The position numbers were made by a program, and so were the translations under genes. Under the pieces are notes generated by a model, which searched no databases, was not told the DNA's origin, and saw nothing but the letters and a program-made list of their open reading frames with translations. DNA of 64,000 nucleotides from Somniosus microcephalus. Taxonomy: Eukaryota. The stretch covers positions 51,026,001-51,090,000 of the forward strand of contig CM126222.1 in the NCBI GenBank assembly GCA_052327205.1. Direction: 5' to 3'. Numbering within the stretch: the stretch's first letter is position 1; each line of letters begins with the position of its first letter. This document shows positions 1-64,000 of this stretch, in pieces.

Positions 1-236
1 GGTTGCTGAATCAGGCGAAAATTTTGGAACTACAAAAAAGGTGTTAGACAAACCATACAAGAAGGCAGATCAAATTTAATATGGAAGAATGCAAAAGTAT
101 TGCACTCGAAGAAAATAAATGGGTGACATAAGTATTCCATGAATGTTGTTGAAATAGTTACGGATGAAGTTGAAAGAGATTGAGGGGTTTTAGGAGGCTC
201 AATGCTCAACCTATCCTATCACTGAAGAGCAGCAAT

Positions 237-501
237 CAACAACTTGCATTCATATAGCAACTTTAACATCACGAGGCGCTTCACAGGAGCGTCATCAAAC
301 AAAATTGGACACCGAGCCACATAAGGAGATATTAGATTAGATGACCAAAAGCTTGGACAAAGATTGGTTTTAAGGAGTGTCTTCAGGGAGAAGAGAGGCG
401 GAGAGCTTTAGGATGGAAATTCCATCAGTTAGAGCCTTGGCAGCTGAAGGCACGGCCACCAACGGTGAAACGATTAAAATTGGGGTGCGCAAGAGGCCAG
501 A
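237..501 (-). mobile_element. L2-type LINE 3' fragment
   Basis: Tail AACAACTTGCATT...ACCAAAAGCTTGG...AGCTGAAGGCACGGCCACC, shared with copies at ~19620, ~33700 and ~54250. Confidence 0.75.
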
Positions 502-1202
502 TTCCTAATAAACAAATTAGGGATCATTATACATTTTAACAGCTTGCAGCAGTATTTTTACAGCAAAAAATCAATTTACACCATCAGTCATGCAAGACCA
601 AACTTCATTTACAATCTGCTTCACAGCCTCAAAAAATTGTCCAGTCTCCCTTCTACCAATTAGTTAAATAGTAGATTTACAACAAAAAAAAACACATCCT
701 CACTGTCCGAGTAGGATTCAGTCACAGGATACAATGACACGTTAATAGCAGAGGATTTGAGTAAAAGGGAACCTGAAACTCAGTTCTAATTACATTCATT
801 ACTCATGTACAACCACAAAATAATCAGTATGCACTTGACACCATGAAATTACAGTCCCACATGCACTTGCATTGTACAGAGTGGTGTCATCAGGATGCAT
901 TTCCAATCAAATCAAATCTACCACAAGCTCCACTCCAATCAATAAGCTTTACACATGCTTTAAACTTACACTATGGAGTGGAGGCTTTTAATTTCAGATA
1001 CCCTTTGAACAAATATATTTCTACAGATGGAAAGAAGATTTTAATTTGCAACAATTCAGGTTTATGAATATTAATTCAATATAAAGACTTTAAATGAAAT
1101 GCTCAGACAAGTGAAGGGGGCATTCAATCTTATACTATAGTTTGGCCAGATTGACTCAGATTTAAATTAAAACACAAAATATACATTCCAAAAATAATAG
1201 AT

Positions 1203-1562
1203 ATAGAATCATACAGCACAGAAAAAGGCCATTCAGCCCATCGTGCCTGTGTCGGCAATTTGAAAGAGCTATCCAATTAATCCCACGCTTCCCAATAACC
1301 CTGCAAATGTCTCCTTTTCAAGTATATATTCAATTCCCTTTTCAAAGTTACTACTGAATCTGCTTCCACCACTCTTTCAGACAGTGCATTCCAGATTGTA
1401 ATAACTCACTGGAGTAAAAATAAATTATCCTAATTTCCCCCCTGGATTTTTTGCCAATTTTCTTAAATCTGTCCCCTCTGGTTACCGACCCACCTGCCAG
1501 TGGCAACAGTTTCTCCGTATCTACTTTATCAAAACCCCTCATAATTTTGAGCACCTCGATTA
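1203..1562 (-). mobile_element. CR1 LINE 3' fragment
   Basis: ORF remnant LIEVLKIMRGFDKVD...TRG and CR1-type 3' UTR. Confidence 0.8.
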
Positions 1563-1769
1563 GATAGACATAGTTTTTGTTTATTCCTACATCCTCCACA
1601 GTAGGGAATTTTCTTTTGGAAAATGGGAGAGTTCATTATTTAAACATAATATAATTATTCATATTATATATGGCGGCTATCATTCTCAGACGACACTCAT
1701 TTTTTTTGCATGTCCCCATAAGCAAACCCTTGCCCCCTATGAACCTAAATGTAAATTTAAATACACAAT

Positions 1770-2540
1770 GGGCCGTATTTTGCGATTCCTACGGGTGCGT
1801 AGGGGCCGCGCAAGTTCCAGGTTTAGGCATGCGAAGCGCATGTGCTAAAACCCGGAACTTATGATCTGTCAAGAATCTTCGACAGATCCTCCGCATCCCC
1901 GGGAGGTGGGCCTCTGCGGGTGGAGAGTTGCGCTACATGCTCAACTTCCGCCTACTGAATGCCTGTGAAATTCTTACGCCTGGTAAAGGCAGGCGTAAAG
2001 TAAAGCCTGCTTTTACCAGCATAAGAGTTTAAGAAAAAGAAAATGTTATCACTCATTTATACATAAAAACCCTGTCCAATAAGGTAAGTGTATTTTTAGC
2101 CCTGTTAAAACATAATTTTTTCTTCAATAAATATTTTTAATGAAAATTTAATTTTATTAAATGGCATTTTAATTAATTTTAAATATGTAATTTAAAAAAA
2201 TTATTTCATGTGTTGGTGTATTTTTTAAGTGGTCCCTATTCATACTTATGGGAATTCTGGAAGTATGGAACTCCCATAAGTATGAATGGGAATTCCCTTT
2301 TATTGGTTGGGCTAGCCCACTTGATCCCAGGGATGTTTGCGAACCGCATGCGCCCCTGGGATATGTGGGCCTCTGCCCGCGGGTACCCGGAGAGGCCCAG
2401 GATTACCTCCTGGGCCACCAGGTAAATGCGTAATTTAATTTTTGATTTTTTTGATTTTTATTTATTTATTTATTTAATTTATTTTTAAACAGGTCGGGGG
2501 CATCCGCCCGTGGGAAGCCTCCAATCTCAAATTTTGGGCC
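1770..2540. mobile_element. Non-autonomous PIF/Harbinger-like DNA transposon
   Basis: Imperfect TIRs GGGCCGTATTTTGCGATT / AATCTCAAATTTTGGGCC, 3-bp TSD AAT, related to 43129-43833. Confidence 0.75.
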
Positions 2541-4273
2541 AATATCTAGTAATGTAGCTTTGCTCAGTGTTGAACAGAATACCCTCATTATTGTAATTTA
2601 TTCACTGGAAGTAACATGAACCCTCTCATGTCCTCCTAGTCTTCAAATAACAGAAGAATAATCACTATGTCAGCCTGTATGGCTTAGACTAAAATCTATG
2701 AATGAAACTTATTAAAAGAAAAATTTAACAGTAGCAAAAGATTAATCACCAGAAAATGCTACTGGATTACAACATTAAAACTTACAACACCTCAGTTCAT
2801 CAAATAAAAAGTACTTCACTAACTGCCTGGATAACATTGAACTCAGGTTGATGTCGGCAGCACAATATTTATGTGTGAAATTGAATCTACCCCACAGAAG
2901 CTTTGTGTACTCACCTCTATAAGGTATGTACTGTAGTACAGTAGGACATGCTCTGCAGTATAGTAGGACAGGATGAAATGCTAAACTGGCCAAAACTCAA
3001 TAAATACATTTCTCGGCCTGGGCATGGAACTGCCAATCAACCCCACATCCCCTTCCCGACCCCAAAATAACCACACTGAATCATCCAATGCCGTGAGATC
3101 AAGGTTACTTTAGGTTAGGTTTCAGAGACAGAGACATTCAAGATTGTCACCCAATAAACTGGCTGGGTGGGTCTGCAATAAGCTCGGTCTGTAAACAGGT
3201 TCTGAAACAATGACAACTTTCCAACCAGTGCGAGCGTCAATGACTAACATTGCTGGATGAGAGTTGCTTATTCTATCAATTTACCTTTCAGAGCCTCTTG
3301 CTTGTATAGTTTGAACCAGACAGCTTTCCCAGCAAGTGACTGACATCTGAATTTTTTTTTAATGTGATAGGACACGGAGTGCTCTATCAGACACATCGTA
3401 AATAAAATCCAGAATGGCTTAAAGGGGAAGTGGATATTTTGTTTTATAATACTCATTTATTTTGATATCGTCAAAAAAAAACACGCAGAAATTGGATATG
3501 TTCAAAGATTAAATAACCTAAAATTTGACATGAATCAATCCTGGGGGAGGGGTGGTTGGAGGGACAATTAAGTGAATTGAAAAAATGTGTGTGTGTAGGG
3601 CAACAAGAGAATTCTGCTAAAGGCAGGAGCAAAAAAATGGTGTGTAAATGTGAATCCAGAATGTGGTTCATTTGGTTGCTTCCCTCCTCCCCACTTCATT
3701 TCACGTGGAGAATGAACAAATAAAAAATTGTCAGTGCAGGGGCACAATGCGATTGCATTTCTTTTTATCACAGGCTCTTGGTTTCATGAATTCTCTTAAC
3801 ATCTGTTAGGAGCTTAATTATGGACTTGATCTCAGCAGTACTTGAGTGAGTTGTACTGAAATCATTTCAAGTACTTGTCTAATCGGGGTTTTAGTTACCA
3901 TGGAAACACGGCAGTATAGATGTGTTGTAAACCATCCACAAATACTAAGATGTTAATGGCTATATTTGTGCAGTGTTTCAGGACATCACACTACCATCCT
4001 CACTTTGCCCAATCACCTGCAATTCTGTTATTTCTATATAATTCAGGGTGCATTTTTACTCACAGTATAAAGGTACTATAGAGCACAGAAGCATGGCATA
4101 GGATTTATTACCCTAGAGCAATCCAGATCTGGGATTTTCTTCACTCACTGTAAAAACTCACACTTTTTCAACCTATTTTATAATTGTACCTATACATAAG
4201 CCTACTCAAAACTATATTGTACAGTTGTGATTTTTAGGGAGAGCTGTTGCATCTAAAACCATACAAAAATCTT

Positions 4274-4316
<43 letters not shown>

Positions 4317-5215
4317 AATCGCTACATATATATTTGCTGGTCATTTCCATGGAATATAAATGCATCACCAGATGATATCCTCGGTGTTTCAAACTCATGT
4401 GGTAGAGAGGGAATTCTTTTTATGCAAATAAATTTTAATTGCAAAGCAGTTGGCATCTTAACAGATAAAGGTGAAAATAGATTAGTGTCCAGCATCTGGT
4501 TCAGGTTTAGAAAACCATTACTAATTTAACAAGGTTTGTTCAAATATGAAAGACAAGTTTTGATTTTCTGTATCTCGGTTTAATTTTCAAAAGAACAAAA
4601 GCGCTTAATTTCACTGTACTGCAGCCTATGGGGACATGTATAGACTCTGTGGTGGTTTGGCAAAACATCATGTAAAAATATTCCATGTTACAACCTTGTT
4701 TTATTTTTGTACCCGAGGTGCATTTAAATGCTCTCTAATCAAGTGAAATCAGCTATATTGACTTGCTGCTATTCAATTTTAACTTTTCAAATAAAGCTGA
4801 TTCATTGCCAACAGTGCAAGTCACATGGTCTGATAGTATGCTTATTTCTGCTATTCGAATGCCAGAATGAGCACGCTTGGGTCAAATTCATTGAAGAAAT
4901 GACAGTAACAGGTGTGATGCATTCAACCCCTGAGCAACACCACACTATCGGATATTGTACATTAAGGTTACACTTCAGTTCTAGGGAGTGAGGGCCATGA
5001 TGCAAATACATAATAGCTATTAAAGACTTAAAATTGTAACAGCCCCACAATGAAATACTTTTATTAGTACAATATAACCCATACGCCACAAAACATTTTA
5101 ATAATTTGTGTTTAAAGCCACGAACAAATGCCACTCGCTCCGTCCAATGCCTTGTATTTATATAGTGTCTTTAACATAGAAAAATGTCACAAGTAGCTTC
5201 AGACGGTCAATTTAC

Positions 5216-5328
5216 CTGCTTGTTTTTATCCACCTTCAAACACTGGATCTCATTGCTGAGGACTTTTGACCGAGTTCTGCTCTCTCTCATGGCTGTTTGG
5301 CATTCTGAGTTGTGATCTATTGCATGCT
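5216..5328 (-). CDS. LRRC45: LRRC45 coding exon 6 (gene continues beyond the left edge)
   Basis: (E)HAIDHNSECQTAMRESRTRSKVLSNEIQCLKVDKNKQ|gtaaat, aligns to human [38 protein letters not shown]; 113 nt. Confidence 0.9.
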
Positions 5329-5488
5329 CTGTTAGTTTACAAACACACAATTGAGCAACAAGTTCATACAGAGCACATAAAATGTCATTCAACATTTCAG
5401 GAGAATAGGGCTTCAGCTAGATATTCACAAATAAAAAAGATATGGGAACTTCACATAACATTACAAATGCAATCCTTCGCAAGACATT

Positions 5489-5739
5489 GGGCAGAATTTT
5501 CAACTTCAACAAGGATGCAAGTCAGGCTGTAATGGATCATCCGCCTGTTATATACCCCACCCGATTTTCCTTCCCATTGGCTTCTATGCACATCCACGGC
5601 CGGGACCGAGTGCGCATGTGTGGAAGTACTCATTCCTTGTCAGTATGTACAGTGAAAAGACAGTCAGGAGGGGTGTATAATGGGCTAGCGATCTGCTACA
5701 ACCTGTTTTACACCCTCGCTGAAGTTGAAAGCTCCGCCC
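5489..5739. mobile_element. Palindromic Harbinger-like MITE
   Basis: TIRs GGGCAGAATTTTCAACTTC / GAAGTTGAAAGCTCCGCCC with further internal inverted segments; flanks ATT/ATC. Confidence 0.7.
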
Positions 5740-6203
5740 ATCGAGTCCTCATGTGCTTCAACTGATGGTGAAAGCCTCCCTCGCATCCAGTATTTAATTT
5801 ACAGGATTGCCTCCACTGTCAAGAATGCAATTTGAGGTCATTCTAAACAACACAATGTAGGTGGGGAGAGGCATCAAAAGCTTTAACAGGGGGCTCCTAG
5901 GTGGTCCAGGCTACTAAGTAATGCCAGTAGCAACTCATTGGGCACATGCACGATTTGTGCAAACTTAGTTGCTTTAAAATTGCATTTGTAACTTGCGAAC
6001 AAACGGGCACGTGCAAATCTTAGAGGTACAATTGCTCCACTGCTCCCCAATCGACTTGCAGTATAAATGAAGCAGATTGTGCAACAATGGAGCCAGTTTA
6101 TATTATCTGGTATCAAAGGATAGAGGAGAGTCCAAAATTGAAGGTCTTTTTCAATGCAGTTCCCAGAATCGATAGTGAAAAACTGTAATTTTTTCCAATC
6201 TGG

Positions 6204-6400
6204 GTTCACAGAAACCCCACAGTGCAGATAGAGGCCATTTCGGCCCATCGAGCCTGCACCGACACATATCCCACCCGATCCCCGTAACCCCTACACCAAC
6301 ACATATTCCACTCTATCCCCGTAACCCCATGTATTTAATCCCCCTAACACTAAGGGTCAATTTATCATAGCCAATCAACCTAACCCGCACATCTTTTGGA
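6204..6400 (-). mobile_element. V-SINE (HE1-like) 3' part
   Basis: Reverse complement of ~45080-45248. Confidence 0.75.
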
Positions 6401-6644
6401 GGCCAAAAGCACAGCAGACATAGGATACAAATATGGTCAACTACTGCAAAAGGCAGGAGGGGAAAGAAAAAAATGAACCGGGAGTGAGTGCCCTTTTGCA
6501 ATTGCGGCTAAAGCACAGCACTTAATGCAACATTGAAAAAGAAGCTTTAACCTATAGCCAGGTACAATTAAAGACAACACTCAATATGGTGAAGTTAACA
6601 GTGGCAGATTTGATTCTGGATTAATACTTTAAATGAAAGATGCT

Positions 6645-7470
6645 ACAGTTAGTAGCCCTCTCACCTTTAAATCAAAAGGTTATAGGTTCAAGCTCCACTC
6701 CAGAACTTTAGCACATAATCTAGGCTGATACTCCAGTGAAGTACTGAAGGGTGATGCATTGTCAGAGATGCTTTCTTTTGTCCGCCCTGTCTGCCAGTTC
6801 AAGTGGGTGTAGAAAGATGCAAAGGCTCTATTTGAAAAGGAGCAGAGTGTTCTCCTGGTGTCCTGACCAACATTACTCCCTGATTACCTCTCAAAATAGT
6901 TTAAACTTGTTATTTATCTCAGTGCTATTTACAAATGGCTGCCATGTTTGTCCACATAAGTTACTGCACTTCAAGTTTAAAAAAAATTAATTCTTGGGAT
7001 ATGGGCGTCATTTATTGTCCATCCCTAGTTGTCCTCGAGAAGGTGGTGGTGCGCCACCTTCTTGAACAAGTACAGGAAACTTTGTGCTATCCGGCACCCA
7101 CGGGACCGAGCTGCTGCCGTTGCCTCAAAACTTCCGTACTCTCCAGAGTTAATGTTGAGAGATACAGAAATTCTTATCTCCGTATTTGACAACAAACACT
7201 GTTGCTTAGCAACAGCTTCTAAACACTCGGGTGTGGCCCTAAAGCTCTGTAGCTGAAGCTGTTGCTATAGCTACAGACCTTGCACAGCTTGACTGTTCAA
7301 GCAAAGCAAAAAAAACAAAAGAATAATAAAAAACGGCTGCTGATTTTTGCCGCTGGCTCCAGATTGCCGGATAGCTCACCTCCGGATAGCACAAAGTTTC
7401 CTGTAATTTACTCTGTATGAAGTGTTTGGAGATATTTCTGAGAGATGTGATAAGATGTTATATAAATGCT
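6645..7470 (+). mobile_element. tRNA-derived DeuSINE (SacSINE1-like), interrupted by younger insertions
   Basis: B-box GGTTCAAGCTCC, body shared with 18110-18595 and 27352-27700, L2-like tail resumes after 7403. Confidence 0.65.
7073..7403. mobile_element. Tc1/mariner (Tigger-like) MITE, copy 1
   Basis: Perfect 22-bp TIR CAGGAAACTTTGTGCTATCCGG, TA TSD. Confidence 0.9.
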
Positions 7471-7954
7471 AATTATATTTTTCATAATTCTAAGCATCAG
7501 ATGAATGCAGGGACTCCGCCAGATATTCGGATTACACAACATTTTCATCAGTGCAAATCTATCATTTGGTTTAGACATAACTGAAAATACTTCTCCAAAA
7601 CTATGGAACAGAGTTCCAACAAAATTCTAGAATAATGCTCACTATTAGGCATCCAGAACCATAATTGTGAGCATCACCAAGATCCCCCCAAAAGGAGCCA
7701 AGACATGTTTGTGGACTTTGTTCAAAAGACACGAAGCACGCATATTTAGAAATGTAGTTTTAAACTGAAGCAGTTCAATTACAAATAAATTTAATAGTAT
7801 AAAATTGTTTCAGCAGAATCTGCGGTCCTAAAAATAGGTTTCTATTTTTAAATATGCATTTTGTGCTAGCACTAACTGTATGGAATATTTTTGGACTTGG
7901 TGAAAATTTAGCCCAACATTTTTGGAAGTTAAGTTGTTACTTTGCACAAATATG

Positions 7955-8535
7955 AATCAAAGAATACTGCAGCACAGGAGGCTATTCAGCCTGCGCCGGC
8001 TCTTTCGAAGAGCAATACAGTTAGTCCCATTCCCCCGCTCTTTCCCCAAATCCCTGCAACTTTTTCTCCTTCAAGTATTTATCCAATTTCCTTTTGAAGG
8101 CTACTACTGAATCTGTTTCCACCGTCTATCAGGCAGTGCATTCCAATTCCTAACCACTCATTGTGTAAAAAAAATGTTTCCTCATGTCGCCTCTGGTTCT
8201 TTTGCCAATCACCTTAAATCTGTGCCCTCTTGTTATCGACCCTTCAGCCATTGGAAACAGTTTCTCCTTATTTTATTCCTCTATTCTAAATCCTTCAGGA
8301 TTTTAAACACCTCTATCTAATCCAATGTTCCCTTCAAGCTGCACGGCCGTGCAGTGCTCTGCAGTTCCCGCGCAGCAGGCTCACCCGCTTTTAAATAGGA
8401 AAAACCGTGTATGCACGGTATTTTGAATGGGCCGCACAGCACCTTAAAGGGGCCGCGCACCCAAAAAAAATTGAAGGGAAGATTGATCAAATTTCCTCTT
8501 AGCCTTCTCTGCTCCAAGGAGAACAACCCCAGCCT
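7955..8535 (-). mobile_element. CR1 LINE 3' fragment with nested MITE
   Basis: LGLFSLEQRRLRG remnant and CR1 3' UTR. Confidence 0.75.
8323..8485. mobile_element. hAT-like MITE nested in CR1
   Basis: TIRs CAATGTTCCCTTCAA / TTGAAGGGAAGATTG, near 8-bp TSD ATCTAATC/ATCAAATT. Confidence 0.75.
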
Positions 8536-9153
8536 GAAGTCCCAGTCATATTCATTTTTTTTTAAAGCTACTTGAAGATCTGATGAGGAATTTAGTTTTA
8601 AAGTTAATCTTGAATCTACATAAAACTTTGCACTTGTACTTTTAAAAAAAAAAAGCCCCTTGGAGTTTAGGGACATCTCAAAAGATAGTTGGATGATAAA
8701 ATTAGTTTTCAGTTGAAATACAGAATGTGGTCTAACATGATGATGAAGCATGTCAAAGAAATCTAGGGGACAAGAAATCACTTGTCATGTTTGGTAAAAA
8801 TTCAAAAATTGTATTACATTACTAAAATACTTCTTATTGACACAAATGGGAGAAGAATGGTTCCAAGCATTGCTTCTAAAAAATATTGAAAGGAGCACAT
8901 CGTCCCCTGAACACAGAACGCTTAGGTTTAAAATGAAGCTTGACAGAATTTAAACAAACTAGTTGAAAGAAGAACGAACCATAACATAGCTCCATCCACT
9001 TCTTGCAAGTGAGGGAGAAATTAAAAAATAAATATCTAAAGCTCCTGCTGAATTTTAACGATCGGATTAAAGGATTAAATGAGAGCATGGCATCTCTATA
9101 TGCTTGGCATCCAGGGTGTGCCACTGCACAAAGCTAATGGCTTAATTTTTAAA

Positions 9154-9185
<32 letters not shown>

Positions 9186-9278
9186 GCTTGAATGGACAAT
9201 CATTTTCATTTTTCACTCGAGTAATTTGTCACTCTCCAGGACCCATTTACTTCAGGAATAAAAACCAATTTCACTTAC

Positions 9279-9407
9279 CTACAGCTTTCAAGATGTCACA
9301 GGGGATGTTGTTTCCAGCCAGTTCTAGACGCACCAGGGACTTGTTTTGTTGTAACGCACCGAGTAATGCTCGCCCACCTAACAAGCCAACATTATTCCAG
9401 CGAAGAT
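9279..9407 (-). CDS. LRRC45: LRRC45 coding exon 5
   Basis: (D)[42 protein letters not shown]|gtaagt; 129 nt. Confidence 0.95.
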
Positions 9408-9662
9408 CTGCACAAAAGAAAAAAAATATAGGAATGATTAGTAAATTGCAGAGGCTACAATGTGCAGTGAGAATGACATCACTGTGAGTGCCATCTGCAG
9501 CTTTTAACGTTGCTAAATGAATCCATTAATGCCCCCCCACTCTATACAAATTAATTAACCTAGGTTACATTTGTATCCAATTATGTGCTTCCAAAATTAA
9601 TCAGGCTCCAATCATGGCAAAATAGTAATGTTTTATTTTAAAGAAGTGGCATATTACTCAGA

Positions 9663-12600
9663 GGGACCAACGACATAGGTAGGAAGAGGGAGGAGGTCCT
9701 GCAGCAAGAATTTAGGGAGCTAGGTAGCAGATTAAAGAGTAGGACCTCAAAGGTGGTAATCTCTGGATTACTCCCAGTGCCACGTGCTAGTGAGTATAGG
9801 AATAGGAGGATAGAGCAGATGAATGCGTGACTAAAGAGTTGGTGCAGGAGGGAGGGCTTTAGTTTCCTGGATCACTGGGCCTGCTTCTGGGGAAGGTGGG
9901 ACTTGTACAAGTCGGACGGGTTGCACCTGAACCAGAGCGGGATAAATATCCTTGCGGGGAGGTTTGCTAGCACTGTTCGGGGGGGTTTAAACTAAAATGG
10001 CAGGGGGTTGGGAACCTGAGCAGGGAGACAGAGGAAAGGAAAACAGGGATAAAAGCAAAAGATAGGAAGGAGAAAAACAAAAGTGGCAGTCAGAGAAATC
10101 AACGGTTTAAATCAAACGTGGCCACAGTAAATAATAATTCTAACAGGTCTAAGAGCGTTAAAAAAACAAGCCTGAAGGCTTTGTGTCTTAATGTGTGGAG
10201 CATTTGTAATAAGGTGGATGAATTGGCTGCGCAAATAGAGGTAAATGAATATGATTTGGTTGGGATTACGGAAACGTGGCTCAAGGATGGCCAAGACTGG
10301 GAACTCAACATCCAGGGGTATTCGATATTCAGGAAAGATAGGCAAAAAGGAAAGGGAGGTGGGGTAGCATTACTGGTTAAAGAAGGGATTAATACAATTG
10401 TAATGAAGGATATTAGCTCTGATGATGTGGAATCTGTATGGGTAGAATTGAGAAATACTAAGGGGAAAAAAACATTAGTGGGAGTGGTATACAGACCTCC
10501 CAACAGTAAGGCGGAGGTTGGGGATGGCATTAAAAGGGAAATTAAAGAAGCGTGCAATAAGGGCACTGTAGTCATCATGGGTGACTTTAATCTACATATA
10601 GATTGGGCTAACCAAATTAGTAACAATACTGTGGAGGAGGAATTCCTGGAGTGTTTACGGGATGGTTTCCTGGACCAATATGTCGCGGAACCAACCAGAG
10701 ATCAGGCCATCTTAGACTGGGTATTATGTAACGAGAAAGGATTAATTAGCAATCTTGTTGTATGAGGCCCCTTGGGTGGGAGCGATCATAATATGATCGA
10801 ATTCTTCATTAAGATGGAGGATGAAGTAGTTGACTCAGAGACAAGGGTCCTCAATTTAAATAAAGAAAACTACGATGGTCTGAGGAGCGAGTTGGGTAGG
10901 ATTGGTTGGGGAATGGCACTCAAAGGGTTGACGGTGGATAGGCAATGGCAAACATTCAAAGACCAAATGGATGAGCTACAGAATTTGTTCATCCCAGTTT
11001 GGCATAAAAATAAAACAAAAAAGGTGACTCAACCGTGGTTAACAAGGGAAATTAGGGATAGCATAAGATCCAAGGAGAGGACATATAAATTGGCTAGAAA
11101 AAGCAATAATCCTGAGGATTGGGAGCAGCTTAGGAGTCAACAAAGGAGGACAAAGGGATTAATTAAGAAAGGGAAAATAGAATATGAGAGTAAGCTAGCA
11201 GGGAACATAAAAACTGACTGTAAAAGCTTTTATAGATATGTGAAGAGAAAAAGATTGGTGAAGTCAAGTGTAGGTCCCTTACAGTCAGAATCAGGGGAAT
11301 TTACAATGGGAAACAAGGAAATGGCAGACCAACTAAATACATACTTTGGTTCTGTCTTCACAAAGGAGGACACAAATAACCTCCCAGAGATGCCGGGGAA
11401 CATAGGGTCTGATGAAAGGGAGGAACTGAAAGAAATCAGTATTTGTAGGGAAATGGTGTTAGGAAAATTGATGGGACTGAAGGCCGATAAATCCCCAGGG
11501 CCTGATGGTCTACATCCCAGGGTACTTAAGGAAGTGGCCCTAGAGATAGTAGATGCATTGCTGGTCATCTTCCAGAACTTGATAGACTCTGGAACGGTAC
11601 CCATGGATTGGAGGGTAGCTAATGTTACCCCACTATTCAAAAAAAGGTGGTAGAGAAAAAGCGGGGAATTATAGACCGGTAAGCCTGACATCGGTAGTGG
11701 GGAAAATGCTAGAGTCTATTATAAAAGACGTAACAGCAGAGCACTTGGAAAGCAGTGACAGGATCGGACAAAGTCAAGATGGATTTACAAAAGATAAATC
11801 ATGCTTGACTAATCTACTGGAATTTTTTGAGGATGTAACTGGTAAAATAGATAAGGGAGAACCAGTGGATGTAGTGTATTTGGACTTTCAGAAGGCTTTC
11901 GATAAGGTCCCACATAAGAGATTAGTGTGCAAAATTAAGGCACATGGGATTGGGGGCAAGGTATTGACTTGGATGGAGAACTGGTTGGCGGACAGAAAGC
12001 AGAGTTGGAATAAACGGGTCATTTCCCAAGTGGCAGGCAGTGACTAGTGGGGTACCGCAAGGATCGGTCCTAGGACCCCAGCTGTTCACGATATATATTA
12101 ATGATCTGGACGAGGGAATTGGATGTAATATCTCCAAATTTGCAAACGACACAAAGCTGGGTGGGAGGGTAAGCTGTGAGGAGGATGTCGTGAAACTCCA
12201 GTACGATTTGGACAGGTTGGGTGATTGGGCAGAAACATGGCAAATGCACTATAATGTGGATAAATGTGAGGTTATCCACTTCGGTGGCAAAAACAGGAAG
12301 GCAGATTATTATTTGAATGGCAATAGATTGGGAGGAGGGGAAGTGCAGAGAGACCTGGTGTTATTGTGCACCAGTCGCTGAAGGTAAGCATGCAGGTGCA
12401 GCAGGCGGTTAAGGCGGCAAATGGTATGTTGGCCTTCGTAGCAAGAGGGTTCGAGTACAGGAACAAGGATATCTTGCTACAGTTGTACAGGGCCTTGGTG
12501 AGACCACACCTTGAGTATTGCGTGCAGTTTTGGTCGCCTTACCTGAGGAAGGACGTTCTTGCCGTGGAGGGAGTGCAGCGAAGATTCACCAGGCTGATAC

Positions 12601-13070
12601 CTGGGATGGCAGGAATGACGTATGAGGAGAGATTGTGTCGATTGGGCTTATACTCACTGGAGTTTAGAAGATTGAGAGGGGATCTCATCGAAACCTATAA
12701 AATTCTGTCAGGTCTGGACAGACTAGATGCAGGAAGGATGTTTCTGATGGCCGGGGAGTCCAGAACCAGGGGTCATAGTCTAAGGATAAGGGGTAAGCCA
12801 TTTAGGACTGAAATGAGGAGGAATTTCTTCACCCAGAGAGTGGTGAACCTGTGGAATTCTCTGCCACAGAGGGCGGTGGAGGCCAGTTCATTAAATATAT
12901 TCAAGAAAGAGTTGGATATATTTCTTGAGGCTAAAGGGATCAAGGGATATGGGGAGAAGGCAGGGACAGGGTACTGAATTTGGATGATCAGCCATGATCT
13001 CATTGAATGGCGGAGCAGGCTTGAGGGGCTGAATGGCCTACTCCTGCTCCTATCTTCTATGTTTCTATGT
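9663..13070 (+). mobile_element. CR1 LINE: 3' part of ORF1 (SGNH esterase-like) plus essentially complete but disrupted ORF2 (APE endonuclease + RT)
   Basis: GTNDIG...DGLHLN in ORF1. ITETW, MGDFN, SDH, LDFQKAFDKVPH, GVPQGSVLGP and KFAND split over ORFs 10118-12977 by stops and frameshifts. TTCTATGT repeat tail. Confidence 0.97.
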
Positions 13071-13287
13071 AAACATTTAAAAAAATTAATAGATTGCATT
13101 TTTTCTAAAGCTCAAGAACGAGTGTGAAATAGACAACTAAATAATGAATTTGACGGCCATATAAAGCTTAATGACTTTCAACACACAAGTTATGCACCTG
13201 GAGGGCAAACTTTACCTTTAACTTTGATGAAAAGTACTTCTACATTTAACGGATTAAATCATTCCCCAAAGTAGCCACCATACTCAC

Positions 13288-13466
13288 CCAGTTCCTCCAG
13301 TGTATCATTGTATTTTAAGGCCATAGCCAGCTCTCCTACACCCTGGTGGTTGATCTGGTTATTGCGTAGGTCTAGATGTTTAAGGAATTTGTTGGTTCTC
13401 ACTCCCTCAGAGAATATGCAAAATCCTTCTTCCCACATTCCAAGAGCGTTCCATTCCAATATCAAA
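13288..13466 (-). CDS. LRRC45: LRRC45 coding exon 4
   Basis: LILEWNALGMWEEGFCIFSEGVRTNKFLKHLDLRNNQINHQGVGELAMALKYNDTLEEL, AG/GT flanks, 179 nt. Confidence 0.95.
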
Positions 13467-14265
13467 CTAGAAGGAATGACCACACTACTGTCTTAAACAA
13501 TAGTGACTGGACTTCAAAAGACCGTGCATCTGACACATATCAATTAAACATATCTAATTATCTAGCCTTTTCCAAGTAGGTATAAAGGGACTACCTTAAA
13601 GAAAGCAGTCTCTGCTTAGCTGAAGTTACATTTAACCTAGTGTGACCCTTTAAGCCCATAAAGTTTAAATGGACCAGAGCAGAAATTTTATTTTCCAACT
13701 GCTCCTTCCAAGGAAAATGCTGTAAATAGGTACATTGAGGTCAACTTCCATTATTGAGGGAAGTTAGTTTAAAAAAAACTTTTGAAAAAAAGTTACCCGA
13801 TCAGTTGTGATTTCTTAAATATGATATTTGGGCCAATAATATTGAAACATGACAATACACTTAACACATTCGGCATTGAGAAATGGTCTGTATATGTATT
13901 AATAGATATTCTGCAGAATTGATGGGGCTCATTTAATTCAGCTCGGGTCCATATTTTCCCAGCAGTAGCCGTATGCTGAATATTAACAGCAGAATGAAAG
14001 TTGCATTGAAGGATTAGTGTTTGCATTATAATTGATGCAAGTTTATCAAATAATAGTCAACAGTTCATCAATAGAAATGAAGGTCAGCATGTATTATAGT
14101 ACAAATAGAGGATATGAGATGAGAAGCCATGAAATAGAAGTTAAATCAAAGGGGAGGGCTGATCTGGTATGCAAGTGATTCAAATTAATTTGATAAAAAA
14201 GTGATTTTTAGAAACTACATAGTTCTGGTTCTGGTGATATCACACGACACCTTTCTTCCTCAGTA

Positions 14266-14595
14266 CAGGAAACTTTCGTTTAACCGGAGGTTAAATGTCC
14301 GGAAAGCTCTATCTACTGGCAAAATTCAGGAGCCGTTTCCTATAAGTTTTTTTACTTCTCGTTGCTTTTTTTTTCCCCCAGTCAGGCTCTGCAAGGTCTA
14401 GCTGAAGCTGTTGCTTAGCTACAGAGACGCTTTTAAGCTGCGGCCGACTGTTTTGAAGCTGAGCAACAGGGTTTGTTGATTCACACGGAGTTCAAAAGCT
14501 CCGTATGTTTTAACATTAGCGCTGGTTTCTACGGCAGTTTTGATGGTACGGCACCAGCTCGGTCCCGTCAGTGCCGGATACCAGAAAGTTTCCTG
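14266..14595. mobile_element. Tc1/mariner MITE, copy 2 (opposite orientation to copy 1)
   Basis: CAGGAAACTTT...AAAGTTTCCTG, TA TSD. Confidence 0.85.
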
Positions 14596-14636
14596 TACAA
14601 TGAATTCTCATTGCCACAGGATCTGAAAAGTATGTA

Positions 14637-15564
14637 ACATAGAAGATAGGAGCAGGAGTAGGCCATTCGGCCCTTCGAGCCTGCTCCGCCATTCAATGAG
14701 ATCATGGCTGATCATCCAAATTCAGTACCCTGTCCCTGCCTTCTCCCCATATCCCTTTAGCCTTAAGAAATATATCCAACTCTTTCTTGAATATATTTAA
14801 TGAACTGGCCTCCACCGCCCTCTGTGGCAGAGAATTCCACAGGTTCACCACTCGGTGAAGAAATTCCTCCTCATTTCAGTCTTAAATGGCTTACCCCTTA
14901 TCCTTAGACTATGACCCCTGGTTCTGGACTCCCCGGCCATCAGAAACATCCTTCCTGCATCTAGTCTGTCCAGGCCTGACAGAATTTTATAGGTTTCGAT
15001 GAGATCCCTCTCAATCTTCTAAACTCCAGTGAGTCTAAGCCCAATCGACACAATCTCTCCTCATACGTCATTCCTGCCATCCCAGGTATCAGCCTGGTGA
15101 ATCTTCGCTGCACTCCCTCCATGGCAAGAACGTCCTTCCTCAGGTAAGGCGACCAAAACTGCACACAATACTCAAGGTGTGGTCTCACCAAGGCCCTGTA
15201 CAACTGTAGCAAGACATCCTTGTTCCTGTACTCGAACCCTCTTGCTACGAAGGCCAACATACCATTTGCCTTCTTAACCGCCTGCTGCACCTGCATGCTT
15301 ACCTTCAGCGACTGGTGCACAAGAACACCCAAGTCTCTTTGCACTTCCCCTTCTCCCAATCTATTGCCATTCAAATAATAATCTGCCTTCCTGTTTTTGC
15401 CACCAAAGTGGATAACCTCACATTTATCCACATTATAGTGCATTTGCCATGTTTCTGCCCAATCACCCAACCTGTCCAAATCGTACTGGAGTTTCACAAC
15501 ATCCTCCTCACAGCTTACCCTCCCACCCAGCTTTGTGTCGTCTGCAAATTTGGAGATATTACAT
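14637..15564 (-). mobile_element. 5'-truncated CR1 LINE, same subfamily as 9663-13070
   Basis: ORF 14961-15497 nearly identical to ORFs 12040-12977. Confidence 0.95.
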
Positions 15565-15833
15565 GTACATTAGCAATTACATGTTACACAATGAAAGAGA
15601 AAGCCTGATTCATACCGTGCCTAACTTGCATTTCATGAAACAAAACCTGGGCCTAGCTGGGTCAGATAACTTGCACTGTACTTGTACTGGGGAAGGGAAA
15701 GGACTTCATCAAAACTGGATTGGACTGGTCAAAAGGAAAACACCAGATGCTGATTTGCACGCTGTCTTTCACACAAGCACTTACAATTTGAAAGCCACCT
15801 GTTTAGCTGCTGATCTGAAGGAGCCATTCTTAC

Positions 15834-15904
15834 CTCTTGAGAGACTTGTTGTGTCGCAGCAGCTTTCCCAGTGCTTCAGCGCCAGCTGCTCGCAGGTTAT
15901 TACC
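15834..15904 (-). CDS. LRRC45: LRRC45 coding exon 3
   Basis: GNNLRAAGAEALGKLLRHNKSLK(S)|gtaag; 71 nt, near-identical to human GNNLRAAGAEALGKLL. Confidence 0.95.
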
Positions 15905-16960
15905 CTTAGACACAAAATTGCAGAGTAAAGCTCCTAACTGAATATTGGGCGACAAGATTACCATTATTTAGGCCAAAAATAATTTCCGTAACACACAGGC
16001 ATAATATGCAGTGTTACAGAAGTGAAGGTTAAGAAAGGATGCACCATTAAATCAGCATTATCAGTAAATTTGTTTCTCAAAACTCATACCGTGGAACAGC
16101 TTACTTATGTTGCTTTCAATAACATGTCAAATCTTGTTTTCATCCCTATACTGTTATTTTGAAGTGTCATCATAGATCAGAGTAAAGTACAAGTTTAATA
16201 CATGTTACAAATAAAAATGTAACGATCAGAAGTGGCAAGCAGACTTAGAATTTTTGAAGAATTTTGTACGAGATGAGCTCAGAGCCAATGAACAAAGTGC
16301 TTTTTGATTGGTTCTTTGGTAATTTGAGCCAATCAGTAAATTATGATGCACTATATGCAAGGCTTTGTATATTCTAATTCAGCAGAAACTGTTGTTCATT
16401 GTGGTGATTACATTTTAAGTTCAACAAGAATGGTACAGCAAATGCTATTAACTTGGATGTAAAGGAATTATAGCATGGAAAATTGCATGATGTAAAAGTA
16501 AAACAATGAAAATTGAAAGGAAAACTAAAGATATTTATTTCACAAAATAAAGGGTATCTACAACAGGTTTGTCCCATTCAGGAGGAAGAATATGCAAATA
16601 GGCAAAAAGTAGATAGATTCTAAGTTTTCCCATCACAAAACTTTTATAACTCACTAAAATTACAGATCATAGAATAACTAACCTACTTTATTCTTCTCCA
16701 TTGTGTTCCATTTAGTTGTACACTTCATAACTTTGTATCACAAAAAAACTTTATTTTTTGTTAATGTGGTGTAAAAAGAATATAAATTTGAGAAGCTGGG
16801 ATAAGAAACTGAAACGATCGTGCTGATGACTTTCACAGTATGTCACTCAACTTCTAATCAGGGAATTAAAAAAAGAGTATTCATCCTCTTCCCCAAAGTG
16901 TGTTGCTACATTTCACTTTCTATTATCTTATCTCCCGAGTCCGGGGCCACTTACACTTAC

Positions 16961-17022
16961 CTTTATGTCTAAAGTTTGGATTGTGGTGTTTGTACACAGT
17001 CCGTACAACAGCAATTTGGCAC
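16961..17022 (-). CDS. LRRC45: LRRC45 coding exon 2
   Basis: ttcttag|GT GCC AAA... = (G)AKLLLYGLCTNTTIQTLDIK|gtaag; 62 nt, frame consistent with neighbours. Confidence 0.93.
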
Positions 17023-18109
17023 CTAAGAAAGCAAAAAAAAATTAAGGTTTTGTACAAAGATACTTAGTACTGCTATTAGAGGTCTACAAAGGGCAAACAT
17101 CTGACAAATCTTTTAGATTATAAATCTATTCATTAATTATTCCCCATTTAATTATTCCCCATTTACTGTATATATCAATAATTTTGCAAAGCTATACAAT
17201 TAAAAAAAAAAGAAACAATATGTTCCCTTTTGTCTAGTCTTTATGGGCCATGTACCTCCTGCAGCTAAGAGGGCAGGCGGGTAAGCTAGCCACAGGCCAA
17301 AGCCATTGGCTACATAATGCAAGGACTGCGCATGGATACCTTGGGGTCAAAACTCTCTTCTGCTTTTCTTTCAGTATGAGGTACCTATTTTCCATTGGGC
17401 ACTTCACCATAGCAACACAGGTGAATAACTTAATGCAACAAAGGAAAGTTACCTATTCTAGTGCACTAAGCACTTCTGTAAAATTGAAAGCAGAAAATAC
17501 CAAAGAGAGAAACAAATGAAGGGCTGCAAATACTCAAACATAGAAAAGATGGATTCCAAAAAGTTAATCAAGTAACATTGATCCCACACTTTACAAGTAC
17601 TGCAGGCATAGGAGTTTGCATTTTATTTTTCAAAATTTATCTTGCTAATCTATATTCTAATTATACAAAATATGAAACTTAAATGATTTAAAGATTTTTT
17701 TTTATGCTCTCACTTTTACAGAACTGACTATACAGTTGGTAATCCAATGTAACAGGTCAGTGGAGAATTGGCCTCAAACAAGACAAGTGTCATGGTGCGA
17801 CCATGCATCTCCAAGAATGAACATAACCAGCATGGTGGCATGCTTGTGACATAAGCTTGCTGGAAAACATTGCTCTCAAGTTAGTAGTACTGGAATATAG
17901 GAACAGGAGTAGACCATTCAGCCCCTTGAGCCCATTCAATTAGACTGCAATGGATCTGTATCTCAACTCCATTTAGAAGTTGTTGGAGTAGGCCCAGTTT
18001 AAAAATAATTTTCTGATATTGATCTATGTTTTTGGCATATTTAGTTGAGCAATCATCAATTTCCTCTTGTATCATTTTGAAACATGGATTAGAAATGGCT
18101 AATAACTGA

Positions 18110-18595
18110 AGTTAGCTTTATTCAGTTGGTAGCACTCTCACCTCAGGGTCAGACGGTTGAGAGTTCAAACCCTACTCCAGGATTTGAGCTCAATCTTAGC
18201 TGGTACTCCAGTGCAATACTGAGGGAGTGCTGAATTGTCAATGTTGTCATTCTTAAATTGGGACATTAAACAGAGGCCTGTTCAGGTGGATGATAATTTT
18301 CAGCATTCTTCATCTAATGTAGCTATGAAGAATTACAGATCCCATGACACTTTTTGAAAAAGGCTGGTAAATTCTCCCAGTGTCCTGACCAGTACTTTTC
18401 CCTTAATGAATACCATGCAATAAAACAGATTAACGGATCTTTCATTTAATTATTGTTTGTGGGATCTTGCTGTGCACAAACTGACTGACATTTTTGCCCA
18501 TATGCAGTCACCTCACTTCAAACAAAGTGTGTGAAGCACTGAGATGTTGCTCACAGGTGTGATAAGGAGCTATATAAATGCAATCTTCCTTTTCC
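18110..18595 (+). mobile_element. DeuSINE (SacSINE1-like)
   Basis: tRNA-like head with GAGTTCAAACCC, same body as 6645-6970. Confidence 0.65.
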
Positions 18596-18876
18596 TTTCT
18601 AATAACTAATGCTTGTACTAAGTAATAAAAGTACATAAGAATAATATAAGCACATTTGTGACTAAATTAGGTGAAGAGCACAATAGATTACACAACCCAC
18701 TGAAATATTTCTAATTATTAATACAGATCATCTTGAACTTAACATGTTTAGTGTCTATGGACTGTATCTCAATATTGCAATATTTTTGTACAAATTTCCA
18801 GATTAGAAGGTTCATTTAATCTTGTCACAGGTGTTCTGCCCTCCCTGATCACATTATTAAGGGATCATTACCATAC

Positions 18877-19111
18877 CTTCTTCATTCAGCATGCAGTCAC
18901 AAAGCATTATCTCTGTGAACACTATGTCATTCATTAAAACCTTTCCCAGGACTGCACATGTGTCAACAGAGAGTGACTGTGTGGAGAGATCCAGCCTTTT
19001 CCTCACGTTCCCATCACAAGCATCGTGCAACTGATTCAGGACACATTCTTGTGGCTCAATACAAGTTTCTTTACAAAGGCGAAGGTAAGTTCTCTTGAAA
19101 TCATCCATCAT
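18877..19111 (-). CDS. LRRC45: LRRC45 first coding exon (exon acceptor at 19157, ATG at 19111 or 19108)
   Basis: Translates MMDDFKRTYLRLCKETCIEPQECVLNQL...LDLSTQSLSVDTCAVLGKVL...CMLNEEG, matching the LRRC45 N-terminus (human [27 protein letters not shown]). Donor G|GTATGG, phase 1. Confidence 0.95.
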
Positions 19112-19616
19112 TAAAATCTCAGTTAAACTTGCTCCAGTTATTCAATGTAACATTTTTCTGTGAAAAGGGCAACAAGCAAACATATTACCAGTGGGGTAGT
19201 CTGACATTACTACAATTATTTCCCTCTACTGCAGACCCTGTACCAACCCATGACTAAAGATAGACATTAACACAGTTCTCACATTACGGGGTAGAAACAA
19301 AAATGCAACTTGCCTGGGCAAGATAACATTCACATGCATTGCATGCTTCAACTGTTTTCAAGGAGGTAAAGATCCAACACAAGACTGCCTTCATTACCCA
19401 ACTTTAACTGTATATATATATATCGTCTCGACTGCCAGTGCTGTGGAACTTGCCCCACCTGTATTGTGGGGCAGATTGTATATGTGCAGTTGTTTAAAAT
19501 ATGCAGACTGTAACTTTCATTTCTAACCACTGGGCCTTCCCCAACGGCTGAGGAAGGTCCATAGAGCCTGGCAACTTCCAAACTTCATTGCTGGCCTGTA
19601 TAGATAGAATGAACAT

Positions 19617-19815
19617 TCAACAACTTACATTTATATACCGCATTTAACAGAAAAATGTCCCAAGGTGATCACAAAAAAGGATTCCAAGCTAAAGGAGGAG
19701 AAATTAGCAGGAGTGGCCAAAAGCTTATTCAAAGAGGGGAGTTTTAAGCAGGCTCTTAAAGGAGGAGAGGGGGGGGGCGTGGAAGGTTTAGGGAAGAAAT
19801 TTCAGAATGTGGGCT
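19617..19815 (-). mobile_element. L2-type 3' fragment
   Basis: Similar to 237-501. Confidence 0.6.
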
Positions 19816-19983
19816 AGATACGACCAGAAATAAGTGGCAATTTAGCCCCACAGAAAACAATCTCTTCAGGTGGATCAAAGCTCTTCCACGGGTAGTATTG
19901 CTGCAGTTGAAATGTGTTATCGGTTACACTGCTGTAGGTTAAATTCAACATTACTTTTCACCTTTTAAAGTAGAGTGTATGGT

Positions 19984-21646
19984 ACATAAGAACATAAGTA
20001 GGAGCAGGAGTAGGCCATACGACCCCTCGGGCCTGCTCCGCCATTCAATAGGATCATGGCTGATCCGAACTTAGACTCACGTCCACTTCCCTGCCCTCTC
20101 CCCGTAACCCCTTATTCCCTTATCAGCTAGGAAACTGTCTATCTCCGTTTTAAATTTATTTAATGTCGCAGCTTCCACAACTCTGAGGTAGCAAATTCCA
20201 TAGATTTACTACCCTCTGAGTGAAGAAGTTTCTGCTCATCTCAGTTTTGAAAGGGCAGCCCCTTATTTTAAGATTATGCCCCCTAGTTCTAGTCTCATCC
20301 ATCAGTGGAAACATCCTCCCCGCATCCACCCGATCAAGCCCCCTCACAATCTTATATGCTTCGATAAGATCACGCCTCATTCTTCTGAACTCCAATGAGT
20401 AGAGGCCCAACCTACTCAACCTTTCCTCATAAGTCAATCCCCTCATCTCCGGAATCAACCGAGTGAACCTTCTCTGAACTGCCTTGAGAGCAAGTATATC
20501 TTTTCTTAAATATGGAAACCAAAACTGTACGCAGTATTCCAGGTGTGGCCTCACCAGTACCCTGTATAACTGCAGCAAGACTTCCCTGCTTTTATACTCC
20601 ATCCCCCTTGCAATAAAAGCCAAGATCCCATTGGCCTTCCTGATCACCTGCTGTACCTGCATACTAACCTTCTGTGTTTCATGCACCAGGACCCCCAGAT
20701 CCCTTTGTACTGTAACACTTTGCAGTTTCTCTCCATTTAGATAATAACTTGCTCTTTGATTTTTTTCTGCCAAAGTGCATAACCTCACACTTTCCAACAT
20801 TATATTCCATCTGCCAAATTTTTGCCCACTCACCCAGCCTGTCTATGTCCTTTTGCAGGTTTTTTATGTCCTCCTCACTCACTGCTTTCCCTCCTATCTT
20901 TGTATCGTCGGCAAACTTGGATACGTTGCACTCAGTCCCTTCCTCCAAATCGTTAATATAGATTGTAAAGAGTTGGGGTCCCAGCACGGACCCCTGCGGA
21001 ACACCACTAGTTACTGATTGCCGACCCGAGAATGAACCATTTATCCCAACTCTCTGTTTTCTGTTAGATAGCCAATCTTCCACCCATGCCAGTATATTGC
21101 CCCCAATCCTGTGATTTTTTAATCTTGTGCAGTAATCTTTTGTGTGGCACCTCGTCAAATGCCTTTTGGAAGTCCAAATACACCACATCCACTGGTTCCC
21201 CTTTATCCACCCTGTTTGTTACGTCCTCAAAGAATTCGAGCAAATTTGTCAAACATAACTTCCCCTTCGTAAAACCATGCTGACTCTGTCCGATTAAATT
21301 ATGCTTATCCAAATGTCCTGTTACTGCTTCCTTAATAATGGACTCCAACATTTTACCAACCACATATGTTAGGCTAACTGGTCTATAGTTTCCAGCCTTT
21401 TGTCTGTCTCCCTTTTTAAATAAGGGTGTTACATTAGCAGTTTTCCAATCTGCTGGGACCTTTCCTGAATCCAGGGAGTTTTGGAAAATTACCACCAATG
21501 CATCCACAATCCCTACCGCTACTTCTCTCAAGACCCTAGGATGTAAGCCATCAGGTCCAGGGGATTTGTCCGCCTTTAGTCCCATTATCTTACCGAGTAC
21601 CACCTCCTTAGTGATTTTAATCGTGTTTAGCTCCTCCCCCCCTATA
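19984..21646 (-). mobile_element. 5'-truncated CR1 LINE (second subfamily)
   Basis: RT motifs in ORFs 20156-21603 (LDFQKAFD, GVPQGSVLGP, KFADD); tail repeat CATAAGAA. Confidence 0.95.
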
Positions 21647-22474
21647 GTACTTGACCTTAGTTTATAGCAAAGCTGCTAATATATAAATTTGACTAATGCT
21701 ATATTTTAAATTTAATTAAAAACAAAAATGTACCACCCACAACCTAGTGGAGCAATGCAACACATTACACCAAAAATTAGTATGGCACAAGTTTATTTCC
21801 TTAAATTTCTCATGTACTGATTTGATATCCTTATCCCTTGTAGCCAATAAATAGTAGTAACGAGAGGTTGAACACTTCTTCAGGGGGGTCAAATTGAATT
21901 TAAGTCAGTAGGTCAATTACTCCTGCCCATCTTTTGGATAGCTAGTTAGAGTGAGCTTAGTAGAGACCCAGGAACACAAAATATTTGCACCAGTGTCAGG
22001 GAATGGTGCATACCATAGTAAAATATAAAGAACAAATGTTCATTATCATGCCCCATACCAGCTTTTACCTCTGCAACCAAGTTACATTTCCATATTACCA
22101 CTTTATACATAGGTACAATCAAAATAGTAACCGTTAACTTATCTAACTGATCCTGGGTAAACATGTACTATCCTAAAATATTATATAAAATACATTTTTC
22201 CAAAACAACGATACATACATTCCACAACACGCCAGAGAAGATGAAATCTGATAAGATTCTAGGGTTAGCTCCTGTGTATTTCGCATACGCTGGACCAACT
22301 CGTATTACAGAGTAAACAACACGAGACTCAATGGGTTAAATTGTGTCGGTTGCATAAGGAGCTGATAACAGCGGCCTGGCCGGCGCCAAAAATGTCCAAA
22401 GCCAAACGAAATGGAGTGTGCCAGATAACTTTTAAATCGTGTAACAGAGAGGGGGGGGGAAGCATACGTGGCGG

Positions 22475-22610
22475 AGAAAAACGAAATACTGCGGGCGCTG
22501 AAAATCTGAAATAAAAGCAGAAAATGCTGGCAACACTCAGCAGGTCAGACAGCATCTGTGGAGAGAGGAACAGAGTTAACGTATCAGGTCGATGACCCTC
22601 CATCAGATCA
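22475..22610 (-). mobile_element. Penelope-like terminal (pLTR-type) fragment
   Basis: Shared with 47715-47914 and 24365-24455; contains a degenerate CTGATG...GA(A/T)ACGTT motif. Confidence 0.55.
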
Positions 22611-22899
22611 GAGAAAAGGGAAGAACTGTTAACAGGAAGCTCTCGAGTGCTTGGTAGAGAAAGTCGCTGTGTCAGAAGCAGCTGAGACACACACAAACCG
22701 GTAACACAAGCTGCACAACTTTACAACAGCACCTTAACCCCAAAGAATGACCACTAAAAACAACTTTACAACACAGCGTAAACGGCACACGAACCAAAGA
22801 ATTAACGAGTCCCAACACCAGAGCAACACAAACTCTCCAGTGACGGGAGAGGAGAACAAGATTGAAGCCTGGAGACCCATCGCAGGGCAGTCTTTTTAC

Positions 22900-24080
22900 C
22901 TTTAAACAACTGGTTCTAAACAGCCAGAATGCGGCGAGCAAGAGAGGGGTGAAGTTTCAGGAAGGCGTTGCCGGACAGGCAGTCTCAGCACGGCTCAGTG
23001 CAGGGATACAGGGTAGCCCGGCACTCTTGTCCATTACCCCTCGGTTACCTGGCATCAATTCACTAGTTACCGAGTTGTGTGTGAGGGAGGCGGGGGGGGG
23101 GAAGCTGTGGATAAACTGTCCAGCTGACATGAGCAAAGCTGCGTGTTTGTGATCAGGTTAAAGTACATTTGCTATACTGACTCCATTGTTTATCACTTAC
23201 ACACACTCTCCCCCAGCAGCAGCAGCGGCGACTCTCCCCGGCCCGGTGGCTCGAGCGCCGCGGCCGCCCCGTCTCCATGCAGCGGGGCATTGTGGGACGA
23301 GCAAGTACTCGGCCAATCCATGGGCGAGGGGGGTGGGGGGGGGGCAGGTGCCGTGTGCGCTCGCGCACCAAGCCTTCTGGGAGCTGTAGTCTCACTCGTC
23401 ATTGCCGGGGCCGCGCGTGGATTGGTCAGCGGACTACATTGACCGGCAGGCACTGCGCCCCCGGGCAGGTCATTCGGGGTCATAACCGAAAACTGGACTC
23501 CCAACAGAAAGAGGCAGAGCGCCATCCTCAGCGCGAGGAACTGCAGCCGAGTGCGCGGAAGGGGCTGACATTTTGCTCCTTCGAACGAAATATGAGTAAG
23601 TTGCAACGAAGTTGTGAGAAAAAGCACCGTTTTTTAAAAAAATATACGAAATGGTAGGAACACACAAGCATTTCAAGATGCAAATTGTGAGAATGCGCTT
23701 TGGTTAGCGGTAACTCGAAATATCAGCCAGCCGTGCTGCACTTGCAGTGATTGTTTCGCTTTTTTTTTTATTTCACTGAAGCACTTAACAGGTCACTTAA
23801 CCCCCACCCCCCAAGTAAAGTTTATTTTAAAAAAAAACTTTTTTTTTTGAGAAGCACGAAAATGGCAGACAGGAGAATCCGCAAGGCTCGTTTCAGCAGC
23901 CGCGACCTGTGTGTCCTGGTGGACGCGGTCATGGAGAGACGGGAGGATATCTTCGGCAGGGGAGGCGAGCCGCCCGACATGCAGAGGAGGCGCGATGCAT
24001 GGCAGGACGTTACAGACCGAGTCAATGCCGTTTCCGGGACTCGCAGGACCTGGGAGGAAGTCCGCAAGAAGGTCCACGAC
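22900..24080. promoter_or_regulatory. CpG island / putative bidirectional promoter
   Basis: GC/CpG-rich. TGGGAGCTGTAGT at 23378-23390 (ACTACAnnTCCCA ZNF143/THAP11-type motif), divergent CCAAT (~23313) and ATTGG (~23421), NRF1-like GTGCGCTCGCGCAC at 23355-23368, G-rich boxes. Lies between two divergent genes. Confidence 0.8.
23201..23330 (-). other. LRRC45: Probable non-coding first exon of LRRC45 (5' boundary approximate)
   Basis: Minus-strand donor GT|GTAAGTGA at 23200/23201 inside the CpG island. The ATG exon has its own acceptor at 19157, so an upstream UTR exon is required. Confidence 0.55.
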
Positions 24081-24098
24081 TTAAAAAAAAGCACAAAG
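23862..24098 (+). CDS. Myb/SANT-like (Harbinger-type trihelix) DNA-binding protein, coding exon 1
   Basis: Kozak AAAATGG. MADRRIRKARFSSRDLCVLVDAVMERREDIFG...RRRDAWQDVTDRVNAVSGTRRTWEEVRKKVHDLKKSTK|gtaagg shows the RF..E/D..L, W..V/I...VN and RT..EV.KK..DLK pattern of NAIF1/MSANTD/MYPOP-type domains. Confidence 0.88.
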
Positions 24099-24579
24099 GT
24101 AAGGTAGGCATGCATAGCCCTTGTCAGATAAGGAGCAAGCATTGCCAGGGAAAGTTGCAACAATTAGAAATGCAAACCCCCCCCCCCCCCCCCAAAAGCT
24201 CTGTAGTGATCAGAGAAATGTTAGCAACAAGCATTAAGAATAAGGATTAAGGAATAAGAATTGAGCATTAAGAATATCACCATCTCGTCTCGTTTTGAAT
24301 AATGTCTCTTCACTTCTTTTGTTCTGTCCCAGCCCTGCCTTTAGATCTATTTCATTTCCTTTCCAGTTTTGAAAAAGGGTTAGACCCGAAACGTCGACTA
24401 ATTTCTCTCCACGGATGTTGCCTGGCCTGCTGAGTTTTTCCAGCATTTTCTGTTGTTAAGAATAAGGGTTTATACAAGTTTCATTATTCATTGCTATGAC
24501 AGGAGCATGCATCTACTGCAGCAAGGCAGTTTCTTAGGTCAATTTACTGTCTTAGACCGCTATACTCTTACTTTTGAAG

Positions 24580-24742
24580 GAAAAACTCGCTTATAATAGA
24601 AGATCATGGCAGGCAGCGGGTGGTGGTCCCCCAGATGTCAAAACGTTGACGGAATTTGAAAATGATATGATCGTTGTGTTTGGAAAGGAGAGTCTTGAAG
24701 GCCTTCGACCTGTGGATATTGGTACAATGCCAAGACATATTC
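24580..24742 (+). CDS. Myb/SANT-like protein, coding exon 2
   Basis: ttttgaag|EKLAYNRRSWQAAGGGPPDVKTLTEFENDMIVVFGKESLEGLRPVDIGTMPRHI|gtaagt. The GGGPP...LT..E motif typically follows Harbinger Myb domains. Phase 0 to phase 1. Confidence 0.85.
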
Positions 24743-24895
24743 GTAAGTAATATATTATTCAGGTATTCTGTTATTTGCACAAAATATTAAATGAACATGT
24801 CCATACAAGCAGGTTATTTTGTATGAATGACAGTGCAGCACCCAAATGGATGTGTGCTTATGCACTCATAATGTATGCTTTTTCCCTTTTCAAAG

Positions 24896-25668
24896 CACAA
24901 AGAGAGCACAGTGGACTGCATGTTGCATCAGCAGAAGAGCAACATACACCTGAATGCCAATTGTCACCGGTCCCATTTGAAGCAGGCACCAGCACAGAAA
25001 CACCTCTGGTTAGAGGTATAAAGGATGAGAATCAGGAAACACCAAGTGAGTCACTGAGCACTAGTGAAGAATGGGAGGAAGTGGTGGTGGGTGATGAGGG
25101 GACAACTGTTGAAGCATGGAGACCCAGCATGGTAGGTGCCCCTCCTGGGCTGGATGCAGTTACAGACCTTAATGGGCCTGCTTTCAAACGGAGGCTGTTA
25201 GAACATGGGGTCCGTGTTGAGCAGTCACTTGCCTTCATGCACACCACTTTGGAAGATGGGATGGTTAGGTTGGACCAGCGGTTGTCCTCATTGCACTCTG
25301 CCATTGAGCAGATGGCAACACCAGTGGCATCTGCAGTAGAAACCTCACTTATGCAAGCTGTAGGCACAGCAGGAGCATCTCTTATGAATGCTCATTGTGT
25401 TGCTATGGAAGCTTTGGGATCAAAACTTAAAGAAGCAGTCATGGCTGGTTTTGATTCACTAGGAGAACGGTTACATGTAACCATGACAGAGGGATTCAAA
25501 AATCTCATTGAAGCACAATGTTCTACACTTACACAGATGATTGCGTATTGTGAGGAGATGCCCTCCACCAGTGGCATGAGTCAAGTTCAGGCAGTTGACA
25601 CTCATGTCAGTACTAGTTCTGTGCCACCACACATCTCTGCACAAGTAACAGGGAGGGTAGTAATTTGA
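24896..25668 (+). CDS. Myb/SANT-like protein, terminal coding exon (acidic linker plus helical C-terminus)
   Basis: ttttcaaag|CA CAA AGA... restores the frame of the 297-aa ORF 24775-25668. Stop TGA followed by AATAAA at 25674-25679. Spliced CDS 1173 nt = 390 aa. Confidence 0.8.
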
Positions 25669-26994
25669 CAAAAAATAAAAATATGCCCCATTATGGTTAT
25701 GTATTCTTGAACTCTTAACGTAAAAAAATCTACTGTACTTTAAATTCAAAATAGCTGCAGGCATCACCCTGTTTTCTTGGTTGCCATATTCTACTTCAGA
25801 GGGTACCTTTTTGAGAAGTGTTGTTTCAAACCTAATTAACACCACTGTGCATTTAAAAAGATGTCCCAGTAAACGGGGTGATATTGTTGTGTGATGTAAC
25901 ATCCATGTTAAGGTTGTACTTGAAAATATTTATACCTTTAGGCTGTAGATAAGTTAACATTTGGGAGTAGCATCCACAAACTTACCTATCTACCATTTAA
26001 CTCAGGACAATGTATACTTAATTCTGCATTACCATTCTATAGTGTTTTTTGTAACATTGTATTGCAGCAGTCTAGTTAAAATTGTGCCATTGCTAATTGT
26101 TGGCTGGAATTAATGCTGTCCTGCTCCAGGCAATTATTCACCCTCATTGTCAAATGCAATCTCATCATGGTTGGCTATAAAAATATACTTAAAATGCATT
26201 AAAAGAAAAATATAGCTCAAACTTCACGTTTGAAACCCTGCTAAAACCTGAAAAAGAGGCATTTCTAGAGTTAGTGCTGGAAAAGTATTAAAGAGTCGGT
26301 TTTAAAACAAAAAGACTATTTCCAAATGTTGCAGGAACAGATCCTTTTTAACCTCAGATCAACTGCTCCAAGAACATTTGTTTTAATTTAAGGCTGTGTA
26401 GTATTAACCTAATGTTTTTATGTGTGCAATTTTATAAATAAATATTGCAGTCATTTTCACCTGTACAATTCTGGCCCTGTGTTTGATATTTTGCTATTTC
26501 GAGGAGACTGACTATGTGGAACACAGTTCTATACAATCCAATGTGCACTTTACTGCATTTAGGGTAACTTTTTTAATCCAGGGTTGCATAATCTCTGCAA
26601 AGCCAGAAGACTTAAGGCATATGCTAATGGATCATGGGAGACCAGGTCAATTCATAGGACCTGTAGTGAAGCTGTTGAAGGAGAAAATATTGTTAAAAAG
26701 CCTAACGGCATCACGGAAACATACTCAAAAAAATAGTTCAGTTTACATATTTTCTTCCAAGGGGCTGTGTAATTCAACTTTTTCTGTAGCTTGAGCAGGT
26801 GGCTCAGCCAACAGTGAAGTTAAATTCAGTTGAATGAAAAGAACTTTCTTTGAAACAAAAACAATTGCAAGCACAACCATGCTAATAAAGCTTAAGGTAT
26901 CAATGTATTCATCTGGTATGCACTGTGTAATCAAATTGTACAATGGCTTCATTTCGCACATGGTAGTCCCACGTCTCGAACAGGAGCATAAACA

Positions 26995-28170
26995 CTCCGA
27001 AGTAGTGTTGGAACCAATGACATGGGGAAGAGCAATACAGAGGTCTCAAAGGGAGTTTGAGGAGTTGGGTGTTAGATTAAAAAACAGGGCCTCAAGGGTA
27101 TTAATTGCAGAATGACTTCTGGAGCCCCACATTAGGTCAGGTTAGGAAGGAGCAGGTTAGACATCAACATGTGGCTTGACAGTGTAGAAGGGAGAATTTC
27201 AGATTTCTAGGACATTGGGATGAATTATAGGGAGCAGCTCCACACACAGGGTGGAGACTTCATCTGAACCAACCAGAGATGTTAAGGCAGTCCCGAATAG
27301 TAAGCTTAAGGAGGGCAATGGAGAGAAATAACTTGGGGTAAGATAGAGAGGTAAAAAGAACTTGCATTTATATAGCGCCTTTCACAGCCTTAGGATGTCC
27401 CAAAGGTGTGTAGTCACTGTTGCTTTGTAGGCAAATGTCGCAGCCAATTTGTACGCAGCAAAGTGGCAGAAGTAACAGTTAGATAAATGGCCAGTTAATC
27501 CATTTTTGATGTTGGTTGAGGGATAAATATTGGCCAGGACACTGGAAGAACTCCCCTCACCTTCCAATAATGCCTTGGAAACTCTTGTAGCCATTTGGGA
27601 CCTTGGTTTAAAGTTTCACTGTCAGTACAGCACTGAAGTGTCAGCCTAGATTATGTCCTAAAGTGCCTTAAGTGGGGTGGAAGTGCTAGCACTGAGTAAA
27701 AATCTGACATTTAAGGGTAAGGAGAAGAGTACTGAAGACATAAATGGAAAGGATGCCAAGATGTCTAAAAAGGTCACCGTTGTAAAGGTTATATGTGAAC
27801 ATACAAAATATTAGAAATGAAGTCAAGGAACGAGAGACACTAATTAGAATGAGGAGACATGATATAACCTCAACAAAAACTTCGCTTCTGCCTGGATGAT
27901 ACTGGAAACTAACATATTTGCACTTGTAAAACTTAGAGAAGGGAAAAAGGGAGGAGTAAACTTATTGATGAAGGAATAATTAGCCATAAAAATATTTTAT
28001 TGGTGGTATTTAGGCAGTCTGATAGTTAAGAAATATTAAGGGATTTATTAATATGGGATATGTCATAATTGCCAAATAGTGGGAAAGAAATAGATTTGTA
28101 GGTGATTTAGAGGTTATCAGCAGTAACCAGAGTTCTAATAATGATTCTGTCTAACATAAGGTAGTTGCAT
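26995..28170 (+). mobile_element. Highly degraded CR1 (ORF1 esterase and endonuclease remnants) with a nested DeuSINE at ~27352-27700 (minus)
   Basis: GGAACCAATGACAT...REFEELGVRLKNRASRVLI matches the ORF1 segment at 9663-9760. Confidence 0.7.
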
Positions 28171-30632
28171 TAAGGCAAAGGTTTGTGGTCAAAATGAGGT
28201 CCCTTGTCTGTATCCTAATGGCAAGCACCCATGCACTAGGAATGTATCTAGGCTATCCGATAGGATGGAAAATCAGGTAGTCGCTGCTGGGGTGGGTGAG
28301 GTACTAGGGGCCGGCACCCCTCGAAAGAATGCTAAAGTTACAAAGGGGGCCGGATTTGAAAAGTGTTTTAAAATGATAACCTTTTACTTTGGGTTACCAA
28401 ACCTGGGCCTACATTTTCCATTTGGCAGCCTCTCCTGTCAGAACCTCTTCACAATTTTAAAAACTATTAAATGGAGAGAGATGGGCTTAGGGACTTAGGT
28501 CTGTCTAGCTTGCTGGACAAGGGAAAGGAGGAGAAGCAGCTTAACAATTGGTCTCTACCATGGCAATGAATTTTCTCACACTCGTTAGCCACAAGGGGGC
28601 AGTGGAGAGGTGTTTAAGGAGCCAGTTGCCAGTGGAGGAAAGGAAGCTGAGCTTATCTTTCCCCTCCAGGATGATCCCAGAGTTCTGGCAGAAGAGGTAA
28701 ACCATGATCTGGAGCTGGATCGGGTATGCTCAAGTTTGCAAACCTGGGGCTGGAGGGGATGAAGATGGGGGCAATACAGGGATAGGAGATAAAGGCTTGA
28801 AGAAATCAGACAGAAACAGTTAGGTATATTTATGCATGGTTAAGAAAGTAGGGTTTAGAAAGGGACATGCTGCACCCAAACCAGATTGGTATCAATGTCC
28901 CTGAATTGATGATATATAGGGCAGGGAGAGGGATAAACAAAAATGGCAATTAATAAAGACCAAATCAGAAATGCATATTAAAATGTGTCTATATGATTGC
29001 TAGAAGTAGCAAGATGACTACACTTGAGCCTGTTCTGACAGTTGGAAACTATAATGAAGGGGTGCACATGCAACTGAGATCTAAGAGTGTCAGGAAATGG
29101 TGTGGTGAGGGGAAGAGAAAATTTATGAATGAATTAACAAACCCAGGAATGGATGGAAATTGGTTCCAGGGAGGGCGTGCCAACCAACGCAAAGCCTCAG
29201 TGGTGACAGGACAAAGCATAAGCCCCGTGAGAAATAATTGTAAATAAAAAAAACTTTAAGGCTCTCGTAATCCGAGCTGGTCACCTCAATGCATCTACGG
29301 TGGAGCCAGGCCCGGGAGGTCTCAAAAATAAGTCAGCAACAGTACTACCTTTATTGGCTTAAGTTATGCTTGGAGGAGCATGAATGCTCCTTCTAGCCCC
29401 ACAGAAATAAATCTTACTTTTGGGCTCCTCTTTCATTGGACCACCTGCTGAAACTGTAGAGCATGCACAGTGCCCTCGCTGCTCCATTCTGTCCTAAATT
29501 GGCAATTGGGGTCCTATGTACATCATCAGACCTCGATTTGCATATTGAAGGGGCTTCAGCTGCCCTACAGTAGGCCCCTTTGAAGGTGGTTGCGACCAGC
29601 GCCAATGAGGTGCTATGTCATTGCTGGGCAGCTACCACCCCATTTATGACAGGTGGCCGATGTTAGAATCTAGCACAAAGTATGGAGAACTGAGGCAAGT
29701 TACAGCAACAGAAAATTGCGACAGAGATTGTGTGATACCAGCATAACTGACACTATCTACAATTTTTTTTTGTAAGTGTTGCATCTGTAGTGTAAGACTA
29801 CAAATATATAATAGAAAGATTACTAAGTGAGAAGTATGTTAATGTTAAGCCACATCTCCAAGTTTTTCCAAGTACTTGAGCATATTACATTTTCTTTGAT
29901 ATTTGTCCTTGAATGATTAAATTGTTTAAGTGGTAAAAAATAATTGTGCTGACTTCCTGAGTCATCAGCTGTTGACCAATTCAATGATGCAAAAGTAGTC
30001 TTTCAACAGCAAGTCATGATACTGCTAATTAAGGGCGCACAATTCTTTTCAAATGTTTGTGCTTCAAAGCTGGCTGTTTTCTGCACTTGCAAACACTCTT
30101 GAAAGAGTCTGTACACAGACCAGCCCACTGATTATCTTGGCAACAATGAAGTTAGTGAACAGTTAAAGGGGTGCGTGGTTGGAATCTTCAGTGACCCTGC
30201 TGTCATTTAGTTGCTGATTGTATCAATGCCCAGGTGATCAAAAAATATTAATGTACCATCATCCTTCAAGTGCAACATTACTTCACAAAGGGCCCATATT
30301 CAATGGCTCATCCTCCGCCATTTCCGCCACCTCCAGCATGATCCCACCACCAAACACATCTTCCCCTCCCCTTTCAACATTCTGAAGGACCGTTCCCTCC
30401 GCGACACCTTGGTTCACTTCTCTATTACCCCCAACGCCCACTCCCCTGCCCACGGTACTTCCCCATACAAGCACAGGAGATGCAACACCTGCCCTTTTAC
30501 CTCCTCCCCACCGTCCAGGGCCCAGACACTCCTTCCAGGTAAAACAGTGATTTACTACTTGTACTTTCAATTTGGTATGCTGTATTCCCAGCTCACGATG
30601 CAGTCTCCGCTACATTGGGGAGACCAAATGCA

Positions 30633-31637
30633 GATTTTTTTAAAAATTGTTTATGGGATGTGGGCGTCGCTGGCAAGGTCAGCATTTATTTTCCTCAAGA
30701 AGATGGGGGTGAGCCGCCGCCTTGAACTGCTGCAGTCCGTGTGGTGAAGGTACTCCCAGTGCTGTTAGGGAGGGAGTTCCAGGATTTTGACCCAGCGACG
30801 ATCAAGGATCAGCGATAAACTTCTAAGTCAGGATGGTGTGTGACTTGGAGGCGGTGGTGTTCCCATACACCTGCTGCCCGTGTGCTTCTAGGTGGAAGAG
30901 GTCGTGGGTTTGGGAGGTGCTGCCGAAGAAGCCTTGGCGAGTTGCTGCAATGCATCTTGTAGTTGGTACATACTGCAGCCACGGTATGCCGGTGCTGGAG
31001 GGAGTGATTGTTTAAGGTAGTGGATGAGGTGCTAATCAAGCGGGTTGCTTTGTCCTGGATGGTGTCGAGCTTCTTACGTGTTGTTGGAGCTGCACTCATC
31101 CAGCCCGTGGAGCGTTTTCCCTCATTGACTTCAGTTTTACTGGGGCTCCTTGATGACACCACACTCAGTCAAATGCTGCCTTGATATCAAGGGCTGTCAC
31201 TCTCACCTCACCTCTGGAATTCAGCTCCTTTATCCATGTTTGGACCAAGGCTGTAACGAGGTCAGGAGCTGAGTGGTCGTGGCAGAACCCAAACTGGGCA
31301 TCAGTGAGCAGGTTATTGGTAAGTGTCACTTGATAGTACTGTCGATGACACTTGGCATTTCTGGCTGAAGAGCCTTGTCTTTTGCACTCACGTGCTGGGC
31401 TCCACCATCATTGAGGATGGGGATACTCATGGAGTCTCCTCCTCCCGTTAGTTGTTTAATGGTCCACCACCATTCACATCTGGATGTGGTAGGACTGCAG
31501 AGCTTTGATCTGATCCGTTGATTGTGGGATCACTTAGCCCTAGCTAAATCATGCATGTAGTGCTGTGTTGTAGCTTCCCCAGGTTGGCACCTCATTTTTA
31601 GATACGCCTGGTGCTGATCCTGGCATGCTCTTCTCAT
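30633..31637 (-). mobile_element. Non-LTR retrotransposon fragment (CR1/L2-group, separate family, internally deleted)
   Basis: WMSAAPTTRKKLDTIQDKATRLI...HSLQHRHTVAAVC resembles a LINE ORF2 C-terminus; interrupts the YIGET-containing frame. Confidence 0.7.
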
Positions 31638-31938
31638 GGGGTGACCGCTTTGCGGAACATCTCCGTTCACTCTAAGCGTGTCCGAGCATCCGGTCGCCTG
31701 TCATTTTAATTCTCCGGACCACTCCCACCTCGGCCTCCTACACCGTTCCAATGAAGCTGAACGTAAGCTCGAGGAACAGCACCTCATCTTTCTCTTAGGC
31801 ACTTTACAGCCTTCTGGACTCAACATTGAGTTTAACAATTTCAGATCACAACCTCTGCCCCCATTTTTTCAGATGCCAGCTGTGACTGATGATTCTGATA
31901 TTCCCATTTATACCTCCTCTCGACCCATCTTTTGTTCC

Positions 31939-33565
31939 GTTGTACGGCCCTCCTCTCTGCTCCGTTACGTCCAAGGGACGCAGACTTGAATGAATATAGC
32001 GGACAACTGGTTTAGCCATTCACCGCCAGATCTGGCTGAACCACATAAAGCATTATCAGGTCCTGCTCGCTGTCAAAATTGCTCACTATTCCAGAATCTT
32101 TCTGGAATGCAAAGGTAAACACCGGCTTCTATTTTCCACTGCTAACCGTCTTTTTAAACCCCTCTCCCGTCTCCACCCCATCATCTCCGACAACAAGTGC
32201 GAGAAGCTCACAGACTTTTGTGTCTCCAAGATTGAGACCATCCGTTCAGCTGCCTTTGCCACTTCCCTTCCTTCCCCTAGCCCACCGGGCAAAACTTCCT
32301 CTAAGGTTCCCCCCGCCCTCGCTCTGAACTCGCATCTTTTTCCAGTTTCTCTCTGCTCTCGATCTTGTCCATGGGACCCATTTCCTATTCCCACCAAACT
32401 GCTGACCACCCAACTTCCTTTTCAGGCTCCCAGGTTAGCTGACATTGTTAATGGTTCTCTCTCCTCGGGTACTGTCCCCCTCTCCTTCAAATCTGCTGTC
32501 ATCACCTCTCAAAAAACCAACCCTTGACTCGTCCATCCTTGCAAACTACCGCCCCATCTCCAACCTCCCCTTCCTCTCAAGTCTTTGAACTTGTCACTTA
32601 CCAAATTTGTGCCAATCTTTCCCGCAATTCCATGTTTGGAGAGATTCAATCAGGTTTCCGCCCTTGCCACAGTACCGAAACGGCTTTCAGCAGTCACAAA
32701 TGACATCCTTTGTGACTGTGACAAAGATAAACTATCCCTCCTCGTCTTTCTTGACTTGTCTGCAGCCTTTGACACGGTTGACCACTCCATCCTCCTCCAA
32801 CGCCTCGCCACCGTTGTCCAGCTGCGTGGGACTGCACTCGCCTGGTTCCATTCTTTTCTACCTAATCATAGACAGAGACTCACCTGCAACGGCTTCTCTT
32901 CCCACTCCCACAGCATTACCTCTGATGGCCCCCAAGGAGCTATCTTTGGCCCCCTCTTATTTCTCATCTACATGTTTCCACATGTACGTCGACGACACCC
33001 AGCTCGACCTCACCACCACTTCTCCCAACCCCTCCCTGGTCTCTAAATTGTCTGACTGCTTGACCGACATCCAGTTCTGGATGAGCAGATATTTTCTCCA
33101 ATTAAATATTGGGAATACTGAAGCCATTGTTTCGGTCCCTGCCACAAACTCCGTTCCCTAGCCACTGACTCCATCCCTTTCCCAGGCTACTGTCTGAGGC
33201 TGAACCACACTGTTCGCAACCTTGGAGTCATATTTGACCCTGAAATGAGCTTCCGACCACATATCCGCGGCATAACGAAGACCGCCTATTTCCACTTCAA
33301 CATCGCCCGTTTCCGCCCTTGCCTCAGCTCATCCATTGCTGAAACCCTCATCCATGCCGGTTACCTCTAGCCTTGACTGTTCCAACACACTCCTGGCTGG
33401 CCTCCCGCATTCTACTAGTCTTTCCTCCTTTACAACGCTCCTTAAAACCTACCTCTTTGACCAAGCTTTTGGTCACCTGCCCTAATTTCTCATGTTATTG
33501 TGTCAAATTTTTTTTAATACTCCTGTGAAGCACCTTGGGACGGCACTGTATAAAATACAAGTTGT
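31939..33565 (+). mobile_element. L2 LINE (RT region plus tail)
   Basis: NYRPISNL, LDLSAAFDTVDH, PQGAIFGPLLF, YVDDTQL. Confidence 0.9.
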
Positions 33566-33695
33566 TTCTTTACTTGTCCCATTATCAGCTCCTTTCGCCT
33601 TGCACCATTATCCCTTTTGTCATTTAATCTCTCCTACCTTCCACCCTATCACAGACCTTCCCTTTTGTTCTTTCCTCCCCGTTCCCCCATCCTAT

Positions 33696-34022
33696 CTCTA
33701 ATCTCCTCCAGCCCTACAACCCTCCAAGATATCTGCGCTCCTCCAATTCTGGCCTCTTAAAATCGGGGATGCTCAAGTGCTCCACCATTGGTGGCTATGC
33801 CTTCAGCTGCCAAGGCCCTAAGCTCTGGAATTCCCTCCCTAAACCTCTCCACCTCCTTACCTTTCTACCTCTCATCTCCTTTAAGATGCTTCTGAAAACC
33901 TACCTCTTTGACCAAGCTTTTGGTCATCCGCCCTAATATTTCATGTGGTTCGGTATCAAATTTTTTGATAACAGTCCTGTGAAGCACCTTGGGATGTTTT
34001 GCTATGTTAAAGGCACTATATA
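33696..34022 (+). mobile_element. L2 3' fragment
   Basis: CCTAAGCTCTGGAATTCCCTCCC...TTTGACCAAGCTTTTGG tail. Confidence 0.75.
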
Positions 34023-37000
34023 ATTATTGATATACCCTTTGCGTTATATAATCTGGTGTAGTCCCTCATTTCGTCATAAAGAACTGATCCTCCACATTTC
34101 CCTCTTTCTCTGTGTGGCCTCCTAATCCAAAGTGTAATGTATCCTCTTGTAACATCCCACACTTTCATACCATCCTTTGGTGATGTCCCATTTTATAACA
34201 CAAGTTTTGTAATGCCTTCTCCTGTAATATTTCATAACATGCTGTTGTTGTAATACCTGCCCTGTAACATCTTGTAATAACCATGCCAAAAAAAAAATCA
34301 TCTATCTTTAATTAATTTTATATACTTTAACCAGTTAGAGTTTAAATGGAGGTTGCTCCTTTGGCAAGTACAAAATGGTGTAGGAAAAAACACTCCAACT
34401 GCAAGAACCAAGCTGCTGATCATTAATCATCAGAGTTCCCTTCAATGCAAGCAATCTGATCAAAATAACATATGCAGTTTGGACAAGATTAATATGTCAT
34501 TTTTGATTATTGGCATATAAATATAATTGTTACAGCAAATGATCCCATTGTCTACCAGAGTGTGAAGACTTTACAGTTTTTGATATTTTGAAGTAAAGCA
34601 ATTGCTTTGAAGAGATCAGAGGGATAAATGTCCCAACTCTGGGTGCCTGCACTAAACTATGTGGGTGTATATACCATGATAAATATTGCATCCCAAACTC
34701 TATACTTTGAGATTCCATACTATTTATGAAGAAAAAAAAGATACATCTAAAGAAACTGCAACAAAAGCTGAATGCAGTGCACTGAAAAGAAAAAATTAAC
34801 TGTAGATTATCATGAACCAAACCAATTTGCAATTAAATCATTCAAAACTAAACCCATATTGTGTTTGATAAGTATTGGTGTAAATTGTACTTAATTCAAC
34901 ATTTTATCATCACATTCTACACTAAATTTAATACTTAAGGATACGGTATACATGTTCGTAAAAGAAGTGTGACTTATCAGTGGAACCGTGTTTTCCCACA
35001 GCTGGCGAGAGCTACTTAGACTTGAAATTGGGACCACCCAAAGAACCAACCTCCCAAAAAAAAAACTACAAATAGTGGTAACATACTATAATGGCACCAG
35101 AAGGAGGAGCAAACAGAAGTAGAAAAAGCACAATCATAACACGCTGACAAATAAAACAGCGAGAGCTCTTACTATTAGTAACTAGAACAAAGCCTAGTTC
35201 GCCAACCAACCCATCCACTCCATGTGAAGACAAAACTCACGAGCCCAGAATCTATCCTGCTGCACCCACTGGGACACCCCATCACAACTATTCAGATAGA
35301 TACAAACTGTCCCGAGGAAAGCAACACAGAAGAGGGGAAAAAAATCACACCAATAACCCCGTCTAACTTCAATCTGCTACACCTTTCATGGGGGCCATGT
35401 ATTGTGATGAAATCATAGCCTGTGAAAAATGTTCAGTGTTACTTAGCAAATACATTGAACTATTTAATTCGATGACGAGAATTACTTTGGGAAAGTAAAC
35501 AACACAAAATCCTCAGCTATGTAAATGCCAAAATGTTTCTGTGGTGCTTATCAAAATAAATTCAGCTCCAACTTTTAGGTACACGTGTCTAAAATACTCA
35601 ACAATCTAGCTTTGAGACTCAGAATTGGTCTGGTCCAATTATTTTAATGCACATAAAATTAATTAATTAGCCTGCAGCAGTTTAGAAGAATATAACTCCA
35701 ACCGTTATATTACCATCTTTCAAGAATTGATAGTTGTGGTACACAATGTTCCTAAGAAGCAATAACTTTAATCACATTGTTCACAACCATTTTGCAGTAC
35801 TCCGGCTCCAATCCTTTGCTTTTTCACGTTGGTACATTTTTCATATCTTTACCAGCAGCTATAGGCAAGAAAACAATAGCTGCACACTGAATTATAAAAT
35901 TAAAAACAAAGTTACACAATACACTGCTCATTTACACTAACACTCAAAAGGTAAAATTCTAAACTAATTACAAAAGGCGTAAAACACCTAAAAACAAATA
36001 AGGTGTACAAGTTGCACAGTGCAAAGTGATTATAAAATCTCATTTAGTGGTCTGTAATGTACCAGTTGGTCTTTATTAACAAAGTACTCCAAACTCAGAT
36101 ATGATTGCTGATGCTAAAAAAAGGTTATTTCAGGATGCTTTTTGTTCCATTGAGATCCCCAATTTAGAAATGGTGGCAATAATTTATATTGTGCCATAAG
36201 CAAATGTTCGGCTAGTTGCTTAAACCCGACAGGAAATGGGGGTATTAACGTACCCGTTTTGGTAGACTGTGACAGTTAACCATTTCACCGTCTTGCTGTC
36301 AGTACCACCCAGCTGCTTGCGCTTCTTACAGAAAAGAAAGATGGGAGAGAGTATTGGCCTGATGTTTTACAGCCCATAGATTAGTCAACTAGATGCTGCA
36401 GCAGATATTGTGTACTGCTATCCATTACACAGCTCAACATTATTATGCACCTATATTGCACTGCAGAGCAGATTCTGGTGGATGGATTGATGCGACTAAG
36501 AAGCCATAAACATAACCACCACAAAGTGGGGTTTTTTCTTACACTTTTGGGTTGAACAGGTTAAGCATCTACATACTGGTTATAAAGCAGAAGAATACAT
36601 ACAAATTATAATTTATGAAAGCACAATTTTAAAGTTGGGGGCTGAGTGATTTGCTTTTTATAGTTATATGGTGTAGAAGAAATCCAGTATAGCAGTAATT
36701 GTTAAAAATTTGACCTGTTAATACTTGAATTTATGTCTAATATAGGCCAATATCCATTCCTTTTTAAACCTTGAAAATAATTTCTGTGTTGAAGCCAAGA
36801 ATTTTTGGAAGGTATTATGTACACAGGTAATAAATCACAATATATAATATAAATAATCACAATATTGTTGCCTGTGATCAATGCTATTACTCTGGAAACA
36901 AATCTACTCATGTCAGGTAAAAAGCTTATGGCCTTTACCACTTTTCCTTTTTTGCTTGTGGTGTGCTATGTTGGAAATGTCAACTGCAGCCTGAGCAAAG

Positions 37001-37563
37001 TAGAAAAACAAACTTCTCGTTGTTGTCTGAGCTGGTTTTAAAAAGCAGCCAGTGGCAATTGAGAAAAGCGGAGAACTTTGTGTGCAATGCACCCTGTTGG
37101 GAGTCACTGCTGCAGTAAGGGGTACAAATAGCGCAGATTTGTATATTAAAATACACTGCAATACCAAATTAAAGAGACATTTCTGGCGCAATACACATGC
37201 ATGTTTGTTACTGTCAGTTATACTTGCGTATGAATATCTTAACTACACTTAAAAGAACGAATGAAAATAAATAAATAAAAGCACTTTCAGTAACTTCCAC
37301 CAGGCACTGTCAGGTACACACAGTTTTTAAATGTGGCTGCGTCTATCTTTTTTGCACTCCTCTTCCAGCTGGTCTCTGCCACGGTTGGTGTGGATAAATA
37401 CTAGTTCTGGAACATCGAAAAAGGTTGTTCTAACCACATGCCTCAATCCTCATCCAAATGTTACAGGCAGTGCTTCAGCAATCAGGAAATCCGATTTAAT
37501 AAAGATCAACCGAATATTGTATTGAGGTTTCCCTGTTATAAGGCAGTAGAACTCTGAACCTTT

Positions 37564-37665
37564 TTAACATTCATTCTGTTGAAGCTGCTGCCATCGAAAG
37601 CTTGTATCCAAGGTTTTATAATCCTCTTCACTGTTTTCTTGTTCTTTAGCAAACTGCATGAAAAC
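37564..37665 (-). CDS. ABCA5: ABCA5 terminal coding exon
   Basis: VFMQFAKEQENSEEDYKTLDTSFRWQQLQQNEC*, compare human VFVELTKEQEEEDNSCGTLNSTLWWERTQED. Confidence 0.9.
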   Translation of the reverse strand, partial: VFMQFAKEQENSEEDYKTLDTSFRWQQLQQNEC

Positions 37666-38110
37666 CTAAAGCCATGTAAAGGATAGCTATTATTATACAT
37701 GATATATCAAGGATTATTATTATATATCCAGTAGACATTTAAGACAAGCCAGGGTTTAAATGCAATGTAATTTCCACTCCTCCACAGAAAGTTGTTTTTT
37801 CAGGTCTCAACTCAGATTGTCATTTAAATGATGTTTGCAACCTGTCTGCCAAAGACTGTCAGCAGCAGAGAAAATTGCCAGCCTTGTTGACTCTGAAAAC
37901 CTCGGGAGAGGGAATCAAATGCTAAGCAGGAGTTGACCAAAGGCATAAGCAACAAGGTAAATTTTCACGAGTTTTCAGGACCCCATTTTAACCTCCGTTA
38001 TAAATAGAACAGTGCATAATTCCTCTAGTACTTGTCAAAATAGGAATTAAAAAGAAAGTGGATCTCATAAACCATGTGTATATATAAAATAAGGGACAAA
38101 TTTACTATAC

Positions 38111-38166
38111 CTGTTCCAGTGTTGACTGTGAGAAACTATATTCTTCTATGTCAAAACTGTGTTTAG
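38111..38166 (-). CDS. ABCA5: ABCA5 exon
   Basis: (A)KHSFDIEEYSFSQSTLEQ with AG/GT flanks. Confidence 0.93.
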
Positions 38167-39899
38167 CTGTAAACAAAGGAATACACATTATTGCTAGGCA
38201 CGTGAATTCACAGTTATGGACGGCTCAATTGTTGTTGCCTGTTTCACTGCATTAAATACTAAAAGCCTTGCAGGGGTTAGGATGTCCACACTGAACCATC
38301 ACTAATTCAGTCAGTCAATTATTCGAGCTCCATTGGAGTTGGTCTGCGGTGTTGCAGATTAATAAGACGACAACAAGAAGCATCCTTTCATTACATCACC
38401 ATGTCAGATCAGATAACTTGTCTGTTTCAGCTATTTCAAGTTCACTAATACAAGTTATTCATAAAAGTCCAAACTCATCTCTGGAGAATGTTTCCCTTGT
38501 AAACAATGTTCTCTTTAGAAAAATTGGGATTGGCATTCCTATTATTCTAAGTATCGCCGACAACTTTGCAAACAAAACTGTGTTGCTTCACACAAGTGAA
38601 AATATAAACAAATTGCATATGAAACAAAAGGTTTTTGATACAATGGCACTAAACTGAATCCTATGAGTTAAAAACTAAATAAACCTCTTCTCCCCTGAAA
38701 TCACTCAAAACAGTGGTTACTTCAGCTGATGAACAATGCTGACACTCAGCTGGAACATTTAGAAGTTATGGATTTTTTATACTGATAATAAATTGTAGCT
38801 ACTGAACTATCCTCTATCATACAATCTAATGAGGACCACTTGTATAATCTATTTTATGTTAAAAATTGTGCAATAGATACTGCACCTAAAGTTGGTATTA
38901 CAAGCATGATGTTATGTAACAGGGCCATCCAAATAAAAGTATCTAAAATACCCTTAAAACCATCCAAGGAAGAAATTTATACATTTTTTTTTATAATCTG
39001 GAAGAGCACCATTCAGACAAAAAATAAGCAAGTCGTTTGCCCTCAAAAATGAATGAAACGGACAGTTGGAGAGCGAGTTGAATGGCATGAACGAGGCCTG
39101 CAAAAACTAAGCCCTCCGAACCTCTTCTCTGTTGACAGAACCACCAATTCCATTTGATGGCAACAGGACGTGCTAAGTAAAATCCCTATGCACAATAAAG
39201 TCATTAATCTGAAAATGTTGTTAAACAAGACTGGTAAGCTGGAAACCGCAAATATGTGAAAGGAAGCAGAAAATGAGCCGACCCTTATTTTGTTATCCAT
39301 TGTACCGCTCCTCAACAGCGAATACCCAGAAGCCGCAAGAATAAGTGATCTCCAACGACTGAAGAAGAATCATTGGTAGAGAAACTTCACACTAGATCAT
39401 ACACACAGATAGTCCAAATTTGCTTCTTATAATCTGTCCTGGAGGCAAAAATCCATCTTTAGAACAACCCCACCCCTGCCCACAGAGATAAAAATGATCT
39501 GCCTGCATCCTCCACCTCGAAGGGAAAAAACACAGGTCTCAACCCACCCCACTCTGAGGTGAGCTGATGAGCGGAGGTAAAAATCCCTCTTCAACCCCTA
39601 CCAGCTGAGAGAAAATGTGCTCTGCCCCACCCCACAAGCCAAAGTACAAATAGATCTCAGCCCTCTTGGCTGAGGCAAAATCCCTATCCCGCACCCCCTC
39701 AACTGCAATCCGAGTCCAGCCCTTCTGAGGCAAATGTTGCCACCCATACGTACCTCTACCCCCTGCACTATTAGCTTCCTTTTGCCATCCCTCTTGCTCT
39801 CCCCCTCTCATCTTACCTCTTTTTTTTTCCTCATTCCCCCTCTTCCCATCACATCTCCCAATCTTCTCCCTCCCATCCTGTTCGCTCTTCCGCTGTACC

Positions 39900-40151
39900 C
39901 GAGGAGAAATTTCTTCACTTAGAGGGTGGTGAATCTTTGGAATTCTCTACCCCAGAGGGCTGTGTAGGCTCAGTTGTTGAGTATATTCAAGACGGAGACT
40001 GATAGATTTTTGGATATTAAGAGAATCGAGGGATATGGGGATAGTGCAGGAAAGTGGAGTTGAGGTAGAAGATCAGCCATGATCTTATTGAATGGCGGAG
40101 CAGGCTCGAGGGGCCAAATGGCCTACTCCTGCTCCTATTTCTTATGTTCTT
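39900..40151 (+). mobile_element. CR1 3' fragment
   Basis: RRNFFT*RVVNLWNSLP remnant plus CR1 3' UTR. Confidence 0.85.
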
Positions 40152-40364
40152 CCCCACCTTTTCTAACTTTCTTAAAAGTACTTTTGACAGCCTATTATGC
40201 TGTTTTGAACAGGATATAAATAATACTGAGCATTCTTGGTATTTGAACTGCATCACACTGGCCACACGAAGTCATCGTTACTCAAGGCATCAATTTCATA
40301 TACTTTGCTTCATATAACAGTGCATTTGTGGCAGATACTCAAGGACAAGTGATATGGTTTTTAC

Positions 40365-40444
40365 CTTCCTCAAGCTGGGAAAATGCCTTTGACAGAGACT
40401 TCACGTCATCCTTGGGAATTTTGTATGCCATCATTGCAACAAAA
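40365..40444 (-). CDS. ABCA5: ABCA5 exon
   Basis: FVAMMAYKIPKDDVKSLSKAFSQLEE with AG/GT flanks. Confidence 0.93.
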
Positions 40445-41777
40445 CTAAAAAGCAAAGTATTCAGAAGGAAAAAACAATGAATTCTATAGAACAGTTGTAA
40501 CTTCAATACGATAATTGGAAATTTACCATTTCATGGTAAAAATTTTCAGTAAGAATTTTAGCAAAATCATATTGAATATAGTTTCCACTATGGCAAGTTT
40601 TATATCATATAATAATTGTGCATGGACGCATATGCAATTTTACATTATCACTCTTCACCCCTGCTGTTCCTTTCTTTTCTCCCCCACATGACCACTTATC
40701 TCTGCAAAACTTTCTAAATAAGGAGAGCATCATTGAAAGTAGACTTCTCCATGGCCAATGTAATCTGCGTAATTCCGTTTCATAATAACATTATATTTTT
40801 CTCTAACAGTGTTGTGGTACTCCACAAATATATACACGACATTGTTTACAAATTACAAGCATTGTCAAGTGATGTATGACATCCTAGATCAGTCTATTTG
40901 TCCAATTAAAAGCTTTGTGTATCGGGGCATCACACCAAATGTGTATGACACAGCTAGGATTCATATATATTTTGTACAAAAAAAAAGTCTCGTACTTTTC
41001 TGATTAAATAACCATCATCTGTTCAGTTAATCGTTCTGATTTGCTTAATATCGGAGAGGCAGAATAAAAGCTACCAATTATGAAGGAGGAACCTATACAA
41101 ACCCAACCAATATTTTTTTTCCTGCGCTACCAAACCAGCAACTGTCACAAAATGAACCCATCAAATCTCTCAAGACAAGTGTATCTGTGTGGGGAAGGAA
41201 GAACGAAGTTGCTTACATCTTAAGCAAGTTTTGTGAAGCGGCAAATAAATAGTTCTAAAAATAAATCTCTGAAGCCTACATCTGTCACCATCGATAAGAT
41301 GGCTCATATTGTTACCTTGTGATATACTCCTTCAGTAAATGTTCTGTATTACAGTGATAGCAAACCTCAGTTAGTCCACAACTGACAGTAGTAAACATCA
41401 GTAAATGCCCGTAAGCAATGCCACAGGAGAATCGGTTAATATTTATGAATAATTCTAGATCTTGCGACGTAACATTTCAACCTTGTGATTATTTTGGGAG
41501 GGCTTACCTTGTAATAATTTAGAGAAATTAATAGTGTCTGGTATCTATGGAACTCAGACAGGTAACTTGGGGAGTGTACTACTACCTGCTCAATGGTGCA
41601 GTTTTAATACTATCCACAATTTACATAGTTTGCAATCCATATCACTGCACTTAAAATTTAAAAAACCCAGAAATAGTTGAATTTGTGCCAGACTTAAAAC
41701 CAGCAGATATTTGGAAATGACGAGGAAGGCAAGTAACACTTTTGGCAAGCACTTAACTATTAAATACTGTTCCTTAC

Positions 41778-41930
41778 CTTTCCTGGCGAGAAGCATGTGG
41801 AAAGATTTGCATTATTTTATCATGAATGTCAGATATTCGTTGCATTTCTGTCATCTCATCCCTCAGTTTCATTTCAAGTGTATATCCGCCACCATACTTG
41901 CTCTTCAGGTGCTGTATGGAGCCAATGCAC
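41778..41930 (-). CDS. ABCA5: ABCA5 exon
   Basis: CIGSIQHLKSKYGGGYTLEMKLRDEMTEMQRISDIHDKIMQIFPHASRQE. Confidence 0.93.
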
Positions 41931-43128
41931 CTGTTCATGACAAAGATTACCCAACTTTTAGTCTATTATTAAGTCATGTATAAGTTTTAGCACAATTAGC
42001 ACTGAATTTGAATCAGTTTTTATACTACGAAGCCATACCTCCCACGTCCTGATTCATTTCAATTCTAGGACAAGTAACAATTGGTAGAGTTCAGTCAGTC
42101 TCAGCTGCAGTTAAACTCATCAGAAACAGGCAATAACCAGTCAGTCCCAGCAATAAAATAACTATTCAAATATTTTCTTTTTCAACCCATTGTAGCCCTG
42201 TTAACTGACCCCACACACCATAGACAAAGTTTATGCAGAGCCATCTATTCCTTTTGGCATAAAACAATAAATTAAATTAGTCATCCGCCCACAGTTACTA
42301 GTATAATCTTGTACATTGCTGCTGTCTTTGTGACTTAGCAATTAACTGCAAAAAAAAAAGCACATAAACTATTATAAGGAATATCAGGTTAACACCAAAA
42401 TTGCAATAAAAACAGCAGAAGCCAACTACAAGTGTCTCACCAGTTTATGGTGAGATTTTTAAATCTGAAAACAGTTAATGGGATGTCAGTTCTCTTCAAA
42501 GGGCCATAGGAACAGGAGTAGATCATTTAGCCCCTCGAGCCTGTTCCGCCATTCAATTAGATCATGACTGATCTGTGACCTAACTCCATATCCCTTAATA
42601 CCTTTGGTTAACCGAAATCTATCAATCTCAGATTTTAAATTAACAATTGACCCAGCATCAACTGCCGTTTACGGAAGAGAGTTCCAAACTTCTACCACCC
42701 TTTGCACGTAGAAATGTTTCCAAACTGCACTCCTGAAAGGTCTGGCTCTAATTTTTAAGCCATGTCTCCTAGTCCTAGATTCCCCAACCAGTAGAAATAG
42801 TTTCTCTCTATCTACCCCATCAGTTCACCTTAATATCTTGAAAACTTCAATCAAACCACCCCTTAATCTTCAAAATTCCAGGGAATACAACCTTAGTTTG
42901 TGTACTCTCTCCTTGTAATTTAACCCTTGGAGTCCAGGTATCATTCTAGTAAATCTACACTGCCCTCCCTCCAAGGACAATATATCCTTCCTAAGGAGTG
43001 GTGCTGAGAACTAAAGAGTACTCCAGGTGTGATCTAACCAGGGGTTTGTATAGCTACAGCATGACTTTTAACCCCTTCTATTCTAGTCCTCTAGATATAT
43101 AGGTCAGCATTCATTAGCCTTTTTGATT

Positions 43129-43833
43129 GGCCTAGAAATTGCAGTCGGAGGCGTACCTCCGGAGTACAATTACAAAAGTACCTCGTGGCACCCAGGCTGC
43201 AAAAAGTTGCGGTCTCAGGCCTCGAGGCGAAGGGCAGCGTAAAGGCCCACGGATCCCAGGGACGTATGCGGTTCGGAAGCGTACCTGGGATCACGTGGGC
43301 CCAGTTCTCCAATGACAAAGGAGAGTTCCATTTCAATCATTTACGAAAGGAATCCCCTAATGATATGCAATGGAATTCCGAAATCTATAATTATAAATAA
43401 AATTCCATTTCTGTAAATTGTATAGGTACCTTCATTGCACCAACCTCAATAAAAATGTAATTTCTTGATAATTTTAAACATAAGAATGTAATCTGCGCCA
43501 GTATTTGCATAAACTGTATGTGCATAATTTAGGATATAAAAATGTTTAATTTAAGCCTTATACATCCCCTTACGCTGATGAAAGCAGGCCCTAATCCTGC
43601 TTGCATCATCTGTAAGACTTACGTGGGCAATTGCTAATTGCCGCAAAAAGCCCAACTCTGCACCAGCGATTGCTTTGTTGGACCCCCGCGGATGGCCTGT
43701 CAACGCATATGATGACAGGCCACTAGTTCCAGATTTCGCACATGTGGAAATCCGAAACTTGCGAGGAATTTCAATGGGAATACGACAGCATATGCTGAGA
43801 GTACGCCGTCACAGACACCACAATTTCAGGGCC
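43129..43833. mobile_element. Non-autonomous PIF/Harbinger-like transposon
   Basis: TIRs GGCCTAGAAATTG / CAATTTCAGGGCC, TSD ATT defined by the interrupted CR1. Confidence 0.85.
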
Positions 43834-43989
43834 ATTATTTTTTGTACCTGTCCGTGACATTTTAATGATCTATATACGTGGACCCTCAAGTCTCTTTGGA
43901 CCTCCACTGCTTCTAGCTTTTCACCATTTAGAAAGTACTCTGATCTATCCTTTTTAGGTTCAAAGTAGATGACCTCACACTTGCACATA

Positions 43990-44262
43990 CAGGTTGAGCG
44001 TCCGGAATCCGGAATCCAGGATGATTGGTGGCAGGGGTCCGGAATCCGGACACCCTGAGGGAGGCTTACCAAAAGCGCAACCTAGGCCCAGGCATTTCTG
44101 GACTCGGCACATGTTTCTGATGTCCGAAGTCCAGAAATATCGCAACCTGGGCTCAGGCGTTTCCAGATTTCAAACATCAGAAACACGTTCCGAAGTCTGG
44201 AAAAACCCAAAAACCGGCTCGGCCTCGGTCCCGAGGTTGCCGGATTCGCGATGTTCTACCTG
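43990..44262. mobile_element. Tigger-like MITE
   Basis: TIRs CAGGTTGAGCGTCCGGAATCCGG / CCGGATTCGCGATGTTCTACCTG, TA TSD. Confidence 0.85.
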
Positions 44263-44927
44263 TACTGAAATCAGTTTGCCACATTTTTGCCCACTTAATC
44301 TATTAATATCTCTTTGTAATTTTATGCTTCCATTTACACTGCTGACAATGCCGCCCATCTTCGTGTCATCGGCAAACTTGGATATATGGCTCTCTATCCC
44401 ATCATCAAAGTTGTTAATAAATGCAGTGAATAGTTGAGGCCCCAACACAGATCCCTGTGGGACACCTCTAGTCACAACCTGCCTATTATCCCTACGCTTT
44501 GTCTCCTGCCACTCAGCCAATCTCCTAACCAGGTCAATAATTTGCCCTCAATTCCATGAGCTTCAACTTTAACTAACAGTTGCTTATGAGGGACTTTATC
44601 GAATGCTTTCTGGAAGTCCATATAAATAACATCCATAGACATTCCCCTGTCCACTACTTCAGCCACCTCTTCAAAAAATTCAATCCGGTTCATCAGGCAT
44701 GACCTACCCTTTACAAATCCATGCTTGCTCTCTCTGATCAGCTGAAAATTTTCACGGTGTTCAGTCACTCCATCCTTAATTATAGACTCTAGTAATTTCC
44801 TGACAACAGATGTTAGGCTAACTGGTCTACAATTCCCAGGTTTCATTAAAATATGGACCACAATAATAGTCCATCAGTTTTCACTTTTAAAATTGTATTT
44901 TTGGCAGGTTTGATGTGCAACATCACA

Positions 44928-45245
44928 GGGGGCACGGTGGCATAGTGGTTAGCACTGTTGCCTCACAGCGCCAGGGACCCGGGTTCAAATCTGGCCTCGG
45001 GCGACTGTCTGTGTGGAGTTTGCACATTCTCCCTGTGTCTGCATGGGTTTCCTCCGGGTGCTCCGGTTTCCTCCCACAGTCCAAAGATGTGCAGGTTAGG
45101 TTGATTTGGGTTGATTTGGCTATGATAAATTGACCCTTAGTGTTAGGGGATTAAATACGTGGGGTTACGGGGATAGGGTGGGATATGTGTCGGTGCAGGC
45201 TCGATGGGCCGAAATGGCCTCTATCTGCACTGTGAGGATTCTGTG
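44928..45245 (+). mobile_element. Full-length V-SINE (HE1-like)
   Basis: A-box TGGCATAGTGG, B-box GGTTCAAATC, V-domain-type GGGTTTCCTCCGGGTGCTCCGGTTTCCTCCCACAGTCCAAAGA, CR1-like tail, near TSD AACATCAC/AACACCAC. Confidence 0.88.
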
Positions 45246-45504
45246 AACACCACTTGAGAAAACACCTTTCCAGGTTGTCTCACTGTTGGTGCAAATACTG
45301 CACCAATGCACATTTGCCCATTTCGTACTGTACTTTTGGAATCAGGTTGGCACCAATACCAAAATTATAGTAAAAGGAGCACAAGACTGATGTGATTTTT
45401 TACAACGATCACCTCGTGATTCCAAATACTGTACATTTCTTAATGAATATTTTACACTCATCTAGATTTGCAGGACTATTTCATAATATTCAAAAAGGAA
45501 ATAC

Positions 45505-45624
45505 CGCAGCTGTCCGGACACCATGATAGCAACTCGATCACAAAGTGCTTCAGCTTCTTCCATATAGTGTGTGGTCAGGATGGCACCGCGTTGTCTGTCC
45601 TTAAATGCAGCACGAATTGCTCTC
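45505..45624 (-). CDS. ABCA5: ABCA5 exon (NBD2 H-loop)
   Basis: [39 protein letters not shown]. Confidence 0.95.
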
Positions 45625-46135
45625 CTGAAACCAAATTACAAAAGTTGATTATTATTTGCCATATTTAAGGCTATTTACAAATTCCATGTTCACCAGAGCA
45701 CATTGTGCAAGGATGGAAAATGTCAGCCTGCGATTTAGGACAAAGGATTTCTGGTTCCAGAATAATGGAAATTTTCCTTTAAGAATCCAACACGCCAGTA
45801 AGACAACACCATTATTTCATCCAGACAGCGGTCAAGGCTTTTATACAGAAAAAATCCTACCAGCTTTAAATTGACCCTATGATTCCACCTGTATAACACT
45901 ACAGTATTCTTTACCAGACAGCTCAAGTTCAAATCCCAGTCCCAACTAATATCTGAACTGTCAAGCTTTGCTAATTGATCACTAAATGGTCAGATATAGC
46001 ACTCGCTCAGGGCAGAAAAAAACTTGACAAATGCTTTATTAATAAATAAAGGTATGAGGTTCCTAAGTTCATACACTGCAGCCCATAAAGTAACAAGTTG
46101 CAATGTACAAACACATTCACAATTTGCTGTTTATA

Positions 46136-46433
46136 CAGGAAACTCTGGTTTATCCGGAGGTTGTATGTCCGGAATACTCGATTCTAACGGCAAAAATCAG
46201 GAGCCGTTTTCTAAGTTTTTTTAGTTCTCGTTCTTTTTTTCCCCCCAGTCAGGCACTGCAAGGTCTGTAGCTATAGCAACAGCTTCAGCTAGAGACGCTT
46301 GCAGCTGCAGCCGACTCTTTAGAAGCTGTTGCTAAGCAACAGTGTTTGTTGTCAGATACAGAGATGAAAACCTCCGTATGCTTCAACATTAACTTTGTAT
46401 GTCCGTCGGTGCTGGATATCACAAAGTTTCCTG
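46136..46433. mobile_element. Tc1/mariner MITE, copy 3
   Basis: CAGGAAACT...AAGTTTCCTG, TA TSD; same body as 7073-7403. Confidence 0.85.
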
Positions 46434-47323
46434 TACTTAGTTTTTGATTTTGAGTGTAACTGAGAATAACTAAGCCCTTAGACATAATCTAACTCGAGGA
46501 TATGTAGCAGCTCTAAAATCTATTGCCATCACTCATATTCTTCTTTTAATCCTCTGTAGTGCTTCAATATTTATTAACAAATTAAATATTAAAATTTTAA
46601 TATTTCAACAATCTTAATCATGCTTTACAAACTAGTACAGTATTAGTATCATGGATTTGAATTCATGTATCTGCTTATACACCCAGATATTATATAAACC
46701 CTCGTGATTACAACTATATATTGGGACAAGACATTTTTGCTGCACTTTATGACATAAGCTTCATTATGCTACCACGTTTGTTATTTTTTGTACCCACACA
46801 GCCTCATATTTCTCATTATTTGCTATTTAACCGCCCAATTACTAAGGACTTGTATATTTCTGAAAAATATACACCCACTAAAACATCCCATTTCACTTGA
46901 CAAGTTTGTCTCATCTATACGCTTAAAGCTTTGGCTTATAGTATCTTAGTTGAAGTTTTAACAACCACCAGCTCCTGCTTTCATATATTGTCCATCATGT
47001 AGAACATCTCGGAGTGCTTTTTAAGGGGAAGAGGAAGACACTGAACAGGAGATGGACAAGTTTAACAGGACTAAAGGCAGTCAAAGAGATAGATTTTTAA
47101 AAAAAGTCTTAAGGTTAAAAAGTCAGAACTGATTCTCAAGATTCCACTGTTCACAACTTTACAATTAGAATAAATCCAGCCATAGTTTAGTCCAGCCAGT
47201 AGTAAAATGTTTCATAACAAGCATCAAATAATGATATCCAGACCAAACTTTATTATGGTCAGTGCCTACTTCTGACTAAGTATACTGTATTCCTATTTGA
47301 AGTTGAATAAATTTGCCACTTAC

Positions 47324-47418
47324 CACATAAACTGTTTGGCTTTAGGATCCATACCGGTCGATGGCTCATCCATTAATACAATCCGAGGATTTCCCAACAT
47401 GCACAGTGCAAAGCAAAG
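47324..47418 (-). CDS. ABCA5: ABCA5 exon (NBD2 Walker B)
   Basis: [31 protein letters not shown](W). Confidence 0.95.
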
Positions 47419-47714
47419 CTTCAAAATGAAAAAAATACTGGAGTTAATTTACAGCTCACACTGCTTAACTAACAATTCAGTCACATCTAAGACTACTGAT
47501 AAAACCGACTGTATTCATGCAGCTAGGATCTCAGCCAGATATAGCAACTATCTAAATAGCATACCATTTCACATAATTATCTGAAGAACACATTGTAAGG
47601 AGAAGCAAAGGTTGGGAGAGCCTTACATAGGTTTATTTGGGTAAACCTTTGCATTCATGGGAAATAAAATACTTTTCCCATTTTGGATACCCAGTCTCAG
47701 ATGGTGAGTGAACA

Positions 47715-47914
47715 AAAAGCAAAATACTACAGGTGCTGGAAATCTGAAATAAAAACAGAAAAAGCTGGAAACACTCAGCAGGTCAGACAGCATCTGCAGC
47801 GAGAGGAAGGTAGGGTTAACTTTTCAGGTTGATGACCTTTCATCAGGTTCTGATAAATGGTCATTGACCTGAAACATTAACCCTACCCTCTTCTCTCCAC
47901 AGATGCTGCCTGAC
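47715..47914. mobile_element. Penelope-like terminal fragments in inverted (palindromic) arrangement
   Basis: 47782-47914 folds back on itself around ~47848. Confidence 0.6.
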
Positions 47915-49732
47915 ATGTAAACGATTAGAGAAGTTCTCTGCCTCACCAATGTGTCCTCACTTCAGCCTCAAAATAGTACCCGCTTTTGCAATTGTTTACA
48001 TTTCCAAAGCAAGCATTCTGGTGACATCTCTCAGTGAGGTTGCTAATTTAGTGCCAATTCATACAGGATAGCTAATTTAGTGTTCATACCCACGGAGGAA
48101 TTTGTTTGAGACCATCCCAATTCATTTAATGTAGGCCCCTTACCACTCACAGAGATAGGAGACTTTCATTTCATTTACCTGGGCTGGATTCAAAACCAGG
48201 CCCCAGAGACTAAAAGGACAACATTGAATTGTTCAGTCCCTGCCCTAATAAATATATATTTTTTAAACAAGTTGTTTGATCATTTACTTCACCTTCAATA
48301 GAAACATACCATTTTGGGTCTCCATTCATACTTACAGCCAATCCTGTGGCATTGTTTCTAAGGTTAACCCACTATTTATTTATATAGGAGTGGAGATTTT
48401 TCATTGGCTTGGAGGGTAATCTGGAGGTGCTCGAAATCACCAAACATTAGTACTAGCTGAGTATTCCTCTAATCATACACACCAAAGATAACCAGCATAG
48501 AAAATCTGAATTGCTTTTCAATATAGTTCAGAATTAAAATTGCAACATAAATAGTTACTAGCATGTTTTAGTTACAAACATAGAAAACAAATTGGTTTTT
48601 TAAAAAAATGCCAATTCCTCCAATGGATAAGTGGGTAAATGCACCATATGATGTAGTACCGCTGTATGGATCAGAAAGTCCCAGATTTGATCTCTAGTCT
48701 GTACCAACTTAACGGAACTCAGCAGCAGTGAGGATACTAGAATCAGCCTCAGATTTTTATGGACCAGAAAAGGAGAAAATATGCATCTGTGAACAATGGT
48801 CGTGGGCAAGATCAGGTTTGGCCAAGATACCTCCTCCATAGTTGAATGGTCTGCTGACACTGTTTAGATTCACACAAAGACTAGCTACTTGGGCAATATA
48901 CTGGAAGGCTGCCAGCAGTATGTGTACAATACTCCAGGACTCAATCTTATTTAATGCAAAAATTAAAGATGGCAAATATAAGCAAGAATTTTAAAGTATA
49001 TTTTGGTAAGTGTCTGGATAATACAATACTCTTCTCATTTCTGGGACCTGAATCCAACCATGACTGACTGACTGAATGAAAAGTCTCCTTTTGCTGCCAG
49101 CTGAAAGTTTCTTGTGTGAAATGAGCTTGGACAGTCTCAATGCAGTTCCTCGTGGGTAAAACCAACATACAGATGCCCAAAATTCCACACAAATTGGTAA
49201 TTTAATTTAGAACTCCTACGAGGATAGATGCAGCATGAGTTGGTCTTCTGAGCTAGGGGTTACAGTACCATATTTGGGGGGGGGAGAAAAAGAGTAGAAA
49301 GTACTTTATTCTGCATAATGCTGGTGGTATACCAGACCAAGACTGGTCGACATTGGGATCTTAAAGTGACATGGTTTCATTTCCCAGAACTGACATTAGT
49401 CACCTTAATAAGAATTAAAAAAATAAATCAGACAAATAGCACTCAATAATGAAACACCAGTAGGAAGCCATTGAGTGGTGCAATTTATGTGGACATTGGC
49501 AACAGTTCTGTTCTGAAAGTGTTCTGCATTTTCTCCCTGATTTTAGTTGACTCATTTAACACAGATAAATGATTTATTGCAACTGACTGTTTCAAAAAGC
49601 AGTGCAAAAAAGCAGCTGAATGGACAATCTGCCAAACCCAGATGCCTCAATCGCCACACATTGCCATTGTACACATGTACAATACATGGTTCATGAACAG
49701 AGATAGGACACAACAAATTCACTGGTACGTAC

Positions 49733-49808
49733 TTTTCTCTTTATTCCAGTGGAGACTTTCTTTGTTGGTTTCTGGAGATATTCCTTCAGTTCAAGTGCTT
49801 TTACAATG
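49733..49808 (-). CDS. ABCA5: ABCA5 exon (NBD2 signature region)
   Basis: IVKALELKEYLQKPTKKVSTGIKRK|gtacgt. Confidence 0.93.
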
Positions 49809-50045
49809 CTGCCAAAAATAAAGATACAGATCAAATTATTCCTGATTTCAAACATGTTGAATAGTAACTTTAAAGTGAAACAAATTTTATAAAGGTTCAA
49901 CTTCCTTCACAGCTTTTCTTGTAACTCATATGCAACTTAATATTGCTGAAATGTCCAAAAACTTTTTTGAAAAACTTTTTTTTGTTGTTGATTTTTTTCC
50001 TGAAATTAGTCACAGATCTACCTTGAACTTCTGATGTTTTCTTAC

Positions 50046-50221
50046 CGTTTAATAGCATCTGCTGCATCCTCTTTATTAAGCCCCTTGATAGCAGCGTATA
50101 TCTCAAGGTGTTCCTGTACAGTAAGCTTAGGCCAGAGTGGGTTCACCTGTGCACAATAGCCTATTGTATCCAGAGAGCTTTCTCTCTGCAAATATTCGGT
50201 TGAGTAGTCTCCCATCAATAC
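50046..50221 (-). CDS. ABCA5: ABCA5 exon (NBD2 Q-loop)
   Basis: [58 protein letters not shown]. Confidence 0.95.
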
Positions 50222-50479
50222 CTACAAAATAACCATTTTAAAATTATGAGTGACTTCAGCATAGCCCTACACAGGTCTGATGAGTTAGAGCAGTGAAAGA
50301 CCAGCGAAGTGCAAGGATCTGTTGACTGAGGAGTTCACAATCAGAAGTTCTGCCTTGAGGTGCAACTGGCCTAAAATTGTATTTGATGGGTTAAATCACT
50401 AAGTTGTTGTGTTTCATTTTATTTAAACTTTTAATAGAAAACAGTTTAGTTTAGTGTGTTTGGTGAGGGGGGTGGGGTG

Positions 50480-52560
50480 GAGGGGAACAGCTTAAGTAAT
50501 GATTTGCTGGACCTGTGGGATGTAGGCGGTCCCAGATGATTTGTGTATCTGGGATGATCACACACCACGAAGTATATCCGACTGCTTATCCTCGAGCTCA
50601 AAGTTTCTGAGCTTGTGGAGCAATTGGATACATTCCGTTACATACAGTAAGCTGACAGGCTCCTGGAAGGCACAGTTGAACAGGTGGTCACCCTGCATAC
50701 AGAATGAGTTAATGAAGAAGGGAAGGGACCAGATTCCTGGGGACTGGGATCAGTTTTGGGACAGTAGTGGCTTGTGCATGAGGGACAGGCTTCACCTAAA
50801 CAGGGCTGGGACCAATATCTACACTCGGATAGTAGCTAGGGCTGTGGGGGGGTTGACTAATATATGGCTGAGTAAGAAGGAAAAGCAGGATGAAGCAGAA
50901 AGGAAAGCAGAAAGGACATGGGTATAGGAAAAATGAGAGAAAAACAGTAAAGTAATAAAGGAGGAGTAAGATTGCTAAACACATAACTCATGTCTGCCTC
51001 TAAGTGCATTAAATATTCTGAATAAAATTGGTAAGCTAGAGGGCCAAATTGCTATGGCAGGTCGTAATATAAAAGGATTAACAAAGACTTGTTCTAGGCT
51101 AGAGCAGGACTGGGAACTAAACCCTCCTGGTTACAACATCTTCAGGAGGGATGAAGTAGAGAAAAGAAAGGAGTGGCAGTATTGATCAATGATTCCATTA
51201 CGGCACTGGAATGCAAGGATGAAATAGGGATTGTGAAAAAGCTGAATTTGATTAGCCTTAAGGAATAACAAGGGAACTGTTACTCCATTAGGGGTTTATT
51301 ATAGACTACAGTGACTACACTTCAAAAGCACTTCATTGGCTGTAAAGTGCTTTGGGACGTCCTGAGATCATGAAAGGCGCTATATAAATGCAAGTCTTTT
51401 CTTTTCACTGAACACAGAAAAAGATATATAGATATATATATAGACAAATTAAACACAAGGTGATTATAATAATGGGTGACTGATTATCCAAAGATAGATT
51501 GGGGTAAACATAGTGTAAGTGGCAAAGAGGAGGGGGTTTCTACATTGGGTCCTGAATTGTTCTGCAGATTTTAGCCCAATAAGGAAAGGGGCAGTGCTGG
51601 ATCTAGTTCCAAGAAATGAAACTAGGCAAGTAGATAATGGAAAGGTAGGGCAGCATTTCGCAAACAGCGACTATAACGTAATTAGGTTCATTATAAAAAT
51701 TATAAAGGAGATGAAACAGTCAAAGATGAAGACACAACTGGAAAAAAAGCACATTTTAACAAGATGAAATTGGATTAAGCCCAGATAAATTAGATAGAAA
51801 GACTGGCACAGAAGACAATGGACAAACGTCAGAAAATTTCAAACAATGATCAGAATACAGATTAGACATATTCCCACAAGTAAAAGGTTTACAGCAGAAG
51901 CTTAAATTGATACTTGAAAGAGGGGGATATGATAAATTGAGGGCTAATAGAAAAGGAAATCAAGCAAAGTATCAAAGAGAGAGAGGAATCAACAAAGGAG
52001 GTTAGAAAGTCTAAGAAGGGGTAAGAAGAAAGACTGACAGGAATACAAAGGGAAATAGTAAAGCATTTTATAAACACTAAAGTAAAAATATGGGCAGGTC
52101 CAATTAGAGATAAAAAGAAAATCTTCTCATGGAAGGATTAGGAATGTGGAAACATTAAATTATGTTGTGTTGAATTTCATAGAAGAGAGTGATAGTGGGA
52201 ATGAAATGGTACAAGAGGAGGTGTAGTTAGAGAAGATAAAAATAGATAAGGAATTAGTATAAACAAGTTGGTGGAACTCAAAGTGGAAAAGGCCCCGATA
52301 GATAGCATCGAAGCATACTGAAGTAAGTTAGAGAGAAAATAGCAGAGACTCTGACTACAATATTTCAAACAGCCTTGGACATGGAAGTTGTGCCAAAGGA
52401 CTGGAGGACTGCCAATGTAGCATCTCTGTTCAAAAAGAGGAGAAAGGAATAAACTAGGTAGCAACAGTCCAGGAGTAGTGGGCAAGATTCTAGAAGGTAT
52501 ACTATGGGGAAATTACTCATTTAGAAAGGGTTAATTATGGACAGCCTGCACAGACTTGTA
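50480..52560 (+). mobile_element. Highly degraded CR1 LINE (with a SINE/L2 tail inserted at ~51308-51405)
   Basis: RDRLHLNRAGTNI (ORF1), RKGAVLDLV...SDYNVIRF (endonuclease) and DWRTANV remnants. Confidence 0.75.
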
Positions 52561-52727
52561 AGATGATTCTTTGAACATTTCCCCACGAAAAAGATTTGGA
52601 CAGAAGCAATTTTAAATGTGTTCTTACAAAAGCTGCCTAAAGGTGTTAGCTTTTGGGGGGGGGGGGGGCGGCAACTCCATGTTGGTTTGCAGTCCTATGG
52701 TAAGTATTTATTTTCTTAATTGGTCAT

Positions 52728-53172
52728 AAAAAAATAGCAGGAGATACAGCCCCTCGAGCCTGTTCCGCCACGCGACAAGATTACGGCTGATCTTCGACCT
52801 CAACTCCTCTTTCCTGCCCGATCCCCATATCCCTCAATTCCCCTAGAGTCCAAAAATCTAACGATCTGAGGCTTGAATATATTCAATGACTCAGCATCCA
52901 CAGCCCTCTGGGGTAGAGAATTCTAAAGATTCTCAACCGAGTGAAGAAATTCCTCCTCATCTCAGTCCTAAATGGCCAACCCCTTATCCCGAGACTATGC
53001 CCCCTAGTTCTAGACTCTCCAGCCAGGGGAAACAGCCTCTCAGCATCAACCCTGTCAAGCCCTCTCAATCTTATGTTTCACTGAGATCACCTCTCATTCT
53101 TCTAAACTTCAGAGAGTATAGACCCATTTTACTCAATCTCTCCTCCTAGAACAGCCCTCCCAAGAATCAATC
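52728..53172 (-). mobile_element. CR1 3' fragment
   Basis: RGLDRVDAERLFPLAGESRTRGHSL. Confidence 0.88.
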
Positions 53173-53334
53173 AGGAATGGCCATCAGCTAGTGCCGCAAA
53201 AGTGGGGCCCTTGCTCCAATGCCGATCCATCTAGTTATGGAAGATTAAAGACCACAAAAAATAGGAAACTCTGCAGTAATTGCAACCCGCTTACAACATA
53301 TTTTAATTGCTCCATTGTTCCGTCATAAACATAC

Positions 53335-53426
53335 CTGACCAGCTGATGGTTCCAAGTCTCCCGTGATCACAGAAATAGTAGTGCTTTTCCCAGCACCATT
53401 TGGACCCAGTAATCCCAGAACTTCAC
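53335..53426 (-). CDS. ABCA5: ABCA5 exon (NBD2 Walker A)
   Basis: (G)[30 protein letters not shown]. Confidence 0.96.
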
Positions 53427-53963
53427 CTGAAAAAAATATACAAATTTAGAAGACGGAGCCTTTTGTGCAAAGTCAACTTCTGCAGTAATTCTCACCTCAT
53501 TCTGCATACAACAACTATGTCAGTACAGAGTATTAAGGAGGTGCAAAAAAAACTCCTTCGAATAGCTCATCTGCAGCTCCCACATAATTTAAGACTGTCA
53601 GAATGTGTCGAGTGATCCTTGTGCACTTTTAAACAGGCATCGATACAGACTGTGCTCTTCATTCTTGCACAATTAGAAAAAACCGGGGGCTGCTTTAAGC
53701 AAAATGGAGCATTTCAGTACTGAAGTTTTAGTTTGCAGCCCGTAACCACTTCTATGTTACAAGGAGATACATAAACGAGTTGTTTAGTTGAGTGACGACC
53801 ATGCTAGGTGGTACAAAGAATGAAACCTGGAGAAAATTGGCCTGGATGAAGGTTACCTTATATATGCACTTCATTCAGGCCAGTTTTCTCCAGTTTATAT
53901 TCTTTGTTTTCTGCCATCTATGCTCAAGTGTTTTATCTGCCACACCCAATGAAGTATATTTAC

Positions 53964-54093
53964 CTTTTCTTACACAAAAGGAGACATTTTTAATTGCCAC
54001 TGTATTTTTATTTTTTTTCTTTGAAAAGCACTTGCACACCTGTGGCTTTCCTGTGTAAACTTTACGCATGTTACTGACCACAATCGCTGGTTT
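53964..54093 (-). CDS. ABCA5: ABCA5 exon
   Basis: [43 protein letters not shown]. Confidence 0.93.
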
Positions 54094-54247
54094 CTACAAA
54101 ATTAAAAGCAAAGAAAATTAGTTCTCTTAATCCAAACGTACTGTTCATGATTGCAAATAAAGCATCCCCTGCCAATAAAATTCCATCCAAAAAAACTTGA
54201 ATCCATGACCCATTTATAAGAGGAATGACATTAAAGCTTCTTCAAAC

Positions 54248-55475
54248 CAACAACAACGTACATTTATAGAGCGCCTTTAACATAGTAAACCATCCCAAGC
54301 GTTTCACAGGAGCATAAGGAGACAATGAAATTGACACTGAATCAAAGGAGGAGATATCAGGACAGGTGACCAAAAGCAGGTAGGTTTAAAAAGGAGGAGG
54401 GGGGGGGGGGCAGAGAGGTTTAGGGAGGAAATTCCAGAGCTTAGGGCAGAGACAACTGAAGGTACGTCTGCCGATGGTGGGGAGAAGGAAGCCAGCGATG
54501 CACAAGATCCAGAATTGGAAGAACAGAGTTCTTGGAGGATTGTAGGAGATTAGAGATAGGGCAAGATGAGACCATGGAGTGATCTGAACACAAGGATGAC
54601 CGGGAGTCCATGTAGGTCAATGAGCATGGGTGAATGGGACTTGGTGTGAATTAGTATACAGGCAGCAGAGTTTTGGATGAGCTTAGGTTTATGGAGGGTG
54701 GAAGACGGGACTCTAGCCAGGAGATCATTGGAATTGTCGAGTCGCGAGGTAACAAAAGGATGCATGAGGGTTTCAGCAGCAAACGGGCTGATGCAGGCGT
54801 AGAGACAGGTGATGTTACGGAGGTGGAAGTAGGCGTTCTTAGTAATGGAGAGGATATGGGGTCGGAAGCTCAGCTCAGGGTCAAATAGGATTCCGAGGTT
54901 TATGAAGAGTCTGGTCCAGCCGGGAGACATTGGCCAGAGAGAGGGATGGAATCAGTGGCTAAGGAACAGAATTTGTGCTGGGGGGCGAAGACAATGCACT
55001 GGTCTTCTCAATGTTTAATTGGAGGAAATTTCTGCTCTTCCTGTACTGGATTTGATCAAGCAGCCTGACAACAGAGAGACAGCGGAAAGTTTGAGAGAGG
55101 TGGTGGTGAAGTTGAGCTGGGTGTCATCAGCGTATATGTGGATGTGTTTTCGAATAATATCGCCGAGGGGCAGCATGTAGATGAGAAATAGGAGGGGGCC
55201 AAGGATAGATCCTTGGGGGATTACAGAGGTAATAGTGTGGGTGCGGGAAGAGAAGCCATTGCAGGAGATTCTCTGGCTATAATTGGATAGATTAGAATGG
55301 AACCAGGTGAGGGCAGTTCCATGCAGCTGGACAACAGAGGCGAGGCACTGCAGCAGAATGGTTTGGTCAACCGTGTCAAAGGCTGCAGACAGGTCGTGAA
55401 GGATGAAGAGGGATAGTGCACCATGGTCACATAGGATGTCATTTCTAACTTTGATTAGGGCCGTTTCAATGCAGT
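54248..55475 (-). mobile_element. L2 LINE
   Basis: DLSAAFDTVD, PQGSILGPLLF, YADDTQL in ORF 55015-55536; L2 tail near 54250. Confidence 0.9.
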
Positions 55476-56386
55476 GCCGGGGGAGGGGGGGGGGGGGGGG
55501 GAAACCTGATAGATAACTGACATACATACCCATCAACAGTTACTTTGCTCATCTAGCAATGTGAGATTTGAAAGGTTATTCTCCCCCTCAAGTCTAACCC
55601 TGGCTCCTCCTGCTGATTTTAAATATGCTCTTTCAGTATTCTACAAAACTGGCCATGCCCCCAGATCGAATTAATCACCAGTGAGTTTCCGCTAATTGCA
55701 CCCATTTGCGGGCCTTCGAGGAGGCAGGTTTTTTTTTAATTAAGTGCAATGACACCAATCGGAACATTTAAAAAGCTTTTGAATATAATTTTTTTAAATT
55801 TACTAAGAAACTGATTACTGTACATCAATATAACTAGCAAATGGTTCTGTATAGATTTTTAATGTCATTTTCAGTTACTTAAAATTGAGTCACTCACAGG
55901 TGGTGGACTAGATAAGTTACCACTCTTAAATATATCAAGGAAAACAAATTTAAAAAAAAAGTCTAAAACGCTGTCTGGTTGAGTTGGTTCATGGCAGATT
56001 TTACGTTCGGCGATATGCAGATGAGTTTGAGCAGAAACTCAAGGTAAAAAACAATTCTCAAAACTAGCACAATTTTGGGTGCAATTTGCGCCAGGATTGC
56101 TGATTGCACCCAAAGCGGAAACCCCAGGCCTAGTTATCAAGTTTATAATACAAAACTTAGTAACTCATGTCCTGTGCCAAACAAATCTGACTGTCAATTA
56201 GTTTCCACAATTTGTCAACATTAAGCAAATATAGCAAGATATTTTCTGTAAGCACATCCTGAACCATTACGTTAAAATTATCCAGTTTTCAAAATCCACT
56301 AACAGATTTTGCAGTCCGAGCAATTAAAAATATTTGCTATTCCATCACATAATCCAGTAAACTGATGGATATATACAGCTCATTAC

Positions 56387-56507
56387 CTCTTCACAGCTCT
56401 GACAGGTCAATGCCTCCCGAACCCTTGCCCTTTCTGCTTTGACATCTTCATCCTCATTCTCAGGTTCTTCTGTATTTAGTTTGAATTTACTCTTTGAGGG
56501 AAGAATT
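56387..56507 (-). CDS. ABCA5: ABCA5 exon
   Basis: ILPSKSKFKLNTEEPENEDEDVKAERARVREALTCQSCEE, compare human DEDEDVKAERLKVKELMGCQCCEE. Confidence 0.94.
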
Positions 56508-56637
56508 CTGTAATAAAAGAAAACAAGTTCATTTGTATCCAGGAATTGATGATGCTTCTGCATTAATTTTACCTGTAAAAGTGAGTAGATTCCAAGTTGG
56601 ACTGTGTTGATCCCATGTGGATTTTCACTAGACTGAT

Positions 56638-57246
56638 AGAAACATAGAAGATAGGAGCAGGAGTACGCCATTCGGCCCCTCGGGCCTGCTCCGCCATTCA
56701 ATGTGACCATGGCTGACCATCCAAGTTCAGTACCCGGTCCCTGCTTTCTCCCCATACCCCTTGATCCCTTTAGCCTTAAGAAATATATCCAACAACTCCT
56801 TGAATATATTTAATGTATTGGCCTCTACTGCCTTCTGTGGTAGAGAATTCCACAGGTTCACCACTCTCTGGGTGAAGAAATTCCTCCTCATTTCTGTCCT
56901 AAAAGGCTTACCCCTTATCCTTAGACTGTGACCCCTGGTTCTGGACTCCCCGACCATCAGGAACATCCTCCCTGCATCTAGTCTGTCCAGTCCTGCCAGA
57001 ATTTTATAGGTTTCAATGAGATCCCCTCTCATTCTTCTAAACTCCAGCGAGTACAAGCCCAATCATCCCAATCTCTCCTCATACGTCATTCCTGCCATCC
57101 CAGGTATCAGCCTGGTGAATCTTCGCTGAACTCCTTCCATGGCAAGAATATCCTTCCTCAGATAAGGAGACCAAAACTGCACACAATACTCAAGGTGCGG
57201 TCTCACCAAGGCCCTGTACAACTGCAGCAAGACATCCTTGTTCCTG
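56638..57246 (-). mobile_element. CR1 3' fragment (same group as 9663-13070)
   Basis: ORFs 56727-57272 match the ORF2 C-terminus. Confidence 0.93.
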
Positions 57247-57658
57247 ATGGCTCTGGTTTTTCCAGAAACCAAAACAATTAGCTCAATATTTGCAGAAATC
57301 TATTAGAAACTTACTAGTCCCTGCTTCTAGACTGTTCATCCCATGTCTTCAGTCCTTCATTCTCTTATTACCGATGTAAAGTAGGAATCATCTTTGAGCC
57401 AAACTCTGCACTCCACCCTGTCCAGTTCTGCTAAACGCTAGATCCCCACTCCAAAAGGCTGCCAAACTACAGGGGGTTCTCATTCAACTGCTGCCAAATT
57501 CCAGGATCATTCTCCCAGAGCCCAGGATCACCCACCCTCCAATACTGCTAAACACCAGGTAGACACCTCTAACCTAGTACTGTATATCTTTCATATACAA
57601 GAAACACTGCAGCCATTTTTTAAATGATCACTATAGTAAGTCTAATGAACTGACAAAC

Positions 57659-57750
57659 CTGCAGCATGTATCTGCTCGAATTGCTTTTCCTCCATGAAAC
57701 TGTTCTAGTTGGCGTAGTATAAATAGCAGAACGATGCATTGAATATAGGG
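57659..57750 (-). CDS. ABCA5: ABCA5 exon (end of last TM helix)
   Basis: PYIQCIVLLFILRQLEQFHGGKAIRADTCC(R), compare human PYLQCVLWIFLLQYYEKKYGGRSIRKDPFFR. Confidence 0.92.
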
Positions 57751-58310
57751 CTAAAACACAAAAAACATTGTTTCACTTAAGCATATCTTACATTTTTCTT
57801 TTTATAAAATAATTCAAAAAAGTGTAAAAACACAAGCACACAGAAAAATAGCTATAAATACAAGTACATTGATGAATGCTTACGTAAGGGTGACTTGTAT
57901 CAATCAGATTAGTTCAAGGTAAAAACCATTGTCCATCTTTGACTTTCTTTCATCACAACCAGAAACCACTGTCCAAAATTCTCATTCAGGGCTTCAATCT
58001 CCACACAGCCCCCTTCATTTATGAAGGGGAGTGTACAAGCCAGCCATAGATTTAGTCATTATCCAATAGGTGATAGATTTGCTCCAATCACACTGTGCCT
58101 CTCCATGCTTTCCCAGGTGACCCAGCCAAAAATAGATTAGATAAATAACTTTTATATATAGCTTTCCCACTTAAGTGTCAAAATGTCTGAAAATTAGAAC
58201 TCCCATTTTTCTTTCTTATACTCTTACTATATTTACAGCTCATCTCATTTTTAAAGAGGCACATTTTTATCTGGCCAATTTCAGTTCAATAGTTAAAAAG
58301 TAAAACTTAC

Positions 58311-58397
58311 TGAGATGATAGTTATCAGAATGTTCTTTTTCCACTCCAGATATGTTCCTACAGTTAGGCTGGGCTCATCCTTGTGATCCAGAAAAAC
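58311..58397 (-). CDS. ABCA5: ABCA5 exon
   Basis: VFLDHKDEPSLTVGTYLEWKKNILITIIS|gtaagt; 87 nt, phase 0/0, joins to PYIQC. Confidence 0.85.
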
Positions 58398-58566
58398 CTG
58401 TGTATTCAATTTACAATGAATTTTGAGGTTGCCACGTTTTTTTTTTTTTTTTTAATTGCAGAATAACTTAACCAAAATAATTTTGCCCATTTATCAGTAT
58501 CTTAAAGTACATACTTTCAAACAAGTGGCTATTAAATACAGTTATCAGATACTGCACAATATAGAC

Positions 58567-58640
58567 CAGTGGCGGACAAAATACGGCGGGCTGTATGCGG
58601 CCTGCCAATGGATTCAATCCGGCCCGCCAAGGTCTGGCTT
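58567..58640 (+). mobile_element. Second hAT/Charlie-like left terminus
   Basis: CAGTGGCGGACAAAATACGG...GGCTGTAT...TCCGGCCCGCC, similar to the terminus at 59251; preceded by ATATAGAC. Confidence 0.55.
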
Positions 58641-59250
58641 CGAGGCTGAACGTCCACCGCACCTGATCCTACCCCACGTAACGTCAGGAGGCGGGTCAAT
58701 GTCTCCGAGGCAGCAGGGGAGTCATAATCAAAAACAGAGGTGGGCAAATTGAGTCTGCCCTTCGCTGCATCAGTATGTTATCACACCCAAAACCTCAGTT
58801 TCTGCTCCGTCACTGCAACGTGAAAGGTGAGTTACTCTCAGTTTGTGGGTTCTGTTTCCATAAATCTGTGCAAACTTTCCAGATAAATGCACGATAACAT
58901 AAATACTTTACATATATAAAATAACGCCATTGGCAGCATGACTCAGAATTGACACAATCTAATCGATTGGAAGGTTGCTTACTTGGAACTTTTTTTAAAA
59001 CTTGTAGCGAGTTTTTAGTCTCAACTCTGAGGGAATTTTAGCAAATAATTCAAAATTAGTCCTGGGCTTGATTTCATTCCAGTGAGCTATAAAATGTTAT
59101 TTTTGTTTATTGGTGCAATTGGGTGAAAGGTGTTTGAATTCCGCAGGGATACCGCCAGTCTCCCGGCATAATTCTGGCGCAGACCCAGTTACGTCGGGTC
59201 CCTGCCGTTTCTGGGAGTTTCCTGAGTAAAGAGTGGGGGAGCTTCTAGCC

Positions 59251-59994
59251 CAGTGCTGGGCAAAATACGGCCCGCGGGCTGTATCCAGCTCGCCAGTTCA
59301 TTCCATCCGGCTCACTGGACGGGACAGAAACAGAACACGAGCCGGAGCTCAAGCTGCACATTAGTCTGAGTTGAAGTTACCGAAGAAAGAGACCGGCGCT
59401 GCATCTTTCCCCTCTCAGTAACCAGAGTACGGCGGCAGGGGGATTCTCATCGCAGTCTTAGACACGGGAGTGGATCCTGGAGCACAAGGACTCCAGGTAA
59501 TGACACGCGATTGTATTTCAGGCCTTGCGAGGCCTTAGGCTCCCATACTCAGCACACCGAAAAGAGAGCACCTCTCGCGCGGAGGCCCCGAAGACTCGAG
59601 CCGCTCTACCAAACAGCCACGTAGACTTTCAGTACAACATATAATCGATCGATCAATCATTTCATTCATTTAGTAATGGAAGATTTTACTATTTTACACT
59701 ACAGTTTGTGTATTTAAGATAGTATCTGACTATCTGAATTTATGTTTATAAATTATTGGGAGTGTAGAAGTGGGAGTGATGATCAACTATGAGTTAGCCT
59801 GTTTCAAATTTACCAAGTTTACACTTTGCTCTCACCAACGTGCACGGTCCATTTAAATTTGTGCGCGGTATTTCTTCCAGCAGCAGGAGCTGGTGAGCGG
59901 TCGCGCACTTTAGGGGGGAACTTTGGTGCGCGGCCCTCAACAACTCACTAAAACTGGTTAAGTGGCCCCCTACCCCAAATAATTGCCCACCCCC
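59251..59994 (+). mobile_element. hAT/Charlie-like non-autonomous DNA transposon carrying the TPP2 fragment
   Basis: Left end CAGTGCTGGGCAAAATACGGCCCGCGGGC after a TTCTAGCC target-like site. Right-end-like GTGGCCC...AATTGCCCACCCC. Right TSD not seen. Confidence 0.6.
59377..59496 (+). pseudogene. TPP2: Orphan fragment of tripeptidyl-peptidase II (TPP2) exon 1 with in-frame stop and retained splice donor
   Basis: [39 protein letters not shown]|gtaatg versus human [43 protein letters not shown] at 59419-59421; no start codon. Confidence 0.9.
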
Positions 59995-60787
59995 AAAAAG
60001 ACAGACAGAAGGGCAGAGAGAGAGAGAAAAAGAGAGAGCATTTAACAGCAAGTAATTTTGGGCCTCACTAAAGAACTCTTCCCAAATTATACTGGTGCTG
60101 ATTTTCACAGCTTGCATTCTTGCTTTATATACAGCAGAGAACCGATGTACCCCGATCCAAGTGAAGCGTTTGGCAGCCAACAATAATTCCATTAAAACTA
60201 GCCTCTGCGACTGTCCCTGGCAAACATGCTTTTTTTTAAAATATGTATGTTGGCAACATTGTCACGGTTAATAAACCTTTTCCACTGTAGTAATAAAAGA
60301 TAAAATCCAAGCAATGATTTCAAGGCAGGTTAATTAAGGGCCCAGAATTTCAAATATTTACAGTTGTGCCAATGGTTCCTGATTATATTTATGATGTATT
60401 TTCCGTTCTGCATCATTTGTTAAGCTGCAGAACCAAAAAAACAAACCAAATGTGCAAAAATAATTTTCATTTATACAGAAATAAATCTATGCTGGTTATA
60501 ACGACAAGTGCTATTTTGAAAAGAAATTTTTCCAAGAATTAACGGATGTAGAAAAAAGTTAGCAGTTTTTCAGTATCTTATCATTTAGTGTTAAAAATGG
60601 AACTTCATGGACCTAGAATATTCCCACGGCACATCTTATATTGCTATTCAGAATCAGCTCGAGGATACTGCAATTTCTTTAATATTTTTCCTGTCTAGGT
60701 ACCCCGATGGCTCAGTTGGTAAGACATGGTCTGGTGTGTTATTGAGCTGTTGAAACCAGGAAGGTCCCAGCTTTGATCCTATGGTGT

Positions 60788-61120
60788 CGATTTTCCTGGG
60801 AGGTGGGATCAGTGAATGGGTCCCAGGTGGGCGATGGATCTGAATGGCATCATCAATGGGAGGGTGGCCCGGCTGGTTTTAACGGCCAGGCATCATTGTA
60901 AATGACTACAGGCCGCCCACCCAGGTAGTGGGCGTAATTCCCGGCAGAAGCCCGGTATCCTATTTAAAGGGTGAATGCACCTCAGAGAGGCTGCAATCAC
61001 TGACTACCAAACTTTTTAACGTGGAATTTTGAATGTGCTGGAAGGAGAAGAGTAGCTCCCAGGTTTTCTGACGCCTTCCTAGTGGTGTTACTGACAGCGG
61101 TCAGGGCCAGGAGGAACACA
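60788..61120 (+). mobile_element. Harbinger-like transposon fragment with the start of a Myb-like ORF
   Basis: 61049-61117 reads RVAPRFSDAFLVVLLTAVRARRN; GC-rich subterminal-like sequence upstream. Confidence 0.55.
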
Positions 61121-61384
61121 CACGGATGTGCTTTCCTCACAATGTGGGAAGAACATAAGAACAGCTAAATGAAAAACGATCACAGTCCATCTAGTTCGCC
61201 TTGTACCATCTTGATAGTGGCAACTTTGTAGAGTTGGGTATCATTGATGGGCATGTGGACGCTGACTCTGTGCTTACCAAGCATACCACTGGTGTATAGG
61301 TTATACATGATGAATAGATGACAACCATGGATGGAGCCTTGGGGGATACTGTAGGTGACAATGTTAGCACAAAAGAAGAAGTCA

Positions 61385-61790
61385 TTTGAGGAGATGTAGT
61401 GACTTCACTGGGATAGAAAGGAGTGGAATTGTGAAAGAGCTGGTCCAGAGGTTAACCATGGAGGAGAATGGAGTGATCGCCAGTGTTAAAAGCAGCAAAG
61501 AAGTCAAGTATAGTAAAGAGGTGCAGCGTGCCACGGTTGTAGTCACACAGAATGTTATTGGTTACTTTAACCAGGAGTCTTGGAGCTGTGTATTAACTAG
61601 AATTGGGACCGGTAGGACTGAAGTAGGGAGTCCAGAAGAGGCAAGCACATCGTTGGGTGACAACAATGTGTTCAAGGACTTGGAGAAAGGACAAGTTGTT
61701 GAGTTAGGCTAGTAGTTTGCAGAGATAAGAGCGAGTCGAGGATGGACTTTTTGAGAAAGGTGTGGTGATGACACCAATTTTAGAAGAAAT
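61385..61790 (-). mobile_element. Degraded L2 fragment
   Basis: Reverse complement resembles 32500-32600 (NYRPISNL region). Confidence 0.55.
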
Positions 61791-62641
61791 TCAAAGAATG
61801 AAGTCTTCTGAAGCGACATGCAACAAATTACAGTAAGAAGTTTTTTTTTTTTTTTTTAAGGGTTGTACTATATGTCATGCAGTAGGATCTGTTGTCTACA
61901 TTTAATATGCATCACTAGTTTGGGGGAGGCTGGTGGGGGGCAGGCAGCGGGGAAGTGTGCTGTGAGCTATCAAAAGCCAGGGACGGAGTTCGGGTGTTGG
62001 GGATGCAGAGGAGTGTGTAGGAGCCTCGGGCGTGGATGTAATGGGCTAGGTGTGATCTGGGAGCAATGAATTGCAGAAGGGGATGGAGTAGGATGTGGGA
62101 CACAGGCTTGGGATCCGAGTGTAAAACAAATTCCTGAGCGGCCAGAGTTGGGAATGGGCACCATTTGAAAGCATCACGGATATGAACATATGAAATTAAT
62201 GGGCAGGAAAAGACCAGCTAGTCCATCAAGCCTGTCCTTCACCTCATTACAGTTAGAACACAATGACTTTGACACATCCCCTCCCCACCATGCAGGTGCA
62301 CAAAGTTGGCTGCTTAAGAAAAAACATGGCTGCTCAAGGTTATCAAAAATAATTCTGAGAGCGATTTGATTGGTTGGTCTGTGGTGGTGTGATTCGTTGA
62401 TTTTTTCCTACCTGCCTAATGAATTAAAACAGTTTTTAATTGGTTTGCATTTAGCCAAATGGGACATTTGAGCCAACAGCATAATTTATTTAACAGACAG
62501 TGATGATTTTGGCAAATCACAATTTTTTGCCCTACAGTTGCACGATCCCTTTGTGGTGAGATTACAGGCAAAAGCGATATGAAATAAATAATTATATATT
62601 TTATGTTGAGAGACCAATAGTTATAAAAAATAGTTTCTTAC

Positions 62642-62779
62642 CTTGGCTGTGTAATACAAGCATCCTGTAATCACATATGGTGGAATAAAGAGCGACAAAG
62701 CGCAGTGCAGCATGGTGGCAACTGTTTCCTTTAGTATTAGCCGGACTAAGAATATTAGACTGATCGAAGCTATATTGAT
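62642..62779 (-). CDS. ABCA5: ABCA5 exon (TMD2)
   Basis: INIASISLIFLVRLILKETVATMLHCALSLFIPPYVITGCLYYTAK|gtaaga, compare human ATILHYAFCIIIPIYPLLGCL. Confidence 0.88.
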
Positions 62780-62999
62780 CTTGAAAAAAACACAAACGCA
62801 GAGTCATACAGCAACCTTGCGTGAAAATGACCGAAATGCCAATCGTTGATACTTGAAATTCTTTCAATATCTCATGAGCCAAAGCTCAACACGTATCTAA
62901 ATTGTAAATCCTATTTCAAGTATTGCTTTATTAAAACAAACTGGCAAAATAATCAATGCTCATCATTGATCTTATTTTAATTCCTATGGTTTAACTTAC

Positions 63000-63113
63000 C
63001 ATAACTGAAGAGATCAGAAAAAAGTCTCGAGAAGACTGCATTCGATCAAACCTGAAGGAATAAGCATAGGAGAAGAGTGTCATCGCTGGGGCCCAGCCAA
63101 TCAGACACAGCAT
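63000..63113 (-). CDS. ABCA5: ABCA5 exon (TMD2; gene continues beyond the right edge)
   Basis: MLCLIGWAPAMTLFSYAYSFRFDRMQSSRDFFLISSVM|gtaagt, compare human VFCLIGYVPSVILFTYIASFTF. Confidence 0.9.
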
Positions 63114-64000
63114 CTGTAAAACAAGAGAGAAATTAGAGAAGCAAAGCTATCCTCTTAGTGTGCCCGACTGAGCATCATTAACCTATGGATCAGTCTTTCC
63201 GTCTCTCTAAGCCCCATTTTTTCCGACAGTATTCAATGTGCTCCAGAGTGAGCTGTACACAACATATTTAATAACCTTAAAGAGAAGGCTAACCAGAGAT
63301 AAAACTTTCAAAACCTAACTATGGAATTTCTTTGTGACACCCTCACAAAATTCCAGGATACTCTAGCAACATTACAATTTTTAAAAATTGTTCTCAGAAT
63401 GTGGGGAACACCATTCCCTGAGAAACTGGTGGTGGACCTTCTTGAATACTATACTCAAGATACAACTGAGTGACTTGCTAATCCACTTTAGAGGGCATTA
63501 AGAGTCAACCATATAAGGGCTAATTTAAACCCCACCCCTGTGCTCTGGATGGCTGAGGGGGGGGGGTGGAATTTCTCCCCTCTCTCTTTCCCTCCCCCCC
63601 CCCCTTTTCTACATTCCTGAACTCAGGCACAGAAAGGCTGCCCACCCCAGAGGAACAGGGGTCTAATTTAAATGGCAAAGCCGTGACCCAATAAGGTTAT
63701 CGAGACCCTGATGTCATTTTAACCACGCCCGAGACCCAGGTAAGTGGTTTTAAAACATTTTCTTTTACAAAAAAAGGTTCCTCATGGGTCAGCTGGAGCA
63801 GCAGTACTCCTCCTGGATCCACCAGGATACCGTGGGCCTCCCCTGCCCCAGGCTTCCTTGGCCCCCTCCTGATTGCAGACTTGCCAACCCCGCCCCCTCA
63901 AATCATTATTTATCTTGTCAGGGATTGTTTCCATGGGTCTCTGATGGCAGCCTGACTCTCCCATCAATTTTGACTCCTGCCATCTGGCTTCAGGAGGGGG

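Follow-up and report, generated by a model that had tools for sequence, protein, structure and literature searches.

A shark and ray gene with a probable origin by domestication of an ancient Harbinger Myb-like gene

Introduction

The closest described vertebrate genes, NAIF1 and MSANTD1-4, date back about 500 or 430 million years and occur in mammals, according to the available text of PMC9392472. Like them, the gene described here keeps the trihelix domain, occupies a single locus, is under negative selection and has no adjoining transposase; unlike them, it is known from sharks and rays only, and the DNA of its source family can still be aligned, terminal-repeat remnant and introns included; it also has a sister paralogue and a long helix that has no match outside elasmobranchs. 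The plant proteins HDP2, ALP2 and SANT1-4 are also domesticated Myb partners and suggest a chromatin-adaptor role, but they work with co-domesticated transposases (PMC9392472, same text); no such transposase was found next to the two shark genes, in 64 kb and 30 kb of sequence. The Myb-like protein of autonomous Harbinger elements (PMC9179366, available text; L059, L064, L068 and other young copies in this genome) has the same layout: a Myb domain followed by the same first intron site, a GGG motif, an acidic linker, a GP(A/S)xK/RR motif and amphipathic helices, with a GGGC..ATTTT-type terminal repeat about 300 bp upstream. Our gene differs in having no transposase, no right end, one copy and purifying selection, and in a transcript that extends into host promoter DNA.

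Harbinger elements were not found in the elephant shark, and data from other cartilaginous fishes were called for, in the available text of PMC9179366; the findings below address that gap. The gene lies in a 64-kb stretch of the Somniosus microcephalus genome, hereafter the window. It is very probably an intact, spliced host gene, present in sharks and rays, with an ancient Harbinger Myb-like gene as its ancestor; it is under purifying selection and likely encodes a nuclear DNA- or chromatin-binding regulator predicted to oligomerise by a long C-terminal helix. It is apparently an undescribed elasmobranch domestication, NAIF1/MSANTD-like in kind: the literature covered, for the most part outside subscription journals and including the available text of PMC9392472 (whose supplements could list further genes), PMC9179366, PMC5741667, PMC10027918 and PMC12088426, holds no description of the window gene, of its paralogue or of the CDADC1 tail discussed below.

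Results and Discussion

Structure and transcription of the gene

Three plus-strand coding exons (23862-24098, 24580-24742 and 24896-25668) join into 1173 nt encoding 390 residues and a stop. Both introns are GT..AG, of phases 0 and 1, and the start codon has A at -3 and G at +4, so that the three-exon reading frame of the original prediction is borne out, as is its remark that an ORF track shows only two disconnected pieces (23751-24107 and 24751-25668 in the stop-to-stop list). Exon 1 (aa 1-79) encodes a basic arm and the expected trihelix Myb/SANT domain, which matches Pfam Myb_DNA-bind_5 (PF13873; E 3.4e-17, 62.6 bits against a cut-off of 21.7); exons 2 and 3 had no Pfam match above cut-off. 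Exon 2 (aa 80-133) carries the end of the recognition helix, the GGGPP motif and a fourth helix, and exon 3 an acidic linker modelled with low confidence, a long helix (aa 228-354, 25177-25557), a short tail and the stop. Intron 1 (24099-24579, phase 0) sits at the transposon's own intron site; its 3' part is transposon-derived and it holds a high-copy repeat at about 24300-24458. Intron 2 (24743-24895, phase 1) is inherited from the transposon. An internal GTGAGT splice donor at 25046-25051 (plus strand) would yield a short isoform without the long helix, and it is at the homologous point that the short isoforms annotated for the two paralogues depart from the frame; among the transcript runs aligned to the window none uses this donor as a splice joint. 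The decay of the LINE remnants in the window is supported to the extent that Pfam RVT_1 and endonuclease matches fall as pieces into separate short ORFs.

Transcript contigs came from five studies and five organism codes (X9, X10, X16, X19 and X20). Splice joints were present in all five contig runs: junction 24098/24580 in X9 and X10, and junction 24742/24896 in X9, X10, X16, X19 and, with two changed letters, X20. The second junction also occurs in both raw RNA runs (four reads in X21, one in X22), so that both junctions proposed for checking have been found in RNA. The two raw-read runs labelled with the window's species have a depth of 0-4; exon 1 is uncovered there and junction 1 was not seen. 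Both the window gene and its paralogue are represented in the same three runs.

Upstream lies a host CpG-rich, head-to-head promoter region (23180-23560, no strand assigned) of presumed activity, with a CpG o/e of 0.81 over 22001-24000. A motif scan places ACTACAnnTCCC at 23379-23390 on the minus strand, a motif associated with bidirectional promoters (PMC3082894, available text). One X10 contig stops at 23296, and the window gene's own contig starts at 23499; an X10 contig reaches 62 bases beyond the terminal repeat into the upstream host flank. The 5' untranslated region (23577-23861, plus strand) is transposon-derived, as judged from X9/X10 contig coverage and the profile of fossil copies described below. 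The 3' untranslated region (25669-26450, plus strand) is not transposon-derived by the same DNA profile, which has no match over that interval. It was correctly noted earlier that an AATAAA (25674) follows the stop, but this is probably not the signal in use: it is altered at 25677 in X9 and X10, and the contigs run past it, to 26448 and 26349, respectively. A second AATAAA at 26437 is the likely poly(A) signal.

Origin from an old Harbinger family

The genome holds one exact copy of the gene; the next relatives are 79% and 58% identical, followed by copies at 52% or less that are mostly broken (all copy counts are lower bounds). This agrees with the expectation that the gene is no multicopy transposon. 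Of 148 exon-3 candidates scored, 138 matched; two of these are intact genes, and stops occur in 19 of the 20 that come next. Together the decayed copies form an old Harbinger family of at least 136 members, 22-33% diverged from their consensus, and the family looks extinct. A DNA profile of this family matches the window at 23633-24105 (E 1.3e-31) and 24467-25652 (E 1.6e-238), ending at 25652, and a profile built from the fossils alone recovers the window gene together with its intron sites. The whole gene, introns and C-terminus included, is on this sequence comparison a descendant of the old Harbinger family. The C-terminus that the original prediction could not assign is the transposon protein's own helix and not a new one. 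Younger Harbinger families have the same layout and a remote exon-3 match. In a tree of Myb domains the two intact genes and two fossils form the starred clade (96/93), apart from the young families.

The fossil copies are first alignable with the window at about 23561, and there a matrix from 10 element ends scores 9.0 (next best 5.9 over 23201-23861), marking the decayed left terminal inverted repeat of the ancestral element (23561-23576, plus strand). The locus had been described as free of terminal repeats. That is true of a flanking pair, since none was found in 18000-32000, where the longest inverted pair is a common repeat, but not of this left remnant. The predicted lack of a transposase was confirmed across the 64 kb with a profile of the genome's own transposases. 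Thus the element's 3' part and transposase are absent here, and the 5' untranslated region, exons and intron sites are family-derived.

At one fossil locus of 64, L099, the family's 3' end is contiguous with a right terminal repeat and a broken DDE transposase in convergent orientation. The transposase link relies on L099 and, weakly, on L130; the count of loci with a convergent downstream match (11 of 64) was not used because at least four of these are younger insertions, 85-97% alike to young elements. At 0-fold sites the two intact genes lie 0.18 and 0.17 from the fossil consensus, and the fossils 0.20-0.22. Since the genes are nearly as far from the consensus as the fossils are, the sampled fossils may represent a sister sub-family and not the direct source.

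To our knowledge, the known vertebrate Harbinger-Myb genes are too old for DNA alignment to their source elements. Here the source family, introns, terminal repeat and a transposase-bearing copy are readable in one genome, so that promoter capture, transposase loss, paralogue formation and exon capture can be traced stepwise. The element would have landed with its left end adjoining a housekeeping head-to-head CpG promoter, which now would drive the gene through the old terminal repeat.

The sister paralogue

Contig C8 carries a paralogue with the same introns, sister to the window gene in the tree (97/96); no transposase was found in the 30 kb searched around it. Between the two genes dN/dS is 0.28 overall, 0.14 in the Myb domain, 0.22 in the helix and 0.59 in the linker. 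One ancestral copy or sub-family may have given rise to both before the shark/batoid split. Changes shared by the paralogues number 47 in exons against 14 expected, and 3 in introns against 3.3 expected, and this excess in exons is not fully accounted for by simple duplication. Positive selection on the shared stem was dropped as an explanation (shared changes at 25 of 347 0-fold sites against 9 of 221 fourfold and intron sites, Fisher p 0.15), and a segmental duplication that included the promoter was unconvincing (in GC-rich DNA the upstream alignment scored 87, and shuffled sequences reached 80).

Predicted fold and possible roles

The structure model contains the trihelix helices and a single helix at 228-354 (pLDDT about 80-92), with a hydrophobic period of 3.5-3.6 in its first third and 3.67-3.75 thereafter. 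Residues 5-121 of the model resemble the DNA-binding domains of Sap1 (Z 9.0, rmsd 2.8, 91 aligned), Zeste (Z 7.9, rmsd 2.0, 72 aligned) and GT-1 (Z 7.0, rmsd 4.9, 80 aligned), with the ISWI SANT domain at only Z 5.0; with helical domains, Z values in the range 7-9 are no more than moderate. Foldseek returned no match to the model at E <= 0.001, and a PDB sequence search with the family profile none at E <= 1. In the protein atlas the best match is probably the protein's own cluster and the others are generic PF13873 clusters; the neighbouring exon hit generic LRR clusters only. The two paralogues share an unchanged basic N-terminal arm and basic recognition helix, and from these residues and the fold resemblance we infer that the Myb/SANT domain binds DNA. 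Within the recognition helix, both genes have Val at a site where young shark elements have Phe and the fossil consensus has Leu, a change that may weaken the core or the DNA contact.

As to function, we lean slightly towards a DNA-binding regulator that works as an oligomer. The trihelix domain and basic arm would bind DNA, probably at sites related to the ends of the old element, and the 127-residue helix would oligomerise as a coiled coil, perhaps of the 15-residue repeat type, either homotypically or with the co-expressed paralogue; cofactors might be recruited by the acidic linker. The suggestion that this is a domesticated transcription regulator is therefore well supported as regards a domesticated host gene, given its orthologues, purifying selection, splicing and lack of a bony-vertebrate match, but its regulatory part stays conditional.

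A different role, which we consider unlikely, is that of a brake on Harbinger itself, binding the ends or transposases of live families and acting by decoy or silencing instead of ordinary gene regulation. The genome carries a very large Harbinger load (96,622 first-look transposase-family candidates, with 150 of 150 scored above cut-off), an element's own Myb protein binds both terminal repeats and transposase (PMC9392472 and PMC9179366, available text), and the annotated short isoforms of both paralogues lack the helix, all of which would suit such a brake. However, the Myb domain is just 34-48% identical to those of the young families, the gene's own family looks extinct, and the 94-97% identity of the Myb domain among sharks would suggest a fixed host target over an arms race.

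It is similarly improbable that DNA reading has been lost and that the protein is an adaptor, whose SANT-like domain binds HARBI1, histones or a chromatin complex while the helix serves as a scaffold. NAIF1 binds HARBI1 and plant Harbinger Myb derivatives occur in chromatin complexes (PMC9392472, available text), the aromatic position of the recognition helix is occupied by Val, and the helix alone was captured by CDADC1. Against this stand the invariance of the basic arm and basic recognition helix in both paralogues, and the closeness of the model to DNA-binding domains and not to ISWI SANT.

Taxonomic range and selection

Orthologues were found in nine species, eight sharks and a sawfish. 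Exon 3 identity is 95-74% in the orthologues of seven species, to which Heterodontus and Pristiophorus are added; skates and Narcine gave no orthologue of the window gene. Two stretches 12-15 kb downstream of the gene (37839-37910 and 40327-40389, plus strand) match by tblastn the alternative tail of the short basking shark isoform (71% identity each, E 9e-6 and 1e-6), which supports an equivalent genomic position for the basking shark gene. Against X9/X10, the partial list of differences holds 10 synonymous changes and 1 non-synonymous change (pN/pS 0.03); against X20, a likewise partial list holds 22 synonymous and 11 non-synonymous changes (pN/pS 0.155, or at worst 0.31 if all 11 unlisted differences are non-synonymous). 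With the paralogue dN/dS of 0.28, the selection check that had been proposed therefore indicates purifying selection.

Full-length searches, with 7,997 candidates scored, gave 18 matches, none outside sharks and rays, and a C-terminal profile gave 10 among 1.84 billion proteins, all traced to sharks or rays. There was no chimaera match among annotated proteins. The gene had been thought possibly chondrichthyan-specific; it is indeed lineage-restricted, but by annotated proteins its range is elasmobranch, and we regard restriction to elasmobranchs as probable.

That the gene is instead a diverged shark orthologue of NAIF1, MYPOP or an MSANTD is very improbable. The idea finds a basis in the shared Pfam family and in RefSeq names: the C8-type protein of Carcharodon is called "nuclear apoptosis-inducing factor 1", and short isoforms in Heterodontus and Leucoraja are called MYPOP-like. 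But all 18 full-length and all 10 C-terminal matches come from sharks or rays, and a fossil family that is still alignable is hard to reconcile with a 500-million-year-old gene. Two other loci of the genome, which we take to be MSANTD4-like and FSBP-like, fall on long branches outside the clade, in a tree that left out NAIF1, MYPOP and MSANTD1-3. NAIF1, MYPOP and the MSANTD genes moreover span jawed vertebrates or sarcopterygians (PMC9392472, available text).

The notion of an ordinary transposon copy, intact by chance or youth in a genome with thousands of young Myb ORFs, is already refuted because the orthologues are under purifying selection, and it also conflicts with the single exact copy, the distance and decay of its relatives and the lack of a transposase in the window. 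Domestication of a Harbinger Myb-like gene is thus close to certain. With it come two elasmobranch-specific candidate regulators, which databases carry as uncharacterised or under NAIF1/MYPOP-like names.

A related tail on CDADC1

The family's long helix also forms the last exon of shark and ray CDADC1. Long isoforms of about 630-800 aa carry this extra C-terminal exon from the same Harbinger family. As a highly speculative extension, one family might have been captured three times in the shark-ray ancestor with the helix as a shared docking module, so that the two Myb proteins and a helix-tailed dCTP deaminase, CDADC1, co-assemble and bring the deaminase to chromatin or Harbinger ends, giving genomes loaded with transposons a lineage-specific means of control; we hold this to be quite improbable. 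In shark and ray CDADC1, as in the human protein, both deaminase domains (PF00383 and PF14437) are retained. In human CDADC1 these domains end at residue 476 (PMC12088426, available text), whereas the long shark and ray isoforms add the Harbinger-derived tail, and the non-DNA-binding half of a Harbinger protein has in this way been reused as the tail of an enzyme.

Structure, expression and conservation of the gene

The plus-strand feature with exons at 23862-24098, 24580-24742 and 24896-25668 is real, and it is a conserved gene. With GT..AG introns in phases 0 and 1, its exons join into 390 codons plus a stop, in agreement with the uninterrupted frame of the original prediction, and exon 1 matches Pfam Myb_DNA-bind_5 (E 3.4e-17), as proposed for the N-terminal Myb/SANT domain; exons 2 and 3 match no Pfam family above the cut-off. 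The predicted junctions are borne out by transcripts: both introns are skipped exactly in contigs of runs X9 and X10, and the second junction is also present in contigs of X16, X19 and X20, where the exon 1 end is a loose end ahead of exon 2. The contig runs were taken as RNA by guess, intron-free joints being RNA's signature. Raw RNA reads labelled with the window's species also carry the second junction (4 in X21, 1 in X22), at low depth and with exon 1 uncovered. The AATAAA predicted right after the stop does sit there, but it is altered in X9 and X10, whose contigs extend to 26448 and 26349, and a further AATAAA lies at 26437. An internal splice donor at 25046-25051 (plus strand) is used in annotated isoforms of this gene and its paralogue, and would yield proteins that have only the Myb part followed by a tail that is not conserved. 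In X21 and X22, coverage by raw reads falls to near zero just past this donor. Intron 1 contains a very high-copy short repeat (24300-24458), an inverted 55-bp copy of which lies upstream of the promoter (22512-22566).

Searching with exon 3 retrieved 14 proteins among 548 candidates, nine of which (isoforms included) belong to this gene, with identities of 95% in Heptranchias, 88% in Cetorhinus, 85% in Mustelus, 84% in Scyliorhinus, 80% in Stegostoma, 78% in Chiloscyllium and 74% in Pristis; a cluster look-up added Heterodontus and Pristiophorus. Compared with Heptranchias, three full-length shark orthologues show 94-97% identity over the Myb part and 83-92% over the long C-terminal helix encoded by exon 3. 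Against X20, the 33 listed of about 42-44 differences comprise 22 synonymous and 11 non-synonymous changes (pN/pS 0.155, p 2e-7; 0.31 were all unlisted ones non-synonymous), and the differences listed for X9 and X10 are 10 synonymous versus 1 non-synonymous. The Heptranchias protein occurs identically under two accessions on two contigs (P0001), a recent or assembly duplicate.

Two observations support a conserved genomic position: the X10 contig begins at 23499, within host sequence that precedes the old element end, and a basking shark isoform has an alternative tail that matches the window downstream, at 37839-37910 and 40327-40389. The neighbours, both on the minus strand, are a head-to-head LRR gene (LRR_6 exons) and an ABC-transporter gene with a Walker A exon at 53406, which we take to be LRRC45 and ABCA5. 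The LRR gene has an apparent non-coding first exon near 23234-23296, apparently ~4 kb from its first coding exon (18860-19141), with a LINE fragment between.

Descent from a fossil Harbinger family

The copy count proposed with the original prediction revealed no near-identical swarm. Exon 3 has 138 matches in the 6.4-Gb genome (148 of the 11,748 candidates having been scored): this gene, a second intact gene on contig C8, and 136 others, of which 19 of the best 20 contain stops. A DNA profile built only from fossils (decayed copies of the source family) aligns to 23633-24105 and 24467-25652 in the window, both intron sites included. The fossils are star-shaped in relationship and lie 22-33% from their consensus at non-CpG sites. 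Both among themselves and against the window, they become alignable from a GGGGC..ATTTT-type end onward; it lies at 23561 and is the top match upstream of the ATG for a matrix from ten element ends. The supposed lack of terminal repeats thus holds for the far side, where element sequence is gone past 25652, but an old element end is recognisable at 23561.

As predicted, a profile search found no transposase in the 64-kb window. Among 64 fossil loci, 11 have a convergent transposase match at most 3.5 kb downstream, at least 4 of them younger insertions. L099 is a clear transposase-bearing copy of the family, its 3' end passing directly into a broken, oppositely oriented transposase that is followed by a right terminal repeat; L130 is a weaker second case. 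Younger families in the genome share this layout (e.g. L064, 16-bp repeats 4.4 kb apart) and show remote matches to exon 3. Together with the fossil profile over exon 3, these matches indicate that the C-terminus, which the original prediction left unplaced, is the transposon protein's own. Two equal-score fossils 61 kb apart in opposite orientation (L028, C2:173323492; L029, C2:173384679) are probably a local inverted duplication.

A sister paralogue and a probable third capture

The sister paralogue (L033, G000:C8:6124721-6122175, minus strand) is intact, encodes 426 aa, and has the same intron sites. Of the element it has kept the original C-terminus and some of the 3' end. A host gene, its first exon presumably FBXW11/BTRC-like, lies in head-to-head orientation to it at a CpG island containing ACTACAnnTCCC motifs. 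Annotated orthologues come from 15 species of sharks, rays and skates, and both paralogues were found in the same three runs. They form the only starred clade (97/96) among 19 rows in a tree excluding CpG-prone columns, with a dN/dS between them of 0.28. Measured against the fossil consensus, the two share more changes than expected in exons (47 vs 14) and about the expected number in introns (3 vs 3.3), with no enrichment for amino-acid changes. The pair may stem either from one domestication followed by a move or from two insertions of one sub-family. At 0-fold sites both genes have diverged from the consensus almost as much as the fossils have, so the fossils sampled may represent a sister branch of the genes' source.

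A C-terminal profile gave 10 matches among 1.84 billion proteins, all traced to sharks or rays and including skate CDADC1, a deaminase gene product whose tail retrieved 14 proteins among 1,495 candidates, every one a shark or ray CDADC1. In this genome eight upstream CDADC1 stretches are arranged colinearly along C14. The last exon (L054, L136; G000:C14:29226486-29227343, minus strand) is open for 288 aa and hits the fossil profile at E 2e-46; among the motifs of the helix retained in the tail are P A x K R R and the pattern L G S K ... G F ... L G. This exon, conserved in sharks, rays and skates, is, judging by its sequence, a third capture, derived from the family's helix. Human CDADC1 is described in PMC12088426 as a trimer and hexamer, with deaminase domains ending at residue 476.

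Orthologues, selection, splicing and fossil-family descent thus support the original reading of a domesticated Harbinger Myb gene. It joins a known class of Harbinger-Myb-derived host genes and is itself undescribed in the literature searched; with its ancestor still legible and co-opted at three loci, the case is more informative than most such domestications.

Predicted structure and possible function

In the predicted model, an N-terminal helical domain of high confidence is followed by an acidic linker of low confidence (118-222) and a single 127-residue helix. By fold comparison the N-terminal domain is similar to those through which Sap1, Zeste and GT-1 bind DNA (Z 7-9); a Foldseek search with the model gave no significant match. 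Helix periodicity is heptad-like at the start and 11- to 15-residue afterwards, a pattern that may reflect a coiled coil. According to PMC9392472, the Myb protein of a Harbinger element attaches to both the terminal repeats and the transposase, and its domesticated relatives either bind DNA or are part of chromatin complexes. Model, fold resemblance, periodicity and these precedents together favour a protein that would work in the nucleus as a DNA-binding oligomer, possibly paired with its C8 paralogue, and whose broad expression a captured housekeeping promoter would drive. Valine at the aromatic position of the recognition helix counts against the predicted DNA binding.

Taxonomic range and naming

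In a 28-row Myb-domain tree built without NAIF1 and MYPOP, both genes and two fossils cluster (96/93, the fossil rows being long branches that meet), separate from the young families and from two loci that we take to be MSANTD4-like and FSBP-like. The RefSeq name of the Carcharodon C8-type protein is NAIF1; as NAIF1 spans jawed vertebrates (PMC9392472), such names are best read as domain-level transfers. The exon-3, full-length (7,997 candidates scored), C-terminal-profile and CDADC1-tail searches of predicted proteins returned no bony-vertebrate or chimaera protein. PMC9179366 reports that no Harbinger elements were found in elephant shark, consistent with a capture on the elasmobranch stem. 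The Harbinger load here is, in contrast to that reported absence, very large, with about 93,000-97,000 first-look candidates each for transposase and Myb and many intact frames. Two Myb_DNA-bind_5 frames, L144 (C11:46525960) and L145 (C1:164473288), group together in the Myb-domain tree, on long branches and separately from the young families, and are possible further domesticated genes. A 412-aa Harbinger-type Myb protein shared by whale shark and zebra shark in one 90% cluster (P0022) is possibly another, younger domestication in carpet sharks.

Follow-up and report, generated by a model that had tools for sequence, protein, structure and literature searches.

The present locus raises the question of how the tripeptidyl-peptidase 2 (TPP2) gene's 5' end came to lie between the ends of a DNA transposon in an ABCA5 intron of Somniosus microcephalus. 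The stretch analyzed here, called the window throughout, comprises 64,000 nucleotides, and positions refer to it. A first, sequence-only reading had described TPP2 exon 1 inside a "Charlie-like" element at 59251-59994. According to the model favored by our results, to which we give a probability of about 0.88, the window contains a decayed copy of a non-autonomous hAT family which carries the TPP2 5' end and, in a composite subfamily, the 5' region of a 2'-5'-oligoadenylate synthetase (OAS) gene as well; this family spread to hundreds of sites, and its window copy is now likely a neutral passenger.

The coding remnant is well defined. Positions 59377-59496 on the plus strand contain 40 codons of TPP2 exon 1, equivalent to residues 15-54 and including the catalytic-Asp motif IAVLDTGVD, and end at a CAG/GT boundary (59496/59497); the top PDB match of the encoded piece is tripeptidyl-peptidase 2 (E 1.5e-5). 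The single nonsense change noticed earlier is a TAA at 59419-59421, where the parent encodes Tyr. The donor GT (59497-59498) is followed by the first ~300 bp of intron 1 (annotated 59497-59838, plus strand): the sequence after 59497 matches the intron of the parental gene up to 59838 with 86-90% identity, as the sequence-only reading had suspected, and a part of it, 59637-59690, is without counterpart in the present-day parent. Because intron 1 is retained, retroposition is excluded; the TPP2 piece was captured as DNA, which the same reading had concluded from the donor. The capture also includes the 5'UTR (59315-59376, plus strand). TPP2 DNA consequently begins 64 bp inside the adjoining element end, not at ~125 bp as first estimated, and the junction shows 2-3 bp of microhomology. 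The missing ATG is a feature of the window copy, where a private deletion in the 5'UTR merges with a 17-bp deletion found throughout the family, but not of the family itself, since 50 of 67 scorable copies retain it.

The parent is a single TPP2 locus on contig C10 (L025), which runs into intron 1 as the earlier reading had anticipated. It possesses an intact exon from ATG to donor and no element ends, and 19 more TPP2-matching segments lie downstream of exon 1 within 137 kb. The closest named relatives of this gene are shark proteins named TPP2, and the undeleted exon 1 occurs once genome-wide at up to three mismatches. In the longest copies, similarity to the parent starts ~65 bp ahead of the ATG and extends ~500 bp into intron 1 (~735 bp); the window copy retains 59315-59838 of this stretch. 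At sites changed in the TPP2 gene of this genome, the copies keep the Val and Leu residues of other sharks. Taken with the element ends described below, these results confirm that the TPP2 piece is the cargo of a non-autonomous Pack element, which by the shape of its ends belongs to the hAT (Buster/Charlie) type.

We rejected a second, diverged TPP2-like gene at G000:C1:456.17-456.19 Mb (L032, L033, L035) as donor, because its exons share only 69-74% identity with the C10 gene, against ~95% between the family majority and C10 exon 1. This gene is possibly an old paralogue kept in sharks. In another shark, several short gene models clustered on one chromosome (P0004, P0008, P0122-P0126) combine TPP2 exon 1, in frame, with unrelated exons; they may represent local duplicates or a separate capture.

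The mobile unit at the window site spans 58567-59994 and is thus bigger than first described. The element ends recognized earlier, at 59251 on the left and up to 59994 on the right, are real, but the true unit starts at an outer left end; the outer half and a second cargo (58724-59250) had been missed. From left to right, the left copy of the 8-bp target site duplication (TSD; ATATAGAC, 58559-58566) is followed on the plus strand by the outer left end (58567-58723), which consists of the terminal inverted repeat (TIR) and ~145 bp of subterminal DNA common to a sister subfamily without TPP2. The adjoining OAS 5' region (58724-59250, plus strand) has its source on contig C19, with 84-95% identity to the segments L253 and L265. 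It includes a promoter remnant, from which the ISRE-bearing part is deleted in this copy, an exon end (58777-58826), a donor GT (58827-58828, plus strand) and then ~420 bp of intron, and terminates in a target-site-like 8-mer (59243-59250). The inner left end (59251-59314, plus strand) was originally the left terminus of the TPP2 Pack element and is the TSD-bearing end in non-composite copies. Behind the TPP2 part lie the right part of a nested ~150-bp MITE (59839-59925, plus strand), which in complete copies has its own TIRs and 8-bp TSD, the right end with its TIR (59926-59994, plus strand; the terminal TG is lost in this copy) and the right TSD copy (AAAAAGAC, 59995-60002). An internal deletion took the left part of the MITE, the remaining TPP2 intron and a further module, here termed X. 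In the window copy, the TSD flanks the outer left end and the right end, its two copies agreeing at only 6 of 8 positions and with a shift of one base.

Proteins of other sharks named after ABCA5, a cholesterol-transporter gene, map exon by exon to the minus strand; the flanking exons are located at 62639-62779, upstream of the host intron, and at 58311-58400, downstream of it. The element is therefore intronic, lies on the opposite strand and is 166 bp away from the next ABCA5 acceptor. By gene structure, the suggestion that TPP2 DNA would be transcribed antisense within ABCA5 pre-mRNA holds, but no effect of this position was seen. A single contig of another organism apparently spans the junction of flank and outer left end (window 58490-58591), hinting that the insertion may be shared between species.

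Dispersed copies, proposed earlier as a check, are numerous. A genome search with 59330-59640 gave 476 candidates, the best 40 of which were scored and are 79-87% identical. The junction of the 17-bp deletion has 39 exact matches on 17 contigs; the deletion, which two TCTTTT repeats enclose and which frameshifts the exon, is present in all 54 copies with both flanks. Because it occurs in every scorable copy, one founder must have given rise to the family. A 29-mer spanning the TPP2 donor yields 293 matches at up to three mismatches, parent included, and none for the reversed control. Since this motif recovers 56 of 76 TPP2-bearing loci from other queries (some loci recur across the three sets), we estimate the family at ~400 copies. 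Apart from a few local duplicates, flanks differ among copies, which is not the pattern of segmental duplication.

The copies share their termini and have distinct 8-bp TSDs. For the TSD analysis, two twice-fetched loci were removed from 40 rows and copies showing only the inner left end were set aside; 25 of the 38 distinct complete copies match at 7-8 of 8 positions, compared with 0.9% of cross-pairs. The TSDs have a central TA, with T at position 4 in 25 and A at position 5 in 22 of 28 rows (one duplicate row included), and the TIR of 13 bp starts with CAG and is complementary at 12 of 13 positions in intact copies. Helitrons possess neither TIRs nor TSDs, and the family, having both, is distinct from them. 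Its TSDs agree with the consensus nnnTAnnn of Buster elements (PMC3517528), and the label hAT (Buster/Charlie) is a prediction from the shape of TIR and TSD. Between the element ends, no transposase reading frame was found in the fetched loci (30 of 39 left-end matches read). In line with the definition of Pack-TIRs in PMC8277862, both ends of one TIR element enclose non-TE DNA within the range of 100-5000 bp, and the parents (TPP2 on C10, OAS on C19) are free of TE flanks. With 86-90% per block, the window copy falls below the parent identity of at least 90% used as a filter in PMC8277862, while the family majority has ~95%; as applied there, we regard this threshold as an age filter and not as a mechanistic feature.

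The second cargo distinguishes the composite form. In this form, the TSD flanks the outer left end and the right end, and a target-like 8-mer, identical in every composite copy, stands before the inner left end. The stretch between both left ends, which has 302 candidates, also occurs in a version that is 170-210 bp longer. A query with this module revealed no parent among 30 loci, drawn from the best 40 of the 302 candidates; the OAS parent was located via a rarer 214-bp piece, for which all 40 candidates were scored. The two parental segments on C19, L253 and L265, are without element ends, and host DNA runs past the point where the copies begin their inner left end. They constitute a local inverted duplicate, 91% alike, inside an OAS gene cluster, and differ from the module majority by 9-10%; either of the two could have been the donor. 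The cluster itself (G000:C19:25.95-26.10 Mb) consists of tandem and inverted OAS genes with ubiquitin-like exons.

Each parental segment contains two ISRE-like 12-mers 110-150 bp ahead of the splice donor, and the first coding exon of an OAS gene follows 2.1 or 2.9 kb downstream of this donor. Four of the five ISRE-like motifs in the 170 kb read fall within these two segments. Judged by such motifs, the OAS segment would be an interferon-responsive promoter with a first exon that probably does not code for protein; in the gene model of one relative, the OAS exon serves as a linker instead. At least one exact ISRE-like 12-mer is kept in 18 of 28 longer composite loci (a few local duplicates included). 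In the window copy, the exon end, the donor (58827) and the intron are preserved (84-95% identity), but both ISREs are gone. Three loci (L062/L237, L043, L045) show the outer left end and the OAS piece with no inner element, and L062 ends in a fused TSD, which would fit an excision of the inner unit. A composite founder locus, in which the OAS target site and OAS intron would come next to a right end, is absent from 14 pattern matches.

The family is embedded in a larger set of related elements. Among 30 loci read from 39 exact matches to the outer left end, 19 have TPP2 DNA in view and seven a different interior, Y. The sister subfamily Y (L145, L149, L161, L174-L203; ~720-800 bp, 113 candidates) has the same termini and clean TSDs, and its interior comprises a GC-rich, exon-like stretch with a donor. 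No host parent of this interior was found in 30 loci from the best 40 of the 113 candidates; because Y may be the transposon's own promoter, we do not claim it as captured. Another interior type between the same termini occurs in L144 and L224. Some copies carry module I, a CpG-rich, promoter-like insert of 197 bp in the captured TPP2 5'UTR (L026:1266-1462; ~186 candidates) with a motif resembling a ZNF143/Staf site. Module I is maybe a third captured promoter; its parent was not among 35 loci read from the best 40 of 186 candidates, nor at five known element sites. No subfamily-diagnostic substitutions separate the basic, I and U forms.

On the right-hand side, a 3' module of ~560 bp shares its last ~150 bp with the sister subfamily. 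For the remaining module X (~410 bp), no parent was found among the loci read from the best 40 of 288 candidates; matches to X without TPP2 on C35 and C4 were rejected as parent, being local duplicates of one truncated copy. Lying in a larger GA-rich duplicated segment, this truncated copy (L129-L137, L143) has been multiplied tenfold or more. For the nested MITE, a filled site with its own 8-bp duplication and an empty site were both seen. Within one composite copy (L171, C14:23.34 Mb), a 21-bp left-end unit has grown to a minisatellite of ~3 kb. A search of Rfam gave only a chance mir-19 match (E 0.4).

The age of the family was examined with 70 de-duplicated copies. Its three structural classes have an identical majority sequence and are equally distant from it (5.4-5.9% at non-CpG sites, 7.4-8.1% at all sites), and the tree is star-like, with tip branches summing to 3.51 and internal ones to 0.29. 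Because class divergence is equal and the tree star-like, we conclude that capture, rearrangement and spread took place in one short period and then stopped. The TPP2 parent differs by 4% from the family majority. The closest pair of copies is 5.0% apart; hence the idea that a transposon family may be dispersing TPP2 exon 1 is true for hundreds of copies, but only of the past. With a dS of 0.061-0.111 over ~50 My separating the whale shark from the zebra shark (PMC13100897), i.e. a rate borrowed from other sharks, the family would be roughly 50-130 My old. It is not confined to Somniosus microcephalus, because 29 of 30 bins are covered by contigs of one other organism and all 30 by those of another, the OAS part among them.

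Within the genome, neither the ATG nor the donor nor the codons show signs of selection. Codon positions have diverged by 5.6, 4.6 and 6.2%, and the exon (5.7%) does not differ appreciably from the intron (5.5%). The donor is kept in 61 of 70 copies and the ATG in the proportion given above, with ~90% and ~85%, respectively, expected neutrally. As an average over ~70 of ~400 copies, this makes it likely that the copies are neutral passengers now, with room for a few co-opted ones. In two RNA runs with the same species label, 41 and 180 reads match the family at 88% likeness, on both strands. One loose-end group of reads carries the parent's intron letters, and another exits the right end of a different copy into its flank.

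We propose that the family arose in several steps. At the outset, ~735 bp of TPP2 (5'UTR, exon 1, intron 1) were joined to a point 64 bp inside the left end, perhaps because the promoter, open and rich in CpG, was copied during gap repair or by a template switch. The 17-bp deletion between short direct repeats frameshifted the exon in the single founder. TIRs and distinct TSDs with central TA point to subsequent cut-and-paste amplification, with the transposase likely supplied in trans during one old burst. The composite form, in which a second left end and ~530-730 bp of the OAS 5' region are added, could have originated from a TPP2 element that had inserted into OAS intron 1, where a sister left end came to sit upstream; transposase may have paired this outer left end with the inner right end and lifted the intervening DNA. 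Template switching into an existing element fits too. The last step is recorded by even decay and the star-like tree, on which the age estimated above rests.

Some copies might, after the same origin, have been co-opted, the TPP2 start and donor or the OAS ISRE promoter and donor serving as alternative first exon or interferon-responsive promoter. Most copies indeed keep donor and ATG, the ISRE-like motifs persist in the majority of longer composite loci, family RNA occurs on both strands, and a bat Helitron of the same anatomy provides a splice site to a host transcript (PMC4224331). Yet the retention rates equal the neutral expectation, and in the two RNA runs (24-31% of reads) neither a splice joint nor a loose end at the TPP2 donor is seen among the matches listed, although this is a weak test. 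We therefore hold co-option to be rather improbable, and the window copy, without ATG and ISREs and antisense to ABCA5, argues against it as well. A role of this copy through the ABCA5 pre-mRNA, either as antisense RNA to TPP2 or OAS or as a cryptic exon, could be imagined from its intronic position on the opposite strand, so close to the next acceptor; but the copy is 11% diverged from TPP2, just 5 of the 221 RNA reads are at least 99% alike, and its non-CpG divergence from the consensus (6.1%) is ordinary for the family, so that we consider such a role very unlikely.

It is also conceivable that no transposition was involved, the TPP2 piece being a single-copy product of gap filling, or a segmental duplicate or retrocopy near transposon ends by chance. 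Gap filling independent of transposition is typical of most published animal Pack-TIRs (PMC8277862), but hundreds of dispersed copies with common junctions and distinct TSDs, a retained intron and a parent on another contig leave hardly any room for this explanation. Dispersal of a captured, non-autonomous hAT element followed by neutral decay is thus the model we retain.

Gene capture at such a scale by a cut-and-paste element is rarely reported in animals. According to the survey of 100 animal genomes in PMC8277862, gene capture by TIR elements is nearly always single-copy and transposition-independent: among 370 Pack-TIRs, 208 of them hAT, only four cases are multicopy, with 3-5 copies. Of these, Pack-hAT-N8_XT from Xenopus tropicalis resembles the present family in having hAT ends around a 5' gene piece, far from the parent, with repeated transposition and distinct TSDs. 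In comparison with the multicopy cases of that survey, the family described here is about a hundredfold larger (~300-400 copies), contains a coding first exon with donor and carries DNA of a second gene, located on a different chromosome. The word "shark" is absent from the main text of PMC8277862, and old families of high copy number would be prone to escape the filter applied there (parent identity of at least 90%, unique top match). Buster (Charlie-type) hAT MITEs such as Mar share a short TIR beginning CAG(G/T)GG and the 8-bp TSD nnnTAnnn; in the account of Mar (PMC3517528), a transposase was found and no host-gene cargo is described, whereas the shark family has cargo and no transposase in the fetched loci.

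Bat Helitrons are also among the closest known counterparts. In HelibatN3, rolling-circle transposition multiplied a NUBPL segment, consisting of the promoter, the first exon and some of intron 1, to about a thousand copies, and this and other promoter-carrying bat Helitrons (PMC4224331) likewise amplified promoter, 5'UTR, first exon and partial intron 1, with a bias towards 5' ends and with sequential captures. These elements are, however, rolling-circle transposons without TIRs and TSDs, whereas the shark family has both. Chimeric transcripts are reported in bats (PMC4224331); for the shark family, the weak RNA test gave no chimera. Plant Pack-MULE, Pack-CACTA and Pack-hAT elements (bioRxiv 10.1101/2021.06.18.448592) are similarly non-autonomous TIR elements with pieces from more than one locus; compared with such Pack-TYPE elements, the shark family is found in a vertebrate, old and inactive. 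In the literature searched, we found no report of this family.

The family thus displays plant-style behavior in a vertebrate: 5' ends from two chromosomes were captured and then multiplied to hundreds of copies. Intermediates within one genome, i.e. MITE sites with and without the insert, simple as well as composite forms and probable excision remnants, make the capture mechanism testable. With ~400 insertions of a donor-bearing exon, nature also offers a way to test whether intronic insertions in sense orientation are selected against. For genome annotation, it matters that the copies can yield false TPP2-like gene models. In a broader and, in our opinion, still doubtful scenario, a vertebrate cut-and-paste family took up the 5' ends of several genes one after another (TPP2, OAS and maybe a third promoter); shark genomes would thereby have received hundreds of ready first exons as well as dozens of promoters responsive to interferon, and some of these would now drive neighboring genes or splice into them. 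The ISRE-bearing subset in any case raises the question of whether a DNA transposon rewired shark interferon responses.
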